In this document: positions 1 to 64,000 of the stretch, piece after piece
Numbering within the stretch: the first letter of the stretch is position 1
Layout of the letters: each line of letters begins with the position of its first letter
NCBI GenBank assembly: GCA_023920165.1
Contig: CP089274.1
Location: 4,774,001 to 4,838,000 of the forward strand
Reading direction: 5' to 3'
From: Curvularia clavata
Lineage: Eukaryota
Length of the DNA: 64,000 bases
Notes under the pieces: model-generated
Told to the model about the DNA's origin: nothing
Databases searched by the model: none
The model's input: only the letters and a program-made list of their open reading frames with translations
Translations under genes and position numbers: made by a program

Positions 1-1301
1 TGATCAAAATGGAAAAGTGCCAAACACTGATGTGATGGAAGAAAGAAAAGTCCACGTATGCTTCTATTTCCAGAACGTTAATGCAGTCTGATGACGATAT
101 AGATTGGCTAGTGGAAATGGGAAGTTTGATTGGAGTGATGTTTACCGGGCTAGACAAGGAGGATGAGTCTGTGACTTGAATTGGACTTGGTGAAGTGAAT
201 GGGACTTCGTAGGGAAAAGACGAGCGTCAGAAGCTTCTGTACTAGATCTCACATGGGTACATACCCAAGTTTCCATATGTGAAACGCACTCATACTACAT
301 ATCGTCTGTTGCGTTTATAATTACAACAATCAAAATGACAGAGCTCACAACTCTCACACAACTAACCAAGCTATATTAAACAATGACTACATGTTCTCGA
401 ACCAAGAAGACACAGCATCACCCCTACTAACCAGATTACTCCACTTCATATAGTAAAAAAGCTAAAGGTTTACACAGGGAAAGTAGGAAAAATGGTATAT
501 TACGCTACCCAACAGCGACACCACAACACATCAATCCACTTTCAGTTCAACACCAAGAATAAGAGAAAAAGAGGAAAAAAGGGCTGTCCTACAAGACCCC
601 CACACAAAGGACTCTGGCAATAACCAGCTAGTCCTCTGCACACACGTACACACCCAATTCCTGGCCGATGAAGCCCCCTCCTAATCTCTCTATATATACC
701 CAACACCAGTTTTGACCCTACCAACCTGATTTAATTCCTCCATGGAGAGACTTCGTTTGTCTCCCTCTATTTCCATTCCCCTTTCCCTTCTCTTCTCCAG
801 TGCCAGTGAGATCCCTGAGCCATTCCTTCCTCGCTCCTTCTGCCCCCGCCACAAGCCAAAGCATACAAAAGGAAATAAGCTCCAAGCCATCAAATCCCTC
901 CACCAGGTCGTCAAGTTTCTCTCAACGACAGTCACGAAAGTGAAGCCTAAACAAGATGAGAAGTAAAGGAAAAAAATCGAGTTTGATTCGGAGATACAGA
1001 AAGGCACTAGGCCTCCCTCACTTAGTAGTCACACACACAGTAAGGAAAATAATCGGTGGTAGTTACTTAAACCCCCTTAAACGCCTTTCGGTCACAACAA
1101 ATAAGAAAGAAAAAAGATAGGATAGGAAATGGGCATCAATGCTAATCTCGTCTCGATCGCTAATGATAAAAAGGATCAAAGTTGGCAAAAGAGAAATGAA
1201 AAAGAATAGAAAGGAAAAAAAAGTAAGCGTTAGCTACAAACAAGCTGCGAAAAGAATCCCTGTCTCTTGCAAGCTCCCTTTTTTGTTGTGACTTCACTCA
1301 C

Positions 1302-4208
1302 TTAGCGCGACGACATGTGACGCATGCTGTTGCTGTTTGGCCGTCCAAGGGGCTGTGCGTACTTGGATACTGGCACCATGTCAGCGTGCAGGTCGTTGTT
1401 GCCGTTGACATCATCATCGTCTTCCAAGATGCGTGTTGGCACGACGGGGACATCATGAGATCGGTGCTGCAGGCTGGACCGGTCTGGTGTTGTGCTGGCG
1501 CTGGCCATGGACATGGAGGTGCTCGACCTGTGGCTTAGGTCGGGAGTAGGAGGAATGCTCGATCCCCGACCGGGGCGGAGCATGCTCTCATCATCGCCAT
1601 ACTCGCTGCCAATGGTCGACTGGGTACGGCCACCGTGCGACATCTGGCCAACGCTGCTGCGACGGTCACTATGACCGTCATCTTCAGTGTCGGCACGCTG
1701 AGCAAGCTGGAGTCCCTCTACAGCGGCAGCGCATTGCTCGGAAATGTTGCGGATGATATAAGCAATAGCGTCGGTCTTGTCACGGAGGACACGGTCGGCG
1801 ACGTCAACCAAAGATTGGTTGGAGAAGCGCTTCGAGTTGCGCGCTGGATTGTTGAACAGACGGTGCTCCATGTCTGGTGAGACGTCTTCGCCCTCAAGGT
1901 GCTTGCCCTGAGCGGTGCTGGCTCTCGACGCCTGGCGGCTGTCGACGCCCGCTACACCACGGATGGTACCAACCTCTGACTTGTCCTTGACAGAGCGGTG
2001 GCTGGACTCAGCCTCCTGGAACTCCTCATTCTCCTCCTCGGGCACGTCCTCGAAGCCAGCTTCCAGGTAGTTTGACATGTCGTCCTGGTTGAGCGACTTG
2101 ACAATGTGCTCCATGTGGTGGGTCTGGCCCTCGATAAGAGCACGGAGGTGGAGCACCACACGCTGTGCCTCGTCGCGCTGACGGAGGATAGCAGAGTTGG
2201 TGTGCTGGAGAGCACTAAGCTCCTTCTTGTTCTTCTTCCTCTCGCGCTCAAGCTCCTCAGCAATCTCCTGCTGAAGGACGAGTGCCTCGAGAGCATCGTC
2301 GCGCTGCTTCTCAGTACCAGAGAGACGGACAGTAAGCCTTGCGGCATCGTCCTTTTGCTGGTCAATGAGGCTGGTGAGACGACGGTTCTCACGCTTGTGG
2401 TTCTCAATCTTGACCTTGAGATCTTGAGTCTCCTTGGTAAGCTGTTCAGCGAAAGCCTGGAACTTGAGGAACTGCTGCTTCCAGCTCTCCAGCTCCTCGA
2501 CGAGGAAGTTGTTGCGCTTGGTAACCTTACCAAGCTCGCTGTCCATGCGCTGCTTGAGGTTGATGAAGTCGGTCCAGGCCTCCTGAGCGTCGCGCGAATA
2601 TTGGTTGCGCTCGCGCACAATCTCGTTCAGGTGACGCATGGAGACCTTGGTCATGAGTGGCTTCTTGACGGAGCCGCCAAAGAGGGCTTTGACGCCAGTG
2701 TTTCGGCCCTGATTGGAATGTTAGATGCAACATGGGACAACAGCAGATGGTCGAGTACTTACAAGCTTCTCACATACGTGGTCCATGACGGACATGACGG
2801 CATCCTGAGACCACCAGTCGGGATCCTGGATGCTCTCAACCTCGCCACGCATGACAATGATTTGCCCAGCAGGAATGAGTTTTCCACCACCATAGGCAGA
2901 GCGCAGATGTTGTGGAACACCGGTTGGCGCAACCTCACCATTGAGAGCCTGCGTCAGACGAGTGATCATCTTCGTCCTCTGACCAGCCGAGAGGGCAGTC
3001 GGAGGGCTTGATGTCAGGACAAAGTTACGGTCCAGGTCGATGACAAGAGCATCAGTTGGGGCTGTGAAGAGCGAACGGCACTCGGATGTTACACCAAGAA
3101 TGTAGGGACCCGGCTCTTGGACCAGATCCTTGACATGGCGTGCATGGACGACGGGTACATACAGACCACTCCACTCGTAGACCCTTACGCAGAAGCGCAC
3201 GGTCTCGGCTGCAACTGTAAGCATGGCGGGGTAGTGACTGGTGAAGATGATGCGTCGCGTGGGTGACAATGCGGCCTCGATGACACCTACGATGTTGGGA
3301 ATAGACAAACACGTAAAGAGGGGCCACATTGCAAAGTTTTGGAAACCGGTTGGCGACGAGGGGAACTGGTAGCACAGAGCATAATCCTTCATGTCGATGC
3401 GGACCAAATCGTTCAAACGTGGAGCGGGGAAACTCAAGATGCGAGATACCTCCTCAGCGTGGAAGAGGTTGGTGGCCTTGTTCCAGTGAATCCACATACC
3501 ACGCAGGTAGTCGCCGAGCAGGTTGTACAAGGGATAACGGGAGAGGAAGCTGAGGCAGTAGGGAATCCAGTAGGTCTCTTCTGGGTTGTCGTAGAAGTCG
3601 GGCTCAATTCGCTTGCGCAGGTCGCGGATGGTCTCAGCCCTCTTCTCGTCGGCGCGCGACCAGACACGCAGCGCAATACCATACAAGGTGTGAGAAGAAT
3701 CTTGTTGCAGAACGAACGAGTGGTGGACGCAGTGGGGCTGGCTCCTGCCAGTGCAAATCTCAACGTCGTGGGGGAAGCATGCCTGGAACGTTGGTTAGTT
3801 AACTGATCTTGGCAATGACATGGTTTCCAGGCATACCCTCATAGCAGCATGCAGAGACCTTGCAACCTCGTTGTCTTGCTCGAGCCTTGGGCTGCTTCCC
3901 AGAATTTCAGGAAGCCAGAAGGTACCGACAGCGCCCTTCATGTGGCCAATCTTGCCCTGAGCGGGCGCAGGCGCCTTCACCCATTGCGAAGGCTCACGGC
4001 CAACACCACAGACCATGTATGCATGTGTAAGTGTTTTGGGGCTTCTTGCACCCTGCTTGACATTCAATGTGGATGGAAGTGGCTGGGTAATTCTCGAGTG
4101 GAGAGAAGACGTCCGGCTGGGGATAATGAGGCTGTGGTCGGCATTATCTCTGGTGGGAGGGCGCTCGCTGGCGCCAGTGCGAGGGCGCAGGCTCAAAGAA
4201 GGTGCCAT
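1302..4208 (-). CDS. DENN-domain protein (Rab GEF-like) with C-terminal coiled coil; exons 4208-3837, 3782-2763, 2708-1302
   Basis: Three ORFs join in frame across two 54-bp GT-AG introns (3783-3836, 2709-2762). DENN-like motifs RRIIFTSHYPAML and EPGPYILGV, followed by a long heptad-rich E/K/Q segment. Confidence 0.85.
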
Positions 4209-4825
4209 TGTAGCTGGTTCAACGGTGGTCCTATCGAGTTGGACGTGGGACTGTGACGGCAGCGAAGGGAATGGTGGCGGATGGGGTCCGGTAAATTACA
4301 ATGATGGCGAGAACAGGGAAAACATTGAGGTATGCGTCGATTGAATCCGTTATGGCAACCAGCCGCCAGAAGACAAGTGATAGAGTGAGCAGAGGCGGAA
4401 GCGTGCGCAGTGTAACGCAACCGAAGGATTGAGGGCTCAAAACCAGCTTGCTGCGGGTAGTAGAGAAGGGCGGCAGCCAGGGGGAAGCATGGCTTTTGGG
4501 GAAGCTCTGGCGCGGCGCGCGGACTGAATGCTTGGGGGCAGACGACTAGACAAGGATGGCGTTCACAAGTCTCGGTTCGAGGAAATGAAAAGAAGCTTAT
4601 CCCTGCCAGGCGCAGGGTCCCTCAACACGCACGGGCGTGTGCGCCGTCAGGGGCGGGAGGTCGTGGATTAACGGCTGGCCTGTTTTCGACGAGAGAGGCC
4701 GGCGGCAACGGGTGCAAGGGCCGCAATCAAATCCTGCCGCGTGCCTGAGTGTGCCCGGACGAGCTGGCGGGCATAAATGACTTTTGTACATGGGCATGTA
4801 CAGAATCATAGTCGCCGTGGGCGCA

Positions 4826-4864
4826 GTGGTGGTCGTGGTGGTTGTGGTTGTGTCTGCTGTGGTT
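4826..4864. repeat. Imperfect (GGT/GTT)n trinucleotide microsatellite upstream of the DENN gene
   Basis: gtggtggtcgtggtggttgtggttgtg... Confidence 0.6.
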
Positions 4865-6104
4865 GCGCCGGGGTGGTGTGCATAGCCCATGTCACAGCAC
4901 ATGGAATCCTACGGTGCCTGCAGCCCTGTCCGGTGCGTGACTCGGCCCAGCTAGGGAGGGAGTGTCTCCGCTCGTGGCAATAGTGTGGTCATGGAACGGC
5001 CTTTTGTGTGTGTGTGCTGGATGCCGATTTGGGCCCAGGTGCGAATCAGTCAACCAGTCGCCCTCGTTGTGCATGCTCGACAAGAGCCAGACGTGGTGCA
5101 TGCATATCACCCATCTACATACATTGCCGCGCCGCGGGCGTGCATGAGCCAACTTCCCGCACTTACAGCATCGACGGTCCGCATATCGAAATGGGCGTGG
5201 GCGTGCACGTTGCAAACCTCTCCTGACGGGCCAGCTTGTTTGTTATGGCTCGTTTGTTGCCCAGCACGCCGCAGACGAAACTGGCGTCTCGACGGCCTTT
5301 TTGCACCCACGCCTTTGGTAGCACTGCCCAGTCTGCTGCGTCGGCTCCGCTGTCCGGCACGGCTGTGTGCTCGACGACGACGACGACGTTGGTGTGCTCG
5401 TACGCTCTCTAGGCGTTGGCTGTCCTGCGGAAGGGCTGAAACACTGGCCGCTCGCCGTCCGCAGAGAACCAGTGTTGGTGCTGCAGCCGGCCTTGACTGC
5501 CGCACCACGACAGCGAGTCGCTCCACTGCCCTCAGTACATGTAGCGCGTCATGGTTGTCGTCGCAGTGCATGGTGTGTATGTATGATCAGCAACCAGGTG
5601 GGCCACGTCGTGATTGGGCGTGGGGAATACTCCGATGCACTTAAGATATGGGTTCCTAGTCGACGTCGCTATAGCTCGGCCACGGCGACGAATGCGCTCC
5701 AGCACGTCTATGGCGCTGCCGTGTTTCGCTCGCTGGTGCATTGCGTTAGAATCGTCGAGCCAGCGCCCGTCGCCGGCCGCCAGATCGCTCCACTCGGCCG
5801 TGTGGTAGTCTGCTCGATCAAAGTTTGTTTGGGTGCGCTAATCGGTCGTCTCCATTGTCTGGTCCGCATCTTTCTTCCATCTAGCAAAGCTGTGAAATTG
5901 CGACCTGCCGGGCGCGTGGCCGTCCCATTGGTCCCACGTTAATCGGCGCTTGGCATCTAATCGCAGCCGCATCTCCCTCTCCGCATGCCTCAACCCTCTG
6001 CATCAAGGCCCATCTTTTTTTTTATGGCGCCACGCTCCGCCGCCACACTTGTCCTGGTGTCCATCACCCGCCTGTCCTGCCCACCAAACGTCTGATTCAT
6101 CAAC

Positions 6105-7610
6105 ATGGACGACAGCTCGAGCAGCGCGTTGCTCAACGAACTATGCAGCGTCTGGTAGGTCGTGACAATTCTCTTCCGATAACGTTGACACTCAAGCCGG
6201 AAAGGCCCTAGACCGCTCGACCAGCGGTCCAATCACAGCTGCATCCTAGTCTTCACAGCAGCCAGCCAGCCAGCCAGCCAGCCATGCATAGTCGGCCCCA
6301 GTAGTCCACTGCTGACAGCTCCCTCCAGCAACACCACCAAATTCAAATATCGCTGTCCAGGTTGCGATGCACGCACATGCTCGCTGCCATGTTACAAGCG
6401 CCATCAACAATGGGCGCAATGCTCTGGCCGGCGAGACCCAACAAAGTTTGTCAAAAAGTCTCAGTTGCTAACACCTGCCGGCATCGATCATGACTTCAAC
6501 TTTCTCTCCAACATAGAGCGTAACATGGACAAAGCCGATAAGGTTGCCGCCAATGCCACCGCTACCGCCCCCGAACAGGGCTTGTCAACCCGTCAGCGCG
6601 CTGGTGTGCCCTATTCTAAACTCGAGATAGCTGCTGGCGTCACCATCATCCGAGCGCCCCAGGGCTTGAGCAGGCAGAGGGAAAATAGGTCGCACATGTC
6701 CGCCACAAAGTGAGACACCCCGCTTACCTCTCACGTGCATGCAACACCGCTGATCTGCGTCCCCAGAAAAGCCTCCCGCAACATCGTGTGGACGCTCGAG
6801 TGGATAGACGATGCATCCAAGAGGCGTGTGCTTACTCAGACCTCGTCTGTACAGCTAATTAAAGATGCACAGCCTTTTGCACCACATGGTACAGAGGCTA
6901 AAAGCAAGAAACGGAAGCTCAACACTGAAGCACCTGCTCCTGCTTCTGCTCCAGCTGTCACCTCTCCTAAAGCAAGCCAGTCACAGCACCACCATGCCCA
7001 GCCTGTTGCAGAGGCTCAAGAACAGTCCCTTCTACCCCTTCACGTGGACGCTGAGACACCGATCGACCATGCGTCCCCAGGACCCGTCTCTCCTGGCCGA
7101 GGAGATGCAACCCCTCGTCGGTCGGACCAAGGACAAGCCGCCGCAAAAAGGCAAACGGACGTGCCAGACATACACCATAGCGATCCTGACCATGATGAGC
7201 GAGCCCCCCAACCCATGGATCACGGGAGGCAACCCAAGTTTTTTCTGCTAAAGCCTCGTACAAGCACAACTCGCAGGGTACTCATACCCCTGGATTCATC
7301 TTCCACAATTGCCGAGAGCCTACGTGGCCGTACTATTCTCGAGTTTCCGACTATTCATGTGTTTCCTCCAGACCTAGGTGAATTGCCAAAGGACGAGTTT
7401 ATGCTAGAAGACGAGTATGCCGAGTTGGAGGGTGAGCAGCAAAAGGAATTTGACGAGCTCATGGGCGAGCTCGACCCCGAAATTCTCAAGAGGTTGAAGG
7501 AGGGGGAAGAGGGGGCGTCAAGGGACGGGGCAGGTGGTGTCGGTGAGGACGAAGTGGACAGTAAGAAGATTTTGGACGTGCTCAAGCAAGATCTCGGCAG
7601 ACGCCTGTGA
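6105..7610 (+). CDS. BCD1: Box C/D snoRNA assembly protein, zf-HIT (Bcd1/ZNHIT6); exons 6105-6154, 6329-6709, 6767-7610
   Basis: Spliced N-terminus LCSVC..KYRCPGCDARTCSLPCYKRHQQWAQCSGRRDP (HIT zinc finger), DHDFNFL, WTLEW and LRGRTILEFPTI motifs; canonical introns. Confidence 0.88.
6259..6283. repeat. (GCCA)6 tetranucleotide microsatellite in BCD1 intron 1
   Basis: cagccagccagccagccagccagcc. Confidence 0.85.
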
Positions 7611-10505
7611 TCACAGTCGACCAGCCTGCATGTGCGCCGAGTCAAAAGAAACTTTACCCTTCATGTTTTGTATGCATCTGGTCACTGCTGGAAAAGAAAA
7701 GAAAAGCCCATGACAAGTGGCTCGCTTCAAGAGATGGGATTCTTTTTGTCACCGAGGCAGATACCTCCACACCCTCACTATGAATCACGGCTTTGAAGAA
7801 TATTCGTCATGCCATCTAAAAGCAAACATGTAAACATGCCGTCCACCTTCTCCTCTCTGGGTTTTTGACCTTTTTTGGTTGCTTTCTCTTCATTTCAAGG
7901 CACCCCACTACTCTACTCGCGGCATAGACGCCCTTTTACTTGCTTTTTCTACGCTCAGCCATGCTTGACTCTCAACACACGGAACAACCATCCGCCCATT
8001 CAGGTCACATTACACTTACAAGCCGAATTCAACGGCCCCAACGTCTCCACTAATTCCTTCCATATTGCCTTTTCTCAATGATCCTTCCTTTTTTTTCGAC
8101 GCGTAGCCTTCTCCTGTCTCCCCTAATAACCCCCGTGACGTGTGCTCATGCAGGTTCGTCTCTAATCGTCAAGCGTCGCCCGCATAGCCTTTCTGCCTTT
8201 TCCCTTTACCTCCGGTCGGCCGCTCCCTCGCTCCCTTCTCGACAGGTACAGGGCTTCCGTACTTGCCGTAAGACTATCAGTATCCACTTTTCCTTAAAAC
8301 CTCAGAGTCGCAGGCACCGAACTGACTCTTCCAATATCAATCTATATCTGGCACGGTATTTACCTAGTCGGTGTGCCGAGGAGAGAATGTGATTGCGACA
8401 TTTGCGACAGTACGTGCCGATGCGGCTCCCCAAGGGATTGCGACAAGGTTGATCCTATTGCGCTTGTATACTAGTGCAACACCATATCCGATTTTGCTCT
8501 TATCGGTCTAGTGCCATTGCGCATTCTCTTGTCTACGAGTAATCCACCCGGCTTACCAACCCCGCTCCTCCATCCCAATAATATTCGAGACAATGTTTTG
8601 GCCGAGCGGACAGCCATGTTCCCTCTGCCAAAGCCCCCCACGGGTCAGAAAACTAGCCCATGCATAACGCCCTAATTCACTGCGCCTCGCTATCTTTACA
8701 TAGTAACATTACGCTTACTGCATAAGCCATCATGTTCCATGTTGCCGGTAACCCGTAAGCGGAGAATTAAAACCACAGTTTATGGCATAATGATTTTCAA
8801 GGCGAACAAGAATGCTAGTTAGCTTAGCACGTCTCAAACAAACGTTTATCTCCTCAAACCATCACACCCCTGTATCGGAACAATCATACCTGCCGCTCCT
8901 ATACCCCAGGCCCTTTGCCTCTTCTGCTCCACTTGCCGCAAATGCGAAATACAACCTAGTAATCCCTCATGCATGTGACTTGCGACGCAGCAGTTTTCGA
9001 ATGTGGAAAAGCACCCTCGCCCCTCGTTCAAACTGACTCTTGTCCTTTTCCGCCCACACTCTGCTGCTAATGCGCCGTTTCTCTCCCCCGCGCACCTTCC
9101 CCGACCCATGGTCATAACAATACGCCCGTTTGTATGTGTAGAAACACGACTCAGCCATTGCAGCAACAATGAGCGGTGATTCGTTCCAGAGCGTGTAGCT
9201 ATCATTACCGTGAGCCTCAGCTCCCCGGCGCAGCCACCACCAACCAAACCATCTGGACCCCTACCCCTCACTCGCTGGACATCGTGTTCTCGCCTGAAGT
9301 GAAACAAAACAAATCACTCGTAGCCATTTGATGCCTTGCTTTACATAGCTCAACCGTTCCAGATAACGGCGGGGAGGTGTATGGGCAGGGAAGAGGCTGG
9401 ACCTGCGGACTGGGTTCATCCTAAAGTCAGCCTCAACCAAGTTATCGCGATTAAATGGGTGATGCCGAGGGTGAATGTGCTAAGCATGTGAGACTGAGGT
9501 TTGGGGGTAATGGAAGAGGGGCCGGAGAGAGCGCGGTGGAATAGAATGGGGTATGAGGGATACGAGGGTGGGGGAGACGTATCGGAAGAGGGAAAGAAAA
9601 ACGAAAGGGGTGCGTATATTTTGCGTTTCCTTCTGTGTCGTCACATGGGTCAGGGAATTTTCTATGGGCTGATGTCGCTGATGCTTGAGAGGATTTTATG
9701 AATGGTCCACTTTGATGTAGTGATTTGTTCATACGGGCATAACAAGTCATTCTTTTATCCTCTTCTTGATACGCGATATAGAAGGTATATTATAGGTATG
9801 CATACTCCTATAGTATAGCAAATACTATAGCAGAGAGATATCGAACTTTCGAATTCAAAAGAATAGTGCAAAATTCAAGTTTATCGACGGATCTTTGCTT
9901 GCGATACTAAGTGTTGTCAAGAACTCAGTTGTACGATAAGCTATTCATATGATAAAATGAAATGTCATGTTCTAAACCTGAGCTTTCTAAGCTTTCGGGC
10001 TAATCATCTTTGGTATGCTATATGGGAAAATGAGTCTCGGGATTTTTTTTTTCAACCTTATATTTTAACGTTCAGCAATATAGTAACTAAACAGAGTTTG
10101 CTTAGTAGAATATGCGTTGGGCGAACAGATCGCTTTTCTAGTACTGCATAGGCTATATGGGAAAATGAAAAATGCAAAGTTAACGAGAGCTTGAGCCGTT
10201 CATAATGTAGTATTAGTAGAGGAATTCCATCTCACCATTTTCTCGTGGAATGAATTGAATTATGCTTCTATTTCCTTCAACGGCCTTGCTGTACACTGCG
10301 GAACTTTGTCGTACCACTCCAAAGCCTCTCTCATGTCAAACCATGAGGAAAAAAAATGCAATCAGTATTCTAGATTTCGACATGCGAACATTTCGACCAT
10401 GACACTGGATCTTCGACTCTATCTATACTTTTCTGTCCAAAACTCTGCTGTATCTCCCAAAGAAATATCCCCAACTCCACACTGGATGGCCCTTTGTGTC
10501 TCCCT

Positions 10506-11262
10506 CTAAGCCTTCTCCAACAGTCCCTTGGCTTGGAGATAATCCACAATCTCCTTTACACTCTCCTCGACACTCTTCTGATCACTCCGGATGTGGATCT
10601 CCGGCTTCTCAGGCGCCTCGTATGGCGCGCTGATGCCCGTGAACTCTGGGATCTTGCCTTCCCTCGCCTTCTTGTAGAGGCCCTTGGGGTCGCGCGCCTC
10701 GGCGACTTCGAGAGGCAGGTCGACAAAGACCTCGATGAAGGCGAGGGGTGAGTCGGTGCCGGTGGTGACGGCGTGCAGGTCGCGCGCTTGGGCGCGGTCC
10801 GCTTTGTAGGGCGAGATGAAGGATGTGATGGCGATGGTGGAGGAGTCGGCGAAGAGCTTGGCGACCTGGGGAGGGTGGTCTTGTTAGCTTTCTGTGGCTT
10901 CCTTTGTGTTTCGTTTGGTACATTCACTGCTGCTGGGCCACATACCTCTGCTATCCGCCTGATGTTTTCGTTGCGGTCTTTCTCGGAGAAACCAAGGTCC
11001 TTGTTCAGACCAAACCGCACATTGTCGCCATCCAGACGGTAGGCCGCGAATCCAAGGTGCAGGAGGTGCTGCTCGAGAGCCGTTGCAATGGTGGATTTTC
11101 CCGACGCAGATAGACCGGTGAACCAGATTGTGAAACCCTTCTGCTTGCGATATGAGTTGCGCTCATCGCGCGAAAGAGATGGGTGCCATGTGATGTTGCT
11201 AATAAGTACCGTTAGTGATTTGTATGCTGGTGGTGGGGCAATGGCGGGGCTCACGTTGCCAT
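10506..11262 (-). CDS. MET14: Adenylyl-sulfate (APS) kinase; exons 11262-11255, 11198-10946, 10865-10506
   Basis: MATNITWH start, P-loop [47 protein letters not shown]. Confidence 0.96.
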
Positions 11263-11712
11263 TGTGAGAGCTGCAGATGACGTCGCGACGGGTAGATGAA
11301 AAGGATGGGTAAAGGTGACAAGTTTGAGTAGATTCGCGATGGGCGAAGCAGCGTTTTAAAGCTCAAGAGTAGAAGGCTGATCCGATTTTCTCAGCGAGAA
11401 TCTTTTGTCCCAGTAGAAACCTGGGATCTTCTTAGCGTGAATGACGTGCTGCTGGGCTTTCTGTGGGGAGGTAACGCTTATTGCGGAGTGTACCTCATAT
11501 TGCGTGCCGTTGTCGGCCACTACATGGAGAAACCATCTTGGTTCTCATTAGGACCAACAGCTGTAGAGTGTATGCACCCCACTCAGTGCGCGCAAGGCCT
11601 TGGGTCGTTGATGTTCGGAGGACATCGAGTTTGTTCAAAAAAGAAAAACATTGGTGAACGATTGATCGGAGTATGCACAGCAACGTAGTAGCTTCTGAAT
11701 CGAATGAAATAC

Positions 11713-13699
11713 TTAGAGAATGCCGCCCGCAAAACTTGACGCCCTTGTCGGTCTGGTCCGTATTTCAGGACTTCTGCCATCGCCGTCCCATCCGTGCATG
11801 GATGGAACCTCGCCCCTGCTTCCGTTCTTCCTCAACTGCACACCATCACCTCCTGCAATGCTCCCGGCAGGCGCAAGATCAAAAGGCTTCCTGCGCCTGA
11901 CAAGCTGGTATCCTCGGTCAAGTTCGACTTCAATGGCACACCTGATTTTCAATGCTGTGACTGCTGGCCACACAATCCTCTCACCTTTCAGTATCCAGTA
12001 GTCTATTGCTTCTTTTGTTGGGTTCTCCAGAAGCTTGAAGAAATCGCTTGGTGTGAGTTCGGGCACGAGCGTAAGGCTAGGCCCAGGAATGTTTTCATCG
12101 AGTAAGAAACGTCGGATTGACGGAGAAAGTAGACCGAGCTCATCTAGCTGTTGCAATCTGTGCTGTATCTCCAGGACTACAAGACGAAGAATTGGCATAC
12201 TAAGTCGCAAGCGACCGTCCTGTTTGGGGTTCGGATGATGTAGGTCGGAACGAAGAAAGGGCGCAAGATAGGGCCGCGCCTGTGAGACAATAAAGTGGTT
12301 TACGTTGAAAAGCTCTCCAATACGATGTAGAGGCGACTCGCGGTCACGGTAGGAAGCGTGAGTATACGGACGGAAAGTGGTTTTAGAGGCTGGAGACCAG
12401 GGAACGATATTGCCTTCTTCGTCCTTGCACATCATTGTAACCGGGTGATATAGCGTCGACGAGGCCGTCGCATTGGAGGCGAGGGCTGCGGACCAGATGA
12501 GCTGCAGCTGTCAGCAACTTCTTCAACGGACGAATACCAGTATACGTACCACATTGGGAGCTGTCAGGTAGTTGAGTAGGTTTGGAACGCTGTCACCGCC
12601 ACTAGTCGTGACTGTGATATTCAAAACCCTCTTTGTCCTCGCATATGCTTCCTCAAAGGTCAGGTCTCCGACATTGGCTCTCAGGACTTGTTCGAGTACG
12701 CCCACGTCCAGGAAATGGCCTTGATTCCACCATCTCTTCACACGGCGTATGAGGGTTTCGAGCCGTCTAGTGCCTCTAGTGCCTTTCCTATATGGGCGGT
12801 TCGAGAAGGCTGTCAGATCGATGTTCCTCCCCGTCAGAAACTCTAGTAGCTCGTCTTCCGTATGAACACCCACCAGTGCCGCTATGAGTGCCCCAGTAGC
12901 AGTTCCAGCAATGATTCGAGGAAGCAAACCGCGTAAGTGCAGTGCTTTGACAACACCCAGGTGACATAAGCCAAAGACTTGTCCGCCCTGAAGTACAAGG
13001 ACCGATCTCCCAAACGCTTGCCTCGTATCGTGAAGAACGTCCAACTTCGCCTGATTCGTCAAACCTGTGTCCGAGTTCCTCGACGTAGGATATTGTGTGA
13101 GATTCTCGATTGCGTAGGCAACTTGAGTGACGTAGTCTTCGATCAGGAGTTTTGTCCCCGCATAAGCACGGTTGTAGAGTCGCGAGGCGGTTATGTTTCC
13201 GAGATTTCGTACGAGACCGCTGCGCAGCAGATTGATGACGCCAAGGATATCATTGTCTTCTTGGGCGTCGTAGAGGGCAGAGAGACGCTGGTGGATGAGG
13301 CGATGATCGTAGTCTTTGCTCTTTGCGGTCTGTCGCCTGTGCGCCATAGTCAGTCGAATGCCCAAAGAGCGCGCGTCTTGTTGAGGATGAAACGGAAGGC
13401 TTACCACAGGTCATAGTCGAGGACTTCATCGAGCTTGTACGCAGCGGCCTCCCATTCTTCAAACAACTTTGCATTGCTGATTGCCTCCAGCAACAGGTCC
13501 CTCTGACTCTTTTGCGTCCACCACGCGTAGAGTTTCTTCAACATGTCAGCTCTGCACACAGGAGTGCTCCAAGCAGCTACTCAAATGGAATAGTCGATGC
13601 CGGGAGAAGACGTACCCTCTGCCAAAAGAAAGCGACGTCAAACAAGCATAAGAAGAAGCTCCACAACGCCCCAGACGCGATGCTTAGCCATCCATTCAT
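11713..13699 (-). CDS. Patatin-like triacylglycerol lipase, Tgl3-like; exons 13699-13616, 13535-13405, 13336-12550, 12501-11713
   Basis: RSGLVRNLGNI, GRSVLVLQGGQVFGLCHLGVVKAL, GDLTFEEAY, LLNYLTAPNV-LIWSA, LFNVNHFIVSQARPY; N-terminal hydrophobic helix. Nucleophile motif reads GTATG. Confidence 0.9.
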
Positions 13700-13984
13700 G
13701 GCGCTTTGGGTTACTCCAGAAAATGACCGGCTGATAGCGCCGCAGTGTGAGTAGGGCGCATGTTCATTCGCTGAGTATATGGAAGCCAGCTGCCGTAGAG
13801 TGAGTGGAACGCGTATCGGGGGGTGGATGCCGACTTTCACATGCAACTGACGGGCCGATCCTTCGACGCATGTGGCTAGCCAGCCACATGACGCAACCAG
13901 CCAATCATGCATACTGTCAGATGCGAGGCGTTGAACCTTCATATGCCTTTCTTTCCACATGCAATGTTGACATAGTCTCGAAAA

Positions 13985-14602
13985 ATGCCAGGTTCATCTC
14001 TTTGGCTGTTGCCGCCGGCAGATCACCCTCTCAACAATGTCTTGCCGGCACTCATCGACAAAACATCCGGGCAGTTTGGTTCCCCGCACCGCTTCCTCCC
14101 CCACGTCACCCTAACGTCCGAGATCTTGCCATCAAAATACGGTTCGGATGCACAGGCATGGCTGGATTCTCTTGACTTGGTTTCCGGGAATGATGTTCGA
14201 GTCAATTTCGAGCGACTAGGTAGCGAAGATGTCTTCTTTCGAAAGTTGTACATCAAGTGCGAAAAGGACGATGGGCTGCGAAAGCTAGCAAAGCAGTGCA
14301 GGCAACAAGTGGAGGGGTTTTCAGATGAGAAGATGGCAGAGGATTGGTCCAAAGAAGCGTACATGCCACATCTCAGTTTGATGTAGTAAGTTTGTAGACT
14401 CGAATGAAGTGCGCATGTGCTGACATGTTGTAGCCACGACTGTCCTCAAGTGGATGCAAGAGGGCTAGCGTCAGTGGACATGCTTGAGGTCCAAACCGTA
14501 GGAACCTCACCAATGAGGGGCTGGGTTGGTGGCAGAGTGGTGCTAGTGCCGACTGATAGATCGATAGACCAGTGGTCACCCATTGCCGTAAGGACAATTT
14601 GA
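13985..14602 (+). CDS. CPD1: 2',3'-cyclic-nucleotide 3'-phosphodiesterase (2H phosphoesterase, Cpd1-like); intron 14386-14433
   Basis: SLWLLPP start, two HxT/S motifs (PHVTL, PHLSLMY), C-terminal VLVPT...W. Confidence 0.85.
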
Positions 14603-14782
14603 CATTGCTGTAGCCTCAAGATCTTGCTCGGTCGCGAACACAGACAAAATTGAAATGAAAAATATAAGTGGACAGTTGTTACGATGCCTTTCATTACTAA
14701 ACTAATATTACAGTGTTATAGGAAATTATCCCTGGTATCGCTTTCATGTCTGCTGATCGCGTCGTGTCATTTTGCTATGCAC

Positions 14783-16320
14783 TTATTTCATAAATCCGGC
14801 CTTGCCATCACCATCGGCATCAACCTCTGTAAAATTGGTTAGCAACCTGGCCAATGCACGGTTTCTTGTGACCTACTGGGGTTGAGCTTGTCCAACAGGC
14901 TTGGCTTGCGTTTACCTGCTTATTGTTGGCCTTTCTTTTCTTGCAATAATCTCACTTGTTCTTCTTCAGCCTGGGTGTGCGGACGGGCTTTAGAGACATC
15001 TTCTGTGAGAGCTCTAGGCAGGCCACCGTCCTCATTGGGACGATGGGCCAAGTCACCCTTGTCACTGACACCATGCGGCCTTCCCTGGGGGTCAAGCGTA
15101 CCTGTAGCGCCCATGTGTTCTGGCTCGGAGTTAGCTAGATTCGCGTGTCTTTCTTGGTTACACATACTATCGCGGGAGGGATCGTTCAAGTCGCTGCTGT
15201 CAACAGAGCTGCGGTTGTGCGACCCAGTCTTGGACAGGTCGTGAGCATCAACCTTGCCATCATTGTTGCGGTCCATGGGGTTATGAGTCCCAGCGTGGGT
15301 TCCAGTTTGGCTCTTCAAGTCGCGAGCATCAACCTTTCCATCATTGTTGCGGTCCATGGGGTTATGAGTCCCAGAGTGGGTTCCAGTTTGGCTCTTCAAG
15401 TCGCGAGCATCGACCTTTCCATCGTTGTTGCGGTCCATAGGGTTGCGAGTCTCGTAACCACCCGCATAGGCTCCGGTTTGGTTGTGGGAGCCGCTCTTCA
15501 GGTCGTGAGCATCAACCCTACCGTCATTGTTGCGGTCCAAGGGGTTGCGAGTCTCAAAGTCGCCATGGCGAGCTGAGCTGTGGGGCGCGGTATGGCTGTG
15601 GGGTGTGGTCTTGTGAGAAAGGCCCTCAGAAGCAGCGAGAGTGCTAACACCTCCAATGTTCTTAGGAACACCGTCAAATTCATCGTATCGTTCCTCACGA
15701 CCTGTCAGGGAGCCACCCTTGGCCTTGAACTGCTCCATGGTCATCGCAGGCAGAGCAGTGGTCTCATGGTGGGTAGCCTTGTTGTGGTGTACCTCGTGAA
15801 TGGGAACTGTGGTGTGAACCACGCTGGGCTGAATAGTCTCCTTCTGAACCACGGGCTGAATAGTCTCATGAATGTGCTTGAAGATGTCAGCTTTAACAAT
15901 AAAAGGAAAGTAATGTTGCGGTACACTTACGTGGTGAATATGTTCTCCGCCAATGGTGGGAGCAACGCTCTGGCTGTGAGTGGTCTCCTCGACGCGCCTC
16001 TCGTCCGCAAAACGGGCTTGTTCATCAATCAGGGCTCTCTTGGTGCCTTCCATATCACGGTGGTCAAACTCGCGGTGCTGGACTGCTCCAAGCTTGGCAG
16101 TGTGTTTCTCTGGAAGGACCTCTCGGTCTTGGATAGGCTGGATAGTGCGGTGGTAGTGGTCTTGGTGAACCTCCTTGTCAATCGCGGTGTTGATCTCCTC
16201 GTGAACATGGGGCTTGATGACCTCGTGCTGCACAGCCGGAGCAACCGCCTCATGGACAGTAGTGTCATGATGGCCTGACTTGCCCATGAACTCAGTGATC
16301 GCTGCCTTTGCTTTATCCAT
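14783..16320 (-). CDS. His-rich 'allergen-like' fungal protein with four DxNxDG repeats and two possible C-termini (stop at 14920 or 14783)
   Basis: MDKAKAAITEFMGKSGHHDTTVHE.. family N-terminus; in-frame intron 15877-15930; donor at 15167 with acceptors at 15120 or 14916; final intron 14827-14876 gives KPSLLDKLNPKVDADGDGKAGFMK*. Confidence 0.8.
15237..15548 (-). repeat. Four coding tandem repeats (spacing 81, 81, 102 bp) encoding NP(M/L)DRNNDG(K/R)VDA(R/H)DL
   Basis: Near-identical units gagcatc(a/g)acc..cc(a/g)tc.ttgttgcggtcca at about 15241, 15322, 15403 and 15505. Confidence 0.92.
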
Positions 16321-17811
16321 TTTGATTTGTAGTGGTGTGACTGTTGTTGGTAGAGATGGCAGTATTGGTGTACAGGATATTCAATTGATTTGTTGGTGAA
16401 CGATGTGTTGTTGTGATGACGCTCCAAGATGTCCATACAGTCTCTCTTTATACATCGAGAGTGCTGGCAGGACGAATGCACAACGACGTAATTGACATAT
16501 CAGAGGCTTGGTAGCCCGGAAGCTGCCACCCCCACTACGCTACCTATAGGGCAGCAAGTCATCATCATAGGACAGCACGAAAGCAATAGCGGACTGGTGC
16601 CATGTGGTTCACAATCCAATGACTCCAGCGGCGCCCATTCGACCATTCAGGATGGAAACTGCCAGCAGCTGGTGGTTTCCCAAATAGGACTAATCGGTGT
16701 ATCCGCAGACTGCGAGAAAGATGGGTCTGGTTCATTGTCCGCGGACTCTACCACTAGAAAGACGCTTGGTGCTGTCCGTTGCACGCGTGCCGAAGAGCTA
16801 GTCGGCACGATGTGGTCATCTTGCGTATTACAGTTGTACACAAACAGGAATTGGAAGTCACCCAGCATTTGGCATCGCCGCAGCGAGCTTCAAGTTTGGT
16901 CGAGATGGTGCATGTAACAGATGGATGGGAGAAGGGCAAGCATTGACGATCTGGGAGATCGACGCTAGGATGACCCGCCCCTTGTAAGACAGGTCGATCA
17001 CCAATGGACAACCGTAACATGCCTGAACAATCACCATCCTTGGCCATTGCAAACTGCGTCACCAGCAATGCTATTTCTTTGTTGAGTTTCGCCCCGCTCC
17101 GAAGACAGGTCGACCCTGTGGGGGTGCATCTGCACCAGTTTCGGAAGCCCCGGCGGCGTGGCTTCGACTAGATGATGGCTAGAATCGCCTACTGTACCGT
17201 GCTGATCAACTGGGGGAGCCGTCCACGACCAGACTTCCCGTCCTTGTCGTCATGCCGCTGCGATCTTCGCCATGACATCTTAGCTCTATTGTAGTATTCA
17301 TTTTCATCTAGCTTTTGTGGCCACTACACAGTGGAAATAGCCACCACTTAGTACAAAGACACGTACCTGCTTGGTGAATTGTACGTCATTCTTACTTGCC
17401 GCCCTATCCTATTGCCATGTGGTTCGGCTGGCGTTGTGGAACAGAAATCTAATGGAAATTCAAATCTGGCTTGATGGGCGATGTACCGCAAGAAAGGAGC
17501 TGTGTTGCGTGTCCTCATTAAGCCATCGGCTCCCTTGGCTGGCGCGACACAGCATTTGTGAAGCCACTGCAGCCGGCGTCTCTGTTTTGCATAGGCGCGT
17601 TCTAGAACGCTCTTATGTGATTGGGCTTCGTTGCTCCTTGACTTGGGCCAATGCTTTGAGCTGTGGGTAGGTGTTTTAATACGTCATCCAGCCTCGCGCT
17701 CTGATCATAGTTCCGTGGAAGTAGGCTGAAATTCACCTCACCCCGCGTAGCCAGCATTCATCCTGTGTAGTCACCTCCAAACACCGGTTTTCTACCCGTC
17801 TGGTCATTAAC

Positions 17812-19252
17812 ATGAGGGAAAAATTCAAGGCCGTGCTTCACAGAAGGAAGAGGTCAACTCCAACACAATCTCCACGAGCATCATATGAGCAGTCTGAATA
17901 TGGTAGTCCACATGCTGAGGAGAGTCCTAATTCCCACCTTCAACACGATCGACGCAGGTCTTCGGCGTCTCATAACGTCTCTCCCCGAAGAAGTCATGTT
18001 CAGACATCCAATAGCACACACATAGTCGGTCACTTGGCTACTGCACCACTTGAATCTGTCCACAATTCACCGTCAAATGATACTACATCCAGCCAGTCGG
18101 TCGCCGACAACAGCAGGACCCATATGTCTACCGTCGCTCCTAGCGAAGATTTGGCGATAGAAAGCAGCGACACCAGTCCTTCAGCATCGTCTCACGATAC
18201 TAATCGGTCAAACCCTCTTCTACCAACATCATGTACGCTCTATGGCATGCAACTACCGGAGACAAAAGAACTAACTCATACACAGATTCTAACAATGGCG
18301 GTGCTCGAGAAGAATTTTTCGGTAGGGCTGTTACCACCAATGGCAACCTGGTAGAGAAACCTCAGTGGGATCATACAGCGAACACAGGAAGAAGGCGATC
18401 GCAGAGCTCGGGAAGAGACAGGCATGTTCATCGGGATATGGCCGTCAAACCTGCCGATTTTGACACTTCTGGTGCCCACGATGGTACATTCAGTGGTGAC
18501 GAGTGGCAATCCAAGCAAGAATCAATGCTCACGGGAGTAGTGGATTTAGGTAATACAGTAGATACAGACAGAGAAACTTCATGGGCTCCTGGTAAGTCAT
18601 GCTTCTACTGCAATCTAGTGCAGTTATCAAACTACATGTATAAAGTCGTCTGACCAGAAGCATAATAGCGGTTACGCACGAGGTTGTCAAGCCTCACGAG
18701 CACGAGATTGTCCAGCACAAAATCTATCGAGAGATCCACAACTATACCTACTACCACCGACTTCAGCCTGTAATGCAAACCGAAGTTCTTCCACCCCGTC
18801 ATTTCATCCCTAACCCCGATGGAGAAGGATTGATTGAGATTTCGGCTGATGAACTGCCATCTCGAACAGGCAAGAATAGATGGTGGGATATTGTTCAAAA
18901 GGAACCAGTGCTTCCAGAAGCCCCGTTTCGATGGCGCACTGAGCCACAAGTCATCGAGGGGAAACCATACATGACCGACGAGGGCTTCGAACGCAGAGAG
19001 ACCACCATCATATATCCACCGACGCTGGAAGATATGTCGAATTACGGTGGAATGATACAACCCGTCCATTTCGATCACAAGACTGGAAGGCGTTGGCTGG
19101 GGGAGATAACCACCGTCGAGAAGTTAAAACGAGAGCTGGATGGTATAGATGATGGCGACTTTATGAAAATGAAGGACATCACGGCCAACTTGCCTGGAAT
19201 ACCTGAGAGTCCATTGGTTAAGCGAAAGCCTGTTGAGAGGAACTCTTTCTGA
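17812..19252 (+). CDS. Hypothetical protein with the same His-rich domain as the divergent neighbour; exons 17812-18232, 18286-18591, 18669-19252
   Basis: Three ORFs joined by GT-AG introns; spliced product contains WAPAVTHEVVKPHEHEIVQHKIYREIHNYTYYHRLQPVMQTEVLPPRHF. Confidence 0.8.
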
Positions 19253-20732
19253 CGGGCATGGCTGCATTCATTGAGCTGATAGATTGTGGTACAGCTGACC
19301 ATGGCTATAATTCATCAGATGCTGAAATCGTAATGCGTGTTCCCAGGTAGAAATTAGAGGCCCGACTTATCAAATGTAGACATCTTTACATGGCGTACTT
19401 TCACTCCTTTACTTAAGATTGTCGGAATGCGCAGCAGTTTCAAGTTAAGGAAGCTCCGGGGGGATCATCACCGCGATTTGACACTCGCCAGAGCCATAGA
19501 GTCGGGTCTGCATCAGCAGGAAAAATCCGCCAGGTCCCAGCAGAGTAGTGGGGTGCATTATGCCTGCATACATCGGATCGCCAAACCTCACTTGATGACA
19601 ACCAACATACCGGTATTCTTGCGCGCAGAGAAGCTTTTGGCATGTACCAAGGCCATTCAGCTAGAAATATATCTCATGGCGTCGATCCTCTCATAGCAAC
19701 AAGATTTTCATGGCACAATCCCTATGGCGAAACCGTATCAAAAGACTGCTATATGTATCAGGTGAGGTTCAAGGTCAGAATTACACATAATATCTTATAC
19801 CATTTATCCTGAGGAGAAAAAGAATAGCGTATTGGGTGTAGGGTCGCCTCAGGCTGTGTTCACGCATGCATTCAAGATGCAGACAAGCCTTGGGTGCACA
19901 GCGAAGACCAGGCAAGACCTAAGCAAGCCTAGAGCCAACCCGCCATCCAAGTGATGCCAAGGTAGCTTTAGCCAATATGAGCGGAGTGCGGGTGCGTTCA
20001 TTGGAGAAGCTTTGCTAGCCAAGGTGCGTGTGAGGGGCGGACAGGTTCTGGTCCTAGTATTCGGTGCCAAAGAATCGGGGAGGCCGATGGGAAACCTCGT
20101 ATAGCTCAACAACACCATGGCGCGATACGGTGCAAAGGAAAACCATTCTCGAGGGCATTTCGACAGCGCGCCGACGCTACTCCGCAACCCCGCCTATGTA
20201 TCGATATCTGGCTAGAAGCTCGGCCCCTGCACCGCGAACGACGTTTATCGGATCTTCTCCGCTTAAGAACAGGGCACAAAACACCGACGCGGGATGCATA
20301 ATCCCACCCACAGTTCGGCCTTTGTGCGTCTAGTGGAGCGCTGAATGGGTTAAGATGTTCGCTTGCAAGCAGCATTGCTGCGGCAAATTGCTCAGCTCGA
20401 TGGCGATTCGCCCTTGGTTGCCCCCAGACTTGGAGAAAGACGTATACTTGCAAATGCCCAGCTGAGCCAAGGTGGACTAGTGCCTTCACCACAGTGGAGC
20501 TCCTGCAGGGTTACATGCCCACGCTAGGACTGCTGAGATATTTATCAAGCCGGCACATGCACCGCTGCCGTTTGCCTCCTCTGCTATCTTTGGCCTCTGT
20601 GAACCCGGTGTACCATTCGCAACTCGACCCTCACTCCGACCAAAGTTTCATGGCGTTTGTCGTGCAATTTTTTGCTTTACTTCTCAAAACAATACTCTGA
20701 GGTCCTGTACTGGTCTTCGACTTTCAGGCAAT

Positions 20733-22963
20733 ATGGCTACTTCCACCAGGGACTTTGAGACCAGTGCTCCTTACGCGGACAAGACCCAGAATTTCGTTGT
20801 CGATGAAGAGAAAAACAACAACTACGAAGTTGGTCCTCGTCGCTCCAGCACAGTGGGATCAGTTAGATCAGTTAGCGACAATACACATCGCAAGCTCAAA
20901 AGCAGGCACATTCAGCTTATAGGTATTGGTGGAACGATCGGAACAGCCCTTTATGTCCAGATCGGTCGAGGATTAATGAATGGCGGCCCTGCGTCATTGT
21001 TCATTGCATTTTCGTTATGGTAAGTTTCCCGTAAGGCCCAGTAGCACATCCAAAAAAAGCTAGAAATGGATCTGGAACTGATTTTGATAGGTGTACCGTC
21101 ATTTTGGCTGTGACCCTTAGTGAGACTCCAATTCCTCAATCCCCAAGCAAATATATGCCCATTGCGACAATGCCCAAGTACCTTTCAAATCGCCCAAAGC
21201 AACTCGCCCCATTGCTAGTGCGGTAACACAGAGCCCTAGCTAATGCGCCCCGATAGGCATTGCCGAAATGGTTACTTTTCTCCCAATATCCTCACCATTT
21301 ATTCGCTTCGCTGGACGCTTCGTGGACGACGCTTTCGGCTTCGCAGCCGGATGGAATTTTTTCGTCTTCGAGGCAGCCCTTGTGCCCTTTGAGATTGTGG
21401 CTTGTAACGTAATCATTGGTTTTTGGAGCTCGGCTGTGCCCGCTGGCGGTATCATCGCTATCGTCCTTGTCCTTTATGCGTACGTTGACCCATCTTCTAT
21501 CCTGATGTTTGATATTGAGCACCGAAACATCCTTTGCGCTGGATTTGGTACCGCAGCCCATCTGCCTACCGCTTTATATAATATTCAGATGTATCCGAAC
21601 CATGTACTGGATATAAGTCGGCACCAGGCCATCACATCCGTCTTAAAATGACCCATTAAATGACCAAAAGGAAAGAGGCTGACAAAATGCTAGTGTCATT
21701 AACATGATGGCGGTGAAATGGTACGGAGAAACAGAGTTTTATGCTGCAATTGGCAAAGGTGAGGACGGTCGAACAACACTCTACACATATTGCTAACTTC
21801 ACCAGTTTTGCTCATCATTGGCCTGCTTCTATTTACCTTCATTTCTATGCTGGGCGGCAACCCCGAAAAAGACCGATACGGCTTCCGATACTGGAAGAAT
21901 CCCGGAAGTTTCACCGAGCTCTACTACGATGGAGAGCTAGGAAGATTCTTAGGTTTCCTCCAATGCTTAATCCAGGCATCCTTCACCATCGCCGGCCCAG
22001 ACTACGTCTCCATGGCCGCAGGAGAGACTGAGAACCCACGCAAAGTTATGCCCCGCGCTTACAATGCCGTCTTTTACCGCCTCACTGCCTTCTTTGTGCT
22101 CGGATCCCTGGCTGTAGGAATCAATGTGCCATACAACGATCCTGAACTCATCGCTGCCTTCAAACTCGGCAAGCCCGGTGCCGCAGCCTCTCCCTACGTT
22201 ATCGCCATGAACAGACTCCGCATCGAAGGGCTTCCACATGTCGTCAACGCAGGTGTCCTCGCATCTGCCTTTTCCGCAGGAAACTCTTACGTCTACTGCG
22301 CATCACGATCGCTCTTTGGTCTCGCGCTCGAAGGCAAAGCGCCCAGGTTTCTCACCAAATGCACAAAGCAAGGTGTCCCCTTCTACTGTGTCCTCGTCGT
22401 TCTCCTTATTGCGCTTCTCTCGTTCCTCCAGCTGAGTGAGAATTCGGCCGTCGTACTGAACTGGTTCGTTAGCTTGGTCACGGCTTCCCAGCTCATCAAC
22501 TTCAGCGTCATGTGCTTCACCTTCTTGCGCTTCTACAAGGCGTGTCAAGTGCAGGGACTGGATCGAAACACATTGCCATACAAGGGTATCTTGCAGCCAT
22601 ATGCAGCGTGGTACGGCCTCGTTTGCACCTTCGTCATGACATTTGTCGGTGGCTACACAGTCTTCTTGAAGGGAAACTGGGATGTGCCATCTTTCTTGTT
22701 TTCGTACTTGATGTAAGTCTTTTCTTTTTAGTCCCGCCTCCTTTTATAAGCAATAGCTTCGTCTCTGACAGTGTACTTGCAGGGTCTTTATTTTCCCCGT
22801 CCTCGTAATTGGCTGGAAGATCGTCAAAAAGTCGAAATGGGTCAAGTCGCACGAAACGGACCTCGTTACGGATCTGGCCGAGATCGAGGAGTACCATCGT
22901 ACGTATGTCGAGAAGCCAGAGACGAACCCGTTCAATCGTTTCCTAGACAAGGTCTTTGGTTAG
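20733..22963 (+). CDS. Amino acid permease (APC/YAT family, Agp2-like); exons 20733-21019, 21091-21119, 21257-21479, 21694-21758, 21806-22712, 22783-22963
   Basis: RKLKSRHIQLIGIGGTIGTALY, AEMVTFLP, YGETEF, YGFRYWKNPG, AGETENPRK, AAASPYVIAM, SAGNSYVYCASRSL; many TM helices; includes a 29-bp microexon. Confidence 0.93.
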
Positions 22964-23272
22964 GTGTTGCTTGCAGGAGATGTAACCGAGTCAGCTGTTC
23001 TTGTTGACAAAGTGTTATGTCTCTTCGAGTGTTCACTATCTTTGCAATGGAAGATCACGAAGTCTGCTATACCCGGGTAGTAGGCCGGTCTCTTTAGAGC
23101 AGATAAATAGGTTTGATAACTGAATGTATTATGACTTTTATCACCCCATCTTGTGGATATCATTGAACTTTCAACATCTTCCAACACCTAAAAATCAATG
23201 CTATGGCAACAGCAGCACATGCCTGTCAATAACCAACAAATTCCCCGAGAAACGCCGTCCACATAAAATACC

Positions 23273-24544
23273 TCAGAACAAAAAAGTGGGTATATCATCC
23301 GCATTCAACGTCTTCCTCTTCTTGTCTCTATCGTTCTTCTCGCGGTCTGCTCTGCGCTTCGCCAACCGCGCCTCAAGGTCTTCACTCCTACCACCGGCCT
23401 CAGAGCCCTTTTGCTGCACCTTCGTTCCGCTGGAGAAGCTCGTTGATCGTACATGCACACTGTGCTTTGCATTGTCAAAGGGGTCAAATGAGCGGGAAGG
23501 CTTGGTTGTGGCTGGTGTACGAGGCGTAGCTGGTGATTTGATGGGTTGCTCCGGTGAAGCTGGGTACTGTGACTTCTTTGGTACCCAATCGTCGAGCATT
23601 TCGAATGGCGTTGCTCGACTTATTCTCGAGCGCGCTTTAGTTACGGCTTGGGGTGGTGCAGGTTTAATAAAGGTAGGAGACGAAATCTTTGTAATGGGGG
23701 TGGGAGATGAGACACCATTCAATCCACCTGCGGGGTTGTTGATCTTAGGTGAGGGCGTGGTGATGGCTTCCAGGCGTGGCTTTATTGGGCGCCGTAGCGT
23801 ATCCAGATCCTCGCTATCGCTACCTGGTGCTGCACGTGGTCTTGGTTTTGGTGAATCTGCTAGAGCTCTCTTGGTGATGGAAGACAAAGGCGTAGATTTG
23901 TTGTATGTCACATGGGTTGAGGACATTGTTCGTGTCTTTTCTCTCTCGTCGTCTTGAGACGCAAAAACATCCCGAATAGCTTTCTTCTGTTGCTGCTCCT
24001 GTGATTCGGCCTTGCTTTTCATAGTTCCAACCGTCGACATCTTCGCGTTAGCAACTACCGGTCTTGACACAGCGCCCTTCTTCTTTTCCTCAATGATTTC
24101 TTTGAGTCTCTCATATTCTGCAATGTGCAGGTGCCGTGTGAATAGCTTTGCAGTCTCCAGAAACTCGTCTTCAACCATCATCCATTCATCATCACGTAGG
24201 TCGAATTTTGAGACGCTTTTACGCATCCGTTCAGCACGTGGCTGTTCGAGATATTCTGTCAGAGGTGGTGGCGAGGATGATTCTTCGCGCCTTTCTGTAA
24301 ATGCATCCTTCTTCCTGAGTTTTGCATGTGGTGTTGGCGGTTCTGCTGGTATATTTGGGAGGCTACTGTCTGAGTCGCTGGCCTCTCCTCTACCTCTGTG
24401 CCCGCTTGCCGATATCGTCGTGCCTGCAAAGAACTCATCCCCATCGATATTCACGCGCGATGCCGCAACTGAACTCAAACTTGTTGGGTTTACTTTGGCT
24501 CGACTAGTGGCGCCTGTGCTTGCCCAAGGAAGTCGACGCGGCAT
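23273..24544 (-). CDS. Hypothetical fungal protein, 423 aa, mostly disordered
   Basis: Single long ORF with a conserved-looking core DDEWMMVEDEFLETAKLFTRHLHIAEY and a C-terminal DDIPTFLF. Confidence 0.8.
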   Translation of the reverse strand: MPRRLPWASTGATSRAKVNPTSLSSVAASRVNIDGDEFFAGTTISASGHRGRGEASDSDSSLPNIPAEPPTPHAKLRKKDAFTERREESSSPPPLTEYLEQPRAERMRKSVSKFDLRDDEWMMVEDEFLETAKLFTRHLHIAEYERLKEIIEEKKKGAVSRPVVANAKMSTVGTMKSKAESQEQQQKKAIRDVFASQDDEREKTRTMSSTHVTYNKSTPLSSITKRALADSPKPRPRAAPGSDSEDLDTLRRPIKPRLEAITTPSPKINNPAGGLNGVSSPTPITKISSPTFIKPAPPQAVTKARSRISRATPFEMLDDWVPKKSQYPASPEQPIKSPATPRTPATTKPSRSFDPFDNAKHSVHVRSTSFSSGTKVQQKGSEAGGRSEDLEARLAKRRADREKNDRDKKRKTLNADDIPTFLF

Positions 24545-25147
24545 AGTAGCTGCGGGTTTGGTGGATCAGTTGTATACAAGCGGAGGTTGTTGGTGGATTG
24601 ATATGGGCGTGCGCGACATGTTTGGATGCTCTGCCAAACACTGACACTAATCTCACGCTTTCAGGGAAGCATCACGCTTTGTAAGGGCCTCAAGGCTCAA
24701 AGGCCATGGTGCATGTGCACACCAAAGTGAACGGCTCGCTCCCGCCCAGCCACGTGCTCTGACACGTTACCGATTTCGGCTAGACCCACTTTCGTTTGTG
24801 CGCCCTTCCGAATTAGCTGCTGGCAATCTGTGGCATTCTGGCACCTGTCTCTCCGCCCTCATATTTAACACGTTGCGCTTCCACCTAGTTCTACGACAAT
24901 CGATGTTTGCCTAGACAACGGGTACTCATGGAGCCTCCGCGTGCCAAGCTGCTGGCATCGAGGTCTGTGCTCGACGCTGCAGCTTCATAGCAACACATAT
25001 TGAGACAACCTCACAACTGTGTCCATCCGTTTTCGTCTGTGTCGTTAGATGATTCAAAGATCATTTCTCCGCGCGTAAACCTCTACCAAGCATAAATTGG
25101 CCTGCAAAACTTCCGTTGGTTCACAACAACCACCCACTCTATCAGCC

Positions 25148-27199
25148 ATGTCCCTGTTCCGAAGGCCAGGCGACTCATCGTCAAGTTCTGGCTCGTCTGA
25201 CGAAGAGAGCGAGTATGCAGAGGAAAACCAATTGCCACAAGATAGCCTTCTATCCAGGGTCAACACGTTGGATTCTGCTTCCTCGGGACACCAGGTTCAA
25301 CCTCATCCTCATCGGCCTCCTCGGCCTCCTCTAGATGCACGTCAGAGCTCAACACAGAACGTTCGAGATCTCTTGTTACATTCGTTGTTAGAGGAACGGA
25401 CTATCCGTGAGGTCGCAGCTCAGCTAGGCAAGGATCCATCTGACCCAGAGGCACAGCGATTGGGTAGAGCTTCCTACAAGGAAATTGCTCGTCAGATCTC
25501 CAATAACGTCGACGATGCTTATGCCAGCGATGAGATGCAAGGTCATCGAACCACAGCAAATGAAGGAATCAACAGGCTCATGAAAAGTAATCTAACCCAG
25601 CTCCCCGTTATTCCACAAATATCCTCACATGGTTTAGTGACACTACAAGGTAACACATTGCCTCAGCGTCTACCTCAACAACCATCTCAGGGGCTCGATA
25701 TCTTTTCCGGAATCCCAGCTCCAGTCCAACTTCAGCTCCGAGGTTACCCTCATCTGCAGACCGATCGATATATTCGAGAGTTCTCCGAGCTAGAGATTGT
25801 TGGAAAAGGAGGATATGGCAAAGTTTTTAAAGCTAAACACAAACTGGATGGATCATTCTACGCTGTCAAGAGGATTCCAGTTAGCCCTACCAAGGTTGCA
25901 AGAATCCAAGAGCATGGACCAGAAGAGCTAGAAAGCATGCTTGAAGAAGTTCGCTCGCTTGCTCGATTCGACCATAATAACATCATCCGGTACCATAATG
26001 CCTGGCTCGAGTTTACCACGTTATCCACCGAAGCTACAGGTGTACCAGGAGTGCTTCGACATGATCGTCTTTTGGAAGATCGAACCTCTCCATCATTCTC
26101 TGGAGGAGTCCACGACCTCGATTCCCAGTTGGATCACTTGAGTTTTGACGACTCTCACATTGGGTCCGAGAACAGCAATGGTGCTGGCATCGTCTTTGAG
26201 TTGAGTGAACCTGGAGAAGAGCCTCAAAGTGAAGGTATCAACATGTCTATGAAGGAGACCCTCACACAAACGAGACGCAACCACCGACGCGGCAGCCAAG
26301 CGAGTCAAATGACGATTGCAACTATTTCGTCAACCAAGTCAAAGATGAGCGCTGTCGAAGATGTTGACGAGGAAGAAGACGACGACGATGTTGAGAACAT
26401 TCCCAGATCACACATGCCGGGCGCTCAAGAAGCAATAACCGAGATGTCAGACAGCATGATCACTAACAGCGATGTGCCACATCATCTGATGCAGAAACAA
26501 ACTCTCGGGCCAGTCCTGATGCTTAATGTACAAATGAGTCTGTGTGAATCGAACCTCGCCGCATTCCTTTCCTCGGACCAGTCTGGCTGCGCTGGACAGG
26601 GAAGCAATCAACATTGCTTCCACCCATGCGTGTCGCTGGAGCTACTCAATAATATTGTTTCAGGAGTCGAATACTTACATTCCCAGGGCGTTGTCCACCG
26701 TGATTTGAAGCCAGCAAACGTCTTTCTCTCATTCTCGAAAGCTCGCCATCCACCATACGGTTCCATCGATATGTCGACTTGCAAGTCGTGCCCCGAGCGC
26801 GACCATCTGCACATGACCCCTCGCATCGGCGACTTCGGTCTAGTAGCAGCATTGAGCGACAGTTGCGCGATTCCCGAGCCATTCAGCAAGCCCGTAGGCA
26901 CCGAGTTCTACCGCCCAGTTACAGTCAGCCGCGTCAACGAGAAGCTCGACATCTACGCTCTCGGTGTCATAGCCTTTGAGATGTTGCAAAAGTTCAGCAC
27001 AAGAATGGAGCGCGTCGACACTTTGACAGGGCTTCGTCAAGGCCTTTTCCCAGACGGATTTGCTGAAGGTCATGGGGGTGCGGGCGTGGATATTCAGCAG
27101 TTGATCAGTGGTATGATGGGTGAGGATGAGCAGAAGCGTTTCAGCTGTGATGAGGTCAAGGAGGAGATTAGGAGGATTGTGCAGCGACTGAAAGCTTGA
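25148..27199 (+). CDS. eIF2-alpha kinase family protein kinase (HRI-like, large kinase insert)
   Basis: RYIREFSELEIVGKGGYGKV, HKLDGSFYAVKRI, EVRSLARFDHNNIIRYHNAWLE, long acidic insert, HRDLKPANVF, RIGDFGL; first in-frame ATG at 25148. Confidence 0.88.
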   Translation: MSLFRRPGDSSSSSGSSDEESEYAEENQLPQDSLLSRVNTLDSASSGHQVQPHPHRPPRPPLDARQSSTQNVRDLLLHSLLEERTIREVAAQLGKDPSDPEAQRLGRASYKEIARQISNNVDDAYASDEMQGHRTTANEGINRLMKSNLTQLPVIPQISSHGLVTLQGNTLPQRLPQQPSQGLDIFSGIPAPVQLQLRGYPHLQTDRYIREFSELEIVGKGGYGKVFKAKHKLDGSFYAVKRIPVSPTKVARIQEHGPEELESMLEEVRSLARFDHNNIIRYHNAWLEFTTLSTEATGVPGVLRHDRLLEDRTSPSFSGGVHDLDSQLDHLSFDDSHIGSENSNGAGIVFELSEPGEEPQSEGINMSMKETLTQTRRNHRRGSQASQMTIATISSTKSKMSAVEDVDEEEDDDDVENIPRSHMPGAQEAITEMSDSMITNSDVPHHLMQKQTLGPVLMLNVQMSLCESNLAAFLSSDQSGCAGQGSNQHCFHPCVSLELLNNIVSGVEYLHSQGVVHRDLKPANVFLSFSKARHPPYGSIDMSTCKSCPERDHLHMTPRIGDFGLVAALSDSCAIPEPFSKPVGTEFYRPVTVSRVNEKLDIYALGVIAFEMLQKFSTRMERVDTLTGLRQGLFPDGFAEGHGGAGVDIQQLISGMMGEDEQKRFSCDEVKEEIRRIVQRLKA

Positions 27200-27675
27200 T
27201 GAGCTTGTGCAGCGACCCAAGGTACGATGGGTGAGAAGGAGAAGGAGAATTTCAGCTGCGACAAGGTCCAGGGGATTGGAGATATTGCAGCAATTGAAGG
27301 CATCACGGCTCTGGTTCTTTCCTCTGAGGCGTTTTGAAATCGGATTTTGTAAACTAGGACAGATGGAATGGGCGTTGGTGGGTAGGGGAAAGGTTAGGAT
27401 GTCTTGATACCCAAGTAGGAATGTAACATATGTATAAGTTGTTTCGTATAATGCTGCGTGTGTACCTTGCTACATGTTTTATGTATATGTACATCCTAAT
27501 CTCGAACGCCCAATACCAAATTTCTCAACCATCCCGCTAAGTATGCGATCTACAAATAAACATTTACAACAACCTGCTCTTGTAGGCAAGAGGGCTACCA
27601 GCGCCCTATCAAGAAGAAAATAGCCACGTAAAAAAAAATCCAAATCATCGCATATCGCTCATCATGCCATTCTCG

Positions 27676-28551
27676 TCATTTCCTCTTGTGCATCCAGTCA
27701 TCCACAATATCAAACAGCTGCCCCAACCTGACACCGTCGTGCTCACCTTTTACATGCAGCACCCTGACAGCGCCTCTCTTCTGCCCGCCATCCCTCAACG
27801 TGAGCTCCGTCAACGGCGGCATGGAAACCAGCATATCCCTCCAGGAGCCCTGCTTAGATCCCGCGACGGCCTCATGCGCGATCCAAACATTGAAATCCAT
27901 AATGAGGGGATGAAACACGATTTCCTGACTCGTGCGGATGAGACCAATGCAGCGGCGAGACAGGGTGATTTCGTTTCGCGTGCCCTGCGATATGCGGGTG
28001 CCTAGAGGCTGGGACCCAGACTCTATACTCTGGGGGGTGACGTCGACTTCAAACTCGAACGTGGTCGGGACGAGATTGTAGATCTGCAGGCTGCGCGAGG
28101 GCTTGAGGTAGAGCTGCTCAGCGAGCAGAGGCGAGTCGCCTGGTACGAGGGACCGCCAGGATTGACATACACGCTGGCATCGGAGCAGCTCCCAGAATTC
28201 CAGGTAGAAGAAGACGTGCTGCAGGACTTCGGTGGGTAGGTCGCTGATTCGGCGCTTGTCGGCTGTCTGGGTCTGGGTCTGACTGTGGTGCGAAGATGGG
28301 TTGAAGAGCTGACGCATGCGATCTGCGTAGTTGCCCACGCTGCTCCTACGGATATCTCGCGAGACATCTGAATCACCGCGAGACCGTGTGAACATGGAGG
28401 CCGGCTCCAAGGGCAGCCCCGTGATGGAGGCGCTGCGAGTGGAATGCCCCGACGAGGCGCTCGGCTTACGCCGGCCTGTCGTCGTGTCCTTGAGCATGTC
28501 GGAGAAGCGGGAGAAAGCCGAAAAGTGGGATTGGTACTGTAAGTCCATCAT
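27676..28551 (-). CDS. F-box domain protein
   Basis: ISDLPTEVLQHVFFYLEFWELLRCQRVCQSWRSLV (F-box) and SWRDMLVSMPP; an in-frame stop upstream supports this ATG. Confidence 0.85.
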   Translation of the reverse strand: MMDLQYQSHFSAFSRFSDMLKDTTTGRRKPSASSGHSTRSASITGLPLEPASMFTRSRGDSDVSRDIRRSSVGNYADRMRQLFNPSSHHSQTQTQTADKRRISDLPTEVLQHVFFYLEFWELLRCQRVCQSWRSLVPGDSPLLAEQLYLKPSRSLQIYNLVPTTFEFEVDVTPQSIESGSQPLGTRISQGTRNEITLSRRCIGLIRTSQEIVFHPLIMDFNVWIAHEAVAGSKQGSWRDMLVSMPPLTELTLRDGGQKRGAVRVLHVKGEHDGVRLGQLFDIVDDWMHKRK

Positions 28552-29410
28552 GGTCCCTTTGTTGCTCCCCGCCGGTAGGATCGCAGATGTTCGCCGTGGT
28601 CGGGGGGTTGCGCTTGTTCAGCTGGTACCCTTGGATGCAGCCAAGACCTGAAATGTCGTCAGACTGCTGCTGCCGCCTTGCAATGTTAGTGCGGGGCCGT
28701 TTGTGTAACTAAGGTCGTAGGCAGAGACGGGATGTATCTGCATGCACGAATAGTCCGCAGGTACAAAAAGGGCGAATGTTTATGGCAACGACATCGGTGG
28801 ATATGGCAACTTTCAGAAAACAATGGGCTCATGTGGTAGATGCGGCTGACATGTCATTACACTAGCCCAAAGGGGTCGATGCGCTGCGGGAAGTATGGGG
28901 ATGCCGGAAAAGCAATTCGGGGTCAGGTTTGGATATCGGCATATTTGCTTGATTTTTGCTACCAAGCATGACACGAGAGTGAGGTTGACGCTTTGTTCTT
29001 CTGCTACGATACTAGGGTAACGTGCCACTATTTTGCCGAAGTTGCCCATCGAAAACGCACCAACGTTCCGTCTTTCCCGTATGTTACAAGACCAAGGCGT
29101 CGGGTTGATATGCTGTGATTCTATTGATTTACACGTGTCTGGCTATCATAGCTCGAAAGTAAGGTCATTGTGAATGCCGTCTGTGGGCATAGAGATGACA
29201 TGACTTGGTCGAGTAGTTGACTGGCAAGCGGCATGGAAGTCCGTACAACTTGAAACTACCTTGATGTTAGACTTTTGCAACGTTTTGCCGTGTTTATGCC
29301 TAATTGAATCTTGAGACAAATACGCCGTTGTACTGGCATGCAGTCTTGAGGGATCCCAGTCCAGGCTCTTTGGCGGGGTATCGTTGTGTATGGCCGGTAC
29401 ATTACTCGCT

Positions 29411-30543
29411 TCAACCCACTTCAATGGCTGCTAAAGCACCGATGACCTCTTCAGCAACCCCGTCTTTCTCGACAACCATCTTGGTTACCTGCGAGATGAG
29501 GCCTCTCTTCATGCCGCCTCGCGGTGGTGTCCATACGCCTGATGTTGCGAGCAGTTCGCGCTGTGTAAGGGCGTCGGCAGTGGACGTGGGAGCCGTACCG
29601 CCGGTCGCTGAGTTCATCGAGTTGGGTACGCCTGGCGGGGTCAGATGAGACGGAGGGTCAATTGTTCGTATCGAGACGATGCGAGCGCCCGTAGACGAAT
29701 TTGTCGAATTTGTGCATGCAACGGCAAGGACGGCGTCTGCTACTGCAAGTTCTTCCTTGGCTGGGTCGAATATAATGTTTGAGCCAACGGCCATGGCCAA
29801 TATGATGACGGGAGGCTTTCCCAGCTGTGAAGCAGTGTTTGCGCCTGCGTTCTTGGGATACAGAGGCACGGCTGCGTCCCAATCGTCGTCAAACAGCGGG
29901 TCTTCGTCCTTTTCCGACTTGAGCGCTGGGAGGTGGGTGGTGAGGAGCGCAAGATGCGAGGTCATGGAAAGCAGGGCGAGCGGGTACGACAGGGGAGGGG
30001 AGAGCAGCAGAATCTGGTGATTTTAGTAGCAGTCCTGGGACGCATGGGCAATGGATCAGTTCTTACGTCGATGTAGAGCTTCCAGTGAAAGCGCCTGTTA
30101 ATGTACAACCTGTCTTTGAGCTCCCCGCTGGCCAGCAGACTCTCCGTCAGCATGGAAGCGAGGAAGACAGGCAGGGAATCGTCGTCGCGGAAGCCTGGTA
30201 TCTCGACGCTCATCTCGAGCCATGCATTCTGTCCCTTGCCCTTGGCCTCGTCGGCGCTGTCGGCGTCGCCCATGTCGACATCGTCGGGTTCGCCCAGGAC
30301 GGGCTGCTGGCGAGTCTTTTCCACCTCGGCCTTGACGCCAACCAGGGCCTCTGTGCCGTCCTCGAGCGCAATGCGTGCGCTCCCGTTTGCGCTGGGCAGT
30401 ACGTCATACTCTGCGCGCATGGAGCGAAAGTCACGGGGCCCTTTGGTGACGTCGAGGCGGACCGGGGGCGTCTGTGCCAGGGACGAGCGCAGAAAGGACA
30501 GCTCGGCGGGCGAGAGATTGACGAGGGCGTGCTGGGGCGCCAT
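29411..30543 (-). CDS. RRP42: Exosome RNase-PH subunit Rrp42; intron 30014-30066
   Basis: LSPAELSFL, PSANGSARI, ALVGVKAEVE, HWKLYID-ILLLS, THLALLTTHLP, FDDDWD, FDPAKEE. Confidence 0.88.
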
Positions 30544-30897
30544 GGTGGGCGAATGGGCGTGGTGGTGGTGCAGCTACTGGGGTGGGCGTCGAGGTGTTTG
30601 GTGGGCGCGCATTTCTTTGCATTTGCGCAATTGCTGGCACGGGCCTCGGGGCCATAGCGTGACGGGGCTGCAGCGTCACGCCGTGCACGGTATGGCGTGC
30701 AAGCTACTTCCGCGCGACAACACCAACGTGCAGTCCAAGTCCCGCCGGCTGACCGCTGGTCCTTGGAACGAGGCCTGCCTGCTCTGCATACAACTCACAC
30801 AGGCCCAAACCGCGGGCTTCGACCATATATCCTCGGAAAGGGGAACGCCATGCCACTGTGATCTACGCCCTACGCTACCCCGTCTCACGTACCGCCA

Positions 30898-32730
30898 ATG
30901 TCACCCCCGGCCTCCAAGCGGAATAGCGGCAATGGCATCACCACCATCGACAAGCTCGACTATCCCCCAACCTCCGCGCGCCGCCCTCTCCTCGCCCCCG
31001 ACAGCGATACCGACTCCCAACGACGCAGCCAAGGAACCAGTTACGCCGGTAGCTTCTTCGAACAGGTAGCCGAAGGCATCTACGAACAGGACCGCGTCAG
31101 GATGCAGCGCGCCGTGCTCCGCTGGGTGAGCTTCATATGGGCCATCGTCATCTGTCTCTGCGCTGGTAGCATCACGGCATTCTCTCTCTATGGACATTTG
31201 TTCCAGTCGAAGCTGCATTACACCCAGGTCCAGGTCAACGCCGTCTCCATCGGCGCCGAACTCGGCCTCTACCTCCTCGTCCCCTTGTTTGGATACCTCT
31301 GCGATCGTCTGGGACCTGGTGTGCCTGCCGGTCTAGCGGGCGTCCTGTTCGGCTCTGGTTACCTTCTCGCCGCCTTTGCATACAAGAGCGGGCCGCCGCC
31401 CTCAGCTGCTGGTCATGGATGGCCTTTTGGCGTCATGGTTCTGGCCTTTGCCTTCATTGGCATGGGCACGAGCTGCATGTACCTGTCTGCCGTCACAACG
31501 TGTGCCAAGAACTTTGGCCGTGGGAACAGCAAAGGTGTCGCACTCGCGGTGCCCATTGCTTCGTTCGGGCTAAGTGGCATGTGGCAGAGCCAGGTTGGAA
31601 GCCGTTTGTTGTACGAGAGGAACGAGGATGGCACGAGGGGAGACGTGGACGTGTTCCGCTTCTTTCTCTTCTTGGGTATCCTGCTGCTCTGCGTAGGCTC
31701 CGTCGGCTTCTTCGCTCTGCGCATCGTCGATGAGGAAGAGATGATTGACGAGGCTGTGGACGAGCTGGAGAGATCTGGTCTTCTGCAGCCCGATGGCTTC
31801 TTCTCGCAAGCTGCACACCACCATGGCTACGGTACCATGGCGACGCAGGACCTGTCTGACTCGACGTTTGACTTTCTCCAGTCCGAGGCCGAGCGCCTAA
31901 AGGCAAAGGCAGAAGAGGAGGCTCGCAAGAAGACGTGGCTACTCAACGAAGAAACCCGTCGGTACATCATGGATCCAACCATGTGGTGGCTAGCAGGAGG
32001 CTTTTTCCTCGTCACTGGACCTGGCGAAGCCTTTATTAATAACCTGGGGACCATCATTGAGACCCTCACGCCTTCGCACGTCGCAACCAATACCACACCA
32101 GCAACCCATGTCTCCATTGTGGCCATCACCTCCACTCTTGCCCGTTTGATCACAGGCACACTGTCTGATGTCCTTGCTCCCGTTGCCCCATTACACCAGC
32201 ACCACCGCAATCCAGAATCTGTCGCGAACTCATTGTCGTCTCTCCCGCCTCTTGAGCAGCCTCGCAAGTTCACCGTGTCTCGCATCACTTTCCTTGTCTC
32301 ATTCGCATTCCTCCTCTCGCTCGGACAGCTCCTGCTGGCCACCGGCTGGGTACAGAACCATGCATCTCGCTTTGCAGTTGTATCTGCACTCATTGGTGCC
32401 GGCTATGGCGCCGTGTTCTCCCTCACACCCATTGTTGTTTCTGTTGTATGGGGTGTCGAGAACTTTGGAACAAACTGGGGTATTCTTGCCATGACACCGG
32501 CCGCAGGCGCTACGCTATGGGGTGCCGTATACGCCACCGTGTACCAGAAAGCTGCCGATAGTGTCGAAGCCGGTGTTGAGAAAGATCCAGAAGACGTCCT
32601 CTGCCACGGCAAGGCGTGTTACGCACCAACATTCTGGGCCATGACTTTTAGTGTTTGGTTTGCAATGGGACTTTTCCTGTGGGCTTGGAGAGGTCCCGGT
32701 GGATGGAAGCGAAGGGGCATTGCTGTATAA
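30898..32730 (+). CDS. MCH1: MFS transporter, Mch1/nodulin-like
   Basis: 610 aa single exon with about 12 TM segments; AGSITAFSLYG, YLSAVTTCAKNF, GPGEAFINNLG, VWGVENFGTNWG. Confidence 0.85.
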   Translation: MSPPASKRNSGNGITTIDKLDYPPTSARRPLLAPDSDTDSQRRSQGTSYAGSFFEQVAEGIYEQDRVRMQRAVLRWVSFIWAIVICLCAGSITAFSLYGHLFQSKLHYTQVQVNAVSIGAELGLYLLVPLFGYLCDRLGPGVPAGLAGVLFGSGYLLAAFAYKSGPPPSAAGHGWPFGVMVLAFAFIGMGTSCMYLSAVTTCAKNFGRGNSKGVALAVPIASFGLSGMWQSQVGSRLLYERNEDGTRGDVDVFRFFLFLGILLLCVGSVGFFALRIVDEEEMIDEAVDELERSGLLQPDGFFSQAAHHHGYGTMATQDLSDSTFDFLQSEAERLKAKAEEEARKKTWLLNEETRRYIMDPTMWWLAGGFFLVTGPGEAFINNLGTIIETLTPSHVATNTTPATHVSIVAITSTLARLITGTLSDVLAPVAPLHQHHRNPESVANSLSSLPPLEQPRKFTVSRITFLVSFAFLLSLGQLLLATGWVQNHASRFAVVSALIGAGYGAVFSLTPIVVSVVWGVENFGTNWGILAMTPAAGATLWGAVYATVYQKAADSVEAGVEKDPEDVLCHGKACYAPTFWAMTFSVWFAMGLFLWAWRGPGGWKRRGIAV

Positions 32731-33782
32731 TACCCTAGATCTGACTGTATCTTTCTTCCCTTTCTTTCTGTTTTTGACGCGTTATTTTTTCATGCATGGC
32801 GAAAGGAGTTATCGTTTTGGGGGGTCTGGTTGTTGTTTTATGCGCACAGCAGAGCATTTGCATTGAATCCCTCTAGTCATCGGTTCAAGTACCATCGTTA
32901 AAATGCATTGAAATTGTCGTTCTTTGAGTTCGTGGAGCCCATATTGCAAGTGAGGTGAGAGGGGAGGACGAGCCCAAAAGTTCCGGGACGAACCCCAGGA
33001 AGAACGCCCCGCCCCCCGCTACATCCCGATACCAGCTTATCTAGCGACCCAGCGCACGTGTCATCATCGCCCATTTACCCCGACTCATCTTCTCTTCATC
33101 CAAGTGTTATTGTTGTCTTGATAATTGTTCCAATTCCAAGTTTTGCCACCTGTAACGGGTCCTCATCAGAAGGTGCACCGTCATCCCCATCCACCTTCCT
33201 AATCTCTCACCCCGGCAGGAGCCCAGTTCGAGTCTCGTGGTGTCCTTTTATTCACTCACTTGGGTAACCAGTGATGCTGGAGGGACCTAAGCAATGAATG
33301 CAATCTGACGAGGGAAGCAATTCCGCAGTCTGGTATTCACCATGGGACGGCGGCGCTGGAATACTCCAGTCGTGGGTTGTGAGGGTGCGTTGGCGGGCTG
33401 GTGTATCGACTGATATTTTGCTACTTTTTGGTACACTCTTGCGAGAGACGAACTGTCTCTTTTTGACCCCCCTGCTAACCCAAACTTCATCCCTTCGCGT
33501 TTCGTTGTGTTACACCCCATCCCTACCCATATTTCATTCAGTCGCCAATTTTTTGTCCCATTTTTTCTTCACGTTCACTTTAAACTCATAAAACAAAAAT
33601 AGTAAAAATATTAAATCTTATATTCCTTCATCAACAGCAAGATGCATCAGTAAGCCCGGCGAGGCTACAAAGCTCGTCCTCGCAGTGGGTTCTGTGCACA
33701 GCTCTCAAACGTCAATTCTTTGTCTAGCCATGAGCCCCTTCATAGGCAGTACACCCGCGACCCTAATATACACAGCACACGC

Positions 33783-35763
33783 TTAACCAGAGAACTCCTT
33801 AATGTCCGTAGTCTTGCCGGGAATGAGAGCAAGAGGCACAATACCAGAGACGTGCATCTCAGGACCGTAGACGTGCATGTCGAGGCCGAGCTCCTGGCCG
33901 ACGCTCTTGATGTTCTTAAGACCCTCCTGGTAGTTGGGGCCGGCACGACGGATCCAGATCTGGACCTTGTGCTCAATGAGGAGAGGAGCGACCTCCCTCA
34001 GGGCGCGAATGACACCCTTGAAGGTAGAGGCGACGTTGGTGAAGTTGGCAATACCACCACCAATGAAGAGAACCTTGCCCTCCTCGCGTTGAGGCGCCCT
34101 AAGCATGAGGTCGAGGACGGTACGGGCGTAGTGGAAGGTCTGGGTCTCTGTTGGAGCACCAGAGTACTCACCGTAGTTGGCGAGCTCGCTAGCGAAACCG
34201 GCAGAGGCAATGGCGTCGGCGTAGACGACAGAGGCACCACCACCAGCGACGAGGGTCCAGACGCGGCCAGTGGAGTTGAGGATAGTCAGCTTGAGGGAAG
34301 CACCAGTCTTCGCGTCCATCTCGGCAATGTACGCCTCCTCCTTGCTCATCTCACGACCGAAAGGAGCGGGGAACTCCATTGGGGGACCGACGTCAATGGT
34401 CGTCTTGCCGTCCTTTGGAGCAGCAGCAGCAGCAGCTATGCCGAGAGCATTTGCGCTACGAGCAATAGCCCACTTAGCACCGCACTCGAACTCAGCGGTC
34501 TGGTCGAGCTTGGCAGCAAGATCAAGGAAGTGAACCTCAGCTGAGGTCTTGTCGGCGTTAGGGATGACGACGAGAGGGTTGATCTCGAGGTAGCTGCAGC
34601 AGCGCATTAGTGTCAAGTAGTCGGGCATGCAGACAGCTGACTTACGTGAACTGGCAGTCGACATAGACGGCGTATAACCTCGAGATGAAGTCAACGAGGA
34701 CATTGTGTACACCCTGGGGAACCTTCTTCAGGAGGGTGGCGGCAATCTCCTCATTTGAGGGGTACTCCTTAAGGTCGACGGGGATGAGAAGCTTCTCCGC
34801 CTTCTCGTCGACATCACCGACATCGACACCGCCCTCGTGGGTGAAGAGGATCCAGTCACCCTAAGCGCAGACGTTAGCGGCCAGATCGGCATGAGATTAA
34901 CGAGAATGGCAAGATCGCGCAGTGGCCCACAGGCGCAGCTAGCAAGAGCCGCAACACCAAAAGTAGGCGATTGAAAAACGCTGGTACAGCAACGTAATAC
35001 GCTGAGAAGAAGCATGAAAATTGACATGTGAAAGTGGACGTGCGTATCGCAAGGGAGTGTGCTTTGCAGAAGTGGGTCGGGCATGTTTCCCTTCGTCCGG
35101 CCGGGCTTCAAACAAAACCAGGCTATGCTCCCGTGTGCTTGAGCCAGCCCTTCCGTTCCGCTCGCACTTGCCTTGCAGGCTCCCGCCCAGCGCGCCCAAA
35201 CATGTCGTTTACACGCCTGTCGCTGCGCCAGGCGGCGTCCTGCTGCGAATCGACTTGAAGAAGAAGAGACTGACAGAAAAAAAGAGGAGGAGAAGAAGAA
35301 GACCAGAAAAAGAAGAACATACCTCTCGCACAGAGTTGATGTTGATGTAGTACTCGGTGTCCTGGGGGTGGGGGACGAAAGGCTCGACCAAGAACTGCCT
35401 CAAGACACCGTCGACCGTCTCGACACGCTGCGACTTTCCTGCCCTCGCCTCGATCCACTCACGCGCCTCAGCCCAGGTCTTGTTCAAGGCCAGCAGACCG
35501 CTCTTGCCTCGCCTCTTGATGAGTTGATCTGGCTTTGCAACAAACTTGGAGCCGGGGGCCAGCAGCCATGGGTATGTGGCCTCGGCCTGGTCGAGGATGC
35601 CCTTGACATCCTCGTCGGCAGGGAAGTAGAGGGATGCAAGCTTAGGAGGAGGGTTGTGTGTGGCCTGGGGAGGAAGAGGAGTCGGCTTGATGACTGGAGC
35701 GCGAGTGAGGTGGTAGTTGAGGATGGCCTTGCCGTCGGCCTCGAGGATGGACTTGGCTGACAT
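33783..35763 (-). CDS. ACL2: ATP-citrate lyase, SCS-beta-like subunit; exons 35763-35323, 34860-34646, 34593-33783
   Basis: [77 protein letters not shown]. Confidence 0.96.
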
Positions 35764-36650
35764 TGTGAAGCTGGGTCGTCAAACTACACTGCAGGAGAGG
35801 AGTGAGTATGGCTGGGGACGAAGAAAGAAGCTTGCGGGGGGGAGGCAATGGATGGGCTGCAAAGAGATATGGCAGAGAAGGGGCCAGGAGATGTGCAGAG
35901 CAAAGCCAATGCGGACAAGGACGACTTCGGCTATCGATACGGAGTGTTGAGCGATATCCGGCGACGAAGATGAGACTTCGGACAAAGATGGTGAGGGGGC
36001 CGGCACAAGAAGATGCAAAATGGGCAGGGCGGGGCAGCGGACACGCACCTATAATGGTTGAGGCTGGGCTCAGGGTCGACAGAAGGATTCAGAAGAAAGT
36101 GCTGGAAAATGCAGACGGCTGGTCAAACGGCTGGTCAGGAAGCTTGCGAGGCGGTCTGATGTTTTTTCTTGCGTGTTGAGCTTGCGAGTTGCGGGCAAAT
36201 GCAGGGCTAGGACACTCGGCGCGCCCCTGGCCTATCACCGCCGGCCCACCCCACCACGGCCACAGGCACAGCATCGACGAGATATCAACGCCCCGAGCCC
36301 ATGGCCTTCCGGACGGAATCGCGCCCTCTGCGCGCCATGGGAATCTGCGCGGAGGAGCCACTGCGAGCCACACAGGGCAGCGTTTCCCCCGCCGTCATGC
36401 CCGCCCTGCCAGCGCTGTCCGACGCGGCGGGCGCTGCAATTCAGAGACATTCGGGTCCCCGTTCACCGCTCGGGACTCGGGCCTAGCGCCGCAGCGATTT
36501 AGTTTGTGCAGGGGATTCTCCAGCTCAACACCGCACCACCAGCAGCAGGGGCCCAACATTCGGAAAGAATCGCTGCTCCCCTTCGCAACCTTCTCCTCAA
36601 TTGTCCAAGCATCCTCTGCATTGTCCATTGTCCGGCATTGCACCCATAAG

Positions 36651-36867
36651 GTGAGTCCCCCTCTGCCAGCCCGCCCCTCCGCTCCATCCCACCTGTCCAT
36701 TGTCCTTGTGCCCTGGCCCCAGCAGCTTGCCCGCAGCATTTTTTCTAGTCCTGCGACCTGCAACTTGCCCTCTCCCCCTTCCGCCAGCACTCCCGCATTA
36801 GACTGCGTGCGGCTGCATCACTCCCATACAATAGCCCCGGGCCCGACTGACTCCTCGTCCTTTGCAG
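36651..36867 (+). other. Probable 5'-UTR intron of ACL1
   Basis: AAG|GTGAGT donor at 36651, CTGAC branch at about 36847, TTTGCAG acceptor at 36867 (alternative AG at 36895). Confidence 0.55.
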
Positions 36868-36920
36868 ACCTCCCTTCAGAGCTTCACATTGACAGGTGAC
36901 GACACACGCACACGGCCACA

Positions 36921-39119
36921 ATGTCTCTCTCCGCGCCCGCCAATGCGGCCAACGACAACATCCGTCGCTTCGCCGCGCCCTCGAGGCCCATGAGCCCACC
37001 GGCCGCCCACACCCTCTTCCACCCAAAGACACGATGCTTTGTCTAGTAAGACAGCTCCCCGCACAAACACACACATAATGTCCCGAGCACGCCTCTAACA
37101 CAATGTGAACAGCGGACTGCAGCCCCGCGCCGTCCAGGGCATGCTCGACTTCGACTTCATCTGCAAGCGCAAGCAGCCCTCGGTCGCCGGCATCATCTAC
37201 ACATTCGGCGGCCAGTTCGTCAGCAAAATGTGCGTGCCAAGGCATCCGTCCCACTTTCCCCGACTGCTCGTCTGACAACTTCCAGGTACTGGGGAACCAG
37301 CGAGACTCTGCTGCCCGTATACCAGACCGTCGAAAAGGCCATTGGCAAGCACAGCGATGTTGACACCGTCGTCAACTTTGCCTCGTCGCGTTCCGTCTAC
37401 CAGTCCACCATGGAGCTGATGGAATACCCCCAGATCAAGTGCATTGCCATCATTGCTGAGGGTGTCCCCGAGCGAGTAAGTCGCCATGCCACCCCCCCTC
37501 CGAATTTCGGACGTGGGAAAGACTGACGTTTGCTAGCGTGCTCGTGAGATTCTCCACGTTGCCCAGAAGAAGGGCATCACCATCATTGGCCCCGCCACCG
37601 TCGGTGGTATCAAGCCCGGTGCGTTCAAGATCGGAAACACTGGTGGTATGATGGACAACATTGTTGCCTCCAAGCTCTACCGCCCGGGCTCTGTCTCGTA
37701 CGTCTCCAAGTCTGGAGGTATGTCCAACGAGCTCAACAACATCATTGCCAACACCACCGACGGTGTTCTCGAGGGTGTTGCCATTGGTGGTGACAGGTAC
37801 CCCGGTACCACCTTCATTGACCACATTCTCCGATACCAGTCCGACCCTGACTGCAAGATCATCGTGCTGCTCGGTGAGGTCGGTGGTGTTGAGGAGTACC
37901 GCGTCATTGAGGCCGTCAAGTCCGGCCAGGTCACCAAGCCCATTGTTGCGTGGGCTATTGGTACCGTTGCCGGTATGCTCAAGACCGAAGTCCAGTTCGG
38001 TCACGCTGGTTCTTTCGCCAACTCTCAGCTTGAGACTGCGGCCACCAAGAACAAGTCCATGAGGGAGGCTGGTATCTACGTCCCAGAGACCTTTGAGGAG
38101 ATGCCCAGCACTCTTGCCCAGGTCTACCAGAAGCTCGTCAAGGACGGAACCATTGTTCCCAAGCCCGAGCCCGTTGTACCTAAGATCCCCATTGACTACT
38201 CCTGGGCACAGGAGCTTGGTCTCATCCGAAAGCCTGCTGCTTTCATTTCCACCATTTCCGACGACCGTGGCCAGGAGCTGCTCTACGCTGGTATGCCCAT
38301 CTCCGATGTCTTCAAGGAGGAGATTGGTATCGGTGGTGTCATGTCCCTGCTGTGGTTCCGCCGCCGTCTGCCCAACTACGCTAGCCGTTTCCTCGAGATG
38401 GTGCTCATGTTGACTGCCGACCACGGTCCAGCTGTCTCTGGTGCCATGAACACCATCATTACCACTCGTGCTGGTAAGGACCTCATCAGTGCCTTGGTCT
38501 CTGGTCTTTTGACCATTGGTTCGCGTTTCGGTGGTGCGCTCGACGGTGCTGCTGAGGAGTTCAGCAAAGCCTTCGACAAGGGTCTCAGCCCTCGTGACTT
38601 CGTCGACACTATGAGGAAGGAGAACAAGCTGAGTAAGTGACTTTGAAACGACGTGTACCTTGCAACCGCTAACCGAATTCAGTCCCCGGTATTGGCCACA
38701 GGATCAAGTCCCGCAACAACCCCGATCTTCGTGTCGAGCTCGTCAAGGAGTACGTCAAGAAGAACTTTCCCAGCACCAAGTTGCTCGACTATGCTCTTGC
38801 TGTTGAGTCAGTTACCACATCAAAGAAGGACAACCTGATTCTCAACGTTGACGGCTGCATTGCTGTCTGCTTTGTTGACCTTGTCCGCAACGGCGGTGCT
38901 TTCTCCAACGAGGAGGCCGAGGACTACCTGAAGATGGGTGTGCTCAACGGTCTCTTCGTCCTTGGCCGAAGTATCGGTCTGATTGCTCACTTCCTTGATC
39001 AGAAGAGGCTGCGCACTGGTCTCTACAGGCATCCTTGGGATGACATCACCTACCTCCTGCCCTCCCTGCAGTCTGGTGGCGCGCCAGGTGCCGAGGGCCG
39101 TGTTGAGGTTAGCTTGTAG
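36921..39119 (+). CDS. ACL1: ATP-citrate lyase, SCS-alpha/citryl-CoA lyase subunit; exons 36921-37045, 37113-37229, 37286-37475, 37537-38632, 38683-39119
   Basis: [44 protein letters not shown] (phospho-His), [29 protein letters not shown]. Confidence 0.97.
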
Positions 39120-40349
39120 AGAGGGAGTTCTGGAAAAGACGGGGACATGTCCGGTTCTGGTCGCTTGATGATGAACCCAAATAGGCGTTTTGAGCGTGGT
39201 GGACGAAGGCCTTCGACTGTAACGTAAGGCCGTTGTAGCAATACCCGCCTGCTGTTGGCGGAGATACATTATTTTTAATATCAACGAACAAGCAACGAAG
39301 ATTCCATGTGCACAATGAAGCCAATGAAGCAGACCCACTCGGCGGCAACTTCTGACTAGCTTCGTGGGAGGCCTAATGTAATGCTCCACCCTTGCAGAGC
39401 CTTTCCCACACGTGGCTTGCTCCAAGCAGAATCAGTCTTGCAGTGGTCTGCTTTTCTATTTTCGCCCCACTGCAGCACATCAATGAAGCTTAGCTGTGAC
39501 TACACGGCACGTATACATGGCCTAGAAGTTGTTAAGCACGCGGTTAAATATTCTGAGCATGGGTTGATGACGCTCTATGTTGTGGCAGCTTCCTGATTGT
39601 GCATAAAACGTTATCTGATTATCGTGTTTTTCAAAGTGTGCCTGAACTCATGCCGTCTTCCCGCTGACCGGTATGCTGGTGGTGTTAAGAAGCGTTTACA
39701 GATTTCGGGTGCTAACCCTATACGGTGAGGCCGCCATGGCCTTAATTCTGAACCCGTCAATCACGACATCGGACGAGCACCCACTATGCATTGCCCTGCT
39801 CGGTTCCAACCACCGCGTCTGAAAAGCGATTCAGATCGTTTAGTTGTGTCAGGCGTCTGACTTCTCATGATGAAAGAATCAATCGGCTGGTTTGTGAATG
39901 CTGCGTCAATACGACGATATTCTGTTATATTCACTCATGGATCTGCAGAGTTGAGCTACACACACAGGCAGACGTATGTGCACTCCTGATACGACGGTGC
40001 CATCATTCCAGTCTAGGCCACCACGCCGCACCGTGCCTCGGTCAGTTATGTAGCGCCTAAGGAGGTGGAAATTTATACCGCGCTACTTAGACTACAAGCC
40101 GCTAGCCGCCCTCCTTACTGGGCGCCGTACACATGTAGCTTCCTCGCTTTGGTGAGTAGGCTGGTAAATTGCCGCTTTTCCAGGAACGCGGTCCAGGCAG
40201 CTAGCTTGCATGCCCTGCCGTTGTCAGAATAAATAAAGATGTAATCCCAGACTTATAGCACGCCAAACCTTGTCGCTGGTGTTCCTGTCACAAGCAAACA
40301 ACACGCTTGGACCTGGCGTTGAGTTATACCAACAAAATAGATCCTTGCA

Positions 40350-42053
40350 ATGTTGATGCGCGTTCCAACTGTAGTCGTGGCTTCGGCCTGGCTTGCGGCG
40401 GCCCAGAGTCCTTCGAACAGCAGTTCTCAGCATACACTTGCCGCTTTCGCCTTCGTCCGAACTGGAGAGCGGACGCCTATTCTTCGAAATGATACCCAAG
40501 TCCTTACAGCACTAGGCGCCCAACAGATGTATGCGCTTGGAGAGAATTTCAGAACACGGTACATTGCTGGCGACTCACCCCAGAGCCTTGGTGTCGAGCG
40601 TGTTGCAGGATTGTCAGTTGACATCATAGACAATAACCAGATCTGGGTTCAGACCTTAGATAAACCATATCTCGTCTCATCTGCGCAAGCCTTTATGCAG
40701 GGTCTATATCCTCCACACATCTCCAATGGAACAGGAAAAGCCGCTCGCTCCCTCGCCGACGGTTCCCATGTCGACTATCCGCTCAATGGATATCAGTACG
40801 CTAGCATTCAGGCCGCCAGTGAAGACGACCCGAATTCAAGATACATTTCAGGAGCGCAAAACTGCCCAATGGCGCAAGTGGCTGCGCTGAATTACTTCAC
40901 CACGGAGGAATTCAAGGAGACGGAAACCGCAAATGCCGATTTGTTCAAGAAATTGAACTTGGACTGGTTGGAAGGAACTCTTCCTGAGGCATACTTGTGA
41001 GTTCGGATATACTCAAAACTTACATTGGATGAAAACAAAACTGACAGGATCAATAGCAATGCTCGTTCTGCCCTTGAAATCGCCGATTACATGTCCTACC
41101 AATACACGCACAACTCTAGCATCTATGAGGCCCTATCGGCGAACGACTCTGACTACACTGGCGTCTATAATCAGCTCGGATATCTTGCAAACGAAGTTGC
41201 ATGGCACCTTTATGCCAACGCATCAGACGACTCAAAAGCTTCCAACAACCAGGTCATTGGCGGTAAGACGCTTGCAGCCTCCATACTGGACTCATTCAGA
41301 CTCCAAGCCGCTGGTAGAAGCAGCTCCGAAGATGGAAAGAACCTGTCTCATCCACTTACTTTCTACTTTGGCGAAGAAGATGCTATGATGGGCCTCGCCT
41401 CGTTGCTGAAACTGGACTCCAGCTCCCTTGAGTTCAAGTCCATTCCTTCCTATGGCTCCACCATGCTCTTCGAGCTCTTCAGCACCAGCGATACCGCCAC
41501 AAACGCCGACGATCTCTGGGTCCGCTTCTCATTCCACAACGCAACCGCCGACCAACTCACCACCTACCCTCTATCCCACACCGACCTCTCCAAGCTAGAA
41601 ATTCCATGGACGCAGTTTGAGACTCTCTTCAGCACCATCGCTATGGAGACCATGGCAGACTGGTGTACCACCTGCAACAGCGCCAGCCTCTTCTGCCACA
41701 GCACCACCTCCGGAGACGGAAAACCCTCCCCGAGCACGCCTTCTTCCCCATCACACTCCCGCCTCTCCCCTGTGATCGGCGGTATAATCGGCGCTTTCGT
41801 CACGCTCCTCGTCGCCGCTTTGTGTTTTGCGCTCGCTATACTATTTGGTGGCATGCGATTCCACCGTGTCCAGCGTCCAAACAATAGTCTGCGATCTAGC
41901 CTTGGTAGTGGTGGCTTCAAAGGCGCTGCTAAACTCGGTTCGGATACTGATCTGGGTGATGGGAAACGCGGGCATGAGAGGGCAGCGAGTTGGGAGCTTG
42001 GAAACAAAGAATTTGGGAGAGAGATTGGAGGAAGGAAGTCTGAGGAAGTCTGA
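40350..42053 (+). CDS. Secretory-pathway type I membrane protein of the histidine acid phosphatase fold; intron 40997-41056
   Basis: Signal peptide, RTGERTP (RHGxRxP-like), LTALGAQQMYALG.FRTRY, SSAQAFMQGLYPP, PSYGSTMLFELF, WCTTCNS.SLFC, C-terminal TM helix. Confidence 0.85.
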
Positions 42054-42084
42054 GGAAGTCTGAGGAAGTCTGAAGAAGTCTGAG
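42035..42084. repeat. 10-bp minisatellite (GAAGTCTGAG)x5 overlapping the phosphatase stop codon
   Basis: gaagtctgag gaagtctgag gaagtctgag gaagtctgaa gaagtctgag. Confidence 0.92.
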
Positions 42085-42996
42085 GACTGGGGGACAGGAA
42101 GGAGGCGTGCTCTCTAACGACTGGTGAAACTAGAAAGTAGCAGTATTTTTATAGTTATTTGTTGTTTGCATTTACGACCTTATGATTAAAAGTAGCGATA
42201 GTTGTCACATTTATGTATTGTTTTCCATATTGATAGCTCGTCTTTGCAAGTAAGTGATGCGGACTTAATTTTCCGGTTTTACCAGTTCTGAGAGAGCCAG
42301 TCTGCCACTACTTGGTTGACGAAACTCTTGGCCAGGGTGTCTCTTGAAACTTACAGTTGAGAGTTGGCACGAGCTGTTTATTTATTGCAATTGAACCGGA
42401 AAGAGAATGTATATGTAGTCCCTCCTTCACTTAGGTGCTTCTTGCATGCCACAGCCGTTGTACCTACCTCGCCTACCATGCCCCGTTGTTATGGGCTGCC
42501 GGCCTTTGTCTACTCGTTTGGGTATAGAGCTCTGGCTCAGATCCTGTACACAGCCTCCTCCCAATATGCCTCTTTCAACCAAGCTCTTGTACCGCTAATT
42601 TGTCCGTTTTTGCTTGCTTTGGTCACTGCGGCTACTACAATCATGATCCAACTCTTGTCATTCACCTTCTTTCTTTTCCATAATTTTCGATTTTATTCTT
42701 CACCATTGATCCCTACATTTAAGAATGCCTACAACACACGATGACAATACAGCCCTACCGCCATAGAATGCAGACTTGCCAACATATAATAATGCAATAA
42801 TCTATGCGACATGGGGCTTTGCACACCCTGGCCAAAGTCTCTCAATCCGATTCAGCTTCATCCGATGACCATCAAAGAATCCCCAAACCACCAGGTCTGG
42901 GCTCAATCCACTTATATTTTCTCCATTGTAAGGTGTTCAGTGTTTGTGTCCCAGGCCCTACCAGATTGACGCCATTACTAATGCCCCTCTTTCCAG

Positions 42997-43210
42997 GCCT
43001 GACTTGCTCAACGACTTGCTTTATATCATACCTGGTGCTATTGATGGCCAGCTACACGGCGGACTCAAGGTGCTCGAGAAGCTGGTCGAGGACTCTTTGA
43101 CCGATGATACATTCTTCCCTGTGATGCCGCAGGTGACGAAGATTCTGTTCAATGTGGCAGGTAACTAACGACTAGAGGAAGCTGAAATCGAGGGCGTTGG
43201 CCTGCAAGAT
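42997..43210 (+). pseudogene. Degenerate fragment resembling importin-9/Kap114 N-terminal HEAT repeats
   Basis: After a branch/acceptor (actaat..ttccag): PDLLNDLLYIIPGAIDGQLHGGLKVLEKLVEDSLTDDTFF..ILFNVAGN, then a 4-bp duplication (taactaac) and D*RKLKSRALACK. Similarity is recalled from memory, not searched. Confidence 0.45.
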
Positions 43211-44736
43211 GAGACTGAGGGCATGCGAGGGCTGTTGAGAATTTTTGAAGATACCTACGCTTATCGTGAGGAGGAGTCAGGTAATATTTCGGGGATGGCT
43301 AGATTTCGTGAAGCATGGTTACATTTTTCTTCAACTAGCAGTCTTGTTTGGTCTAACTACAAGTAGGAGGGTAACATATGAAGAAAGACGGTACATGTTA
43401 CATGATGAAGGATATACCCGGAGAGGAGGAGTACCTTCCTCTGTTCGATAGCCTTACTCATCACGATAAGAATACAAGGTTTTGATTCACCAGAGTTTCA
43501 TGCAGATCCGTGACAGTAAACAGCTACGCTGGAGAGAAGATCCAGTACAGTAAAGCTGCTTGATACTCTCTTGGGGAAAGTCATGATTAGAGAGAGAATG
43601 AGGGGGAGAGGAAAGGGAGAGAATTCCTGGACACGGCTGACCAGGGCATGAAAGAAGAAGGCCATAGACCACGAAAATGGGTTAAACGACACATAGGATA
43701 AGGGCGACATCGGCACCTCCACAACGATTATGTCTCTACAGTATTCTCTCCCACAACTAGTAAAATCGGAACATGGCAGTCTACGACAACCACCACTTTT
43801 TAAAATGCACTTTAGTTGTCATAATTGCTTTCTCCTATATTGACACTGTAGGTGGGCTAGTTTTGTTCTACAGGTTATGGGAGAGATTGGCAAATAGGTA
43901 GAGTCAGAGGTGGAGTAGGGTTACAGTAGGGTTCAAAGTCGCAAAGTATCAGAGAAGCAAAGCAGAGAGGATTTACATGTGTGGCCGTTTACCGTTGTCT
44001 TCACTCTTATCTTTACCTTCATCTTGCGAAAGGCAAAAGTGAAGCTGAAGGTAAAGCGCTCATGTCGCCGATCCTGCGTACTTGGTCATTGAATACTGGG
44101 CCGTCCTTGACAAGGGCAGGATCGAAAAGATCAAGCCCCGGAAATCCAAGAGAATACGCCGGTAGCAAACATGCTACTCTAAACGGACAACGTTCCATAG
44201 AGAAGGAATATTTACGCACTCGTCAAATAGACATTGCTGCTGCCCTAAATATATTAGGATAACCAGTTCCCAATGGGAACTGACATAATTGTAGCCTGTG
44301 CGGCCCTGAGATAAAGGTAAAAGTAACAGGGAAGCAAGGAATGTTTATAAAAACTAGCATTTTTTTTCTGTCTCTCCATCTCGATCCGGGCACATCAATA
44401 ACTTCGTTACTCTGGTCTCGATCAGGGGCCACATGAACTCAAAACCATATACATCCCCGCTGAGAGAAAGCGCTATTCCCGATGGACAAAAAAACGCCGA
44501 TAAAAAGGGGAGTGATGCATAAAAGCCATACACATACAGGACATGGATAAAGGAAAGAAAGAACAGGAAAGCGGAAAAGGACTTTGAGAAAAGGGCGAAA
44601 GCTCCGCGCCAAAGCACGAGTGATCCCAGTCCTAAAGTCCCGTATGTTTGGGAAAGAAAAAAAAACGCCTCCGTCCGACTCATTATTATCCACATTGAAA
44701 GGAAAAGGGCCAGACGACCATCTTCGCTCCGATTTT

Positions 44737-45546
44737 TCATGTCAACAGCTGACCCGCAATACCCAGCGCCACACCAGCCGTCATAAGGTAATCGCGACAG
44801 GGCATCATATATGCCGCATTCCTATTTCCGTCAAACGCCTGGCACGCCTCGACCGTCAACTGGGAGCAGCCCAGGCTACTCAGACTGGAACAGATGCTCT
44901 GAGCCGAGGAGAGACCGACACTGGGGATAGCGGTGATGGTGGCGCCGCCATTGGGAGCCGAAATAGTTACGCCAGGTGCGCCATTGGCAAGAGCGCTTGT
45001 GCAGCTTGCAGCATTGCTTTGACAGCTTGTATAAGCGGAAGAGCAGGCAGCTGCGTTTTGGTAAGTCGTCGGTATGTAAGGAAAAGGGTAGAATTGGTTC
45101 TGTACCGTGCTGCCGTGGTTTGCGGCGTTGGTTTGTTGCACAAAGGGTCCGCCCGTAGTAGTGCTAGCGGTTATAAAGGGTGGAAGGGTTGAAGTGGCCG
45201 AGGGGTTGCTGCCGGTGGGCACGGCGGCGCCTAGGGCTCCTGTGCAGACGACGCCTTGGGGACAGCAGGCGACATGGCCGGCCTGGTCGGCGGAGCAGAC
45301 GGCCGTTCGTGGGCAGCAGAGACCCGGAGCCCCCAGGCCGGCGCAATTGTAGTAGTTGGTTGCGCATGCACCATTCTGTTGTCGTTTGAGGAGCTCGGGG
45401 CTGAGGTCTACGGCGGGTGTTTGCATAGGCTCATATACGTTGTCCTGGAGTTGCTGCTCGACGGCGGGCTCGAAGTCGGCAAAGACATCGGGCGCAGCGA
45501 GCGCGGCGAGGGGCGCCAGCAGTAGCGGAGCAAAGGCAGTGCGCAT
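44737..45546 (-). CDS. Secreted, probably GPI-anchored Cys-rich protein
   Basis: MRTAFAPLLLAPLAALA signal peptide, LLKR Kex2 site, C..YYNC....GLCCP...C.....GHVACCP.G..CTG domain, second Cys domain, hydrophobic C-terminus. Confidence 0.82.
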   Translation of the reverse strand: MRTAFAPLLLAPLAALAAPDVFADFEPAVEQQLQDNVYEPMQTPAVDLSPELLKRQQNGACATNYYNCAGLGAPGLCCPRTAVCSADQAGHVACCPQGVVCTGALGAAVPTGSNPSATSTLPPFITASTTTGGPFVQQTNAANHGSTVQNQFYPFPYIPTTYQNAAACSSAYTSCQSNAASCTSALANGAPGVTISAPNGGATITAIPSVGLSSAQSICSSLSSLGCSQLTVEACQAFDGNRNAAYMMPCRDYLMTAGVALGIAGQLLT

Positions 45547-47895
45547 TGTCGGGAGGTGAGAGATTAGACGGCTTCGAGGTGGTGGGGAGAAGAGGTGCGG
45601 CTTGCGCCCAGAGACGGCTGCGGTTCTAGTACGAGGCCGATGGGGCGGCGATGTATCGATACGGGGGATGGCTGGGGAAAGCGGAGAAGCTAGCTGTGGC
45701 AGGGCAGCCGGAGCAGAGAGACAACGAGTGCGCTTAGCTGGCAGGCAATTGACGCAGCAAGTGAAGGTAACACGGACGCTGCAGATGGTATGTAGGGTTT
45801 GGCCAAGGTCGTTGTGTAGAGGAGCGCGGCCGGTGCGGCTGTGGTGTCCTTGCCCAGGCCAGATTCGTTGGCACGGTGACGTAAAGCCTGATTGGCTCAC
45901 CGCCGCATCGATGCCCAGTTTGCATCTAGTCCCATGTACGATGCGTGCATTTCAACGTCCAACGCCCTGATGATCGTTTCCTTGGTTGCCCTCGCCATTG
46001 CACGTGGGATTGCGACAAAATTGTTCTAGGCGGCGTCTTCCATGACTAGCTGCGCCTGTATTGAGTAGGCCGGCGACATGTACATGGCGGAGTGCTTCGG
46101 CAGACGGAAACATGGCGGCAGTAGGCTGTTGCTTCAGATGCGAAACAGTTTGCACCACCAGTTGCTAGCTATTTATTACTGCCTCAGCCACTACCTGTGC
46201 GCTTATGTACATACTACCACAAGACTGCCGCAGTCAAAGCGTCGCCTAAGGAAACCCGCCAGGGTCTTTTCCAAACGTACCGGGCAACAGCTTGTCAACC
46301 AAGCGGGCGGAGAGTTTGCGTTGAAGATGATGTAATGCTGCGTAATTGTGTATGTATGTACGCCAAGAGGACTAGACATGCATGGTGAGCAGTTCTGCGA
46401 ATTGAGCAGGTTTGCGCGTGATAGCGTGCTGGGGTTAATCTCTTAGGTAGATATAGTCTAGAGTACGCCGTTGACCTTCTTTATCTGCAATTCGCACTCT
46501 GCTACTCAACTCACAACCCCCACACACTCCCTGGAACCATTACGAAGACAGCCACTTCGCCAAGATCAAGTTATCCAAGATTCGCCGCTTTCTGATCCAA
46601 GTATCGGGCAGGATCATGCTGTGCTCATTGCACACTGAGGACCGCGGAGCCGTGAGCGTAGTCCTCTGAAAGAGTATGGGATTAAAAAAAAGTTCATTCA
46701 TCATGACGATGATAGCGCCGCCAATAGGCGTTGCAGAAATATCGTGTGGTTGAAACTTGACATGGCAATGCCAGACAATAGCCTTTGGACGATCACACAG
46801 AAATACAAGCGTCAAACTATGGCGGAGCTCTGACTGGCAAAAGCAAATAATCGATCGTCTGCAATGAGACCGGAATGAAAGATGCCTCAGAGATGTAGCA
46901 GCAGAGGCAGACGCCAAATTCACGCTGCTACCATCATGGCAAGATTGACGAGTATGGCCGAAGACAATTACGCGGCGCCCTCGTAAGTTTGCACTTGGAC
47001 AGCCCTCGTCCAGCACCCTCGGCGCGAACAGTCGTTCCTCACGTCAGACGCAAAGACCTTGGGTATTGAGAATGCGAATAAGAGCCGAGACTGCATGGAA
47101 ATAAAGTTCACCCGAGCACATGTCGACTTGTGGTCTCCACAACGATAGGAATTTCATGAACACGCTACAGCTGGGCAATCAACAAATGCCAGCCACGATG
47201 TTTGGCGCCCTAGCCACTCGGCATTTTTGTTGCCGGCGCCACAACGGTGTGTCCGTAGCAAAGTAATATACGGTTGTTCTTATCAAGATGTGGCTCATCG
47301 AGGGGTCTGACTTCGGTGGAGCTCCGCATGGTCGCTGCAATTCTCGAATATCCGGCAGGTGGACTCTCCTTTGACGCTAGGGTGTGAGGTAAAGCACAAC
47401 AAATCACCCCCGGATATTAGCCTGCGTCATTTGCCGGCCTTAACTCTGTCCTCTCGCTTCGTCTCATATGCATTGTTGCCGGCAACAAATGGTCCTTAGC
47501 AGCGCCTCAGGACAGCATGGTGCCAAAAAAAGAGAAGGAGAAGGGGGCGCATGTGCAACACTAGCCTGAGGAACGCCTGTTTGGTGTGGATAGAGGCGCG
47601 TTCGAAACGGCGAGGGCGTCGCGCGTAGAAGGTTGCGTCTAGTAATGGCAGTGTCCGGGGATAAATTTGGACGATTGCAAGGCTGATGCATGGCGTTAGG
47701 GCGGTAGTGTAGCAGAGCTTGGGACCTGCGGGCCGGGAGCCATGTGCGACGGGCGGCGGGCGCAAGACGATCAGCACCAAACACGTTTGCCCAGAAGCAA
47801 CGCAGACACGGCAATGCGACAAAAAAGAGTAGAACAAGCCAGAGTGGTGGGTGGGAGGTTGACACGCAGGCAGTGGCAGGGCATCCACGGACAGC

Positions 47896-47915
47896 TGGCT
47901 GGCTGGCTGGCTGGC
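47896..47915. repeat. (TGGC)n / (GGCT)n microsatellite
   Basis: ctggctggctggctggctggct. Confidence 0.8.
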
Positions 47916-48289
47916 TCGCTGCAAGCTGGGTGGTGGTGGCAGGGCTGGGAGGAGACCGATGAAGGTTAGGCCTGGCGTCAGGAACGAAGGCCGCCCCCAC
48001 AATGATTGGCCAGCAAAGCGCCCATGCGCCTGCATGTTTCGAAACTATCAGCGGGCAGGCATAAGCTCCACGACAAACCGCATGCCATCGCCAATGGCAC
48101 CGCGCTGCTGTTTGGAAACTATGCGCTCGGAGCATCCAATCCACGCCAGCAAGCTTTGCCAGGCACGCACAGCAGGTGGCGCGGCACGCAAGAAGCGGCG
48201 TGCATGTGGCAGGGCACTCCCTCTTTTGGCACGTCGTCTTGACCCAACCTCTGGCCCTGCCGTGCCTCTTCTGCGGTTGCCCTGAACCC

Positions 48290-48647
48290 TATATAGCGAT
48301 TGTGCCCCTCGTCCGTCTGGCCCTTCTTCACTCTGCTCCTGTACAGCTTCTCTTCTCCTGTCTTGTCTTCTGTCCGTGTCACACAATCACCTTGTAATAC
48401 CAGGTAAGTCGGACCTCCTCTCCCCTTTGCTCCTTCCCCCAGCCCGGCTATGACGTCCCATCCGCGCTTCCTTTCCTTCTTTTGTCTTGTCCTCACAAGG
48501 GTCGCACTTTCCTAATTTCCTGCCCGCGATTCCTCTGTGCCACTTCATATACACACGCACTTGGCGCTTGCTCCACTTCATTTCCTTTACATACACCCGC
48601 CTACAAATGGCTCCTCGCCCTCTTCCACTTGCAACCCTCTAACCTGC
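48290..48647 (+). promoter_or_regulatory. TATA-like box (about 48290) and probable 5'-UTR intron (from 48403) of the SOD gene
   Basis: ctatatag at 48289, CAG|GTAAGT at 48403, CTAAC + CTGCAG near 48639-48649. Confidence 0.5.
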
Positions 48648-48709
48648 AGCACAGTCAGCCGCGTCCGCTCGCTACCAGCACTCAAACAACACACATACAC
48701 ATCCAAAAA

Positions 48710-49595
48710 ATGCTTGTCTCTGTTATCTCTCTTTTGGCTGCGGCCACTGCCGTCAGCGCCCAGTCGAGCAACGCACCCGTCGTGGCCAACAACCCCATCG
48801 GTGCCAAGTACGTTGCTACGCTGCCTCAGAAGGCGGGAAGCCCTCTTGCGGGCTCCATTGAGGGTGCCACGGCTGCCGACGGCAAGGGCGTCAAGTTCAC
48901 CGTCCACTTCTCCGGTCTTCCTGCCACTGGCGGCCCCTTCATGTACCACATCCACGCCAAGCCAGTTCCCGCCGACGGCAACTGCACTGCGACTGGTGCT
49001 CACTTGGACCCCTACCACTACGGCGAGGACAAGGCCTGTGATGCCTCCAAGCCCGAGATCTGCCAGACTGGTGACCTGAGCGGCAAGTACGGAAAGTTTG
49101 CTACCCAGGAGTACTCAACCGAGTACACTGACCTGTACTCTGCTACTCTGCCTTCGGACCCTGCTTTCGTGAGTCATCTCCGATTACTTCAACACTGAAC
49201 ACGGCATTCTAACCGTTGACTAGTTTGGCAACCTCTCCTTTGTGCTCCACCTGGCCAACAAGACACGTATTGGATGTGCCAACTTCCACCTCGTCTCCGG
49301 CGGTGAGACCAATTCGGTTCCTACAAAGTCGGAAGACTGCAGCACCTCTACATCGGCCTCGTACGGCTTCTCTCTGCCTTCGACCCTGGCCTCTTCTGGC
49401 TACACCATCCCTACACCCAGTGCTCCTGGCTACAACGCCACTGTTCCCTCGCCTACCGCCGGCAAGCCCACCGCTCCCAGCTCGGCCGCCCCTACCTCGT
49501 CAGGCCCAGCTGAGTTCCCTGGCGCTGCCTCCAAGGTTGCCGGTGGTGCGGGTGCTCTCTTCGCCGCTGCGGCCGCCGCCGTGTTCGCTCTGTAA
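48710..49595 (+). CDS. Extracellular GPI-anchored Cu-only SOD (Sod4/5/6-like); intron 49169-49223
   Basis: Signal peptide, GGPFMYHIH, GNCTATGAHLDPY, CQTGDLSGKYG, LSFVLHLANKTRIGCANF, S/T/P-rich stalk, GPI-type tail. Confidence 0.9.
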
Positions 49596-50201
49596 ACGGA
49601 CGTCGTTTTCCATACAGGGCTTTGCGACAGACGCGACTTTTCCTCTGTCATTCGATTCTCTTCTTCTTTTATCACTTCTTCTTTTTTTTCATGATTGTCA
49701 TTGATACCAGATGCAAGCGAAGGATTTATTGTCATGGCTGCTCCTGGCCGCGATGAAAAGGGCAGGGTATAATGTTTTGGTGATTTTGTGGCTTGACATG
49801 TGTACATGGCCACGAACTTTTTTCTCTTTTTTTCTATTTCTTCTCTCTCAATAATGTAGTTTTTTATATGTAGAGTAGTGATCAGAATGCGGAAAGACAT
49901 GTTTTTTCTCTTCAACTCCCTCATTGATCAGAATGAAGATAAAAATATTTTACCAAGTTGTTTGATTGCGTCATGCGACTCACATGTTTAATTAAGGGTA
50001 TCAGCGCCATTGACTAAGCCTCGTACGGTGTGGCCTCTAAGTATGACCATGTATCAAGGCCCAACGTAGTCCAGGAAAAGCCTAAATTAGGTAAGGTGAA
50101 ACAAGAAAGAAAAAAACAAAAGAAAAAAGGGACTGAGATGGTATGACATGAAACGACGTTTACCCGTCCAAAAAAAGGAACACCCGCTTTTGCGCCTCAT
50201 C

Positions 50202-51215
50202 CTAACGGTCACTGTCATCCCCACTCTCATGCCCATAGCCATGCTCATACTCATGCTCTTCACCCTTTGCAGACTTCTTAAACCTGGGCTTGTCTTCCGC
50301 AAGCTCCAGTTTCAACTTTCTCCCCGAATACCCCCTGCCCTGGTAAGCATTCATAAAGTTCTCGGCGGATTCAAACTCCTTGAACCGGACCGTGACGACG
50401 CCTTCTGCCTCCTTATCATACAGCGTGCAATTGGTAACAGTGCCGTACTCCTCGGCAGCCTCGCGCATCTCCTCTTTGATTTCGAGATAGGCTTCTGGTT
50501 CCTCGTCGAGCTCAGCGGGGGTGAAGGCATGCCTAATGATGACGACCTTGGCCCATTTGTTTTTCTTGGGAGCAAAGGCTTCGGCGACTTCGGATTCGTT
50601 GTCGGACCACTCATTGAGTTTGCTGGGCACATTATTAGTATCAGTACCTAGTACAAAAGGTTTTTTGTTCTTTAACTGATGGTGAACTCACCGGTTCAAC
50701 TCGGCTCGATTCCGCTCAGAGGCCTTGCGGTCCTTGCGTGTCATCTTGGCCGCGATTTTGTCCCCGTCGCGCTCCTTCTTGTGCTCGATGCTGGCCTCCT
50801 CGACGCGAATGGTGCCGTTGGAGTAGTCGCCTGGCCGCAGCACATAGTCGTCCATCATGTTGATAGCATTGGTAATTGCTTCTTTGCGGAAATACACAAC
50901 CATGGCGTTGCCTGTGAACTTGCCCGTTGCCTCGTCCATGTACATTTTGATGCGTGGCTGGCCATCTGCGCCCTTGTCGATGATGCCGAAGCGCGAGAAC
51001 TCATCTTCGATTTCGCGAGACGTCGTGTCCGGGGGTAGGTTGGAGATCCAAATGGCTTTGTTTTCGAGCACCTTGGGCTTCTTGTTCGTCTCGGGCTCGT
51101 GGGCATTCTTGCGCTTCTTGCCGGCTGCCGCGTCGGCGGGGGCTGCTTCGACGGGCGGTGCGCCCGAGTCTGCACTTTCGGCGACTATTGCGGAAATGTC
51201 GCCGTGTGCGCTCAT
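50202..51215 (-). CDS. U2 snRNP-associated RRM/UHM protein (Uap2/Cus2/Tat-SF1 family); intron 50623-50691
   Basis: NKAIWISNLPPD, FSRFGII, RIKMYMD..GKFTGNA, IRVEEA, KLNEWSD, KVVIIRHAF, YGTVTNCTLYD. Confidence 0.88.
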
Positions 51216-51995
51216 GGTCGCTGCGGGGGTAGAGGTGTGAACAGGTGCTTGGCTGGAGGCGCGAATCGCTACCTGGGATGCAATCGATGATGTTGCCCAA
51301 GGCCCAAGACGTGAGCTTGAGGTTCACGACGTTGAGGGCGGCAGAAAAGTCGGGCGGTGAGGTGTGGGGCCGCCGAGGTAGAGGCGTGGGCGCGATCGCA
51401 AGCGTGGGATGGGATGGGCCGCGCCTCGTTGCGTCGTCGTTGTCGTAGCTGTCACAGAGGCCATGCCTGGTCAGTCTTCCCGAAGAGCCCGCTATGTGCT
51501 GTCGCCATGCTGCTTCAGAGGAGGAGGCAGGTTGGACCTACACAAGGCTGGGGCCGGGGCTGGGGCTGGGGGAGCAGGTGTCGTTATTGTACAACTGCAG
51601 AATGACGCTGATTACGGGCGTAACAACGAACAAGTCGCCGAAAGAGCCAGCCAGATGCTGCAGCCAACAGCCAACAGCCGAGGCCAGGCGCGCCTTTAGC
51701 GCGCAGCTCAAGCTTTCACATTATGCTTCGATCCCAAGCCCCGCATGTGACACCACGCGGATCATGGGCCTGCTCGTCTGCGGGTAAAACCGACTGCCGA
51801 CCAGTCTGGTGAGTGGGCTTTCGACACACGACACTCGAGACGCATCAGGAAGAAACTCATCGCGATCGCTAAGCCCCACCGTACATTCTCGTATATAGAC
51901 GGAACATGTAGCCCTGCCCATCTGGTAAAAAACCCCTCTTCTCTCTCTCCCCTCTCCGTCTGTTGTTTCTGCACAACAGCCAAACTAATACCACC

Positions 51996-53035
51996 ATGTC
52001 GCTAGTCGATTCCTTACTCAGACCCAACATGCGGGATCCTCTCCCACCCCCCGCTCTACTCGTCCAAGCAAGCAAGCCCTGGGCCGAAAAACTCAGCCTG
52101 ACAACGCTGCCCTACCACGTCCACGAGATCCTGCTTGGTTTCCTCGGATATCACTTCATCCTCTATGCCCTTTCGCCGGCCGTCTCGCGCCTCGTCTGCC
52201 CAAAGACGTACCATGGCTTCAACAGGCGCACGCGACTCAACTGGGACATCCACTGGGTCTCCATGATTCAGTCTCTCTTCATCTGCGCTGCTGCGCTGTG
52301 GGTCATTTTCAAGGACGAGCAACGACATGCCATGGACTGGAGGGGTAGACTCTGGGGATACACCCCCGCCAGCGGCATGGTTCAGGGCTTCGCGGCCGGC
52401 TACTTCCTCTGGGACCTCCAAATATCAACACAGTACATTCATATCGCCGGCCCCAGCGCGTTGATTCACGCCATCGGCGCGCTGGCCGTAACCTGCATCG
52501 GTTTCGTAAGTAAACTACGTTCTCCGCCAGTGTCACATGTGTAAACTGACTCGCGCACCAGAAACCCTTTGGAAACTACTACGGTCTCTCCTTTGTCCTG
52601 TACGAGCTCTCGACCCCATTCCTCAACATCCACTGGTTCTGCGACAAGCTCGGTATGACGGGCTCCAAGCTCCAGCTCTACAACGGCATCGCTCTTCTTG
52701 TTACCTTTTTCGCTTGTCGCATCGTCTGGGGAACCTACCAGTCGGTCATGATTTACTCGGATATCTACAAGGCGCTGACCACCTCCCGGCCGGACATGAT
52801 GGGCTCCACTATGCTCGAATCGCAGAAATGCGAGGCGGGAACAAATAGTAGCACCAGCTTTGACGGTCCGGGAAATTGCTTTGGTGACCTGCCCATGTGG
52901 TTGGTGGGAGTATACCTAGTCGGTAACACGGCGCTGAGTATGCTGAATTTCTTCTGGTTCAGCCAGATGATCAAGGCCGTCAGGAAGAGGTTTGTGCCTG
53001 CGGATGAAAAAGCCCAGGCCAAGAAGAGTCAGTAA
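51996..53035 (+). CDS. TLC-domain ER membrane protein (TMEM56-like); intron 52506-52561
   Basis: NWDIHWVSMIQS, RLWGY, AAGYFLWDL, YELSTPFLNIHWF.DK, TFFACRIVWG, LNFFWF..MI; C-terminal KKSQ dilysine motif. Confidence 0.88.
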
Positions 53036-53378
53036 TTTTGGGGATTGGGAGGGAACGCTGCATAGGTGGGGGTTTTGCATGTTTGTTTACGAGCGTTGCT
53101 TTAGAACTGTTTAGGGTTCTTGGGCCATTCAGGAACGATGATACCCTGTTCTCTTTGTAATGAGGAGAATGTGACTAACGCTGGATTCTTACGTGTTTTT
53201 TTTTTTCACGAGAGAAACATCAATACCAGATTGAACATAAAAATTAATGACATACTACAGTTACATCTCGACTATATCCATTCACCTCTTTCGTCTGGAG
53301 CCCAATTTACATCTATTTGTCCTTCTTTGCACTTGACCAATTATTCAATGTCTTAACAATATGACGTCCACCCGACAC

Positions 53379-54396
53379 CTATAACTTCGCCCTCCCATCC
53401 ACTTCATCCACCATCTTCTCCAGCTCACCTCTCAGCACCTTGCGCATCTCCCCCGCTATCCTAGCCCCATCTTCATCATCTAACTCGTCTCGCTGGCCCC
53501 TGCCAAACATAGTCCAGCTCTTGTTCTTGATCTCAGGCATGGTTTCTGGTCGTGGGATGATGTGGAAGTGCACGTGGGGTACTACTTGTGCTGCTCGCGC
53601 GCCTGAGAGTGGTAATTGGTGTGAGGAATGGAGGTACAGAGAGAGCGAGGAGGGGAAAGAAGAGTGCTTACCGTTATTCTGTACAATGTTGTAGTCGGTG
53701 ACACCGGTGACCTTTGCTACTGTCCGTGCTAGGATAGGAAGCCAGAAGCCTGTAGATGTTGTGTTGGTTTTTTTGACCTTGATATATCGTTCGTCCAGTC
53801 GGACTTGTGTGTCATGTGGTGAGCAGAAAGGAGAAAGGAGACTTACCCATTTCTCTACTCTCAACCGCACCCATATCAGCGACCTTGACTTTGTGCTGGC
53901 GAGTGGTGACGAGTAAATGACCTATAATGCCGGCGTGTTAGCCCATCTCTGTTCCATCTGGTCTGTCCATCCTCGTGTCCACTCTATATCTCCAAGCCCA
54001 TTTCCCCTACTCTTGCTCCTCCTCGTCTACATCCAGACCCACCACCCCCCTACAAATTCCACCAACCCAAACACAAAACCAACAAAAAGAAAAACGAGAA
54101 GACTCACCCCACGTCATTGGCAAAATGTCCAAGAAAGCCACAACATCGCTACTCCTCAGCACTACAAAACTACTCGGACTCGTCTTCTCAGGGTCGCTCT
54201 CCTCATCGCTCGGTACACACGCTCTCAGCGCCTGGCGCTGTTGCTCACTAGCACTGCGCCATAGCGATGGAGGAGCTGTCGTTGCTGTAGGTACTGAAGC
54301 ACCAGTCTCGTGGCCTATCCCAGGGCAAGGATGCGCGGCTGCGATGGTGCAAAAGGGACAGGTTTCCGGTGGGTAATGGAGGTCTGTTTCTTGCAT
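53379..54396 (-). CDS. HIT (histidine triad) family nucleotide hydrolase; exons 54396-54108, 53921-53847, 53749-53672, 53602-53379
   Basis: CPFCTI, AFLDILPMTWGHLLV, YNIVQNNGARAAQVVPHVHFHIIPR; ends RAKL*. Confidence 0.9.
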
Positions 54397-55961
54397 GTTT
54401 TGGTCTGTGTCTCCGCGCTCGCGCGTGTCTGTGGGTGTATGTTCGTGTGTGTTGGCCTCTGGTTCTTGCAGCTATAGCTTCTCCAAAAAACCACAAAGCC
54501 CTCGTATGTAATGTCTGTAGTTGCCCGAGTATGTATACCCAACGTTGTCGCCGACTTATCTCGTCGTATACTTTCCGTCTCTTGCCAATCACCAACCAGA
54601 CATCCGAAGAGCTACCCAGTAAGGATAGGCCAAAAAAAAAACGAAACGCAAGATCTCAGTCGGTAGCAAGATTGAGCTTTGCGATTCAATCAAAAGCAAA
54701 AAGGCAATAAAAAAGCTGCGATCGCTCAGCAGTCCCAAAGGCCCAAAGCTGGGGGTTAGGTTATGTACAGAAAAGGGTATAGCGTCGATTGCCTTGGACC
54801 GAGGTGCAACCAGACAAGATCGCGGATAAACGCCAATCTGGGGAACGGAACAGCAGATGGACAAGCCACCGGGTTGGAAAACAATAATCGCGACTTAGAC
54901 ACGCCTTGCACTTTACATCAGTAACACCGCCTTTACCTTACTCCGTACTTACTCTTTAGAAAGAAAAATGTTCAAGAGATGGCGAAGGGATTGCTCACTC
55001 TTTTACCAAAATTTATGACTTTGTTGTGGATTCCTAGGCCCTGCAAAGTAAGCAAGTCTGGAGTACTTTGGTAACTTTGCTGAGGCTTTCGGCCCGTGCT
55101 GAGTCGCGATTAACGCATTTCTTTCAACATGGCAGGGTGACAGCCAACGGCATGGGAGAGAATGGCGCGACTAATCACAGAATCCGGGGGTTGGAGGGCC
55201 CAGACCAGCAGCCCTTGTCATGCTTGTATTGTGTACCAGACGTGATACTAACGTGGCGTGTTCGCGCGCTCAAAGCCATCATGACACGCATGACGTACCG
55301 TGTCGCTTTCGAGCCTTGTACGCGGGGTCGCGCAACCAACGCGAATTGTGGGCCCCATGGCGTTTTGCACAAAACAACAACATGGCTGGGGCTGCTGAAC
55401 CCAAAGATAACAATTCACACATGCGTCATTAACCATTCTGCTCCATACACGTGTAACAGTGCGCATTCCCACTACTCATACATGCTAAGAGTGACGTCCA
55501 TATCTGCAATGCCAAATGACCTTGTTTCCACTACCACCATACACACAAGTTACTCCTTACAGGTCCAACAAGGAATAACCTCAACCACCCTCCCCTTCCC
55601 TTCCCGGCCCGTTCATCGCCTACACCATGAGCGAGTATCCAGAGCCGCTATATGAAATCAAGTTTAGAGTGATGTAAAAAGGCAAACACCCCTCGTTACG
55701 CCTCCCTTGACAGGAGATAAACGCCGACAACTCCATCCCAATAAACCAATAATGAGGAAAAAGAAGAACAAAAGAAGTGAACAACCAACTTGCATCCCAT
55801 GTATTAAACGCCGACCGGAAGATGGTATTAGCCAAGGTGCAAACATGAAGAGGCTGGCTTGGATGCAATCGTAAATTTTGGCTCCCGGTCGGGACCCGAA
55901 CTTCGTAATCACTACTCGTTTCCAACCCGGCGGTAATGAATAGCGTTGCGAGCAAGCATGC

Positions 55962-57693
55962 TTAGCGCAGGCTCTTGGCCTTGGAGGCGGTAGACTCTTC
56001 TTGGAGGGCGTTGCCGTAAGCGGCAACGTATTCCTTAGCCCACTTGCGAAGGACAATGGATGCTATGTCATGTTAGCGGTGACGCGTCGAGTGCGGATTG
56101 TGACTCTTACCCTTGAGGAACTTTTTGCTGGCATACTTCTTGAAGAAGGCCTCGTGGACAACTGGGCCGGAGAGGTAGTCGATCATCAGCTCCAGGACAG
56201 GCTGGATCTCCTGCTCGGTGTAGCCGGCGTAGTGTGTAAGGGTAGCATCCTGATCAAGTTAGTATTAAACAAAACAATATGGAACACGACTGTGACATAC
56301 CCAAGGGCCACGCTCGAGGACGAGACGGGCGAGGTACATGGCGGCGGCGGCAACCTGGCTAGGGGGGTGCGCAAGGAAGCGATGGTCCAGGCAGCCAATC
56401 TCCAGAAGATACTTGCCAAGCGTGCGGGTTTGGATGTCGTAGTTGTCGGCCTTTGATATCCGGCGAAGGAAGTTCATAGGGTTAGGATAGCTTAGGTCGT
56501 AGTTCAAAGCAGCGAGAACGAAGCGCTCAGCGCTCAAAATCTCCTCCTCAGTGAAGCCATCATCGGCAACGTGGCGGAAGTTCTGTACATGAGGCGAGAG
56601 GACCTCCTCGTACTTGGAGGCGATGAACATGGCAGTGACACCAACCAACTGGAGGCGGTCTAGCTGAACAATCTTGGTGGAGAGGAAGCGGTCGATAATG
56701 TTGACAGCAAGGAAAAGAGTCTCTGGGAGGAGGCGGAAGCGAGTGTGAACTTCGAGTAACCAGTCGACGAGAATACCGCGCATCTTCCACTCGAGTTCTG
56801 TCTGGCTCTCCATGTAGTCGGGGTTGGCCATGGTGGCAATCTCCAGCTCCTTGAGGTATTCGAAGATTTCAACAACATACTCCGAGACCATGAGTGGGTC
56901 GTCAACGTCCTCCTTGTCTAGATCTGGGCCGTCGTAGAAGACCTCGGTGATGGGTGCCTCAACCTCTTTCTTTGTGCCCTTGGACTGCTTGACGTTGTCC
57001 TCCTCGACCTTCTTTTCCTGCGGCTCGACATTCTCCTCTTCCTCGGTCTCCTGTGGCTGCTCCTTCTCTTCTTCAGGCTCCTCGTCCTTCTCCTCCTTCA
57101 ACTCCTCCTTGACCTCTTCCTTGAGCGGCTTAGCAGCGGCGGTTGGGTTGCGCTTCTTGGCTGGCTGGCCGGCGATACCATTGCCACTAGCTGGGCGCTT
57201 CTTCAGATCGGCTGCGGTGTTCTTGTCCTTTTGCTGCAGAATGGAGCGTGTCGAGTTGGCTCGGGACGACTTCTCGACCTTGGTAGGCTGTGCGGCTTTT
57301 GAGAGCTGGCCCTTGGTAGCCAGTTGCTTCTTTCCGTCCTTGGCAGCGCCGAGGCCGTCCTGCTTGGTGACATTGCTGACGTCACCGAGAGCTGCACGCT
57401 TTCGCGTCGCAGCACCATTTGCACCGAGAGTAGTGGTTGACTTCTTCGTCTGAAGAGCCTTCTTGGGGACATCAGCTGCCGACTCGTTCGCGCCCAGGTT
57501 GGCGGCCTTTGCACGCGTCAAGCGTGTCGTAGTGGCATTCTCGTCGTTCTCGTTTGTGACGGCGCGTTGCCGGGTAGATCGAACCTGTTCAGACGTGTTA
57601 GCAAGCTGCGTTTGGAGCTACCCATGCTGACACAGGGCATTGGATGCGTGTGACGAGCAGGATGGAAAGGCGACGACGTACTGCTGGAGGCAT
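55962..57693 (-). CDS. nimE: G2/M B-type cyclin; exons 57693-57682, 57584-56301, 56249-56111, 56062-55962
   Basis: Destruction box RAALGDVSN; cyclin box MRGILVDWL.EVH..FRLLPETLFLAVNIIDRFLS, IASKYEE, PNPMNFLRRISKAD. Confidence 0.95.
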
Positions 57694-58636
57694 TGCAAGC
57701 AATAGTATGTATGCTTAGTCAAGGCTAGAGAGGTATCCAGGTGCTCGGGTATATGTGTTGTGTGTAAGGTCGGATGCTTGGTTTTGTTGTGATATCACTG
57801 TTTGGGGTGGGTCAGCAGAGTTCGACGGAGCTTGCAGCACAGCGCGTCTGGAGAAATGCAAGCCGACAGCACCGGAGAATCGACAGGCGTGCAACGCATG
57901 CACGAAGCTGGGCGAGCGAGCCACGGTCGAAGCTCGCGAGAGCTGGCGGACTTGACACGCTCGACAGACGATGGGTGCAGCGACGGCGACGTGACGGGCG
58001 AGCGGGAGAGACGAACCCTTGGAACGCGACTGCGAGGGAATTGAGTGGACGGGGTAGAGGTCCAGCTACTGCGTGCACAAGAAGGAAAGTGGAGAGAGGG
58101 CGAGGGGAGGTGCACCAAGCTGTGTTGTGTAGGAATGAGAGGGTATGTTGTGTGTTTTGAGCGAGGGCCGGCTAGCTTGGCTTTGCACGTCCAACGCGCC
58201 AAAATGGCCGTCGAGGCTGGCAGAGGCAACAGTGCGCGCCCCACAGGCGCGTGTGTAAACTTACGCTGAGCAGGTCCCGTGACGCAACGCGTGTCACTGG
58301 CGGTGACGGCAAACGGAGCGGATGGCGAGAATTGGCGGCGCGCAGTGTCGAGCAGAAGGAGCAGCGCAGTGAGGATGAATGGACAGAGGGGCGGCGGCGT
58401 GTTGTGATGGGTGAGAGAGAGCAGACGCTGGTTGTTGCTGGGCCATCGCGCCGTGCAGGCAAGCGGCACACGCAAAGCAAGGCCCATGGCCCCCACCCTG
58501 GACCGCGCTAGGCCGTTTGCGGCCACCTGGAGAATTATTCGTCCCAGAGCAGCGCCGGCCGCACGCCATTGCCCATTGCCAGCCATTGTACCGCCGCGAC
58601 ACATCAATCAATCGCCCCCGGGCACCCCAGGACAAG

Positions 58637-59817
58637 ATGCTGCAGCCCCGGATATGTAGCCGTCTCCAGTTTGCCCAGCTGGGTGCGGCCCTGCGCCCTG
58701 CCCGCACCTACGCACAGGTCCACGCCGTCGACATCAAGCCGCCGCCATCCATACAGCCCACCGTGGCCGCCGACGGCGCCCTGCTCAAGCAGGAAGGCTC
58801 GCGGAGGGAGAAGTTTATCCCTTTGAGGACGTACAAGCCTCGCACCCCCGGTCTGAGGCACCTGAAGCGCCCCGTCAACGACCATCTGTGGAAGGGCCGC
58901 CCGTACCTAAAGCTCACCATTGCCCGCAAAGGACAGCACCTGGGAGGGAGGAACAACACTGGACGGGTCACAGTGAGGCACCGCGGTGGCGGCCACAAGA
59001 GGCGGATTCGCATTGTTGACTACAAGCGCTACCTGCCGGGCAAGCATATTGTCGAGAGGATAGAATATGACCCCAACCGAAGCGCACATCTGGCCCTCCT
59101 CACACGCCTGGCAACGGGAGAGAAATCCTACATCATTGCTGCAGACGGCATGCGCGCTGGAGACGAGGTCGAGAGCTACCGGAGCGGTATCCCCCAGGAG
59201 TTGATTGCCAGCATGGGCGGTGGTATCGATCCTGGTATGCTGGCGGCAAAAACCGCTGCCCGTGGAAATTGCCTTCCCATCCACATGGTGCCCCTCGGTT
59301 CCCAAGTGTACAACGTCGGTTCCAAGTCACAAGGTGGGGGAGTCTTTTGTCGAAGTGCAGGCACATATGCCATCATCGTGAACAAGGAGGAGGTGGAAAA
59401 GGGCAGCCGCACAGAAATCAAGCATGTCATCATCCGGTTACAGAGCGGTGAAATCCGCAAAGTCAGCGCCGACGCGTGCTGTACCATTGGCGTTGCCAGC
59501 AACCCACAGTCACACTTTAAATCCCTTGGAAAGGCTGGACGTTCACGGTGGCTAGGAAAGCGACCTGAGGTCCGTGGTGTCGCTATGAACGCAGGTCAGT
59601 ATCGATGCCTGTCGAGATACGAGTCGCGATATGCTAACATGTCACAGCCGACCATCCCCACGGTGGTGGTCGTGGTAAATCAAAGGGTAACGTGCACCCC
59701 GTCAGTCCATGGGGAACTCCCGCAAAGGGAGGCTACAAGACGAGACACAAGAGGAACAAGCACACTTTCCTTGTACAAGACCGACCGCGCAACCAGGGCA
59801 AGCGCAGGTCGAAGTAG
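58637..59817 (+). CDS. RML2: Mitochondrial ribosomal protein uL2m; intron 59595-59647
   Basis: Presequence-like N-terminus; [66 protein letters not shown]. Confidence 0.95.
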
Positions 59818-60783
59818 ACGGACGGCTGTATCCATATGCTCGAACTCACATTGTACTATATTGCCTCCGTACCACCAACATGAATGCATCTTGATGAACC
59901 AAACGTCGTAGATTTAGAAAACTCTTCTCTATCGTGCACCGCCAAGTTATAGCTGAAGTAGCTGCTGAAGCTGTATTCGTAATTTAGGGCATCATGGCCA
60001 TGCCTGGTAGATTGCCAAGCTTTCGCCATGATTCAACAGCACTTCCATGCATATTTACTGTGTACTGTCTTGTCAGCCTCAAAGTACCATGATCTCAGCC
60101 CATGCAGATTACATCAGACATTTTGCATGACACAAGATGCGACGCGGAGATCGGTCGCAAATTCAACCATCTTCGGCCTAACCGACATCCCCACTCGACG
60201 GCATCTAGCGCACCTACGTACATACCACAGTCATCTACGTACCGTACATGGACTTGGCTTACTAATGTCATTCGCCAAACGGGGTGGGCAGTGCAAAGCT
60301 AGTCCTGTAATACGGCGCTGGGCTTGTCGGGGGGGCTGAGAGACCGCCAACGGGATTCCTGTTCAAAGGCTAGACGGGCGGGAGATCCGCCATTATTAGT
60401 CCACATGCTCAACGTACCCACTACATACTCCAGGCAGCACGCCTAACGGACAGATAGAGTCCATGCGACGAAGCCCTTCTTAGCCATAGAATAATCGTCG
60501 TCTACTGGTCAACACCCCTCCATCTTTGTCATACTCATTCACATGGCAGCTTTGCGACCCTCGGCCTGAACAGTTGATGCCTATTTGCCAATGTTCCTTT
60601 CTCTTAGGTCGATAACGCGTATCGGATCCACTGCTGTATCAGCCATTTGATCCTCAGCCAAGGCTCGAGCAGTTGAACACGAACTCGGAGACTTGTTCAA
60701 GTCGAGGCCCACCGACTGCCTTGAATTGTGCCTAAGTGCGAGTGCGATTTCGCCGGCCTAGCGCGCATCCCACGTCCACCAGC

Positions 60784-63558
60784 ATGCCTTCCAACGAGTC
60801 GGAATCGCCAGACGAAAGCTTCTTCAACGACCTGTCGCAGCAACCGCAGGAGCCAAACACTACCAACGATCAGGAACAGACACAAGCTAGCGCAAGCAAA
60901 GCAAAGAGGATCGCATGTGTTTTGTGTAGAAAGAGAAAGTTGCGATGCGACGGAGCGCGACCAGCATGCTCAACTTGCGAACGACTGTCCCACGATTGCA
61001 CCTACGACCAAGCCAGGAAGAAAAGCGGGCCAAAGCGTGGCTACGTAAAGCTGCTTGAACAACGGCTCCGTGAGTAGGCGCATACCGTCTACTACTATCT
61101 GTGCTGACCAAACCATCTCTAGAACAGGTTGAGACGCTACTCAAGACCCAGGATACTACCGATACGAGCGAAGATGCCACACGCCGGGATTCCACGTCCG
61201 AATACATCGCCCAAACCAGCAATATATCGCTACCCAACACTAATAATGCTCCGTTCGTTGGAGTTGGGGCAGAGCAACGGGTGTCGCAGGAAATGATAGG
61301 TCTTGGACTAGAGGAGCCTTTGCCGCCCCAGGAAGTCATGGACGATTTGTACGAACATGCAATGGCTTGTCATATCGGGGTATTGCTAACATGTAGCAGA
61401 TACCAAATCTACTTTTCCAAAATACATCTCTCTATACCCATCATACACAGACCACGATTTCTTGCAGCGTTGAACCTTGCCCCTAATATGCGACCGCCAG
61501 TATCCCTGCGATACATCATGTGGACCATGGCAGCATCTGTCAGCGACAAGTATGAGTCGCTTCAGGATCATCTCTATCAACGCGCTCGGAAATACGCACA
61601 AACAGACGAGATGAAAGGACACGGAGAATCCACAATTACGCTTGCACATTGTCAAGCATGGATTCTGATATGCACGTACGAATTCAAGTCCATGTACTTT
61701 CCAAGAGCATGGATGTCTGCTGGCAGGGCGGTTCGACTTGCGCAAATGATGCAACTCCATCGGATGGATGGGCTTGGTCTGGATGTGAAACAGTGTCTGT
61801 CTCCACCGAAAGACTGGACAGAGCGAGAGGAGCGGAGGAGAACATTCTGGCTGGCTTTCTGTGTCGATCGATATGCCAGTATTGGTACCGGCTGGCCCAT
61901 GACTATTGATGAACGAGACGTAAGCGGAAAAAACTGATCCGGCACATCTTGATGGAGCTGACTTTATCCCAGATTATGACAAACTTACCATCGAGCGAGG
62001 AAGCGTTCGAGAAAAGCAAATCAATGACCACAGGGTCACTGGAGCAAGCTCTGCAACCCAACGGCGCAGTAAATCTTCAACCACTTGGTGGAATCGTCTT
62101 GACGGCAGCGATGTTCGGCCGGAACCTACTCCATCTCCACCGGCCTGGTCCCGATGATAGAGACGACGATATCAATGGCGGGTACTGGAGCCGACATCGC
62201 GAAATTGAGAAAGTTTTGCTCCAGACATCTTTGGGCCTACCCGATCATATGCGGCTGCCGGCAGGTGTCGCAGATCCCAATGTCGTGTTCACAAACATGT
62301 GCATCCATACCTCGTCAATATGTCTCCACCAAGCAGCAATCTTCAAAGTGGACAAGCACCGATTGCCAGCGTACATCAGCAATGAGAGCAAGATCAGATG
62401 TGTGACAGCAGCAGCAGAAATTGCCAGCCTCATGCGGATGATTAGTCACATGGATCTTTCTGCAGTAAGCCCTGGCTTTATAAGAACAGCAATCGAACCA
62501 AGCTGACTTTGACCAGATGAACCCATTCATATCCTTTTGTGTCTACGTGGCGGCAAGAGTGTTTGTCCAGTACCTCAAGACCCGACCAACTGATCAGCAG
62601 ATGACCGCTTCACTGGAGTTTCTCCTGCAAGCCATGCAGGCCATTCGTCGGAAGAATCGACTCACAGAGTCCTTCTTGGTCCAAATAGACCTTGATCTGC
62701 AAGGTGCTGGCCTTGAGGGTATCCAACAGAGGGCGTATGCACGATATACTAGTAAAGTAAGTCTCAGCATATAACTACCAGTGACTGGAGAGGGCTGACA
62801 GTTCTTGCTTGTAGCCTACCGACACTCCCGAAACTCCTGACAGCTGGAGATGTGCTCCCATAGTGAATATTAGCGAACAGCAAAACCAAGCCGAACCTAG
62901 TGATGCAATTAGAAACGGCAACCAGATGGCTGAATCTTCGACACACAACACACAGTATGCAATCAAGGGACCAGGTCCACCATTTCATATGAGCGATATC
63001 AACAGCCTCGACCTGCACATACAGGCTACAAGTTACATGGCGTCTCAGGTGCCACCGCAAGGAAGCCAGCCAACTATAGGACCTCGTGACTTGATGCCCG
63101 GTGGAGTTTCAGTCCAAGACGGGAATGAAATGGACCTCTCTGGGGGCGAGAGAAGCGTTGATTACGGCAGTCCTGCAACCATAAGCTCACAATCACGCGG
63201 TGGGTCAACATCGCAATCTTCATACTCGCCTGGCCGACGAAATGAGATCCACATTCCGTATCGAGCATCGCCTAAAACACCATTTGCTACCTTGTCGTCT
63301 GGCGGAGCCACTGTCTTGCCAAAATCGGTGTCCTTTGACGCCATCAACTTTGATAGTACAAGCAGTATGGGGAATGCCGGTTTTAACGAGAATCTAGTCA
63401 TGAGCAACGAGTGGGACTACGCAGCGCTCAACACCGAGACAGGTTTGCCGGCGATGACTGACGCTTCCTGGGACGCCATGCTAGAAAGTGTAACAATGGG
63501 ATGGGACTCGGGCAACCAGATGCAAGGCGGCCAAGCAGATATGTTTGGTGCAGGATGA
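60784..63558 (+). CDS. Zn(II)2Cys6 transcription factor with fungal TF middle homology domain; exons 60784-61069, 61123-61348, 61400-61919, 61973-62464, 62517-62756, 62815-63558
   Basis: IACVLCRKRKLRCDGARPACSTCERLSHDCTY; AWMSAGRAVRLAQMMQLH..D; EREERRRTFWLAF..DR; canonical introns. Confidence 0.93.
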
Positions 63559-64000
63559 AGATCTTTGCGAACTGGAGATGGAATATGACGACTCGATGCT
63601 ATTGCTACAAAACACGATACCCGCTCTCGCTTTAATGTATGTTTTGAAGGTTGGCTGGCAGGACCCCTGCGGACTAGATTTTTAATATGTATGTACACCG
63701 GCTCCAGAGGCCGATTTTGAGTTTGTGTTGGGACGATCTTCACTCAATATTACCTCATGATCTGTAGGTAGGAACACGAAACGTTTCTTAGATGCATGGC
63801 TTGAACGGTACATCGTAGCGAGTTGTGAGCATTAAATCAAGGCTAGTGCTTCGACACCACCAAGTCCGGGTTCAATAGCGCGAACACATGGCTAACATAA
63901 GTCACGACCCACCGGACTAACATATATCGCTTTGTATTATAGTCGCTGTGTGGACAGCATTTGGAGAATAGAGACCCTGGAGATCTGGGGATCATGCGGC

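Follow-up and report, generated by a model that had tools for sequence, protein, structure and literature searches.

Splicing or retention of a conserved coding intron gives two messages with different predicted C-terminal ends in a His-rich gene of Curvularia clavata

In Curvularia clavata, a gene on the minus strand of the 64,000-nucleotide stretch analysed here (the window; contig CP089274.1, positions 4,774,001 to 4,838,000) raises the question of how a conserved C-terminal tail can be expressed when it lies behind an in-frame stop codon. Read without splicing, the gene is a single ORF of 466 aa running from the ATG at 16320 to 14920, where a TAA (14922-14920) closes it and the same frame runs on into a KPSL..DKLNP motif, a situation that a first-pass annotation of the window had described and that we confirm in the sequence. 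That annotation proposed one gene with two isoforms, with or without an extra loop, arising from a phase-1 donor at 15167 that joins either an acceptor at 15120 or a distal CAG at 14916, and it regarded read-through of the TAA as a less likely route. The reading which we consider probable is a different one, in which intron 3 of the gene is an optional coding segment that is partially spliced, so that the protein ends either in the tail or in the segment.

All features of the gene lie on the minus strand. Exon 1 (15931-16320, from the ATG) encodes the first part of a His-rich N-terminal domain labelled 'Allergen' in UniRef, and exon 2 (15168-15876) encodes the remainder of this domain together with four NPxDRNNDG repeats; they are separated by intron 1 (15877-15930; 54 nt, GTAAGT..AAG). 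Intron 2 (15120-15167; 48 nt) has a strong GCTAAC branch site and is followed by a micro-exon of 18 nt (15102-15119), which is present in both isoforms and is also 18 nt long in Stemphylium-like and Alternaria-like loci. The donor CAG/GTACGC at 15101, which surfaced on listing all in-frame routes around the TAA, opens intron 3 (14916-15101; 186 nt, acceptor CAG), the alternatively retained segment, which holds 60 codons in frame and encodes a conserved HRPNEDGxLP[KR]ALxE motif (15000-15044). The TAA of the retained isoform (14920-14922) lies 4 nt before the acceptor end. Exon 4 (14877-14915; 39 nt) encodes the first half of the conserved tail, KPSL..DKLNP, and beyond intron 4 (14827-14876; 50 nt) the coding part of exon 5 (14783-14826) adds the second half, DADGDG..GFMK, and the stop of the spliced isoform. 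The lengths of introns 1 and 2 are also multiples of three, and neither contains a stop, which leaves the unspliced gene as one ORF; since intron 1 measures 49-52 nt in three related loci, this length looks like chance.

RNA evidence came from four of 24 listed runs (X1, X4, X9 and X10, from four studies and all as assembled contigs). None of the listed runs is on record as RNA; the four, whose RNA status is a guess, were taken as RNA only because their contigs contain spliced joints. Intron 1 is spliced in all four runs. The joint from 15167 to 15120 is listed in X1, X4 and X9 and is also present in X10 by way of the micro-exon, and intron 4 is spliced in X1, X4 and X10, so both of these introns stand as the first-pass annotation had drawn them. 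Intron 3 is spliced in three of the four runs, giving a product of 399 aa with the KPSL..DKLNP..DADGDG tail: a full-length contig of 1177 nt from X10 passes from exon 2 through the micro-exon to exon 4, and the same letters recur as loose ends in X1 and X4. Among the joints tried, 15101>14916 alone reproduces the observed spliced contig, and neither 15101>14919 nor 15167>14916 does so.

The latter joint occurs in none of the four runs, acceptor 14916 being served instead by the previously overlooked donor at 15101. A choice of donor 15167 between acceptors 15120 and 14916 is thus very improbable, even if the direct joint would be in frame and might persist as a minor form, given that rare variants drop out of contigs. 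The observed joint includes the micro-exon, which is skipped in none of the 45 related proteins with a recognisable junction, although many of these are gene predictions and not transcripts. Moreover, a metagenome motif search with a 15-codon query returned 14 loci, 13 of the window-gene (allergen) type and one of the Dhn2 type, and the donor, as CTACAG/GTACG, is present in all 13 of the former.

Intron 3 is also retained in three of the four runs, giving a product of 432 aa with a 60-codon extension up to the TAA at 14920 and without the tail. X1 and X4 each hold a retained contig of 240 nt (depth 78.9 and 32.5, respectively) from which intron 2 has been removed and which is therefore not genomic DNA, and X9 holds a retained piece of 162 nt (depth 3.46) that covers 14877-15030 and with it part of intron 3. 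No retained form is among the contigs listed for X10, which is no proof that X10 lacks it. Rough estimates from contig depths put the retained share at about 0.36 and 0.29, that is, roughly two thirds of the mRNA is spliced and roughly one third retained. Retention of intron 3 and splicing of intron 4 are not combined in one molecule among the listed contigs of this species, the retained ones of which end short of spanning intron 4; intron 3 kept with introns 2 and 4 removed was seen only in Alternaria-like contigs (L008, L009 and L015). Among the same 45 proteins, largely predicted models, 11 are spliced with the micro-exon, 31 are retained and three are of another kind, a disagreement between database models that two alternative messages explain; one spliced protein with the tail (P0162) falls in the same cluster as Alternaria-like retained forms. 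The claim of one gene with two isoforms accordingly holds in so far as two mRNAs exist, with and without the tail, and fails as to mechanism, which is retention or splicing of intron 3 and not acceptor choice.

Contigs of X1, X4 and X9, from three studies, cross the TAA without a single differing letter, which excludes a sequencing error at this codon. The first-pass annotation would have counted as refuted if the TAA were a strain-specific mutation or a sequencing error and orthologues read straight through; many orthologues do indeed read through, but the stop is neither specific to a strain nor erroneous. Ribosomal read-through of the TAA as the route to the tail might be invoked, as the frame stays open beyond the stop and relatives have sense codons at the aligned position. 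Splicing, however, already supplies the tail, a UAA with G as the next base terminates translation efficiently, and in nine Alternaria-like loci with a 188-nt intron the tail lies out of frame behind the stop, so we agree with the first-pass annotation in ranking this route low and hold it to be extremely improbable.

What makes splicing partial is suggested by the ends of intron 3. Its donor is good and its 3' end is weak and purine-rich, the best branch candidate being a weak GCCAAC (at 14930) 15 nt from the intron end, in agreement with the weak branch point noted earlier for the distal CAG at 14916. The spliceosome would consequently remove intron 3 from part of the messages, and the purine-rich 3' end could itself be imposed by coding constraint. 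Spliced mRNA would then be translated into the 399-aa form ending in KPSL..DKLNP..DADGDG and retained mRNA into the 432-aa form ending in the HRPNEDGxLPRALTE segment. According to PMC6173133, decay can be triggered by a junction located at least 50 nt downstream of a stop, a route that operates in Neurospora. As the distance from the TAA to the last exon junction is 43 nt, below this limit, the retained message is expected to be stable and to be translated.

A stop-free run of 60 codons arises by chance in about 7% of base shuffles, and it is codon-level conservation, not this length alone, that disfavours a chance origin of intron 3. Constraint was measured on 44 gap-free codons of the window and one locus from each of five groups. 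In 12 of the 15 pairs dN/dS was 0.05-0.25 (the other three were saturated), variable columns were distributed over the three codon positions as 16/14/41 of 44, and median pN/pS was 0.28 in the coding frame compared to 1.39 and 1.53 in the other two frames. Identity reached 0.71 in intron 3 compared to 0.51 in introns 2 and 4. Because the metagenome loci had been found by the motif itself, the full-length dN/dS values are biased downwards; when the 15 search codons were left out, median pN/pS was 0.40 with a maximum of 0.63, and variable columns were 14/13/29 of 29. The constraint persists among stop-bearing Alternaria-like loci (dN/dS 0.05-0.10). By these alignments intron 3 is evolving as protein, under purifying selection, and the tail-less form is more than a truncated protein, a point that the first-pass annotation missed, because the retained intron carries a conserved and constrained motif of its own.

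This bears directly on the possibility that retention reflects noisy splicing at a weak branch point and that the retained mRNA yields no useful protein. The branch site is weak, both isoforms are known at the RNA level only, and passages of bioRxiv 2021.11.08.467853 describe fungal retention as common and rising in dormant tissue, all of which such noise would fit. It does not account for third-position bias and low dN/dS that extend to stop-bearing lineages and beyond the search motif, for a retained share near one third, or for the recurrence of this optional segment in another gene family, and we regard it as improbable. Intron 3 does exist as an optional coding segment, and the support for it exceeds that for most retention events.

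Variation within the segment is seen in some protein models as well. Plenodomus-type models P0019, P0026 and P0030, compared to P0018, P0020 and P0024, exit just after the NEDG residues, which suggests a second donor inside the segment. In more distant Pleosporales, the near-identical pairs P0027/P0028 and P0075/P0079 differ mainly by a segment with the PKAL motif, suggesting that the optional segment is old.

The 3' end of the segment occurs in several states across relatives. Read-through from the segment into the tail is found at the DNA level in Pyrenophora-like loci L004 and L013, and at the level of protein models in five Bipolaris, three Pyrenophora, A. panax and Clathrospora, as well as in outgroups such as Plenodomus and Neocucurbitaria. 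In the window (TAA) and in a Stemphylium-like locus, L006 (TAG), a stop in frame lies 4 nt short of the acceptor end, and the models of Exserohilum and Decorospora terminate at the residue that closes the window's retained form. The nine Alternaria-like loci, and with them most Alternaria, reach a stop by a frameshift in the 188-nt intron that makes the acceptor TAG the stop codon, about 39 nt before the last junction. Since the outgroups read through, read-through is probably the ancestral state. On a tree of 30 proteins (27 rows labelled by state and three unlabelled, with the trait's own columns included and named gene models scored at the protein level), stop and read-through change into one another four times on the best tree, and at least three of these changes are forced by starred branches; the stop states represent either repeated gains or one gain with reversions.

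As two minor points on these loci, the Stemphylium lycopersici model P0007 does not have the stretch in which L006, 89% identical, carries its TAG, and this model may hide the stop by a very short predicted intron; the Pyrenophora-like genomic loci L004, L005 and L013 have lost intron 2, which makes exon 2 and the micro-exon continuous.

The segment is an in-frame insert ahead of the tail in outgroups and Dhn2-type paralogues, and the stop of the window and the different mutation of Alternaria each make segment and tail mutually exclusive, these end states being visible in the loci and their direction being our reading. The optional coding segment appears to be ancient, and several lineages seem to have turned it into an either/or exchange of the tail. 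The Bipolaris retained form keeps the tail, so loss of the tail is not required. In the ten stop-bearing metagenome loci and in the window, the distance from stop to acceptor is 0 or 4 nt and no stop occurs further upstream among the variable final 15-20 codons, and this confinement to the very end of intron 3 may reflect avoidance of decay.

The strongest rival departs from the preferred explanation in this last step alone. It holds that the motif encoded by the intron is all that counts in the retained protein and that the tail is dispensable there, stops and frameshifts having drifted in and out with no selected switch. A 3' splice site is rich in words resembling TAA and TAG, the codons of Q, Y, F and S, which read-through relatives carry at the stop position, can be one or two changes away from these stops, the state flips at least three times (four on the best tree) across the 27 labelled rows, and close relatives keep both motifs. 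Drift would not by itself predict that stops keep to 0 or 4 nt from the acceptor or that two different mutations have the same outcome, but it stays strong because avoidance of decay could explain the position of the stops without any switch, and we rate it only slightly below an even chance.

The alternative messages can be compared with those of a known gene. According to the passages of Pochon et al. 2013 (PMC3788798), AbDhn2 of Alternaria brassicicola has introns of 54 and 57 nt and a retained intron of 159 nt, its isoforms alpha and beta have 453 and 400 aa, and GFP fusions give two bands on blots; the protein is associated with peroxisomes, and the authors found no function or accumulation specific to either isoform. 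Like the window gene, AbDhn2 yields a pair of mRNAs depending on whether a single in-frame coding intron is retained, and the primers in the table of that paper encode a KAGIMD end, the same tail class as in the window gene. Unlike in the window gene, where retention removes the tail, both AbDhn2 isoforms keep it (PMC3788798, same passages). The window gene also differs in its His-rich 'Allergen' N-terminal domain, in having no DPR motif in either isoform, where the dehydrin type carries such motifs, and in its Gly content of 8% compared to 21% (Gly/Ser/Thr of AbDhn2, 21/13/16% in PMC3788798). The traits expected of an AbDhn2 orthologue, five DPR motifs, 11-aa N-terminal repeats and a Gly-rich composition, are absent from it, and orthology was rejected on its lack of DPR motifs, its Gly content and the presence of a separate gene, rich in DPR motifs, on contig C8 of this genome. 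AbDhn2 itself is not named among the matches of the homologue search. Orthology had been suggested by an A. alternata orthologue without a DPR motif (OWY48522.1, P0153), which is labelled 'dehydrin-like protein 2b', a label that probably arose by similarity through shared C-terminal modules.

The C8 gene is of the Dhn2 type and ends in the same module, matches the retained segment of the window with 47% identity over 47 aa (E 3e-9, pairwise), and is, next to the window gene, the only match to the tail pattern in the genome. In this C8 paralogue (L020 2090-2300, about 1854420-1854630) the corresponding borders of the LPKAL segment lack canonical splice sites, donor and acceptor alike, and the segment may be constitutive. 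A 53-aa (159-nt) LPKAL stretch, its borders set by pattern, is present in all 12 examined Dhn2-type proteins that agree with two AbDhn2 primers, 11 of which fall in one 90% cluster. It contains 5-6 Gly, 5 Ser and 3-4 Thr with a GRAVY of -0.9 to -1.2, near the difference between the alpha and beta isoforms (5.1, 4.1, 1.7 and GRAVY -1.06, from the composition given in PMC3788798). Near the start of one Dhn2-type member lies an insert of 18 aa, which equals the 54-nt intron of AbDhn2 in size, and in locus L003 a GTGAGT donor and a CAG acceptor flank a version of 111 nt. The window gene, for its part, has what defines the AbDhn2-type retained intron, a phase-1 optional LP[KR]AL segment before a KPS..DKLNP tail. 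As primers, the 159-nt length and composition agree, the 159-nt intron of AbDhn2, which is known here from these three features, is very probably homologous to intron 3 of the window, and the tail swap is a variant of the already known AbDhn2-type switch.

In plants and animals, an exitron is an optional coding segment with splice sites at both ends that gives the full-length protein when retained. Intron 3 resembles an exitron in having both a spliced and a retained mRNA, a length of 186 nt that is a multiple of three, and coding constraint; it differs in its in-frame TAA and in that the spliced form is the major one. The definition fits the Bipolaris and Pyrenophora orthologues better, the segment being stop-free in the Pyrenophora-like loci L004 and L013.

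The closest homologues of the encoded protein are Pleosporaceae proteins labelled 'Allergen' or hypothetical (best 120 of 785 matches). Among these best 120, the tail pattern occurs in 99, an LP[KR]AL-type motif in 45, both in 34 and neither in 10, and DPRVDSD is carried by 13, which are more distant. Fungal proteins labelled 'Allergen' in UniRef and NCBI share with the window gene a His-rich N-terminal domain of 200 aa and the C-terminal tail; the label is an automatic one with no Pfam family behind it. An Atlas look-up gave clusters named 'hypothetical protein' and 'Allergen' only, and the exact ORF sequence of the window was absent from the protein collection searched. The protein is hydrophilic (GRAVY -1.10 and -1.15 for the two isoforms), without Cys or Trp and with 9.5% His, 8% Gly, 6% Ser and 8.5% Thr. 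AlphaFold2 modelling of the B. sorokiniana orthologue P0002 from 106 sequences gave a mean pLDDT of 52 and a pTM of 0.19, with no confident fold: 275 of its 444 residues have a pLDDT under 50, five short helices are present, and few stretches exceed 80, one of them being the tail. With low pLDDT as a proxy, the protein is predicted to be largely disordered. The four NPxDRNNDG repeats reach significance with Pfam EF-hand models in sum (E 2e-9) but no single stretch passes, and in this low-confidence model the DxDxDG loop has no flanking helices, so that the loop-between-helices arrangement of an EF-hand was not found. Jointly with the optional-segment explanation, and thus at the strength given to it at the outset, we take the product to be probably a hydrophilic, mostly disordered, hydrophilin-like Pleosporaceae protein.

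On such a disordered stress protein, segment and tail might act as short binding or targeting motifs, the splice ratio setting which of them is present. That the motifs have this role and that the ratio shifts with stress or spore dormancy is a tentative proposal, to which we give somewhat less than an even chance. Passages of bioRxiv 2021.11.08.467853 describe intron retention as the commonest splicing event of filamentous fungi (61.9%), favouring long GC-rich introns, the retention of which rises in conidia of F. graminearum; this rise makes regulation by dormancy plausible, yet retention is also common as such. Fungal dehydrins are marked by stress induction through Hog1 and by association with peroxisomes; within 1200 nt upstream of the window gene, one STRE-like and one CRE-like word occur, counted without a control and given no weight. 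Bolder still, the LPKAL segment and the KPS..DKLNP..DxDxDG tail may together form an old portable module common to two fungal stress-protein families, converted more than once, by different mutations within the decay-safe zone, from an insert toggle to a stress- or dormancy-set either/or switch between targeting or binding motifs; in this full form we judge the proposal unlikely.

Fungal intron-retention events with evidence of a conserved protein product are few, and support here comes from RNA in this species and in Alternaria-like contigs together with codon-level constraint. The likely AbDhn2 counterpart was left in passages of PMC3788798 as two isoforms on a blot that were never explained; the two short motifs named here, and the natural variants that carry them together or singly, make that isoform question testable. 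In the literature searched, outside which most subscription papers fall, we found no paper on splicing of the window gene or on the tail motif, and no account of the module that the two families share or of how it was repeatedly converted into a tail swap; the passages of PMC6730492 name no match to the window gene.

Some observations concern the surroundings of the gene. A divergent neighbour on the plus strand (about 17812-19252) has a stretch with 46% identity (E 2.8e-5) to residues 29-74 of the His-rich N-terminal domain; two of its ORFs have no match in Pfam, and by this similarity it may be a head-to-head distant paralogue. On the other side, within 13985-14688, a convergent cyclic phosphodiesterase-like (CPDase) gene ends near 14386, and RNA contigs are continuous from the 3' end of the window gene past 14500, which suggests that the two genes have overlapping 3' UTRs. 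A patatin and DUF3336 lipase-type gene lies nearby (11713-13347, minus strand), with no link to the tail swap. Finally, within exon 2 a repeat unit of 81 nt (15257-15337), identical in 79 of its 81 positions to 15338-15418, is skipped with non-canonical ends in the RNA contigs of all four runs, reflecting either a difference in repeat number between strains or a collapse during contig assembly.
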